The translations under genes and the position numbers were made by a program. From assembly GCA_903850275.1 (NCBI GenBank), contig CAINLH010000108.1, positions 1 to 26,492 on the forward strand: 26,492 nt of DNA. The letters run 5' to 3'. The notes beneath the pieces are model-generated. The model had not been told where the DNA came from and searched no databases. It was given only the letters and a program-made list of their open reading frames with translations. How positions within the stretch are numbered: the first letter of the stretch is position 1; every line of letters starts with the position of its first letter. Shown piece by piece: positions 1 through 26,492 of this stretch. The stretch comes from an uncultured Acidimicrobium sp. (GTDB lineage: Bacteria; Actinomycetota; Acidimicrobiia; Acidimicrobiales; Ilumatobacteraceae).

Positions 1-328
1 AGCCATGACGTCGAACAAATTCCGCAAAGGTAAGCCCATCGCATTCGGGGCCTGGGTCGTGCTCGCCGAATCGAGTGTCAATATTGATGGCCAAGCTAGA
101 TAGTGCGGGCGCAATTATTTCAGCTGTTTCTTTAGCTCGGGGATAGCCACTTGAGTACAACACATCACACTGCAGTTCCTGCGTGTTTGCAAGACGGTCG
201 CGCAACCGTTCGGCCTGCAATTTTCCTAGATCCGACAAACCGCTACACGTGCGCGGGCCGCCCAACACTCGCTGGACGGTGACATTCGATTCGCCGTGAC
301 GAACCAAGACGATTCGTGTTTTGGTCAT
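1..328 (-). CDS. Histidine phosphatase (phosphoglycerate mutase-like) family protein, 3' end truncated by window
   Basis: Not in the ORF track. Manual translation from ATG at 328 gives MTKTRIVLVRHGESNVTVQRVLGG...LYSSGYPRAKETAEII...RFGEHDPG, with the RHG catalytic motif and the later R and E motifs of the family. Its ATG overlaps the TGA of the VWA gene (ATGA). Confidence 0.9.
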   Translation of the reverse strand, partial: MTKTRIVLVRHGESNVTVQRVLGGPRTCSGLSDLGKLQAERLRDRLANTQELQCDVLYSSGYPRAKETAEIIAPALSSLAINIDTRFGEHDPGPECDGLTFAEFVRRHG

Positions 329-1767
329 ACCAGCTTCTCGACAAAGCCTTCCAGCTGCCTCAAGTTGCGGCACTCGTAAACGCCGTCGGTGAAGGTTCCG
401 TACTCGCCCACGATTGAGTCTCCGGTATTCCAATAACTCTTTGGTTCAGGATTCAACCAATACACGTGTCGTCCACGTTTTTGCATTTCCTTGACTACCC
501 AAGATTGGGCTGCGTGGTAGTTGTTTCGCGCATCGCCCAGCAACAAGATGGTGGTTTTTGCGTTGATGTCCTTGCCGTACTTTTCCCAGAACACTTCAAA
601 CGCATGGCCGTAGTCGCTATGGCCGTCAACCCACACCACATCGGCTTCGGTATTTACTCGGTGTATTGCTTCACTGATGTCTTCGGTGTTCTTGAAATAA
701 CTGGTCACTTCGTCGAGGCCATCAATGAAGACGAATGATCGCACTTTAGAAAACTGCCCTTGAATGGCATAGACGAGCATCAGCGTAAAGCGCGCGAATG
801 CAGCGACGCTTCCGGAAATGTCGGCGACAACCATCAATTCTGGTTTGGCAGGGCGCGGATATTTAAATTTTGGATCTGCAGGCACACCGCCATAACTGAG
901 GGAGTGGCGCACGGTGTTGCGAAAATCGAGCGGACCTTTCCGGCCATGCCTGCGCTTTCGCGCCAGCTTTGCCGCAAGTTTGCGAGTGAGCGGTTGCAAT
1001 GCCTTTTTCAGGCTCTGCATCTCTTCGCGACTGGCGTGCATGAAATCCACATCTTCGGGAAGTGGCTTTCGAAGTGTCTTCGCCATTGCCTCTGCTCCGC
1101 GATCGGCAACTAGCTTGCGACGTATCTCTGCTTCGACTTCTTGCTTGAACTGTTCTATGCGGCTCTCAAACTCGTCTTTTTCTAGGCGCTCTTCCAACTT
1201 GGTCAAGTCTTGCTGCGCCGAATCTTTATTTGCCTGCATCAACTTCTCGAGCATGTTGTCTAAATCAAGATTGCGCAGGGTTCGGTAGAGGTAATAGGTT
1301 CCGCCCACTGGCCGACCTGGCTCCATTCCCGCAAAACGTTGCACCGCCTGTTTGGCTAACGCGCGCATCATGGCCTGGTCGCCGTTCATCAATGCCTGCA
1401 TCAGCATCTGCGCGAGTTCTTCGGGGGTCAGCCCGTCCATCCCTCCGCTTTGGCCACGACCCTCGCCAGGTTGCTGCGAGTCTTGTTCGTCGCGTCCAAG
1501 TTCGCCAGGCGTATCGGACTCACCATCTGTGATGTTGTATTCGGCGCCGCGAAGCGAGAAATACACCTCAAAAATGGTTTCAAATGCTCGCCAGTGCGAA
1601 TTGCTCTTGACGAGTGTTGCACCTAACGCGTATTTGAAGGCTTGACGATCCTCGAGAGGAATCTCTTTTACCGCTTCCATTGCATCGAGGTTCTCGGTAA
1701 GGCTCACGGGAAGCCCTGCGTTACGCAGTTCAACGATAAAACCCGACATCAAGTCAAGGACGGGCAT
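325..1767 (-). CDS. VWA domain-containing protein, CoxE-like
   Basis: MIDAS motif DISGS, downstream LLGDARNN, C-terminal WLNPEP and ECRNLRQL typical of CoxE-like proteins; directly downstream of a MoxR ATPase. Confidence 0.88.
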   Translation of the reverse strand: MPVLDLMSGFIVELRNAGLPVSLTENLDAMEAVKEIPLEDRQAFKYALGATLVKSNSHWRAFETIFEVYFSLRGAEYNITDGESDTPGELGRDEQDSQQPGEGRGQSGGMDGLTPEELAQMLMQALMNGDQAMMRALAKQAVQRFAGMEPGRPVGGTYYLYRTLRNLDLDNMLEKLMQANKDSAQQDLTKLEERLEKDEFESRIEQFKQEVEAEIRRKLVADRGAEAMAKTLRKPLPEDVDFMHASREEMQSLKKALQPLTRKLAAKLARKRRHGRKGPLDFRNTVRHSLSYGGVPADPKFKYPRPAKPELMVVADISGSVAAFARFTLMLVYAIQGQFSKVRSFVFIDGLDEVTSYFKNTEDISEAIHRVNTEADVVWVDGHSDYGHAFEVFWEKYGKDINAKTTILLLGDARNNYHAAQSWVVKEMQKRGRHVYWLNPEPKSYWNTGDSIVGEYGTFTDGVYECRNLRQLEGFVEKLV

Positions 1768-1775
1768 GGTTCAGA

Positions 1776-2642
1776 TCACTTGTCGACCGACAGTTCCTTC
1801 GCCGCTTTGGCAATGTCGGTTTGGTATTTGAGCAGGATGTGGAGAGTCTCTTTTGCCTCTTGAGCATCGATGTGTTCGATGCCAAGCAGCATCAATGTCC
1901 GTGCCCAGTCGAGGGTTTCGCTCACCGATGGTGCCTTCTTCAAATCCAACTGACGAATGCTTCGCACGATACGTGCGATTTGGTCGGCAAGGTTTTGCGT
2001 GATGTCGGGAACCTTCGTGAGGACAATTTCTTTTTCGCGTTCCATATCTGGATAATCGATGTGCAGGAACAAGCAACGGCGCTTGAGTGCTTCGGACAAT
2101 TCGCGTGTGTTATTCGACGTGAGGAAGACCATAGGAATTTGCTTCGCCGTAATAGTTCCAAGTTCTGGAATAGAAACTTGGTACTCCGAGAGAATCTCGA
2201 GCAGCAATGCCTCTGTCTCAATTTCGACGCGGTCTACTTCGTCAATCAAGAGAACTACTGGATCCTCACTGCTGATCGCCTCAAGCAAAGGACGGGTGAG
2301 CAAAAATTCCTGGGAGAAAATGTCGTCGTGAACTTCGCTCCAAGAGTCGCTTGATTTGTCGGCTTGAATGCGCAACAGCTGCTTCTTGTAGTTCCATTCG
2401 TAGAGCGCCTTCGACTCGTCGAGACCCTCGTAGCACTGCAGACGAATGAGTCGGGCACCCGTCATGTCTGCAACGCTCTTTGCCAATTGCGTCTTTCCCG
2501 TTCCCGCAGGGCCCTCGACGAGAATTGGCTTTCCAAGCCTTTGCGCTAGATAGACCACACCAGCGATGCCGTCGTCGGCCAAATAGTTGACCTGCTTTAG
2601 ACCGTCTCGCACCTGCTGAACTGACTCAAATCGGCTTTCCAT
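1776..2642 (-). CDS. MoxR-family AAA+ ATPase, CoxD-like
   Basis: Walker A GPAGTGKT, RLQCYEGLD, Walker B LLIDEVD, TSNNTRELSEALKRRC. Start placed at ATG 2642 (TAAGGT box 7 nt upstream); the ORF track uses GTG 2675. Confidence 0.9.
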   Translation of the reverse strand: MESRFESVQQVRDGLKQVNYLADDGIAGVVYLAQRLGKPILVEGPAGTGKTQLAKSVADMTGARLIRLQCYEGLDESKALYEWNYKKQLLRIQADKSSDSWSEVHDDIFSQEFLLTRPLLEAISSEDPVVLLIDEVDRVEIETEALLLEILSEYQVSIPELGTITAKQIPMVFLTSNNTRELSEALKRRCLFLHIDYPDMEREKEIVLTKVPDITQNLADQIARIVRSIRQLDLKKAPSVSETLDWARTLMLLGIEHIDAQEAKETLHILLKYQTDIAKAAKELSVDK

Positions 2643-2701
2643 TCGGGCAACCTTAGTGCTTGATCCCGCCGACACTCCGATCCAAACCCCTACGATGATG
2701 A

Positions 2702-4294
2702 GTGCTCATGGCCGGTCTTATTCGATCGAATCTCGTCGTTGCTTCTGGCACCGCAGTCTCCCGAATCACGGGACTTGTGCGCATTGTGATTTTCGGCATG
2801 GTGATCGGCCAGACCGCATTAGCCGACGCATTCGATGGCGCAAATAACGCCCCTAACGCCATCTACGAACTATTCATCGGTGGCGTGCTTTCCGCCAGCC
2901 TTGTCCCCCTCTTCGCTCGGCTCGTTGATAATGATCACAAAGAGAACAACGACATTGACGCCATCGTCAGCACTGCCTTGTATGTGCTGATTTCCGTCAC
3001 TGTCGTCGCGGTGTTAGCAGCACCCGCAATATTTCACCTTTTCTCACTCAACCCAGCAAGCGCAGTGGACGCCGACGCCTACCGAGAAGCCGGCACGGCG
3101 CTCACGAGAATATTCCTCGTCCAGATCTTCTTCTACGGGATAAGCGCAATAACTTCTGCGCTACTCAATGCCCGACGACAGTTCTTTGCAGCAGCTTGGT
3201 CGCCCGTTCTCGCCAACATCGTGGCAATTGCGTTTCTTCTCTACATTCCTTCGATTGGCGCAGCTTCGCCTCCCCAATTGGGCGAAGTTGTATCAAACAA
3301 TTCGCTGCTATGGACACTCGGATTGAGCACGACAGCAGGTATTGCATTGATGGCGATTACTCAATTGCTAGCCGTGCGTCGCAGCGGTATACCAATCTCT
3401 TTTAGGCCACAATTTCGACATCCGGCAGTTGCACGTCTGATTCGTTTGTCAACTTGGACTCTTGGGTATGTCGTTGCCAATCAAATTGCACTCGTGGTCA
3501 TCAAAAACCTTGCATCGCCTGGAAGCGGTTGGGTGGACGCCTACGCAAAGGCTTTTGTTATCTTCCAATTACCTCATGGTCTGCTTGCTGTATCGCTTGC
3601 CACCACCTTGGTACCAGAATTATCAAGGCTGATCCATCTCGATGACGAAGCAGCTTTTGCGCGCCGAATGAACGACGGAATTCGCTACACGGCAATGCTC
3701 ACCATCCCAGCCGCGGTTGGGCTCTTCTTACTCGCTAAGCCAATCGTTGGAACGCTGCTCCAACACGGCAACTTCGATCAAGTTGCCACCTCCAATACCG
3801 CTCGAGCATTGTCTGGGCTCGCTCTAGGAGTAGCGGGTTTCTCGGTATATCTCTTTGTTCTTCGCGGCTTTTATGCACGCAACGATACGCGCACACCATT
3901 CCTGATCAATCTCGTTGAAAATGCCCTGAACATAGTTTTTGCGCTATTGCTCGTCGACCGATTTGATGTTCTCGGTTTAGGAATCGCCTACTCCCTTGCC
4001 TACCTCATTTCAGCAGCAATTGCATTGCTCGTTCTACATCGATCAACACCTTCATTGCAGCTTTCTCCGCTGTTGGTTTCGATACTTCGCATCGTCGGAG
4101 CCGCCGCATTGATGGCTGTAACTATCCGACTCACCAGTGGGCTTATTGGCTCAAATGTTGGTGTAGCTGCGTTGACACGGATTGTTGTGAGCTCCTGTTT
4201 GGGGCTACTGATGTACGTGATTGGTTTGCTGGCATTTGGTGCGCCAGACATTCGTCATTTTGTGTTGAGCAAAATGACCAAATCGTCACGGTGA
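2702..4294 (+). CDS. murJ: Lipid II flippase MurJ (MviN)
   Basis: N-terminal GTAVSRITGLVR, ADAF..ANNAPN, QLPHG, RGFYARNDTRTP; many hydrophobic segments; no C-terminal kinase-like domain. Start GTG 2702 or ATG 2708. Confidence 0.93.
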   Translation: MLMAGLIRSNLVVASGTAVSRITGLVRIVIFGMVIGQTALADAFDGANNAPNAIYELFIGGVLSASLVPLFARLVDNDHKENNDIDAIVSTALYVLISVTVVAVLAAPAIFHLFSLNPASAVDADAYREAGTALTRIFLVQIFFYGISAITSALLNARRQFFAAAWSPVLANIVAIAFLLYIPSIGAASPPQLGEVVSNNSLLWTLGLSTTAGIALMAITQLLAVRRSGIPISFRPQFRHPAVARLIRLSTWTLGYVVANQIALVVIKNLASPGSGWVDAYAKAFVIFQLPHGLLAVSLATTLVPELSRLIHLDDEAAFARRMNDGIRYTAMLTIPAAVGLFLLAKPIVGTLLQHGNFDQVATSNTARALSGLALGVAGFSVYLFVLRGFYARNDTRTPFLINLVENALNIVFALLLVDRFDVLGLGIAYSLAYLISAAIALLVLHRSTPSLQLSPLLVSILRIVGAAALMAVTIRLTSGLIGSNVGVAALTRIVVSSCLGLLMYVIGLLAFGAPDIRHFVLSKMTKSSR

Positions 4295-5352
4295 ACTAAC
4301 TCGGTTACTACTCCGTCTGGAAGTTCGGAACTGTGCCTACCTGCTGCGGCACTGGCCTGTACGGCATCGACCGAAACCATTCCGCGCGCAAACACCACGT
4401 CGCGCATGTCCTTGATTTCTACCGTGTCACCAGCCACGAAGTCACCGTGCACTTCAACGATCCCTGCGTGCAGTAACGAAGTATTTCGCTCGATCAAAGC
4501 GGTTCTGGCGCCGTCATCCACCACAACGCTGCCGCTGTGTTGCGCTGCAAATGCAATCCATAATTTGCGAGCCGAGAGATTTCGGTTGTGCGGCAAAAAT
4601 TGTGTACCCGCGCCAGGAACAGCAGCGATTGCCTGCTCCAACACATCAGCACGAGTTGCGCTCGCAATCACCGTTCGCACCCCAGACCACGATGCAATTC
4701 GTGCGGCCGATAGCTTCGATGCCATTCCTCCGCTGCCACGAGCAGAACCAGCACTTCCAGCATGGACAGTGAGCAGCTCGTCATCGGCTGCAACTTCTTC
4801 GACAAATGCCGCATTGGCATCCGTTGCAGGATCGGCGGTGTAAAGCCCAGCAATGTCGGTCAGCAGAACCAAAACGTCTGCACCGATATTGTGCGAAACA
4901 AGAGCCGCAATGCGATCGTTGTCGCCAAAACGTATTTCGTCGCTGGCAATGGCATCGTTCTCGTTAATGATTGGCACGCAACCAAGCTCTATCAACCGAA
5001 TAAGTGTGCTTCGTGCATGCAGGTATTGCGTGCGATCGATGAAATCGTTAGGCACCAACAACACCTGGGCTCCGATTAATTGGTGTTTTGAAAGGTGCTT
5101 GTTGTATTCGTTCATCAGCAGGCTTTGCCCAACCGCTGCCAGTGCCTGCAACGTAAGCGTGTCGGTTGGCCGTTGTTTCATGCCGAGCGCCGCCACTCCG
5201 CCAGCAACGGCACCAGAGGTAACGACTACTACTTCGTGCTTGTCTGCGCGCAGCTTCGCAACCTGCTCGCAAAGGGTTGCTATGGCATCTGTTTTGATGC
5301 TGCCTCGCTCATCGGTTACCGATGAGGTTCCAATTTTTACGACAATTCTCAT
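4255..5352 (-). CDS. proB: Glutamate 5-kinase with PUA domain
   Basis: VVKIGTSS, TSGAV, INENDA, FGDNDRIAALV, GSGGMASK, ARKLWIAF, C-terminal PUA-like VHRDDLV; follows obgE as usual. Confidence 0.97.
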   Translation of the reverse strand: MRIVVKIGTSSVTDERGSIKTDAIATLCEQVAKLRADKHEVVVVTSGAVAGGVAALGMKQRPTDTLTLQALAAVGQSLLMNEYNKHLSKHQLIGAQVLLVPNDFIDRTQYLHARSTLIRLIELGCVPIINENDAIASDEIRFGDNDRIAALVSHNIGADVLVLLTDIAGLYTADPATDANAAFVEEVAADDELLTVHAGSAGSARGSGGMASKLSAARIASWSGVRTVIASATRADVLEQAIAAVPGAGTQFLPHNRNLSARKLWIAFAAQHSGSVVVDDGARTALIERNTSLLHAGIVEVHGDFVAGDTVEIKDMRDVVFARGMVSVDAVQASAAAGRHSSELPDGVVTELVHRDDLVILLNTK

Positions 5353-5354
5353 TG

Positions 5355-6605
5355 CTAACTCTCGGGTGTGTAGTCGAAACTGAATGCGCCGATATGCACC
5401 ACTGCCCCATCGGTTGCACCGGCACGGGCCAGCAATCGTGGTACGCCCAAATTCTTGAGCCGCTCATCAATGTAATTCAATGCGTCTGGCGTAGTTACGT
5501 CGCTAAGAGCAACGGCGCGTTCCACATCGCGGCCATGAAGTCGAAACTCGGTTTCGCCCATGCGCTCGATCTTGGTGCCTTCGGGTACGGGCCTGATTAC
5601 CACTGAACCTTGTTTCGGCGGCAGCACCGTGCGAGCACCCTGCACCAACTGCGCCAACTCGCCCAACACTTTGCGCACTCCGTCGCGAGTAACAGCCGAC
5701 ATCTTCATTCCGCTCCAGCTGGCCATGTGCACTTCGTCGGCTGCATCGGTTTTGGTGCCCACCACGAGCCTTGGGCGGTCCAACAAATCAGGGCGATACG
5801 CCTGCAACTCTTGCAACAGAATTCGCTCTTGCTCTACAGCCGAGACGTCGTCCATTGGTGCGAGGTCGAGCAGAATGCACAACACACGCGCGCGCTCGAT
5901 GTGACGCAAGAACTGATGACCTAAGCCTCGTCCTTCGCTTGCACCCTCGATGATTCCAGGAATGTCGGCGATGATGAACTCGGTCGTTGCGTCTAATTTG
6001 ACGACGCCCAAGTGGGGCTCGAGTGTTGTAAACGGATAGTTAGCAATTTTTGGTTTTGCGGCCGAGACAGTACTGATAAATGTTGACTTACCCGCATTAG
6101 GAAAACCGACAAGTGCGACGTCGGCCATCAGTTTGAGTTCCAGCTTCAGCCAACGCTCTTTTCCATGTTCGCCTTGCTCGGCAAACTTTGGCGCCCTGCG
6201 ACGGTTGGACAAGAAACGCGCGTTGCCTCTTCCGCCTTGGCCGCCGTGCGCTACGCAAAATCGAGCACCGTGTTCGGGGAGGTCGGCCAGAATTTCGTTC
6301 GTGTACATGTCGCGAACAACGGTTCCTTCAGGAACCTTGATCAACATTTCCTGGCCACGGCGGCCATGCAAATCTTTACCCATTCCGTGCACGCCGTCGC
6401 CTGCTCGTCGGTGGGGATGATCGCGAAAGGCCAGCAACGACGCCACATTGTGGTCGGCCTCAAGCCATACCGAACCGCCGTCGCCACCGTCGCCGCCGTT
6501 TGGGCCACCGAAAGCAACTGGACCCTCTCTACGGAAGCTGACGCAGCCTGCACCACCGTCGCCTCCGCGAACGTTGAGTTGGGCTTCGTCGACAAATGCA
6601 CTCAT
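5355..6605 (-). CDS. obgE: GTPase ObgE/CgtA
   Basis: Gly-rich Obg fold (GGDGG, GGPNGGDGG), G1 GFPNAGKS, G2 NYPFTT, G3 DIPG, C-terminal OCT-like domain (GAVVHIGAFSFDY). Confidence 0.97.
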   Translation of the reverse strand: MSAFVDEAQLNVRGGDGGAGCVSFRREGPVAFGGPNGGDGGDGGSVWLEADHNVASLLAFRDHPHRRAGDGVHGMGKDLHGRRGQEMLIKVPEGTVVRDMYTNEILADLPEHGARFCVAHGGQGGRGNARFLSNRRRAPKFAEQGEHGKERWLKLELKLMADVALVGFPNAGKSTFISTVSAAKPKIANYPFTTLEPHLGVVKLDATTEFIIADIPGIIEGASEGRGLGHQFLRHIERARVLCILLDLAPMDDVSAVEQERILLQELQAYRPDLLDRPRLVVGTKTDAADEVHMASWSGMKMSAVTRDGVRKVLGELAQLVQGARTVLPPKQGSVVIRPVPEGTKIERMGETEFRLHGRDVERAVALSDVTTPDALNYIDERLKNLGVPRLLARAGATDGAVVHIGAFSFDYTPES

Positions 6606-6652
6606 AGGGGCTTTCTAGGCTACTGCTACACCCTGCTCGTATCGTGGAGATT

Positions 6653-7819
6653 ATGAATGAGGTCAATAAGTCTGCACAGCCTCAGGACCCATCAGGGTCT
6701 CGTGCCCAGTCGTGGGCCAGCACGATGCACGGCTTCAACTCACCGGACGGAATTATCTTCGCTCACGCCGATTCTTGGGCAGGCGCTGGTTCTACCAACG
6801 TTGTGTCCCGCGCTGAACGAGAGGCGCGTGAAGACGCGCAGCTTGCTCCATTAGCAACGCGCGCTCTTGGTGCCGGCAACCGTGCCATTGTCGAACAGGC
6901 CGACGATTACCGCACCTGTTTCGAACGCGACCGTGACCGCATCCTGCATGCTTCTGCCTTTCGACGACTCGCCGGAAAGACTCAGGTGTTTGTCTTCCCC
7001 CAGGATCATCAACGCACCCGACTCACTCACGCACTTGAAGTTGCACAAGTGGCTGTTGCAGTTTCACGCGCACTTGGGCTCAACACCATGCTCACCGAAG
7101 CCATTGCTCTCGGGCACGATTGCGGGCACGGCCCCGGCGGCCATGCCAGTGAAGACGCACTATCCCCATTCGTTGCGCATGGCTTCGATCACGCGCTCTG
7201 GGGTGCAGACGTCACGTTGGTGCCACTCAACTTGTGCGTCGAAACACTGGACGGCATCCGTAATCATTCATGGTCACGCCCCGCGCCAATGACGCCAGAG
7301 GGTGAAGTGGTTTCGTGGGCAGATCGCATTGCTTATGTATGTCACGACTTCGAAGACGCGGTAGCGGCCGGCATTGTCTCGCCACAACAACTGCCAGAAA
7401 TAGTCGCTACACAATGCGGCTTCACTCGTTCCAGCCAACTTCGTGCGTTCATCACTTCAATGATTAGGGCAAGCGCTCAGTCCGGTCGTATCGGCATGGA
7501 GTCGCTACCCGCAGAAGCACTTGCCGAGTTTCGTCGATTCAACTACGACAACATCTACATGCGTGACGCCTCACGCAATCAGGCAAAGGCTGTCATCGAC
7601 TTACTGCGCGCACTTGTGGAGCACTACCGTGCGCGCCCGCAAGACATGTTCACTGAACTTTCCCCAACCAGCAACATCCCGATGGCCAACAGCGACGAGG
7701 CGTTGCATGACGCCGTTGCATACGTTGGGGGCATGACCGATCGCTTTGCGTGTCGCCAAGGCGCGATACTTCTCGGCTGGGGCGCAGAGCGACTACCGCA
7801 GGGAATCGATACGAACTAG
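6653..7819 (+). CDS. dgt: HD-domain deoxyguanosinetriphosphate triphosphohydrolase (dGTPase)-like protein
   Basis: RTCFERDRDRILH, FRRLAGKTQVF, RTRLTH, LGHD.GH.P.GH, ADRIAY..HDFEDA, YVGGMTDRFA are dGTPase motifs. Start at ATG 6653 (TATCGT 7 nt upstream); GTG 6644 is an alternative. Confidence 0.88.
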   Translation: MNEVNKSAQPQDPSGSRAQSWASTMHGFNSPDGIIFAHADSWAGAGSTNVVSRAEREAREDAQLAPLATRALGAGNRAIVEQADDYRTCFERDRDRILHASAFRRLAGKTQVFVFPQDHQRTRLTHALEVAQVAVAVSRALGLNTMLTEAIALGHDCGHGPGGHASEDALSPFVAHGFDHALWGADVTLVPLNLCVETLDGIRNHSWSRPAPMTPEGEVVSWADRIAYVCHDFEDAVAAGIVSPQQLPEIVATQCGFTRSSQLRAFITSMIRASAQSGRIGMESLPAEALAEFRRFNYDNIYMRDASRNQAKAVIDLLRALVEHYRARPQDMFTELSPTSNIPMANSDEALHDAVAYVGGMTDRFACRQGAILLGWGAERLPQGIDTN

Positions 7820-7851
7820 CTCACGCTTCGCAGCAAAGGCTGCAGGTGCAA

Positions 7852-8106
7852 TTAGTTGGTTGGAAGAACGTCGACGACGCGACGACCGCGACGCTCGCCG
7901 AACTTTACGCTGCCGGCAGCAAGAGCGAACAAGGTGTCGTCTTTGCCGATGCCAACGTTGTTGCCAGGATGCACTTTGGTGCCGCGCTGACGAATGAGAA
8001 TTGTTCCGGCGGTGATGACCGTTCCGTCAAATACCTTTACTCCGAGTCGTTGCGCGTTTGAATCGCGACCGTTGCGTGTAGAACCGCCACCCTTGGTTTT
8101 TGACAT
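7852..8106 (-). CDS. rpmA: 50S ribosomal protein L27
   Basis: [40 protein letters not shown]; ATG 8106 lies 4 nt after the rplU stop. Confidence 0.97.
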
Positions 8107-8110
8107 GAGA

Positions 8111-8422
8111 TCAGCCTTTCGCGATGCTGGTGATTTCAATCACCGAATACTTTTGGCGGTGTCCGAAACGACGACGCTGGTTGGTACGACGCTTGTATGT
8201 AAAGCCATCGATCTTTGGGCCTGCAGCCTGACCGATGATGGTTGCAGTAACGGTTGCCTTAGCCAATTCGGCTGGCGTGGAAAGGACGGTTGTGCCGTCG
8301 ACGAGAAGCACTGGGGTGAACTTCACCACGGTGCCTTCTTGGGCGCCAAGAAGCTCGACCTGGACCTGTTGGCCCTGGGCGACCTTTTCTTGTTTGCCTC
8401 CGGTTGCGATAACTGCGTACAT
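8111..8422 (-). CDS. rplU: 50S ribosomal protein L21
   Basis: [18 protein letters not shown]; 103 aa; AAGGA 6 nt upstream of ATG. Confidence 0.97.
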
Positions 8423-8507
8423 AACGAGTCCTTACTCTACCCTTCGCCCTATGGGCTCTCCAACCAGCCAAACGACAAGTTGTTACTGATTTTCTTTGAA
8501 ATGTGAC

Positions 8508-10343
8508 CTAGTCAAGCATTGACATATCGATGAGCACTCCGCGGCCCTCACACGCCGCGCAGGCCTCGGCGAAATTCGTCAATAAGCCTTCGCCAATACG
8601 TTTGCGGGTCATTTCGACCAGACCAAGCTCGGAAATGTCGAACACCTGGGTGCGCGTCTTGTCCCGCGATAGTGCGCTCTTGAAGGCTTCAAGCACTTTG
8701 CGGCGATTTTCGCGTATCTCCATGTCGATGAAGTCGATGACGATGATTCCGCCGATATCTCGAAGGCGCAACTGGCGTGCAATTTCTTCTGCGGCCTCGA
8801 GATTGTTGTGGAACACCGTCTCTTCGAGGTTCGATTTACCGACATTCTTTCCCGTATTGACGTCGATCACGCTAAGCGCTTCGGTGTGCTCGATAATCAA
8901 TGAACCACCGCTCGGTAGCCAAACCTTTTTGTCCAGAGCCTTGCGCAACTGTTCGTGTACGCGATACTGCTCGAACAATGGCAGGCCTTCTTTGGCGGCA
9001 TCAAACAGCTCCACGCGATCGGCGAACTCTGGGTTGAACGCAGAGATGTAGTCGCGCACCTCGGCATACAACTGTGGATCGTCGATAACGATGCCGCGGT
9101 AGTCACTGCTGAACTCTTCACGAATAACGCGTACAGCCAATGGAGGTTCGCGATACAACAACGATGGAGTTGAAGCCTTCTCTGCCTGTTTGCGAATTGA
9201 ATCCCACTGCTCAATCAGTCGTGTGAGGTCTGTGGTGAGTTCGTGCTCGGTTGCATTTTCTGCCGCAGTTCGAACAATGATTCCGTGCTGTTCTGGCTTG
9301 ATGCGATCGAGAATGCCGCGCAAACGACGACGCTCGCCTTCTGGAAGTCGTTTGGAAATACCGTACGTGCGCGAATCGGGAATAAGCACAACGAATCGAC
9401 CCGGCAGCGAAACTTCCTGCGTTAGGCGGCCTCCTTTGGCGCCGATCGGATTCTTTGTCACTTGACACAAAATCATCTGGCGCGCCTTTAACACCTGCTC
9501 GATTCGCGGGTCTGGGCCCTGCTCGACAACGTCTTCTTTATCGAACTGCACGTCGCCCCGATACAGCACGGCATTCTTTTGCGTACCAATGTCGACGAAC
9601 GCTGCTTCCATGCCTGGGAGAACGTTTTGTACTCGGCCCAAATAAATGTTGCCGTGAATCTGCAAATCATCATCGGCTGGGCGTGAAACATAATGTTCGA
9701 TCAGGCTGCGACCTTCGAGCACCGCAACCTGAGTGAGATCGCCGCTCACCTGCACGCACATGAGGTAGCGACCAACGGCTTTACCGTTGCGCTCCTTGCC
9801 GCGTCGACGTTCGATCAATTCGGCGTCGGTGCCGACAACAGTGTTTGATGCATCGTCGCCGCGCTGCGATCGCCCGCGGCGGTTGCGTCCACCGCGCTTG
9901 CCGCCACGACGGTTTTTGCTCCGTGGTTTGTCTTCGGAACCTTCACCGCGCTGGCTGTTTGCTGAGCCAACTGCAGGCTTAGCGGCAGCGGAAACGGCGG
10001 CCGGGGCTGGACGGGTGTCTCCAATTTGAGGCTTGCGAACAAGTGCATCATTGACCGCCTCGGGGCTGGCCATCTTGCCTTCGCGAGGAGGATCCGGAAG
10101 CTCCACTTCCGGAGTTGCTGGCTTTGGCGCCCTTGCTACGCGCGGCGCAGCTTGAGTCGAATCGGCGTTAGTCGCGGCTGGGTTGGTGCCACCAGTGCGT
10201 GTGCGATTGCGGTTGCGCCCACCTCGGCGACCACGACGACGCTTCTTTGGCCCACCTGGAACTTGGGCGCCATTTTGCTGCTCGCCAGACGCCGCACCTG
10301 TTGGCTGCTCGGGGACAGAAGCCCCTGCGCTCATTTCACTCAT
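8508..10343 (-). CDS. rne: Ribonuclease E/G family with N-terminal disordered Arg-rich region
   Basis: S1 region GNIYLGRVQNVLPGMEAAFVDIG, IDVNTG, QLRLRDIGGIIVIDFIDM, GLVEMTRKR, Zn-link CAAC. Confidence 0.95.
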   Translation of the reverse strand: MSEMSAGASVPEQPTGAASGEQQNGAQVPGGPKKRRRGRRGGRNRNRTRTGGTNPAATNADSTQAAPRVARAPKPATPEVELPDPPREGKMASPEAVNDALVRKPQIGDTRPAPAAVSAAAKPAVGSANSQRGEGSEDKPRSKNRRGGKRGGRNRRGRSQRGDDASNTVVGTDAELIERRRGKERNGKAVGRYLMCVQVSGDLTQVAVLEGRSLIEHYVSRPADDDLQIHGNIYLGRVQNVLPGMEAAFVDIGTQKNAVLYRGDVQFDKEDVVEQGPDPRIEQVLKARQMILCQVTKNPIGAKGGRLTQEVSLPGRFVVLIPDSRTYGISKRLPEGERRRLRGILDRIKPEQHGIIVRTAAENATEHELTTDLTRLIEQWDSIRKQAEKASTPSLLYREPPLAVRVIREEFSSDYRGIVIDDPQLYAEVRDYISAFNPEFADRVELFDAAKEGLPLFEQYRVHEQLRKALDKKVWLPSGGSLIIEHTEALSVIDVNTGKNVGKSNLEETVFHNNLEAAEEIARQLRLRDIGGIIVIDFIDMEIRENRRKVLEAFKSALSRDKTRTQVFDISELGLVEMTRKRIGEGLLTNFAEACAACEGRGVLIDMSMLD

Positions 10344-10503
10344 GTTGCTTGCTCGTTTCCTTACTTGGATAGCGCATCCGAGGCGGCAAAGCTGCCCACC
10401 ACATGCACTATCGTCGCGGTCCAGCGCTACCGGCGACAGGTTTCCCCGCTGCCCGAATCGCTATCGCGTGTACGACCTTTGGAGGGGCCCAATGCCCTTC
10501 CTG
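10344..10503 (-). promoter_or_regulatory. Putative structured 5' leader of rne
   Basis: TATCCT -10-like box at 10515-10510; hand-folded hairpins at 10481-10501 and 10415-10468 (GAAA-capped). Not computed. Confidence 0.4.
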
Positions 10504-10567
10504 GTTCTCAGGATATCCCCCTGCTCCTAGAGGAACTCGGCTTTATTGGCAGTTTTTGCGGCGGCCC

Positions 10568-11752
10568 TTATTGCAGGCGGCGCATATGGATGCTCTGGAC
10601 CAGTCCGAACAACACCGCGGTGGACACCAAGTGAGAGCCCCCATAGGAGATGAAGGGCAATGGAAGGCCACTTACTGGGGTGACCCCCAACGTCATACCG
10701 ATGTTCTGGAAGACCTGCCACACCACCATCGTGAATACACCCGTGGCCAAAAAGAACCCGTAACGGTCTCGGGCCATCCGTGCGATGCGCCATATTCGCC
10801 ACAAGATGATGCAAAACAGCGCAATGACGACGCCGCCGCCAATCATTCCGAATTGTTCTCCGATAGCAGAAAATGGGAAGTCGGTGAATTGCACCGGAAT
10901 GTACTTTCCGTTAGTAAGCGGCCCGTTGAGATAGCCCTTGCCAAAGACCCCACCTGTCGATACGGCACGTTTGGCGAAACGAACCTGCAACACGATTTGT
11001 TCCAAATCTTTGTCAAACGAGTTTTGATTAAACCATGCATCAAATCGGCGCAACTGATACCGCAGGCTTGGCACTGCAACAATCGATGCGGCAACCGACC
11101 CAACCGACATCGCTGCAATCAATAGCAAATATCTTCGGCGCGCTTGACCTACGTACAACACGCCCGCAACACCGGCCAAGATAACCGAGGCTGAACCGAG
11201 GTCGGGCTGCAACAAAATCAGTGCACACGGAGCCAACACCATGTACAGGGACATAACAAAGTGATGCCAATCAATTCCGTCAATCGCAGATTCGCTGAGA
11301 TAGCTGGCAATCAAAACCAATATGAGGGGTTTCGCGAATTCGGCAGGCTGCAGCGCAATTGGTCCTAGGTCGAAAGCAAGTCGTGCTCCACCAGTTACGG
11401 CTCCAGTTGCGAGCACCAAAATCAACAGAACAATTACTCCGCCGTACAACACGCCACTTTGTGTTCGAAACCAATCGTGACCGAGCGCCATGACGATTGA
11501 AAGAACAGCGATTCCCGCAATAACAAAAAGCACCTGTCGTTGCGTGTACACATACGGATCAAACCGCTGGTCGATCAAGCGCAAATGGGTTGCAGAAAAT
11601 ACGGTAAATAAACCAATCACAGCCTGGATGGCCATAGCCGACATCAAAATCCAGTCGATGTTGCGAACTGGGTCGGCATAACTATTGTTCAGCCCTGCGT
11701 TAGCGGCGCGCGGTTTTTTAAAAGCCCGCAGTACGGAATCAGTTATTTTCAT
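10568..11752 (-). CDS. rodA: Peptidoglycan glycosyltransferase RodA (SEDS)
   Basis: LQPAEFAK, LQPDLGS, TDFPFSAIGEQFG, GLPLPFISYGGS; start overlaps mrdA stop (TAATG). Confidence 0.95.
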   Translation of the reverse strand: MKITDSVLRAFKKPRAANAGLNNSYADPVRNIDWILMSAMAIQAVIGLFTVFSATHLRLIDQRFDPYVYTQRQVLFVIAGIAVLSIVMALGHDWFRTQSGVLYGGVIVLLILVLATGAVTGGARLAFDLGPIALQPAEFAKPLILVLIASYLSESAIDGIDWHHFVMSLYMVLAPCALILLQPDLGSASVILAGVAGVLYVGQARRRYLLLIAAMSVGSVAASIVAVPSLRYQLRRFDAWFNQNSFDKDLEQIVLQVRFAKRAVSTGGVFGKGYLNGPLTNGKYIPVQFTDFPFSAIGEQFGMIGGGVVIALFCIILWRIWRIARMARDRYGFFLATGVFTMVVWQVFQNIGMTLGVTPVSGLPLPFISYGGSHLVSTAVLFGLVQSIHMRRLQ

Positions 11753-13923
11753 TAGTCGCGATTATCCGATCGGCCGCCCGACAAACATGTTGGGTTACGC
11801 AAATATGTCGGCGGTGCCGCAACGCTGCTGTTGATATTCAATGGGTCTGCGACCACGACTGGATCAACTTTGTACTTTCCAGACATGGCCATGAAAATAC
11901 ATTTCACTACTGGTGCTGCAGCCTGCGAGCCATATCCGGCTTTCTCTAAATAGGCGAATGCCGAGTATGGCTGGTTTGGGTCGAGGCTGAATGCTCCGAA
12001 AGCAGACGAGTCGTTCCACGGCAAGTTGCCAAGCCCCTGAGCCGTTCCGGTTTTCCCAGCAATGGGAAGCACGCCGTATGGGTATCCCTTGAACAACAGT
12101 TCACCAGTTGTCTTATGGTACGTCCCGTAGTTCACGCCAGGGCCTGTGATCACTCTGGCTAATCCATCCACAATCGGCTTCAAACGGTCGCCCGACATGT
12201 CAAGCGTTCTAATTGGTTCGCGGTCATCAAATCGTTCAACGACAGCCGACTGCGACATGTTGGCGATGCCAGGTGCACTGTCGGGGGTGCCGGGCTCTAG
12301 AACTGTTTTCACCAAGTGGGGCTGCAACACTTTGCCGCCATTTCCTAATACCCCATAGGCGCTGGCAACCTGAATCGGAGTTGCAGAAAGTAAACCTTGG
12401 CCGATTGAAAACAGAATTTGATCTCCAACGTAATAAGCCCTGCCGGACTCCTCCGATATCGCTCCAATATCGGCCATTCGCTTTTTTAAGGCTTTACTGG
12501 GGATTGTGCCCGCGTACTCGTACGGCAAGTCAATGTTCGTTGGCGAACCAAAACCAAATAGCCGAACCTGTTCTTCCAGAATTGGCTTGTACCCACGTTC
12601 CGTCAAAATCTGTTCACCAATTTTGTAAAAGAACGAGTCGCTCGAAACAGCAAGTGCATCGTCGACTGCAACCGGCCCGTATCGGCAAGGGGCGCCCGTC
12701 GAGCGACAAACCGCGTTACGGAAAACGCATTTCACTCCGTCTTGGCACCGGTCTTTTGGAATACTTTCAAGTGTGTACGTGCCGTTGTCGACGTACGTGT
12801 AAGAGGATCCGCCCGGCAACTGACCGGTATTGAGTGCTGCATAGGCAATAAACGGTTTAAATGATGAACCCAAGTTGTACCGACCGGACACAGCACGATT
12901 GACAAGTATCGACAAGTCTGGGTCTTCGGTTTGCGGGAAAATTTCGGCAAATTTTTCTTTGGTGATTCCAGCATTAAACCATCGCGCATCGAAACGCGGA
13001 TATGAGGCCATGGCAATTACCTGGCCCGTGTCGTGGTTCATTAACACCACCGACCCTGCCGGCGCTTTGTACAGCACGGGGTCGGGAAAGAGTGGGTCAA
13101 TCGTGCCATCTTCTAAACGAATATTTCCGGCCTCCACGCGGCGGCGCAGAACCAACTGGGTCTCTAATGCTTGCTCTGCAAATTGTTGAATCGTTATATC
13201 CAGCGATAATTCGAGATCGTTTCCAACGATCGGCTCGACGCGCTCGATCAAACGCAGTAATTTTCCTTGCGCATTCACTTCGTATCGAACGTACCCAGGC
13301 GTGCCACGAAGAATTTGCTCGTAGGACTGCTCCAGGCCATAACCGCCGACGCGTTCATTCGGGTCGTAATCAATCGAACGGTAGTAGGCAAGGTTCTTCT
13401 CGGAGATAGCGCCCATGTAACCAATGACGTGACTACCAATTGCACCGTAGGGGTAATTGCGCTTCCACTCTTCGCGCACGTACATGCCCGGATAATCCTC
13501 CGACCGCTCTCTAAGAAACAGCGCAACTTCTTCCGAAATATCTTCTTTCAGCGGCAACGCTTCAAGCGGCCCAAACCGTTTGTCCTCGTACCGCTTGAAC
13601 AACGTCTCGACTGGCATTTGCAATGGGCCCGAAAGTCGTCGGAACATCTCTAAGCGATCCTCTGGATCTTTAATTACTTCGCGGTCGATCGTTGCAGTCA
13701 AGATGCGCTTGTTGTCGGCAACAACTCGACCTTTCGCGTCGATGATTCGACCGCGTTCTGGAAGCAAGCGAATGGTTCTGGTGCGCACCGCAACGACTAT
13801 TTCTTCGTTCTCTTCGGCTTTAATCGCCTGCAAGAACCACATGCGCGTGGACAAGCCGGTCATCAGAACCACTGCGGTGATTGCCAGCGACATCAAGCGC
13901 TTGGACTGATTATTGGCTGTCAT
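11752..13923 (-). CDS. mrdA: Penicillin-binding protein 2 (class B transpeptidase)
   Basis: N-terminal TM, PERGRIID, SxxK (SSFK), SxD (SSD), KTG (GKTGTAQ); lies between mreD and rodA. Confidence 0.95.
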   Translation of the reverse strand: MTANNQSKRLMSLAITAVVLMTGLSTRMWFLQAIKAEENEEIVVAVRTRTIRLLPERGRIIDAKGRVVADNKRILTATIDREVIKDPEDRLEMFRRLSGPLQMPVETLFKRYEDKRFGPLEALPLKEDISEEVALFLRERSEDYPGMYVREEWKRNYPYGAIGSHVIGYMGAISEKNLAYYRSIDYDPNERVGGYGLEQSYEQILRGTPGYVRYEVNAQGKLLRLIERVEPIVGNDLELSLDITIQQFAEQALETQLVLRRRVEAGNIRLEDGTIDPLFPDPVLYKAPAGSVVLMNHDTGQVIAMASYPRFDARWFNAGITKEKFAEIFPQTEDPDLSILVNRAVSGRYNLGSSFKPFIAYAALNTGQLPGGSSYTYVDNGTYTLESIPKDRCQDGVKCVFRNAVCRSTGAPCRYGPVAVDDALAVSSDSFFYKIGEQILTERGYKPILEEQVRLFGFGSPTNIDLPYEYAGTIPSKALKKRMADIGAISEESGRAYYVGDQILFSIGQGLLSATPIQVASAYGVLGNGGKVLQPHLVKTVLEPGTPDSAPGIANMSQSAVVERFDDREPIRTLDMSGDRLKPIVDGLARVITGPGVNYGTYHKTTGELLFKGYPYGVLPIAGKTGTAQGLGNLPWNDSSAFGAFSLDPNQPYSAFAYLEKAGYGSQAAAPVVKCIFMAMSGKYKVDPVVVADPLNINSSVAAPPTYLRNPTCLSGGRSDNRD

Positions 13924-13929
13924 CAGTGT

Positions 13930-14448
13930 TTAACCAATCATCGATTGCTTGAGCGTCCAGCGAATCAGGGGCATGACAATTGGAGCCAGAAATAAATTGA
14001 TAAGAGCAACGACGAGTGCGACGACAAACATGCGTGGCTGAACCCAGCCGCCTAGGCCGGTCATGCCTTGAGCCACGGGAAACAACATCTCTCCAATTGC
14101 GCTGAACAGTGCAATAACAATGGCGCGGTTCCACCAGCTTGGCTCACGCACAAAGAATGGCAACAGGCCCGCGCCGAAACTCACTCCTCCAACCACTAAA
14201 GAAGTAAGCCCTAGTGGCGTGGTTAATACACAGTCGTACATCAACCCAACAATGAGCCCCGAAAGAGCACCAACTTCTGGCCCATAAATTGCGCCAGCGG
14301 TGACGCCGATCAACAACATCAGTTGCACCATCACCCCAAACGGTCGCATTTCGCTCAAAACAGTTGTTTGGATTCCCAAAAAGATGAGCCCAACTAACAC
14401 AAGCCTTGTCCACCTGCTTGCCATAACGCGCAGAAACCGAAGACTCAT
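13930..14448 (-). CDS. mreD: Rod shape-determining protein MreD
   Basis: 172-aa hydrophobic protein with GLMYD motif, between mreC and mrdA; overlaps mreC stop. Confidence 0.85.
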   Translation of the reverse strand: MSLRFLRVMASRWTRLVLVGLIFLGIQTTVLSEMRPFGVMVQLMLLIGVTAGAIYGPEVGALSGLIVGLMYDCVLTTPLGLTSLVVGGVSFGAGLLPFFVREPSWWNRAIVIALFSAIGEMLFPVAQGMTGLGGWVQPRMFVVALVVALINLFLAPIVMPLIRWTLKQSMIG

Positions 14449-15506
14449 GGTGCTTGCTGCTCGGTTATCGGCTGGTACAACAAAATGCGAACAAACGACA
14501 AGTTGCTGAGGTCTGCGACTAAGCCAATTTCCAACACTGGCCCAGCCGTACCCAGCCGCTTATTAACTCGGGTCACAGTTCCAACAACGATGTCTGGTGG
14601 AGCCAAACTGAGCGAACCGCCCGCCGAAACAATTGGAGAACCCAACTGAATTTCTCCGAACCGCTGTTCGGTATCGATGAACCGAACAATCGGCGTTCGT
14701 GATGGCCCACGCCCTTCCAACACTCCTGTTTCGCGAACTGCTAGCGAACTGCCCGCCGGAATGGTGAGCGAAGGAACTGCCACTGCTGCATTCGGCGCAG
14801 TGATGACTGCGGTAGGCACAGTAGAACCAGGGGTGAAACCCGGGATTTTGCTGGTTGTCGCAACGGGAACCGTAGTGATCGGAACCGTAGTGGTGGTTTC
14901 AATCAAGGCTGCCTCTGGGTCTGCGACAGTGGATGCTGTCGTCTTTGGTGTATTCACCACCTTCACCGAAAGCGCATATTCTGGGTCGGTAATCAACATG
15001 ATCACAGCGCGGTTTGCAAATACTTTTGTTATCTTGCCAACTAAACCTGCAGCATTAAGCACCGGCATACCAACTTTGATGCCACTCTCGCTTCCTTGGT
15101 TGATTTCAACGCTCTGAGCAAAGTTCGACGGCGAGTCTCCAATCACCTGGGCGCTCACCGAATTGATGCCGGCCAACGTGGGCAAACCATTCAGTGCCAA
15201 CAACTCCTGCGACAGACGCACGGATGCAGCAGCGGCCACCGATGCTCCCTCTTGCTGCGCAATCTTTTCTCGCAGCAATCTGTTCTCAGCAGTTACATCG
15301 TTGTAGTTGGTGATTCCGTTCCATGCATTTGAAACTGGCCTTGTGACCACCCTGGCCACACCCTCAACAGGCCGAAAAAAGACGCCAAAAACTGCTCGTA
15401 CGGCCGAGGTCGAACCGCTTTGCTGCAAGTCGAGCGTGACAAGGATGATTGACGTCAAGGCCAAAAGCGCAATGGCTCTGCGACGTTGTGGTGAAATCAC
15501 TGCCAC
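14445..15506 (-). CDS. mreC: Rod shape-determining protein MreC
   Basis: N-terminal TM, coiled coil (ENRLLREK), INQGSESGIKVGMPV..AAGLVGKI, LSNLSFVRIL; carries a low-complexity insert. Confidence 0.93.
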   Translation of the reverse strand: MAVISPQRRRAIALLALTSIILVTLDLQQSGSTSAVRAVFGVFFRPVEGVARVVTRPVSNAWNGITNYNDVTAENRLLREKIAQQEGASVAAAASVRLSQELLALNGLPTLAGINSVSAQVIGDSPSNFAQSVEINQGSESGIKVGMPVLNAAGLVGKITKVFANRAVIMLITDPEYALSVKVVNTPKTTASTVADPEAALIETTTTVPITTVPVATTSKIPGFTPGSTVPTAVITAPNAAVAVPSLTIPAGSSLAVRETGVLEGRGPSRTPIVRFIDTEQRFGEIQLGSPIVSAGGSLSLAPPDIVVGTVTRVNKRLGTAGPVLEIGLVADLSNLSFVRILLYQPITEQQAP

Positions 15507-15524
15507 GACAAAACCTTCGTCGGC

Positions 15525-16559
15525 CTACTCAAAGTAGGACTGCGACGTCAGACCTTTCATTGCCTCGATGTTGTCGAGTGTTAAGCCGCAACCAAGCACC
15601 ACCGAATACAAAGGCTCTGGTGCGAGATATGCATGAATGCCGGTTTCGTGTGTGACGCGCTCGGGCAACCCAGCAAGAAGCGCGCCACCGCCAGAGAGCA
15701 CGAGGCCTTGGCTAATAATGTCTGCGGCAAGTTCGGGTGGCGTGCGCTCGAGGGTGGTTTTAATGGCTTCAACAATTGTTCCTACGGACGCATCAAGCGC
15801 CGCACGAACCTCTTCGCTAGTGACTACCTGTGTGCGCGGCAGACCAGTGACAATGTCGCGACCACCCACATCGGCCGTGAGTTCCTCTTCAAGAGGCCAG
15901 GCAGACCCAAGTTGCAACTTCACTTCTTCCGCCGTGTTTTCCCCAACATCGAGTGAAAACTCGGTTCTAAACATCTCTTGGATTGCCTCGTTCAGTTCGT
16001 CGCCCGCAACACGAGCCGAATGAGCAGTAACAATTCCGCCCATTGAGATAACCGCAACTTCAGTGGTGCCACCACCGATGTCGACAATGAGGTTTGCACT
16101 TGGTAAGTGCACGGGAAGACCAGCACCGATGGCTGCGGCCATTGGTTCTTCAATGATGTAGACAGGCCTACGTGCTCCCGCGAACTCGGCCGCGTCTTGA
16201 ACCGCGCGACGCTCGACGCCTGTAATTTCTGACGGCACGCAAATAATCATTCGCGGTTTGTTCCAACGGCTCGTGTGCACCTTTTGAATAAAGAACCGAA
16301 GCATTTTCTCGCAGACATCAAAGTCGGCGATTACACCGTCTTTCAGTGGGCGAACGAGGCGAATGTTTTGCGGAGCCCTACCCCACATACGTTTCGCCTC
16401 AAACCCAACTGCGACCAATTGCCCGGTTTTGTTGTCGACTGCGACGGTTGACGGCTCGTTGAGCACAACGCCTTCGCCCTTAACGAACACCAAAGTATTG
16501 GCGGTGCCAAGGTCGATCGCGATATCGCGCCCTAACGAAAGTGAGCCTCCACCTGCCAT
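15525..16559 (-). CDS. mreB: Actin-like protein MreB
   Basis: DLGTANT, EEPMAAAIGAG, DIGGGTTE, GGGALL; AAGGAG upstream of ATG. Confidence 0.97.
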   Translation of the reverse strand: MAGGGSLSLGRDIAIDLGTANTLVFVKGEGVVLNEPSTVAVDNKTGQLVAVGFEAKRMWGRAPQNIRLVRPLKDGVIADFDVCEKMLRFFIQKVHTSRWNKPRMIICVPSEITGVERRAVQDAAEFAGARRPVYIIEEPMAAAIGAGLPVHLPSANLIVDIGGGTTEVAVISMGGIVTAHSARVAGDELNEAIQEMFRTEFSLDVGENTAEEVKLQLGSAWPLEEELTADVGGRDIVTGLPRTQVVTSEEVRAALDASVGTIVEAIKTTLERTPPELAADIISQGLVLSGGGALLAGLPERVTHETGIHAYLAPEPLYSVVLGCGLTLDNIEAMKGLTSQSYFE

Positions 16560-16622
16560 CTAACTGGTCTCCTTGTGTTTGTAATTCAACATGCCGAGAT
16601 GAGCACAGCAAATGCCATAAAT

Positions 16623-16628
16623 ATCCTA
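16623..16628 (-). promoter_or_regulatory. Putative -10 box (TAGGAT) for the mreB operon
   Basis: GG-TAGGAT in the ndk-mreB gap about 60 nt upstream of mreB; no clear -35. Confidence 0.35.
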
Positions 16629-16640
16629 CCGATCAAGCCT

Positions 16641-16659
16641 CAGCCGAAGTGGGCGGCTG
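16641..16659 (-). terminator. Possible hairpin after ndk
   Basis: CAGCCG-7nt-CGGCTG inverted repeat; no U tract, so weak. Confidence 0.25.
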
Positions 16660-16679
16660 CACCAATACGCAGTGCTGGC

Positions 16680-17090
16680 CTATAAATGAGGGAAGAAAAT
16701 ACCAATTTCTCGAGCCGCAGATGCTGCAGAGTCGCTGCCATGTACAAGATTCTCGGTGAACAATGTTCCGTAGTCGCCGCGGATGGTTCCGGGTGCTGCG
16801 GCACGTGGATTGGTTGCGCCCATCATCGAACGAACGATTTCCCATGTGTCTTCTGGGCCTTCGACAACAAGTGCGGCAACTGGGCCACGCGACATGAATG
16901 CAACAAGCTCGGCGTAGAAACCTTTGCCCTTATGTTCTTCGTAGTGGCGCTCAAGAATTGCAGCGTCGAGCGTACGGAGTTCGAGTGCGACGATCTTGAG
17001 ACCTTTCGTCTCAAAACGCGAAAGAATTGCGCCAACGAGTTGACGTTCTACTGCATCAGGCTTCAACAGGACAAGGGTGCGATTGCTCAT
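16680..17090 (-). CDS. ndk: Nucleoside diphosphate kinase
   Basis: [29 protein letters not shown] catalytic His motif. Confidence 0.98.
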
Positions 17091-17092
17091 GG

Positions 17093-18385
17093 CTACAGGA
17101 TACGGCGCAAGAGCGTTCGCGCACTACCTACTACGTATAACGAGCCCGCAACCAAAACCGCGTCTTCTTCCGTAGCCATATTCAATGCTTTCTCGCAGGC
17201 ATGATCGACGGTGTCGCAGATCACAACTTCGTCACATCCCATTCGACGAGCCACATCCCCAAGTTCGCCTGCGGAAAGCCCGCGAGCGGTTGGTGCCGTA
17301 CAACAAATCACGGCATCAAACTCGTCCACGCGAAGTGCGGAAAGCAACTGCTCCGGGTCTCGTCCTTTCAACGTTCCTACAACGAGAATGCGTTTGCCCT
17401 CCGGGCTGAAATCGTCAAAGAACACTTCCGCACAGACATCGGCCCCCGCTGGGTTGTGTGCGCCGTCAACGATGACGAGCGGCTGCCGACCCAGCACTTC
17501 GAACCTGCCAGGCATCAATACCGAGGCCAAGCCCTCCCGCACTATTTCGATGTTGAGCGCAGCATCAAAAAACTCTTCTACTGCTGCAAGCGCGATCGAA
17601 GCGTTGCTTCCTTGATGTATGCCATGCAGCGGCAAATGTATGTCGCTGTAACTGGCCCGTGAAGTACGGACACTGAGTGAACGCCCGCCTACAGCCAACT
17701 GATTTTCATTAAGTTCGAAATCTTCGCCCCGACGAATCAATTTTGCATGGAGAGACTCGTTCCAGATTGGAAACAGCTCGGGATTCTCGTCACCTATCAC
17801 AAGCGAACTGTTGGCTTTTGAAATACCAACTTTCTCGTGCGCGATGTGCTGAAGCGTTGGGCCCGCAAACTCCATGTGATCGAGCGCAATATTGGTGATT
17901 ACCGCTACGTCGGATTTGACAACGTTTGTGGCATCCCAACGACCGAGCATGCCAACTTCGATTACAGCGACGTCAACGGCGCTGTCTGCAAAGTAACGAA
18001 AGGCTGCGGCAGTCATGATGTCGAAATATGAAGGTCGCACTCCAGCAAGAACTTCGATATCGGCAATAGCGGCTACGCAGTCTGCAAATTCCTGCTGGTC
18101 AATTTGCTCGCCATCGCGAGTGATGCGCTCAGTTAAAGACTCCAAGTGAGGACTTGTATATGTGCCGACCTGCAGGCCGTGCGCCATCAGCAGTTTGGTG
18201 ATGATCTGAGTTGTCGAACCCTTGCCATTGGTGCCGGTCACGTGGATAACCGGATAGTTCAGTTGTGGATTGGCCATCAAATCCATGAACCTGGAAATGT
18301 TGTCGAGTGAAGGCGACTCGACCCTTCCAGTCTTTTCGTAACTGGCATGTTCGTCGAGATAGCGAAGCGCCTCCTCGTAATTCAT
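17093..18385 (-). CDS. folC: Folylpolyglutamate synthase/dihydrofolate synthase
   Basis: [47 protein letters not shown]. Confidence 0.96.
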
Positions 18386-18402
18386 GTGAACGAGGCTACG
18401 GG

Positions 18403-19680
18403 TTATGAGGCAGCGCGACGCTGGCGAGCTACACGAGCCGTACGAGGCACCAACGTTGGGCTGGCCTTTTCGACTACGGCGTCAACATCGACAACCACGC
18501 GCTCGATATCAGTGCGTCCTGGCAACTCGTACATGGTGTTGAGCAGAACTTCCTCGAGAATCGCGCGCAACCCACGAGCGCCAGTGCCACGAGTGAGTGC
18601 CTGATCGGCAATTGCATCAAGCGCAGCAGGCGTTACTTCAAGCTCGACATCTTCAAACTCGAAGAACTTTTGGTACTGCTTCAACAAGGCGTTCTTAGGT
18701 TCCGTCAAGATTTGAATCAATGCCTCTTTATCCAGGCTGTGCACGGCGCCGATCATCGGCAATCGGCCTACGAATTCAGGAATCATTCCAAACTTCAACA
18801 AGTCCTCTGGCAACACTTGCGCAAAAAGTTGGCCTGGGTCTTTGTCTTTCTTCGACCGAACATCGGAATGGAACCCAATGCCTTTGTGCCCAATGCGCTG
18901 CTCGATGATCTGATCGAGGCCTGCAAACGCTCCACCAACAATGAACAACACGTTGGTTGTATCAATCTGTATGAATTCCTGGTGTGGGTGCTTACGTCCA
19001 CCCTGTGGTGGAACGGAGGCAACGGTGCCTTCAAGAATCTTGAGTAGTGCTTGCTGCACTCCCTCACCCGAAACGTCACGTGTTATCGACGGGTTCTCGC
19101 TCTTACGCGCAACCTTGTCGATTTCATCGATGTAGACAATTCCGGACTCGGCTCGCTTTACGTCAAAGTCGGCAGCCTGGAGCAATTTCAACAAGATATT
19201 TTCGACGTCTTCGCCTACGTATCCAGCTTCAGTCAACGCTGTTGCATCTGCAATCGCGAATGGAACATTGAGCAGTCTTGCAAGCGTCTGCGCCATATGC
19301 GTTTTGCCACAACCGGTAGGGCCGAGCAACAAAATGTTGCTCTTTTGCAGTTCCACTTCGTCGCGCTGCTTGGTGTTTGCCGACTGATGGCTAATTCGAC
19401 GGTAGTGATTGAAGACTGCAACGGCGAGAACTTTCTTTGCCTGATCTTGTCCGACGACATATTCGTCAAGAAATGCGCGAATGTCCCGCGGGATTGGAAG
19501 CGCCCCCATGCCAACTTCTGCTGCTTGTGCAAATTCCTCATCGATGATTTCGTTGCACAACTCGATGCACTCATCGCAGATATAAACACCAGGGCCGGCA
19601 ATCAGTTTCTTCACTGCCTTTTGCGATTTACCGCAAAAGGAACATTTGACCAGCTCGGCGCTATCTCCGAATTTTGCCAT
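18403..19680 (-). CDS. clpX: ATP-dependent Clp protease ATP-binding subunit ClpX
   Basis: C4 zinc finger CSFC...[31 protein letters not shown] loop, TGARGLR. Confidence 0.98.
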
Positions 19681-19682
19681 GG

Positions 19683-20318
19683 TCAGCGAATTGGGCCAGA
19701 GCGGTCGGTCATCGAACGCTCGGTAATGATTTCGTCAATCACTCCGTATTCGAGGGCTGCTGCTGCTTCCAATGTGAAATCGCGATCGGTATCTGCGTGC
19801 ACTCGCTCGACAGTTTGGCCGGTGTGCTTCGACAAAATGCCTTCGAGCAATTCGCGCATTCGCAAAATCTCGCGTGCAGCAATCTCGAGGTCGGTTACTT
19901 GCGAATAGCCAACTTGGCCATATGGCTGATGCAGCAGCACTCGCGCGTGAGGGAGCGCCAAACGCTTGCCCTTGGTGCCGGCTGCCAATAACACTGCTGC
20001 TGCCGAAGCGGCCTGGCCTAGGCAAATGGTTGCAATATCGTTCTTAATGAACTGCATCGTGTCGTAGATCGCGAAGAGCGCCGTGATATCGCCACCGGGG
20101 CTATTGATATAGATGTTGATGTCCTTGTCAGGGTTTTCGCTTTCAAGGTGAATCAACTGAGCGCAAATGAGATTGGCAATGGTGTCGTCAATGGGCGTGC
20201 CCAAGAAAATGATGTTCTCTTTCAACAAGCGGCTGTACAAGTCGGATACGCGCTCGCCACGGCTTGTCTGCTCGGTGACATTTGGAACGTAATAGTTCCT
20301 AGAAATGTTTGGGCTCAT
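19683..20318 (-). CDS. clpP: ATP-dependent Clp protease proteolytic subunit
   Basis: [15 protein letters not shown] (Ser), HQP (His), DTDRD (Asp). Start moved to ATG 20318 because AAGGAG lies 9 nt upstream. Confidence 0.96.
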
Positions 20319-20374
20319 ACTCGCCGTCTCCTTGGGGTAAGGGTTCAACTCAAGATAGTAGTTGTGGCTACCCG

Positions 20375-21718
20375 TTATTCGGCGTCATCTCCGTTTGACC
20401 CATCTTCCTCGCCAAATAGCGTGTCGGCGCTAATGGCATTTCCGTCTGGGTCGACGAGGGTGGAATTGCGCAGCAGCCAGTCGACTGCTTTGGATTTTCG
20501 AATTTGGGCAACCAACTCGCCAAGCGCATCGTTCTGCTCGTAGACCTTGCGAACTTGTGCAACCTTGCGTCCTGCCTGAGTAGCAATGCGATTGAGCTCA
20601 TTATCTACTTCATCGTCGTCTGCCGAAATGTTCTGAGCCTCGGCAACTGCGCGAAGTGCTAGATCTACTTTCACTGCCTTGACCGACTCGCCGCGCATTG
20701 ATTCGATAAACGCCTCGGTGCTTTGACCTGTGGCCGAAAGCCATTGATCAATTTGGATGCCTTGTGCTTGAAACTGCTCGACCGTGTTACGCACGCGTGC
20801 CTGCAAATCGCTACCTACCATCGACTCGGGGGCATCGATCGTGACCAACTCGGCGAGGGCTGCGGTCGTTCGCTCGACGAACACGCCTCGAGTCTGATTG
20901 AGCTTCATGTTTTCCAAGCGCTCGCGGAGCGAATTCTTCCATGCTTCCTGCGTGTCGAATTCGGCGACGTGTTCGGAAACCCATTCGTCGGTGAGCTCTT
21001 GCAGCACCATCTCTTGAACCTTCTTGACAATCACTGTCATTTCGGCGACATCGGTCGTTCCGTTTGGTGCCTCCGAATACTCAACTTTGGTACCAACCTC
21101 GGCACCAATCAACATGTCATCAAATTTTGGCGAGACCCACTTCTTGCCAACTTCGTACAACCAATCCTCAACGTTGAGGCCTGGCACAGGGTTGCCTTCG
21201 CGTGTACCGCTGAGATCGAGAGTGACATGATCACCAAGAGCTATTGCGCGGCTCACGTCGGTGAGAGTGCCGTGCCTTGCGCGCTCGGAGTTCATCGCGT
21301 CAGAAACTTCGGTCTCGCTTACAACGAGTGCCGGAAGTTCAATTCGTAATCCGTTGTAGCCAGGAACGGTGATGACTGGTCGAGTTTCGCAGGTTGCGTC
21401 GAAACCGACAACACCCTCTTCTTCGCCCTTCGTCACTTCAATCTGCGGAGTGGCGATGAGGTCTACGTTGTGTTCGCGAACTGCTAGCGACAGATATTCA
21501 GGGATGGCGTCTTGGATGGCTTGCGAGCGTGCTGCGCCAATACCAATCTGAGCCTCGAGCAATTTGCGAGGTGCCTTGCCCTGGCGGAAGCCCGGTATGC
21601 GCACTTCTTTCGCGATTTTGCGGAATGCCTGGTCGATATTTTTATCGAATTCGACCTCGTCCACTTCTACTGACAGTTTGACTTTGTTGCCCTCGAGGGT
21701 CTCAATGATGCTTTTCAC
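20375..21718 (-). CDS. tig: Trigger factor
   Basis: [10 protein letters not shown] ribosome-binding signature, FKBP-like central domain. Start placed at GTG 21718 ([13 protein letters not shown]); the ORF-track extension to 21796 overlaps the opposite-strand gene. Confidence 0.96.
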
Positions 21719-21723
21719 AGGGC

Positions 21724-21741
21724 GCAAAGTGTACCCTTTGC
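21724..21741. promoter_or_regulatory. 18-bp near-palindrome with back-to-back -10 boxes (divergent promoter or operator)
   Basis: GCAAAGTGTACCCTTTGC matches its reverse complement at 16/18. TACCCT on + (21732-21737) and TACACT on - (21733-21728). Confidence 0.55.
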
Positions 21742-21745
21742 TTTC

Positions 21746-22018
21746 GTGACAGCCTCGTGGAAACCTCATGCATTGGCATCCCCCCATGCCGACCAAATCA
21801 GCCTGCGCGCGGGCGACACCGTTGTGACCACCGCCGAGATTCAGGGCGTGGCCGTTGGTTCTGAGGGAAAAGTGATCTTGGCAAATGGTTTCAATTGGCT
21901 TCGCTACCGCGTGCGGTTTGCTGATGGCACCGAAGTGGGCGATCTTGACCAGCGCAATATTGCTCCCGTCGGCAAGACCGCCAAACGTCTTGCCCGCGCC
22001 AACAAGCGCAAGTCATAA
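21746..22018 (+). CDS. Small hypothetical protein, possibly SH3-like beta-barrel with basic C-terminal tail
   Basis: 90-aa ORF filling the gap between tig and the PLP enzyme. Pattern RAGDTVV...GSEGKVI...YRVRFADG...LDQRNIAP resembles small beta-barrels by eye; tail KTAKRLARANKRKS. Confidence 0.7.
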   Translation: MTASWKPHALASPHADQISLRAGDTVVTTAEIQGVAVGSEGKVILANGFNWLRYRVRFADGTEVGDLDQRNIAPVGKTAKRLARANKRKS

Positions 22019-22035
22019 TCGAACCCGCTTCGTCC

Positions 22036-23211
22036 ATGTCATCTTCGGTCGACATCCAACACCGCTTCCCCGGTTTGAACGGAGGTTGGGCTCGATTTGA
22101 CGGCCCAGCCGGAACCCAAATGGTCGATTCCGCACATCGTGCGATGACCGAATTTGCTAGCAGTGGCATCAACGCCAACACGGGTGGATACTTCGCCGCA
22201 GCAAACGAATGCGATGCGTTACTTGAACGCACACGCGGAGTGCTTGGCACTTTATTCGGCGCCAATCCAGAAGGCATTTGCTTGGGCGCAAATATGACCA
22301 CAATGACCATGGCCTTGACGCGTGCCATTGCGCGAACACTTAAGCCTGGAGACCGAGTCGTCGGCACCAAGCTCGATCACGACGCAAATGTTTCCCCTTG
22401 GAGAATTGCCTGCGAATTATCTGGTGCAGAACACGTACTTGCCCCATTCAACACCAGTACTTTCGAACTTGATACCGATGCAATGATTGCGCTCATCACG
22501 CCCAATACCAAGTGGGTTGCAATCACTGGCGCCTCAAACTTGTTGGGTACTGCACCAAATCTCAAACCAATCATCGATGCAGCGCACAACGTAGGCGCTC
22601 GTGTTTTTGTAGACGCAGTGCACCTCGCAGTGCACCGTCAAATTGATATTGGGCAGATTGGCTGCGACGTTCTCGCAACTTCTCCCTATAAGTGGTACGG
22701 CCCGCATGCGGGTGTTCGGTGTGTAGAGCCAGAATTACTCAATTCGCTGCCCGTTGCAAAAGTACGTCCTGCCAAAAACATCGGCCCGAGTCGTTTCGAG
22801 ACAGGAACACCCAACTTTGAAGGTATTGCAGCGGTGGAAGCCGCCGCGCGCTTTCTTATTGAAGAAGACATGAACAAAGTGGAGTCTTACGAAAACGGTA
22901 TTTTTCTGCCGTTACTCAATGGTTTGCAAAACATCGACGGAGTCAAAGTGTGGGGACGACCAACACTCGAAGGTCGTGTTCCAACAGTTTCGTTTACGAT
23001 TCAAGGCCACCGCCCCGATCACGTCGCCCAAGTGCTCGCACAGGCTCGAATTGCCGTGTGGTCTGGAAGTTCGTACGCCGTGGAAGCCGTCGATCAATTG
23101 GGCCTCACCGAATCGGGAGGCGTGGTTCGCGCGGGAGTCACCCGCTACGTATCTGCAAACGATGTTGATCGACTGCTTGAAGTAGTCACGTCGCTCGCGT
23201 CCAATCGTTAG
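22036..23211 (+). CDS. Class V PLP-dependent enzyme, cysteine desulfurase-like (TIGR01976-type by motif)
   Basis: FDGPAGTQ, LDHDANVSPW, VDAVH, SPYKWYGPH (PLP Lys), FETGT, RVPTVSF; no catalytic-loop Cys. Confidence 0.88.
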   Translation: MSSSVDIQHRFPGLNGGWARFDGPAGTQMVDSAHRAMTEFASSGINANTGGYFAAANECDALLERTRGVLGTLFGANPEGICLGANMTTMTMALTRAIARTLKPGDRVVGTKLDHDANVSPWRIACELSGAEHVLAPFNTSTFELDTDAMIALITPNTKWVAITGASNLLGTAPNLKPIIDAAHNVGARVFVDAVHLAVHRQIDIGQIGCDVLATSPYKWYGPHAGVRCVEPELLNSLPVAKVRPAKNIGPSRFETGTPNFEGIAAVEAAARFLIEEDMNKVESYENGIFLPLLNGLQNIDGVKVWGRPTLEGRVPTVSFTIQGHRPDHVAQVLAQARIAVWSGSSYAVEAVDQLGLTESGGVVRAGVTRYVSANDVDRLLEVVTSLASNR

Positions 23212-23221
23212 ATCATCTCGC

Positions 23222-23227
23222 TAGGCT
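23222..23227 (+). promoter_or_regulatory. Putative -10 box (TAGGCT) for tRNA-Pro
   Basis: TANNNT hexamer ending 9 nt before the mature tRNA 5' end. Confidence 0.35.
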
Positions 23228-23236
23228 GTTGCAGTC

Positions 23237-23309
23237 CGGGGAGTGGCGCAGTTGGTAGCGTGCCTGGTTTGGGACCAGGAGGCCGGGGGTTCAAGTCCCC
23301 CCTCCCCGA
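23237..23309 (+). tRNA. tRNA-Pro (anticodon TGG)
   Basis: Full cloverleaf: acceptor CGGGGAG/CTCCCCG, D-arm GCGC-AGTTGGTA-GCGT, anticodon stem CCTGG/CCAGG with TGG at 23270-23272, T-arm GGGGG-TTCAAGT-CCCCC; 3' CCA not encoded. Confidence 0.97.
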
Positions 23310-23337
23310 CAACTTTCTACCGAAATTTAAGGCTTTC

Positions 23338-23733
23338 ATGAACCACCCGATTGCGTCCGCAAAATATGTGTCGTTCGTGTCATACCGCCGTGATGGCACC
23401 CCTGTCGCAACCCCCGTCTGGATCGCCCCGTTGGGAAACGATTTTGGATTCACCATTGATAATGCGTCCGGCAAAGCCAAACGACTTGCGCACACCAATC
23501 GTGCAACCATTCAGCAATGCGACGTGAAGGGAAAAGTTGCAGAAGGAACGCCTGTGTATCTCTGCACCGCACGAGTTGTGCTTAATGGCGATGCCGAAAT
23601 TGTGCGCGACGCAGTCGCTAATAAATACGGGGTCACCTACAAAGTCTTTTCAATCTATTTATGGTTCACCGAACGTTTCGGAAAGAAGAAACACCAGCCA
23701 GAGACGGCAGTGATTGTCTCATTGGCTTCCTAG
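23338..23733 (+). CDS. PPOX-class probable F420-dependent oxidoreductase (Rv2061-like)
   Basis: SYRRDGTPVATPVW, SGKAKRL, QCDVKG, KYG motifs. Start at ATG 23338; the ORF-track extension runs through the tRNA. Confidence 0.85.
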   Translation: MNHPIASAKYVSFVSYRRDGTPVATPVWIAPLGNDFGFTIDNASGKAKRLAHTNRATIQQCDVKGKVAEGTPVYLCTARVVLNGDAEIVRDAVANKYGVTYKVFSIYLWFTERFGKKKHQPETAVIVSLAS

Positions 23734-23745
23734 CCTTCGCTGCGA

Positions 23746-25233
23746 TTAAGCCAACTCGCCCCGCGCAATGCTGTTACTCACGGCATTGACAAAATGACCC
23801 AGCGGCTGATCATGCTCGATCAGGGGAACGTACTTCCCTACAACATCAATCACTCTTTTTGCAGCCTTGCCCCGTTTAACTTCTGCGCGCAGACAAAGCA
23901 GTTGATGCGCAGTTACGGCTTCAATCGCCACTAGCTGTCGCAACCAGCCAATCTGTCGGCCCAGTTTTTCCACGACTAGCGGAAACTGCGATGCAACATC
24001 TTCAGCATTTTCAGAAATTGCAAAGAAGTCGAGACTTGCCGGATTGGCTTCAAATCGAACCCGCGTTGCCATTGCAACCGTCGACTTCATCAGAGCATTG
24101 AAGCCCACACTATGACCTTCGAGCGGCGCAAGGTATCGGGGAACCCCCTCAATGGTTCCGTTGGCCATTCTGATCGTTCGGTTGGCCGTCGCATTTGACC
24201 AGTGTGTAAGTGCAATAGAAAGCGCGTCTCCCGCTACGGACACCGCAAGCGATTGGAAATTGCTCGACGATCGGATTTGTCGTTTCTCTAGCAACACAAC
24301 TGGGTTGTCATTGCTCGAATTGCACTCTTGCTGCAGCAAATCCATAAACGATCGCGCATGGGTTTCCACCAAGGCCACCAGTGGAACAAGAGTTCGAAAC
24401 GAAAGCGCATGCTGGGCCTGATCAATCGCACCCTCTTCAAGCGTCCACGAACCGTGCAGCAAGTCCATGATCAATCGGCTTGCATCATCGCCTCCAGGGA
24501 CAGACTTTGTTGCCACAACTTCTGGCAGGAACGGCCCAGGGTTGACGCCATAGGCCTCGCACGATGCAACAGCAACCTGTTTCGCTGCAGCCAGGACAAC
24601 GCCCAACTCCGCGATTACTTCAACTGCGGCGGATTGCGTCACCGATCCGGAGTTCAGCAGGCCAAGCGCATCTTTTGCCGCAAGTTCGACCGGCTGCAAA
24701 TTGGCAGCACTCAGCGCGCTAAATGCAGAAACTCGTGTGCCCCGAAATGAAACGTCTCCAATGCCCAGCGCAGCAGCACACAATTGTGCACATTGGCCAA
24801 GATCGCTGGAGCCGACCGACCCAAGCGAAGCCACTACAGGCGTCAAACCCTTGTTGTACATTTCGACGAGTTGCTCGACAACATGCGGAGATACGGCCGA
24901 GTTGCCGTTGCACAAGTTCGCAATGCGAATACCTAGCGCACGTCGACTCACAGAATCTGGAAGGGGCTCCCCAATACCGATCATTCGCCCCTCGATCACC
25001 GATCTTTCAAAATCTGCAGTAGATCCGCGCTCCAGTTTCATTGACACGTTGGCCCCCAAACCAACATTCAGGCCGTAGACGGCAGAAGCTCCATCCAGAT
25101 GTTCATCAGCAATTTTTCGCGATTCGGCAATCCGCTTAACTGCGGCAGCAGTCAACTCAATCTGCGTGTCCAAGCTTCCTAACGCGATCAAATCGGCAAG
25201 CGCGAGGTGATTATCTCCAACAGTAATTTTCAT
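23746..25233 (-). CDS. Aromatic amino acid ammonia-lyase (HAL/PAL) family protein lacking the MIO tripeptide
   Basis: YGLNVGLG (HAL YGxxTGFG loop), GSVGSSDL (HAL GSVGASGDL), LGLLNS, LSFRT, NDNP, SSNF, NAEDVAS all map to HAL motifs. Not called hutH because the Ala-Ser-Gly is missing. Confidence 0.88.
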   Translation of the reverse strand: MKITVGDNHLALADLIALGSLDTQIELTAAAVKRIAESRKIADEHLDGASAVYGLNVGLGANVSMKLERGSTADFERSVIEGRMIGIGEPLPDSVSRRALGIRIANLCNGNSAVSPHVVEQLVEMYNKGLTPVVASLGSVGSSDLGQCAQLCAAALGIGDVSFRGTRVSAFSALSAANLQPVELAAKDALGLLNSGSVTQSAAVEVIAELGVVLAAAKQVAVASCEAYGVNPGPFLPEVVATKSVPGGDDASRLIMDLLHGSWTLEEGAIDQAQHALSFRTLVPLVALVETHARSFMDLLQQECNSSNDNPVVLLEKRQIRSSSNFQSLAVSVAGDALSIALTHWSNATANRTIRMANGTIEGVPRYLAPLEGHSVGFNALMKSTVAMATRVRFEANPASLDFFAISENAEDVASQFPLVVEKLGRQIGWLRQLVAIEAVTAHQLLCLRAEVKRGKAAKRVIDVVGKYVPLIEHDQPLGHFVNAVSNSIARGELA

Positions 25234-26246
25234 GAGTAACGCAATCTCTGGCCAACACCCATCTTCTTAGCCTTTGCAAGCATCGTATGACCAAGTGCAA
25301 TGTCGGAAAGCGACAGCCCACGATGCCAAAGCAGCGTTGTCTCATCGTCGGATTCTCGCCCGGTTTTTTTGCCGACAACAATCTCGCACAGCTCTCCGTG
25401 CAGACTTGTCTCGTTTAAAAGCCCAGCTTCAACGTGCGCGCGAAGCGAACCAAATTTGCCGCTCTTGCACTGCCCCCAATCATCGACCACCACTTTGTCC
25501 ATATTGGACAGCAAATCGATCTCTACGGCACTCATTGTCCCGTACGGCACAACAAATGCACCACGACCAATCCACTTCGTCTGCAGCATTGCCTCAGGCG
25601 CTGGCAATCGGGAAGCCTCTACAACGATGTCGGCTCCTTCAACGCAACTTTTCCAATCGGTTGTAACTCGCACAGGTTTGCCGAGGTCGTTGGAGAGTTT
25701 TTTTGCAAATGCCTCGCGACTTTCTGGACGAAGCGAATGCACCCGAATCTCATCAAAGTCAAATAAGTGATCAAGCAGTCGTACGTTCCAATACGCAGTC
25801 CCTCGAGCGCCAATGTGCCCCAAAACTTTGGAACCCTTTCGCGCAAGATGTTTGGCGCCTAGTGCAGTAATTGCGCCAGTGCGCATGTCCGTGAGGAACG
25901 ATGCGTCGATCACTGCTTTTGGCATTCCCGTGCGGCGATCCATCAAGTTGAGGAGGGCCAATTCGCTCGGGAGACCAGCCAAATAATTGTCGACAAAGTC
26001 CCCCACCACTTTGACGCCAGCCATGTCGATCGAACCACCAAGTGATCCGCGCAACACGTTGAAGTGGCCTTGCGAAACGCCTGGCTCCAGGTGGACTCGG
26101 GGCTCGATAACTGCCTCACCCATCCCCTGCAGCCGAAGGCCTTCTTCAACTGACTCAAGAATCTCGTCATTGCTTAATGAAAGTTTTTGCACGTCGATTC
26201 GGCTGAGATAGTCGATCCATGTTTCAGGAATTTCTTCGTTGCTCAT
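25230..26246 (-). CDS. Ornithine cyclodeaminase/mu-crystallin family protein
   Basis: GVKVV, TGMPKAVID, LTDMRTGA, Rossmann GHIGARGTA, ADIVV, VVDD, GRESDDE, GLSLSDIA. Start at ATG 26246, 1 nt after the upstream TGA. Confidence 0.9.
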   Translation of the reverse strand: MSNEEIPETWIDYLSRIDVQKLSLSNDEILESVEEGLRLQGMGEAVIEPRVHLEPGVSQGHFNVLRGSLGGSIDMAGVKVVGDFVDNYLAGLPSELALLNLMDRRTGMPKAVIDASFLTDMRTGAITALGAKHLARKGSKVLGHIGARGTAYWNVRLLDHLFDFDEIRVHSLRPESREAFAKKLSNDLGKPVRVTTDWKSCVEGADIVVEASRLPAPEAMLQTKWIGRGAFVVPYGTMSAVEIDLLSNMDKVVVDDWGQCKSGKFGSLRAHVEAGLLNETSLHGELCEIVVGKKTGRESDDETTLLWHRGLSLSDIALGHTMLAKAKKMGVGQRLRYS

Positions 26247-26247
26247 T

Positions 26248-26492
26248 TCAACCAATCCGATAGTCGTCTACGCGACTGGTGATTGCCTCTAAGACATCGG
26301 GCAATGGACGCACACCGATGCCCACCGTGTTCGGTACATCGATGTATCCATCTTTCAAAACGAATGGCTCGGTTACGTCTTGCACGAAGTAGCGATCGGA
26401 TGCGCTGGTGTCGCCTGGAAGTGTGAAGCCAGGCAGTGCAGCAAGCGCAAGGTTTGCAGCGCGGCCAATGCCGGTTTCCAACATTCCGCCAC
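26248..26492 (-). CDS. o-Succinylbenzoate synthase / N-acylamino acid racemase (enolase superfamily), 5' part outside window
   Basis: GGMLETGIGRAANLALAALPGFTLPGDTSASDRYF..D.TEPF...G...VP...G.GV closely resembles the C-terminus of Amycolatopsis-type OSBS/NAAAR (recalled, not searched). Confidence 0.85.
   Translation of the reverse strand, partial: GGMLETGIGRAANLALAALPGFTLPGDTSASDRYFVQDVTEPFVLKDGYIDVPNTVGIGVRPLPDVLEAITSRVDDYRIG

Follow-up and report, generated by a model that had tools for sequence, protein, structure and literature searches.

The gene at 23746-25233 (minus strand) of the analysed window (26,492 nucleotides, the whole of its contig) encodes a member of a third MIO-less group of the HAL/PAL fold, a larger and monophyletic clade that stands beside the ergothionases and the histidine-betaine lyases. 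The selectivity position has become arginine in this group, and across Actinomycetota and Proteobacteria the lyase is genetically tied to an atypical OCD/mu-crystallin enzyme that is itself strongly conserved. We favour, at a probability of about 0.55, the reading that the protein is a MIO-free C-alpha-N lyase for an N-substituted, non-imidazole amino acid, and that it most likely removes a substituted amine from an amino-acid derivative. To our knowledge, ergothionases were for a long time the only MIO-less representatives of the HAL/PAL family. They were joined by histidine-betaine lyases in preprints of 2025-2026 (bioRxiv 10.1101/2025.08.13.670108, 10.64898/2026.04.22.720169).

The reading frame translates into 495 amino acids without internal stops, and a Pfam profile search matched it to PF00221 (E = 3.4e-97) over model positions 1-464 of 466. 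On the NCBIfam HutH model TIGR01225 it scored 259.5 bits (cut-off 539), and all of the HutH, PAL, TAL and aminomutase models in NCBIfam remained far under their own cut-offs. The AF2 model (pLDDT 91.4) had as its closest solved structure in Foldseek the MIO-less ergothionase 6s7j (TM 0.95, rmsd 2.1 A), which was also the best PDB match by sequence (E = 5e-51), and it reached a TM of 0.93 against HAL 1b8f. By inspection, the N-terminus carries no signal peptide, and a cytoplasmic location is the best reading. The gene has an intact frame, evolves under purifying selection (dN/dS 0.08-0.10) and was also found in metatranscriptome assemblies; the pseudogene decay that the initial annotation had considered is ruled out by the open frame and the low dN/dS.

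In canonical members of the family the X-Ser-Gly triad (Ala/Cys/Thr-Ser-Gly) within GS(V/L)GxSGDL cyclises to form MIO. Here, the MIO-forming GSVGASGDL is replaced by G138-S-V-G-S-S-D-L145 (24799-24822, minus strand), a loop that the initial annotation had read as one residue short of HAL; both the translation and a 32-sequence alignment agree, the latter placing it exactly one column short of the canonical HAL loops (GSVGASGDL, GSLGCSGDL), with Asp at the position expected for the Gly of the triad. A missed codon could have produced the same picture, and yet 24799-24822 showed neither indels nor substitutions in the contigs of three DNA metagenome runs, each from a different study (2015, 2018 and 2024), and of one metatranscriptome, while the loop GS[VI]GSSDL recurred in seven relatives from other assemblies; sequencing or assembly error is thus ruled out. 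The proposal that the Ser-Ser-Asp loop defines a new specificity had to be abandoned, since both of its variable residues change freely inside the monophyletic clade (AG is commonest, followed by SS, AA, TS, TG, GG and AS).

Around the altered loop, the protein preserves the fold, the Tyr53 base and the residues that bind the carboxylate (Asn194, Gln274 and Arg280). Tyr53 (codon 25075-25077, minus strand; the catalytic base, HAL Tyr53 and ergothionase Tyr54) is invariant in three alignments, aligns to its counterpart in 6s7j and opens the stretch YGLNVGLGAN (residues 53-62), which was recovered as first described. So was QHALSFR (residues 274-280; 24394-24414, minus strand), where the carboxylate-binding Gln274 and Arg280 persist and HAL Tyr280, which adjoins MIO in the canonical enzymes, is exchanged for Leu277. 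Two further positions differ from HALs: Arg83 (codon 24985-24987, minus strand) sits at the site of the imidazole-binding His (HAL His83, ergothionase His84), and Lys383 (codon 24085-24087, minus strand), a Tyr in HALs, aligns without gaps with ergothionase Lys384 of 6s7j. Alignment to HAL and ergothionase would place both in the side-chain pocket. The first of them occupies a known substrate-selectivity site (HAL His83, TAL His89).

Compared with HutH (P. putida 1b8f; TIGR01225), the lyase has the same fold and equivalents of Tyr53, the Asn, Gln277, Arg283, Phe329 and Glu414. It lacks the Ala/Cys-Ser-Gly triad, has the shorter loop, shows the substitutions His83 to Arg, Tyr280 to Leu, Phe59 to Leu and Tyr to Lys383, and stands apart from the hut gene context typical of HutH. 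The likeness to the Treponema denticola ergothionase (PDB 6s7j/6s7q) is closer: both have the MIO-less PF00221 fold, loops of equal length that align without gaps (SIGEGDIT in ergothionase, SVGSSDLG in the lyase), the Tyr base, the Gln/Arg carboxylate site, Leu in place of HAL Tyr280 (QDPLSFR and QHALSFR, respectively), Lys at 383/384 and Glu at 411/412. However, the two proteins are just 23% identical over the structural alignment, fall in separate clades (support 0.999) and differ in context, the lyase loci having a conserved OCD partner where ergothionase has ergothioneine-catabolic or reductase genes. The roles of these residues are borrowed from preprints on Shewanella trimethylammonia-lyases (bioRxiv 10.1101/2025.08.13.670108, 10.64898/2026.04.22.720169), according to which the T. 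denticola His84 and Glu412 bind the substrate's imidazole nitrogens (His84 being the N-tau ligand) and Lys384 is the thiolate ligand (the latter in bioRxiv 10.64898/2026.04.22.720169). Of these imidazole ligands, the Glu is kept as Glu411 and the His has become Arg83. The same preprints (bioRxiv 10.1101/2025.08.13.670108, 10.64898/2026.04.22.720169) describe Swoo_3913 as a histidine betaine lyase and SO_3299 as an N(pi)-methyl-histidine-betaine lyase, both MIO-less PF00221 proteins that eliminate a substituted amine via the conserved Tyr base. These Shewanella enzymes reside in the periplasm, retain both imidazole ligands (His and Glu), have an Asn or a Gln where ergothionase has Lys384 and are coupled with enoate reductases of the flavocytochrome type, whereas the lyase described here has no signal peptide, has Arg83 and Lys383, and is coupled to the OCD enzyme. 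With Arg in place of the imidazole-binding His83, it is, as far as its sequence tells, neither an ergothionase nor a histidine-betaine lyase.

A tree of 200 sequences gathered all 118 Arg83 sequences, and no non-Arg member, into one clade (support 0.999), separate from the HALs and from the ergothionase-type sequences (His83 plus Lys383). The MIO triad is missing from every one of the 118. All of them have Lys383, Leu59 and Leu/Ile/Val277, which together with Arg83 are the invariant, clade-defining residues; position 83 is Arg in 118/118 members (His in 97% of the MIO-bearing HALs) and position 59 is Leu in 100% (Phe in 98% of HALs). Tyr53, Gln274, Arg280, Phe326 and Glu411 are retained as well, and YR.Q[LIV]RFKE serves as a signature of the clade. 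Scanning one genome per species (185,579 species) returned 434 matching stretches, with streamlined freshwater Actinobacteria among the sources. The clade is distinct and widespread, and our literature search found no characterised member. The database names 'histidine ammonia-lyase' and 'aromatic amino acid lyase' attached to its genes are, with near certainty, incorrect. Once the substrate is identified, the fold would gain a new specificity (possibly its first non-aromatic one), the OCD subfamily would receive a function, and it would become clear what the abundant streamlined freshwater Ilumatobacteraceae draw from dissolved organic nitrogen.

That the protein is not HutH, as first proposed, is borne out by the clade-wide absence of the triad, by the MIO-independent ergothionase as the nearest solved relative and by a near relative (lyase 89% identical, complete 2.0-Mb contig) that has a separate, canonical HutH (GSLGCSGDL); the lyase is thus a paralogue with a different role. 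Profile searches of the window found no hut genes, in agreement with the earlier observation, and the remaining genes are housekeeping ones (CoxE/MoxR, MurJ, ProB, Obg, RNase E/G, RodA, PBP2, MreBCD, Ndk, FolC, ClpXP, Tig). The 88%-complete assembly to which the window belongs has a urocanase, split over two contig ends, and no canonical HutH. Since its relatives do have a canonical HutH, this gap is best explained by incompleteness, and a lyase standing in for HutH is ruled out as the main reading by the same three facts (completeness of 88%, split urocanase, HutH in relatives).

The strongest functional clue is the conserved OCD partner. Its gene (25230-26255, minus strand; PF02423, E = 1e-50; translation may in fact begin at the ATG at 26246) ends in an ATGA overlap between its stop and the start of the lyase. 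Throughout Actinomycetota, Alpha- and Betaproteobacteria an OCD gene lies within 8 kb of the lyase in 54 of 80 clade loci. Five genomes had no OCD in the fetched lyase locus; four of them have a member of this OCD subfamily (66-72% identical) at another site or just past the fetched flank, and the fifth has OCD fragments only. The partners are 63-86% identical to one another where the paired lyases are only 31-65% identical, and the window's OCD shares 63-72% identity with those that accompany proteobacterial lyases. Like the alanine dehydrogenase of A. fulgidus (1omo), the Pyr2C reductase (6t3e) and SbnB (4m54), it spans PF02423 over its full length (E = 2e-42 to 4e-31 against the three), and it keeps the substrate-carboxylate Lys and Arg motifs of the known OCD/mu-crystallin enzymes. 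It differs from them in several motifs (GARGTAYWN, PYGTMSA and LLWHRGLSLSDIALG) that are non-canonical and nonetheless conserved: the GADxPGK of PF02423 enzymes is here PYGTMSA, and both the glycine-rich loop GARGTA and the C-terminal WHRGLSLSD depart from the known forms. PYGTMSA, GARGTA and WHRGLSLSD are conserved across 56 partners. The use of a cofactor is, judging by these motifs, not certain, because the nucleotide-binding loop (GARGTA) and PYGTMS are non-canonical. The partner fell under every cut-off of the NCBIfam equivalog models, and a literature search for the pairing of an OCD with a MIO-less HAL found no relevant paper.

Upstream of the OCD, the contig end truncates an OSBS/NSAR-type gene of the enolase superfamily, of which the last 80 codons remain (26248-26490, minus strand), as identified by homology to a related locus; related loci were also used for the flank beyond the window. 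The fragment is 96% identical to residues 288-367 of the homologue at locus L007, and the full-length homologue scores 311 bits on TIGR01928 (cut-off 200). The open reading frame at 26243-26491 (minus strand) was ruled out as the upstream gene, being in the wrong frame. In Ilumatobacteraceae relatives the order is GNAT-NSAR-OCD-lyase (four overlapping genes). Both GNAT and NSAR are restricted to a single family, in which synteny by itself could account for their linkage to the pair.

Neighbouring genes in high-GC loci were mapped with a codon-position GC filter against shadow ORFs. Importers of the Dpp/Opp/opine type (SBP_bac_5) occur in 25 of the clade loci, NtaA/DmoA C-N-cleaving monooxygenases in eight, OsmF-like betaine-binding proteins in five, GbcA-like Rieske N-demethylases in four and an Amidohydro_3 hydrolase in one; LysR regulators lie near clade lyases, and in Rhodoferax a CoA ligase and an enoyl-CoA hydratase are found beside the lyase. 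These genes fit the uptake and breakdown of N-substituted compounds. Outside the lyase-OCD pair, the neighbourhoods are heterogeneous and indicate no single compound, and the PDB relatives of the neighbouring binding proteins were generic peptide/opine/nickel-type matches that gave no ligand clue.

In the reading that we favour, Tyr53 would abstract the beta-proton of an alpha-amino-acid derivative with a non-imidazole side chain, which is probably anionic or hydrogen-bond-accepting and gripped by Arg83 and Lys383. Instead of ammonia, a substituted amine (quaternary, or an N-alkyl/N-carboxyalkyl amine) would leave, and the product would be a trans-enoate. The OCD partner may catalyse an adjoining NAD(P)-dependent redox reaction at a C-N bond (imine reduction, oxidative deamination or cyclodeamination), either on a precursor of the substrate or on the released amine; in Ilumatobacteraceae, the upstream GNAT acyltransferase and NSAR-type enzyme probably supply a D-form or N-acylated compound to the pair.

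How far the substrate can be narrowed depends on the weight given to structure and to context. Trimethylamine as the leaving group, released from a non-imidazole amino-acid betaine by a functional analogue of ergothionase and histidine-betaine lyase (with the OCD processing a precursor or side product), is a tentative option: ergothionase is the closest solved structure, loop length, Leu277 and Lys383 are common to both, OsmF-like binding proteins and GbcA-like demethylases adjoin some clade lyases, and the characterised MIO-less members are all trimethylammonia-lyases (bioRxiv 10.1101/2025.08.13.670108, 10.64898/2026.04.22.720169). The loci speak less for it, as betaine-type neighbours appear in just ~9 of 80, importers of the peptide/opine/nickel type are the most frequent, the loci showed no genes for handling trimethylamine, and elimination of trimethylamine would leave the tightly conserved OCD without an obvious job. 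Such a betaine lyase is a special case of the favoured explanation and does not contradict it. A genuine ergothionase or hercynine lyase, supplying histidine-type catabolism with (thio)urocanate, is very improbable, even though 6s7j is the best PDB match, Lys383 aligns with the thiolate-binding Lys384 and the window's 88%-complete genome has urocanase without a canonical HutH. The N-tau ligand His84, kept also in the Shewanella betaine lyases (bioRxiv 10.1101/2025.08.13.670108, 10.64898/2026.04.22.720169), is Arg in all 118 clade members, and sequences combining His83 with Lys383 fall outside the clade. Furthermore, thiourocanate hydratase and urocanate reductase are absent from the window and from the annotated recurrent neighbour clusters, and the missing HutH is better accounted for by incompleteness, as its relatives have the canonical enzyme. 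We also consider it improbable that the protein is no lyase at all (i.e. a pseudoenzyme, a scaffold for the OCD enzyme or one of its regulatory subunits, or another catalyst such as an isomerase or mutase). The OCD partner is indeed far more conserved than the lyase, which evolves fast and has a variable former cofactor loop, but Tyr53, the Asn194/Gln274/Arg280 triad, Phe326 and Glu411-Asp412 are invariant across phyla in the alignments, and dN/dS is ~0.09.

An aspartase-like chemistry within the HAL fold is rather unlikely. It would act on an N-substituted aspartate, or on another amino acid with a beta electron-withdrawing group, whose aci-carboxylate Arg83 and Lys383 would stabilise without need of MIO; the reaction would yield fumarate plus an amine or amino acid, and this amine or amino acid would then be oxidised or cyclised by the OCD. 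The exchange of His83 for a longer, cationic Arg, together with an invariant Lys383, suggests a contracted cationic pocket, and minimal operons with LysR, the lyase, the OCD and an ABC importer of the Dpp type suggest that central metabolism can be reached with two enzymes. NtaA-family monooxygenases and opine/nickel-type binding proteins near clade lyases point the same way, in an arrangement that we take to resemble aminopolycarboxylate catabolic loci (EDTA/NTA/EDDS systems). Additionally, the Atlas clusters nearest the OCD bear automatic names of the SbnB type, denoting that a secondary amine is cleaved oxidatively, and its closest solved relatives include alanine dehydrogenase and SbnB. 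Against this, the whole construction is drawn from two residues and a heterogeneous context, offers no candidate natural substrate and would set the invariant Glu411 beside an anionic group. Correspondingly speculative is the broader idea that the Arg83/Lys383 lyase and the PYGTMS-type OCD make up a new two-enzyme route of C-N cleavage, in which a cofactor-free, aspartase-like elimination on N-substituted acidic amino acids would be combined with oxidative action of the OCD on a second C-N bond. If true, the range of the HAL/PAL fold would reach past aromatic and imidazole substrates, and a new catabolic pathway would be defined. Example substrates for such a route would be opine-like or aminopolycarboxylate compounds, or N-alkyl-aspartates and -glutamates.

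The lyase gene (window 23746-25233, minus strand) forms an unbroken frame of 495 residues that is matched over its full length by Pfam PF00221 (E = 3.4e-97), and it falls by a wide margin below every curated NCBIfam cut-off for HutH, PAL, TAL and aminomutases (259 bits for the HutH model, against a cut-off of 539). Translation placed the loop G-S-V-G-S-S-D-L at residues 138-145 (nt 24799-24822, minus strand), the Tyr-loop YGLNVGLGAN at residues 53-62 and QHALSFR (HAL motif QDxYSxR) at residues 274-280. In an alignment with 31 homologues the first of these was one column short of the canonical GSVGASGDL or GSLGCSGDL, as the initial annotation had read it. A missed codon and pseudogene decay, both raised there as possible refutations, were ruled out: the window stretch recurred nearly verbatim in at least 14 runs from six studies (labelled as freshwater or unspecified metagenomes), nt 24799-24822 carried neither indel nor substitution in contigs from three of those studies and from one metatranscriptome, and dN/dS amounted to 0.08-0.10 (versus relatives 85-90% identical at the protein level), all of the relatives used keeping GS[VI]GSSDL.

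By sequence, the nearest solved protein was the MIO-independent ergothionase of Treponema denticola (Td; 6s7j, E = 5e-51, chain numbering equal to the published numbering minus one), which aligns without a gap across the loop (SIGEGDIT against SVGSSDLG). An AlphaFold2 model built from a 58-sequence alignment (mean pLDDT 91.4) superposed best on 6s7j (TM 0.95, rmsd 2.1 A) and second best on P. putida HAL (TM 0.93). MIO-less lyases of the HAL family are already known, comprising ergothionase and the histidine-betaine and N(pi)-methyl-histidine-betaine lyases of 2025-2026 preprints on Shewanella trimethylammonia-lyases (bioRxiv 10.1101/2025.08.13.670108, 10.64898/2026.04.22.720169), from which we took the residue roles and whose enzymes also have the histidine that binds imidazole N-tau. 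By alignment to these roles, the lyase retains the base (Tyr53, Td Tyr54), the carboxylate site (Asn194, Gln274, Arg280), Phe326, Glu411 (Td Glu412) and the ergothionase-type Lys383 (Td Lys384); HAL Tyr280 is replaced by Leu277, ergothionase likewise having Leu. The fold is intact and the base and carboxylate site are retained, while the MIO triad is absent and the residues aligned to the side-chain pocket are changed to cationic ones. The N-tau-binding His of HAL and ergothionase is Arg83 in the lyase. Position 83 matches the residue known to switch selectivity in this family (HAL His83, RsTAL His89), and Arg83 argues for a different substrate side chain, probably anionic or hydrogen-bond-accepting.

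We aligned 200 family members (database hits, lyase ORFs taken from 80 loci, and all paralogues from one near relative whose 2.0-Mb contig is complete), tabulated the key positions and inferred a phylogeny by FastTree. Arg83 was found in 118 of them, all without the MIO triad and all with the shortened loop, Lys383, Leu59 and Leu/Ile/Val277, whereas the canonical HALs carry His83, Phe59 and Tyr277, with position 383 being either Tyr or Val. These 118 sequences formed a single clade (support 0.999) without any non-Arg member, for which Arg83/Lys383/Leu59/Leu277 is the signature in the alignment; ergothionase-type sequences (His83 and Lys383; GSIG-EGDIT is one such loop) and further MIO-less types with His83 grouped on the HAL side of the tree. 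The former Ser-Gly positions vary freely within the clade (AG most frequently, then SS, AA, TS, TG, GG, AS, SG and DG), and the earlier proposal that Ser-Ser-Asp determines specificity is therefore unsupported. In a literature library without most subscription journals, neither an Arg83-type clade nor a pairing of MIO-less lyase and OCD gene was found to be described. Outside the clade, the metagenomic protein P0044 (706 aa) is an ergothionase-type member (His83 and Lys383, without MIO) that bears a cyclic-nucleotide-binding domain (PF00027) as a fusion.

No hut genes lie in the window, as had been stated, the remaining genes being housekeeping ones. In the window's genome (88% complete) urocanase (hutU) is split over two contig ends (C4:1-573(+) and C269:4-438(-); L087 and L088), and neither a PF00221 gene besides the lyase nor a canonical hutH was found in the assembly. 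Canonical HutH was present in two of the three Ilumatobacteraceae-type relatives searched (620 and 612 bits), both of which also have a window-type paralogue and one more PF00221 gene; the third has a window-type paralogue and one weaker match (265 bits). The missing hutH is thus best explained by incompleteness or an assembly gap rather than by biology. The lyase, as a paralogue, has a role different from that of HutH, in agreement with the initial annotation. In the near relative, the canonical HutH carries the loop GSLGCSGDL with His83/Tyr277. The third PF00221 paralogue of this relative (L096:6794-8212(+); G001 contig C1, about 1238793-1240211) has a MIO-less loop (GAVG-TGEIT) but His83, Phe277 and Tyr383, which places it outside the Arg83 clade, and acyl-CoA-type genes lie nearby.

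The lyase gene is obligately linked to an OCD/mu-crystallin gene (25230-26255, minus strand) located upstream, whose stop overlaps the lyase start by ATGA. Scanning 185,579 species (one genome each) gave 439 matching stretches, of which 434 proved to be relatives, and the best 80 loci were fetched; they belong to Ilumatobacteraceae, other Acidimicrobiia and many Alpha- and Betaproteobacteria (genera including Bosea, Mesorhizobium, Labrys, Acidisoma, Ancylobacter, Tianweitania, Phyllobacterium and Rhodoferax). Among these best 80, the fetched flanks of 54 contained a member of this OCD subfamily, and four of five checked genomes whose locus had none encode one (66-72% identical) elsewhere or just beyond the flank. 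The fifth (L030; G006:C140:28813-29001(-)) has only fragments, one of 38 residues at 71% identity and one of 27 residues at 63%, which might reflect either decay of the gene or incompleteness of the record. Conservation is much stronger in the partner than in the lyase, both between the window and Proteobacteria (63-72% versus 31-37% identity) and among Proteobacteria (70-94% versus 41-84%). Its motifs are non-canonical and conserved across 56 members: GARGTAYWN replaces GxGxQA in the nucleotide loop, PYGTMSA occupies the place of GADxPGK, and the third is LLWHRGLSLSDIALG (C-terminal motif WHRGLSLSD). It scored under all NCBIfam equivalog cut-offs, and its nearest solved relatives are archaeal alanine dehydrogenase, pyrroline-2-carboxylate reductase and SbnB; neighbouring protein-atlas clusters bear automatic SbnB-type names.

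As the window is an entire contig of a 1.5-Mb MAG, the operon is cut at its end. Ilumatobacteraceae relatives show the order GNAT-type gene (241-251 aa, no Pfam hit; protein atlas: GNAT acyltransferases, score 0.98), racemase-type gene (enolase superfamily, OSBS/NSAR group; TIGR01928, 311 bits against a cut-off of 200), OCD and lyase, with overlapping stops and starts and a divergent Dpp/Opp-type ABC importer 3-5 kb upstream. The final 80 codons of the racemase-type gene remain in the window (26248-26490; 96% identical to a relative's gene). GNAT and N-succinylamino-acid racemase (NSAR) together follow a known logic for D-amino acid conversion via N-succinyl intermediates (the Geobacillus pathway), and here the pair may supply the right stereoisomer or N-acylated form; being limited to one bacterial family, its linkage could also be mere synteny.

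Recurrent neighbours in the 80 loci, counted after removing shadow ORFs by a codon-position GC filter, were TOBE-type ABC ATPases (30 loci), SBP_bac_5 (peptide/opine/nickel-type) binding proteins together with permeases (25), PhnD-like binding proteins (13), LysR regulators (9), paired NtaA/DmoA-family FMN monooxygenases (8), CoA ligase, enoyl-CoA hydratase, hydroxyacyl-CoA and acyl-CoA dehydrogenases (5-6, Rhodoferax and relatives), OsmF-like glycine-betaine-type binding proteins (5), GbcA-like Rieske oxygenases (4) and an Amidohydro_3 hydrolase (1). Minimal units, seen in several Betaproteobacteria, comprise LysR, lyase, OCD and a Dpp-type importer. The shared theme is uptake and C-N chemistry of N-substituted compounds, followed by enoate metabolism, and the survey of these loci points to no single substrate. 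At two single loci the gene directly upstream of the lyase is notable: it encodes a membrane fatty-acid desaturase in Aureimonas (L056:5910-6992(+)) and the 610-aa Amidohydro_3 (D-aminoacylase-type) hydrolase in Acidisoma (L024:6150-7982(+)).

We favour, with a probability of roughly 0.55, a MIO-free elimination of a substituted amine coupled to an adjoining C-N step. Tyr53 would take the beta-proton, the substituted amine would depart from C-alpha to leave a trans-enoate, and the OCD enzyme would perform the adjoining NAD(P)-dependent step. The nitrogen could be quaternary or alkylated, a better leaving group as in the trimethylammonia-lyases; a betaine-type substrate releasing trimethylamine is a tentative choice within this reading, for which the OsmF-like proteins and Rieske oxygenases of some loci speak, the commonest importers being of the peptide/opine/nickel type. 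The beta-carbon could instead bear an electron-withdrawing group, e.g., a carboxylate gripped by Arg83 and Lys383, making an aspartase-like E1cB route possible without MIO; an N-substituted acidic amino acid, suggested by these cationic residues, seems the more doubtful of the two.

Ergothionase or hercynine lyase proper, suggested by the closest structure, is very improbable given Arg83 in place of the imidazole-binding His. A non-lyase role for this lyase-family protein might be read from its conservation being lower than that of the OCD partner and from its variable loop; with base and carboxylate site retained, we hold it to be unlikely, if slightly less so.

Contigs of the freshwater metatranscriptome X15 are 99-100% identical to the window over lyase, OCD and racemase genes (23714-26485), and five more RNA libraries (four riverine, one marine) contain 28-36% of the words sampled, which suggests expression in situ, with DNA carry-over as an alternative source of the matches. 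Two plus-strand genes run convergently towards the lyase gene and are syntenic in Ilumatobacteraceae relatives: one for a cysteine-desulfurase-like class-V aminotransferase (22036-23211; 357 bits on TIGR01976), the other for a small PPOX-class F420-dependent oxidoreductase (23260-23733; TIGR03666).

Follow-up and report, generated by a model that had tools for sequence, protein, structure and literature searches.

A probable two-module operon in an uncultured member of the Ilumatobacteraceae, combining a GNAT–NSAR/OSBS pair with an OCD-like oxidoreductase and a MIO-less lyase

Three closely packed, co-oriented genes in the genome of an uncultured Acidimicrobium sp. (Ilumatobacteraceae) raise the question of whether their products act in one pathway or belong to separate ones. 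The stretch of DNA analysed (the window, 26,492 nucleotides) is one entire contig (G000:C108), and the three genes lie on its minus strand: a MIO-less HAL-family lyase, an OCD/mu-crystallin gene and the 3′ fragment of an enolase-superfamily gene (Table 1). A preliminary description had assigned them to the MIO-less lyases, the OCD/mu-crystallin family and the NAAAR/NSAR-type enolases. These family calls are right. It had also proposed that the three enzymes act successively on one modified amino acid.

Table 1. Positions of the three genes in the window.
Feature	Position	Strand	Remarks
MIO-less HAL/PAL-family C-N lyase (P0001)	23746..25233	-	495 aa; PF00221 3.4e-97
OCD/mu-crystallin-family NAD(P)-type oxidoreductase	25230..26246	-	338 aa from ATG 26246; PF02423 1.1e-50
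NSAR/OSBS enolase-superfamily gene, 3′ end (80 codons + stop)	26248..26492	-	PF13378 4.3e-07

The genes are as near to one another as first described. A single nucleotide separates the enolase and OCD genes at GGTTGAAATGAGC (TGA 26250-26248, A 26247, ATG 26246-26244), and the OCD and lyase genes share the ATGA overlap of CTCATGAAA (25233-25230). The PF02423 match was obtained on the reading frame 25230-26255, and the correct frame of the enolase fragment, which gives the PF13378 match, is 26248-26490; the 82-aa ORF 26243-26491 is in the wrong frame for the enolase and has no Pfam or NCBIfam match. Since the window is an entire contig, the continuation of the operon beyond it corresponds to an assembly break. 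This continuation, which had been predicted, was found: the remaining 287 enolase codons sit at the end of contig C327 (L010:4555-5415). The pieces of C327 and C108 share a 4-nt overlap and read through from VPVWC to GGMLE, giving an enolase of 367 aa, compared to 366 aa in uninterrupted orthologues, and the join is borne out by synteny in five relatives with an uninterrupted locus. Contig C51 was ruled out as the continuation; it carries a galactonate-dehydratase-like gene and has no end overlap. Upstream of the enolase gene, contig C327 also carries a GNAT acyltransferase gene. The four genes are translationally coupled through ATGA, TGA-A-ATG and ATGA junctions. Moreover, in four RNA libraries from freshwater or rivers, contigs span all three genes of the window and both junctions, although DNA may be present in such contigs and they are no proof of one common transcript. 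A simple promoter and terminator scan inside the operon gave nothing above the shuffled expectation.

The PF00221 alignment of the lyase spans 464 of the 466 profile positions. The protein falls below the HutH equivalog cut-offs (259.5 versus 539.15 bits for TIGR01225, 271.4 versus 524 bits for NF006871), and its best solved relative is the ergothionase 6s7j (E 5.3e-51). The lyase loop GSVGSSDL is one residue shorter than the HAL loop GSVGASGDL and has no X-Ser-Gly triad. The clade comprises at least 81 species-level members from three bacterial classes; in the 81 members the 8-residue loop contains AG, SS, TS, TG, AA or DS, and X-S-G is in register in none of them. The lyase keeps Tyr53, Arg280, Phe326, Glu411 and Lys383, the equivalent of ergothionase Lys384. 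Within the clade, Tyr53 is conserved in 79 of 80 sequences and Arg280 in 80 of 80, the Lys384 equivalent is invariant and the Glu is conserved. All 81 members have Arg at the position of the imidazole-binding His (HAL His83, TdETL His84). A role of the lyase as a replacement for HutH is unsupported, as canonical HutH is retained in four genomes of the genus and in five proteobacterial carriers; it was not detected in the MAG itself, which is incomplete.

The OCD-like protein stays under every NCBIfam cut-off (13 matches, all far below, the best being archaeal AlaDH with 189.5 versus 409) and thus falls into no characterised equivalog (OCD, AlaDH, SbnB, EutC, LhpI or BhcD). Its nearest solved structures are Archaeoglobus fulgidus AlaDH 1omo (1.9e-42), the Pyr2C reductase 6t3e and SbnB 4m54, whereas the true OCD 1u7h matches at only 5e-06. 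The protein is nearer to the dehydrogenase/imine-reductase branch than to the true cyclodeaminases. Its orthologues are 62-72% identical across phyla and form a highly conserved group of their own, in which the column identity averages 80% over the phyla. In the region of the canonical GxGxxG/A dinucleotide loop, the glycine-rich sequence GHIGARGTA has one extra residue compared to GFIGCGTQA of AlaDH, and this loop is conserved in the subfamily.

Among 80 species loci, the OCD gene directly adjoins the lyase gene on the same strand in 49 and lies no more than 10 kb away in 62. Within the genus, the genomes with the OCD gene are the same two that carry the lyase, and three genomes at 97-98% completeness lack it. 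That the two genes are neighbours in several phyla, and are gained or missing jointly within the genus, argues for a shared function of the two enzymes. The rank correlation between OCD and lyase identities over 54 loci (rho 0.19) is uninformative because all proteobacterial values cluster. A literature search on an OCD-linked MIO-less lyase found nothing relevant. In Proteobacteria, the neighbourhood of the pair often includes a LysR regulator, a cytoplasmic protein with the PhnD fold and an ABC importer of the Opp type. In 13 proteobacterial loci, genes for an orthologous family-5 binding protein (for example L123:1342-2898) and an Opp-type ABC system adjoin the pair. The closest named solved relative of this binding protein is AgaA (6hlx), which we take to be an opine-binding protein; the two best matches carry generic names only. 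The SBP5 ABC transporter encoded upstream in the MAG was ruled out as part of the module, being 25% identical to the proteobacterial binding protein and present where the pair is absent.

A mechanism can be proposed for the OCD-lyase pair. The lyase would remove an already substituted α-nitrogen (quaternary or secondary) and a β-proton, with Tyr53 as the base and without MIO. As substrate it would take an amino-acid derivative that the cell imports, and Arg83, Lys383 and Glu411 would bind the side chain. The partner or precursor that bears the nitrogen would then be open to NAD(P)-dependent imine/amine chemistry by the OCD-like enzyme. The data show the gene order, the families, the motifs, the modular distribution and the presence in RNA libraries; we infer the substrate class, the order of the steps and the role of the OCD-like enzyme. 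A more tentative reading is that the cassette encodes a new route of two steps for an N-substituted amino acid other than histidine betaine and ergothioneine, for instance a secondary amine of the opine type or a betaine whose side chain is anionic. In Ilumatobacteraceae the route might also be fed by the upstream GNAT and NSAR enzymes. If this reading is true, the Arg83 clade would be the first MIO-less HAL-fold lyase acting outside imidazole substrates.

To our knowledge, MIO-less enzymes of the HAL family have been recognised only recently, and each characterised one cleaves trimethylamine from a histidine betaine. The lyase could be seen as a further trimethylammonia-lyase whose substrate is a betaine (hercynine, ergothioneine, an oxidised form of the latter or the betaine of another amino acid), in which case the OCD protein would be a conserved neighbour with a separate job. 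Ergothionase is indeed its best solved match, the thiolate-binding Lys384 equivalent is invariant, and a trimethylammonium group is required by every characterised MIO-less enzyme, the relatives characterised so far all being trimethylammonia-lyases (bioRxiv 10.64898/2026.04.22.720169). Some neighbourhoods point the same way: hut genes adjoin the OCD gene or the pair in Methylobacterium and in an Acetobacteraceae MAG, and some loci have sulfur-type neighbours (a rhodanese, a Cys/Met PLP enzyme, luciferase-like monooxygenases). However, the replacement of the imidazole-binding His by Arg throughout the clade and the association with the OCD gene described above make this identity unlikely, and we also count against it that the OCD subfamily occurs without the lyase. 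With a betaine (trimethylamine) lyase, the OCD step would be left without an obvious place.

In the upstream half of the operon, the joined enolase (P0364) contains the motifs VRIKLKIEPG, QVDANAAYT, LIEQPL, VCLDESI and NIKPGRVGG, that is, the KxK motif, the D/E/D metal ligands, K263 and R266. An orthologue matches the Amycolatopsis NSAR 1sja with an E value of 4.1e-129 and exceeds the cut-off of the MenC model TIGR01928 (311.5 versus 200.65 bits). In a closed congener the operon enolase is the sole match above this cut-off, and the remaining enolase-superfamily genes resemble acid-sugar dehydratases. OSBS families diverge strongly, and a MenC that escaped recognition could be encoded elsewhere in the genome. 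MenD was found in both genomes tested and MenB in the closed relative, and a search of the genomes tested for the futalosine markers MqnA/D gave no match. The arguments from MenB and from uniqueness lean on the congener, which is 89-96% identical at this locus, because the genome of the MAG is only 88% complete. Judging from these matches, the enolase most likely supplies the o-succinylbenzoate synthase activity of the cell for menaquinone. The preliminary description would have been contradicted by an enolase lying in a men cluster and making only OSB. Half of this applies: the gene is outside the men operon (in the closed congener, the genes for MenD, MenB and the enolase are at 154, 441 and 1,879 kb), but no other plausible OSB synthase is encoded in this genome, which requires the activity.

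The GNAT partner and the intact K263/R266 racemase determinants make it probable that the enolase racemises N-acyl (N-succinyl) amino acids as well. It would thus be 'bifunctional' as the Glasner laboratory uses this term for NSAR/OSBS enzymes, in keeping with the framework for such enzymes (PMC12006748). The D-amino-acid conversion operon combines a GNAT N-succinyltransferase, an NSAR and an L-desuccinylase (Sakai 2006). The NSAR half of the bifunctionality is unproven, because no desuccinylase was found in the present operon. The GNAT-fold gene overlaps the NSAR start. Its AF2 model (pLDDT 84.9) matches the RimI, Naa50, PAT (phosphinothricin) and ArsN N-acetyltransferases with a Foldseek probability of 1.00 and target-normalised TM values of 0.62-0.82. 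By sequence, 7 of 12 family members match PF00583 weakly, one of them above the cut-off, and no solved structure rose above noise when the GNAT-like protein was compared by sequence or profile. The family members are 241-264 aa long and extended at the C terminus, and none of the solved structures is closely related.

The distribution of the genes separates the two halves. NSAR/OSBS is encoded in 133 of 151 Ilumatobacteraceae genomes (94 of the 103 of high quality), with the GNAT gene adjoining it in all loci examined; this first module is a core feature of the family. The lyase occurs in only two of the 151 family genomes (three of 201 in the order) and an OCD orthologue in five of the 151. 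Congeners and relatives (L118, L121, L098) have the arrangement upp<-GNAT->NSAR-> <-PPOX <-CSD tig-> clpP-> without OCD or lyase. The OCD and lyase genes make up the second module, a rare cassette of accessory genes that takes up about 2.5 kb and is inserted after the stop codon of NSAR, ahead of the convergent PPOX gene. Conversely, NSAR and GNAT genes stand beside the lyase in just nine of the 80 species loci, all from Acidimicrobiia, and the lyase and OCD genes are found without NSAR or GNAT in the 71 further loci, nearly all proteobacterial (Alpha- and Betaproteobacteria). The co-occurrence of the three families expected in the preliminary description exists in these nine Acidimicrobiia species loci.

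It is against this background that a single pathway on one modified amino acid has to be weighed, in which the GNAT enzyme acylates, NSAR racemises, the OCD enzyme oxidises or cyclises and the lyase eliminates. Such a pathway would explain the tightly overlapping, co-oriented genes and the RNA-library contigs that cross both junctions, and streamlined genomes tend to retain functionally linked genes as neighbours. The four-gene order is kept in the nine Acidimicrobiia species although the lyase diverges to 53% identity, and it recurs in a metagenomic locus (L017) with a lyase only 39% identical. Gene coupling and the order kept in nine species leave room for a functional link within this lineage. 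However, each module exists without the other, the GNAT-NSAR pair even at the identical site in congeners, and their prevalences differ widely. Furthermore, the amide nitrogen of an N-acyl amino acid is a poor leaving group in HAL-type elimination. We consider the single pathway unlikely. Tight operon packing in streamlined genomes is in itself no proof of a common pathway.

The locus is thus likely to be a four-gene operon, GNAT acyltransferase, NSAR/OSBS, OCD-like oxidoreductase and MIO-less lyase, made of two independent two-gene modules. What survives of the earlier reading is a genuine lyase-OCD module of an uncharacterised type. It is very improbable that this pair is biosynthetic, with the lyase running in reverse (amine and enoate) and the OCD-like protein as an opine-type dehydrogenase, making an aminopolycarboxylate or opine-like metallophore re-imported by the SBP5 ABC system: the adjoining proteobacterial importer genes, the AgaA-like binding protein and the presence of SbnB-type enzymes in the OCD family fit this idea, but there is no exporter, nicotianamine-synthase-like gene or further biosynthetic gene, the LysR and importer contexts look catabolic, and the Ilumatobacteraceae ABC system is non-orthologous and also present without the pair.

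The OCD-lyase pair represents an uncharacterised two-enzyme module that crosses phyla. In the specificity pocket His has become Arg without exception, and the OCD partner is extremely conserved; both point to an unrecognised substrate, and to a small catabolic module of soil and freshwater bacteria of which cultured carriers exist, for example in Bosea (Bosea sp. 685), Labrys (Labrys okinawensis DSM 18385) and Tianweitania. The locus is also a clear further case for the NSAR/OSBS question: the family-wide GNAT-NSAR/OSBS pair, in organisms that require MenC, offers a natural system for asking whether one enzyme serves two pathways.

Compared to known systems, the enolase shares all catalytic residues and the R266 specificity residue with Amycolatopsis NSAR/OSBS and the enzymes of D-amino-acid conversion operons (Sakai 2006; Odokonyero 2018; PMC12006748). 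Like bifunctional NSAR/OSBS enzymes, it is encoded outside the men operon, beside a GNAT gene and in an OSBS-requiring genome. Unlike D-amino-acid conversion operons, the present one lacks an L-desuccinylase, and its GNAT protein belongs to the extended family described above. The OCD-like protein has the PF02423 fold of archaeal alanine dehydrogenase, Pyr2C reductase, SbnB and BhcD, with the Lys of GVK and the Arg of DMRTGA, presumably the carboxylate-binding pair of the OCD family; it differs in scoring below every curated cut-off and in its altered glycine-rich loop (G-A-R-G). The lyase shares with HutH of Pseudomonas putida (1b8f/1gkm) the fold and the equivalents of Tyr53, Arg283, Phe329 and Glu414, but it cannot form MIO and reaches 259-271 bits against HutH cut-offs of 524-539. 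With the ergothionase and histidine-betaine trimethylammonia-lyases (Treponema denticola TdETL 6s7j; Shewanella SO_3057, SO_3299 and Swoo_3913) it has in common the PF00221 fold, the lack of an Ala-Ser-Gly triad in a loop one residue shorter than that of HAL, and the catalytic Tyr, the carboxylate-binding Arg and the Glu412 and Lys384 equivalents. In contrast to these enzymes, the present lyase is cytoplasmic, every member of its clade has Arg in place of the imidazole-contacting His, and the conserved partner is an OCD-family gene rather than a urocanase-type hydratase or a flavocytochrome reductase.

The final 2.7 kb of the window, which is one entire contig (G000:C108) of a 1.5-Mb MAG in 367 contigs that is 88% complete, carries three co-oriented reading frames on the minus strand. 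As stated in the preliminary description, the lyase and OCD genes overlap by ATGA at 25233-25230 and the OCD and enolase genes are joined by TGA-A-ATG at 26250-26244, both read from the sequence. Its family calls (NAAAR/NSAR-type enolase, OCD/mu-crystallin protein, MIO-less lyase) were also correct. An 82-aa frame at the contig end was rejected as the third gene, being empty of Pfam/NCBIfam matches. All three genes are covered at low depth by contigs from four freshwater/river metatranscriptome libraries that bridge both junctions, which is consistent with co-transcription without proving it.

Coordinates of features at the window locus and of the PhnD/PtxB-fold protein in Bosea sp. 685 (locus L123).
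Feature	Position	Strand	Remarks
Cysteine-desulfurase-like	22036-23211	+	TIGR01976 hypothetical equivalog, VC1184 type, 357 vs 352 bits
tRNA-Pro(TGG)	23237-23310	+	
Small F420-type PPOX-class protein	about 23350-23733	+	TIGR03666, 94 vs 85 bits
MIO-less lyase	23746-25233	-	495 aa; PF00221 3.4e-97 (Pfam)
OCD-family gene	frame 25230-26255, likely start ATG 26246	-	338 aa; PF02423 1.1e-50 (Pfam)
Enolase 3' fragment	26248-26490	-	open-ended at contig end; PF13378 C-terminal enolase domain
PhnD/PtxB-fold protein	L123:8017-8925		also L122, L042, L027, L036

The operon continues past the window, as had been proposed. An enolase-superfamily domain search of the genome revealed an enolase gene truncated by the end of a second contig, C327, which also carries the preceding GNAT gene. 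C327 terminates with ...VPVWC and the window fragment starts with GGMLE; the DNA ends have GTGG in common, and the joined enolase measures 367 aa. Relatives in which the locus is uninterrupted, namely contigs from JGI and Logan and one closed Ilumatobacteraceae genome of 2.02 Mb, confirm this join. In these the order is SBP5-ABC, HTH, PFK, UPRTase (opposite strand), a 241-264 aa gene, a 366-368 aa enolase, a 338-aa OCD and a 495-aa lyase, followed by convergent PPOX-like, tRNA-Pro, cysteine-desulfurase-like, tig, clpP and clpX. The 241-264 aa gene overlaps the enolase start via ATGA. Its product is weakly GNAT-like by sequence, and its AlphaFold model (pLDDT 84.9) matches RimI, Naa50 and phosphinothricin/ArsN N-acetyltransferases with a Foldseek probability of 1.00. 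The assembly break sits inside the NSAR/OSBS gene (window end 26492, C327 locus L010 end 5417) although the ends abut and share 4 nt. The break may stem from strain variation in the metagenome; the RNA-library contigs hold many variant letters there.

Neighbourhoods were counted at 80 lyase loci in species-representative genomes, adjacency meaning same strand and within 400 bp, and prevalence was determined in even samples of the family (151 genomes) and the order (201 genomes). An OCD orthologue is adjacent to the lyase at 49/80 loci and lies within 10 kb at 62/80; about half of the remaining loci end at contig ends. NSAR and GNAT genes lie next to the lyase at 9/80 loci, all from Acidimicrobiia, and at 0/71 others; co-occurrence was the check asked for in the preliminary description. 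The lyase occurs in 2/151 genomes of the family, both of one genus, and in 3/201 of the order, and the OCD orthologue in 5/151 of the family. NSAR/OSBS is present in 133/151 (94/103 high-quality ones), a tally that counts one genome flagged unpublished, G286, without which the conclusion would be the same. Two species of the genus have both lyase and OCD, and three others, whose genomes are 97-98% complete, have neither. At the OCD-lyase-free site of one of these three congeners (G267), of a relative from another genus of the family (G211) and of a BACL6-type relative (L098), the order is upp<-GNAT->NSAR-> <-PPOX <-CSD tig-> clpP->, the 2.5-kb OCD-lyase segment being missing. These counts and the otherwise identical site show the locus to be a composite: its core is the GNAT-NSAR/OSBS pair, to which OCD and lyase are added as an accessory cassette that is mobile as one piece, even across phyla. 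The suggestion that three chemistries form one pathway is only partly supported: what it retains is the OCD-lyase pair, from which the enolase is separable.

What follows the NSAR gene varies between relatives (L098:9005-10036, L099:9005-9577, L100:12462-14741). BACL6-type relatives have a DUF1016/YhcG nuclease-like gene in place of OCD-lyase, truncated in one copy, and in another relative a phage-type integrase directly downstream of the lyase replaces PPOX/CSD/tig. The cysteine-desulfurase-like and PPOX-class genes converge on the lyase and are present with or without the pair. The tRNA-Pro between them, kept there in three compared loci (L019, L098, L118), coincides with a spike in RNA-library depth (63x in X1, 23200-23349). 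Since the long PPOX ORF (23260-23733) begins inside this tRNA gene, the true PPOX start must be later.

Among solved structures, the lyase is closest to the MIO-independent Treponema denticola ergothionase (6s7j, E 5.3e-51); HALs rank behind, and the lyase is below the cut-off of both HutH models. Whereas HAL has the loop GSVGASGDL, the window lyase has GSVGSSDL. The loop is one residue short in all 80 species-level relatives as well, and X-Ser-Gly is never in register. Tyr53, Arg280, Phe326, Lys383 and Glu411-Asp412 are conserved in the clade. Position 83 is Arg in 81/81 clade sequences and His in both HAL and ergothionase, where it is a substrate-binding residue. Lys383 aligns (HMMER) with ergothionase Lys384, reported in a 2026 preprint to be essential for thiolate binding; the characterised MIO-less enzymes are all trimethylammonia-lyases acting on histidine betaines (bioRxiv 10.64898/2026.04.22.720169). 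With Arg83 and Lys383 in its pocket, the lyase would more likely accept a side chain that is anionic or strongly polar than a plain imidazole. The lyases form a distinct clade of MIO-less HAL-fold enzymes with a fixed OCD partner; our literature search found no paper on the Arg83 clade or on an OCD-linked lyase. The carriers tested retain a normal HutH, and the lyase is therefore an addition, not a replacement. Apart from HutH and the operon lyase, PF00221 is matched by a third gene in the closed congener (G007:C1:1238814-1240070, 304 bits).

Among solved structures, the OCD-family protein is nearest to archaeal AlaDH (1omo, 1.9e-42), Pyr2C reductase (6t3e) and SbnB (4m54); the match to true ornithine cyclodeaminase is no better than 5e-06. 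It is thus closest to the dehydrogenase/imine-reductase branch, and it stays under every curated cut-off. Its subfamily is very large (one search retrieved at least 8000 members at E <= 1e-40) and strikingly conserved, with 62-72% identity between Acidimicrobiia and Proteobacteria orthologues and a mean column identity of 80% in a 12-sequence sample. The glycine-rich loop has an additional residue (G-A-R-G), a feature that the subfamily conserves.

In Proteobacteria, the OCD-lyase pair is found with LysR regulators, with a family-5 binding protein orthologue and Opp-type permeases/ATPases (13 loci, 60-84% identity to the Bosea protein) and with a cytoplasmic PhnD-fold protein without signal peptide (9 loci). 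Among solved relatives with a specific name, AgaA (6hlx) comes closest to the binding protein; the top-ranking matches bear only generic names. Single lineages combine the pair with luciferase-like monooxygenases, with rhodanese and a Cys/Met-type PLP enzyme, or with hut genes. These neighbours and the retained HutH lead us to infer that OCD-lyase is a small module that breaks down an N-substituted amino-acid derivative taken up from outside. In it, MIO-independent elimination of a substituted nitrogen would fall to the lyase, and NAD(P)-linked imine/amine chemistry, either on the fragment that bears the nitrogen or on a precursor, to the OCD-like enzyme. A betaine substrate, if used, leaves the OCD step unexplained. 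In many Proteobacteria a PhnD/PtxB-fold protein (starting MLVANARMYAV) directly follows the OCD gene. The OCD subfamily extends beyond the lyase clade. Methylobacterium has the OCD-PhnD-like pair next to hutD-hutU-hutG-hutI and lacks a lyase gene within 7 kb of it. In a Stellaceae subclade (L016:8001-9897) the lyase overlaps a DOPA-4,5-dioxygenase-family gene (PF08883), with OCD 2 kb off on the other strand, a possible hint that this branch uses an aromatic or catechol substrate.

The enolase orthologue aligns end to end with the Amycolatopsis N-succinylamino acid racemase/OSBS 1sja (E 4.1e-129). The joined enolase of the window has the KxK pair, three metal ligands, K263 and R266, the NSAR specificity residue (PMC12006748), and passes the NCBI MenC equivalog (311.5 bits, cut-off 200.65). 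MenD is above cut-off in the source genome and the closed congener, MenB in the congener; MqnA/MqnD had no match in either genome. In the congener, the operon enolase is the sole gene above the MenC cut-off and also the top, sub-threshold match to the actinobacterial OSBS model, the remaining three enolase-superfamily genes resembling acid-sugar dehydratases. The counter-reading in the preliminary description, an enolase within a men cluster making only OSB, is thus half right: the gene is outside the men operon, but its product most likely works as the cell's MenC, and perhaps also as NSAR with its GNAT. The Glasner laboratory classes an NSAR/OSBS as 'possibly bifunctional' when the organism requires OSBS, the enzyme is encoded apart from a men operon and a GNAT gene neighbours it (PMC12006748), and by these criteria the enolase belongs to that class. 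Compared with D-amino-acid conversion operons, the operon at the window locus contains no desuccinylase, but it shares with them the placing of the enolase beside a GNAT gene.
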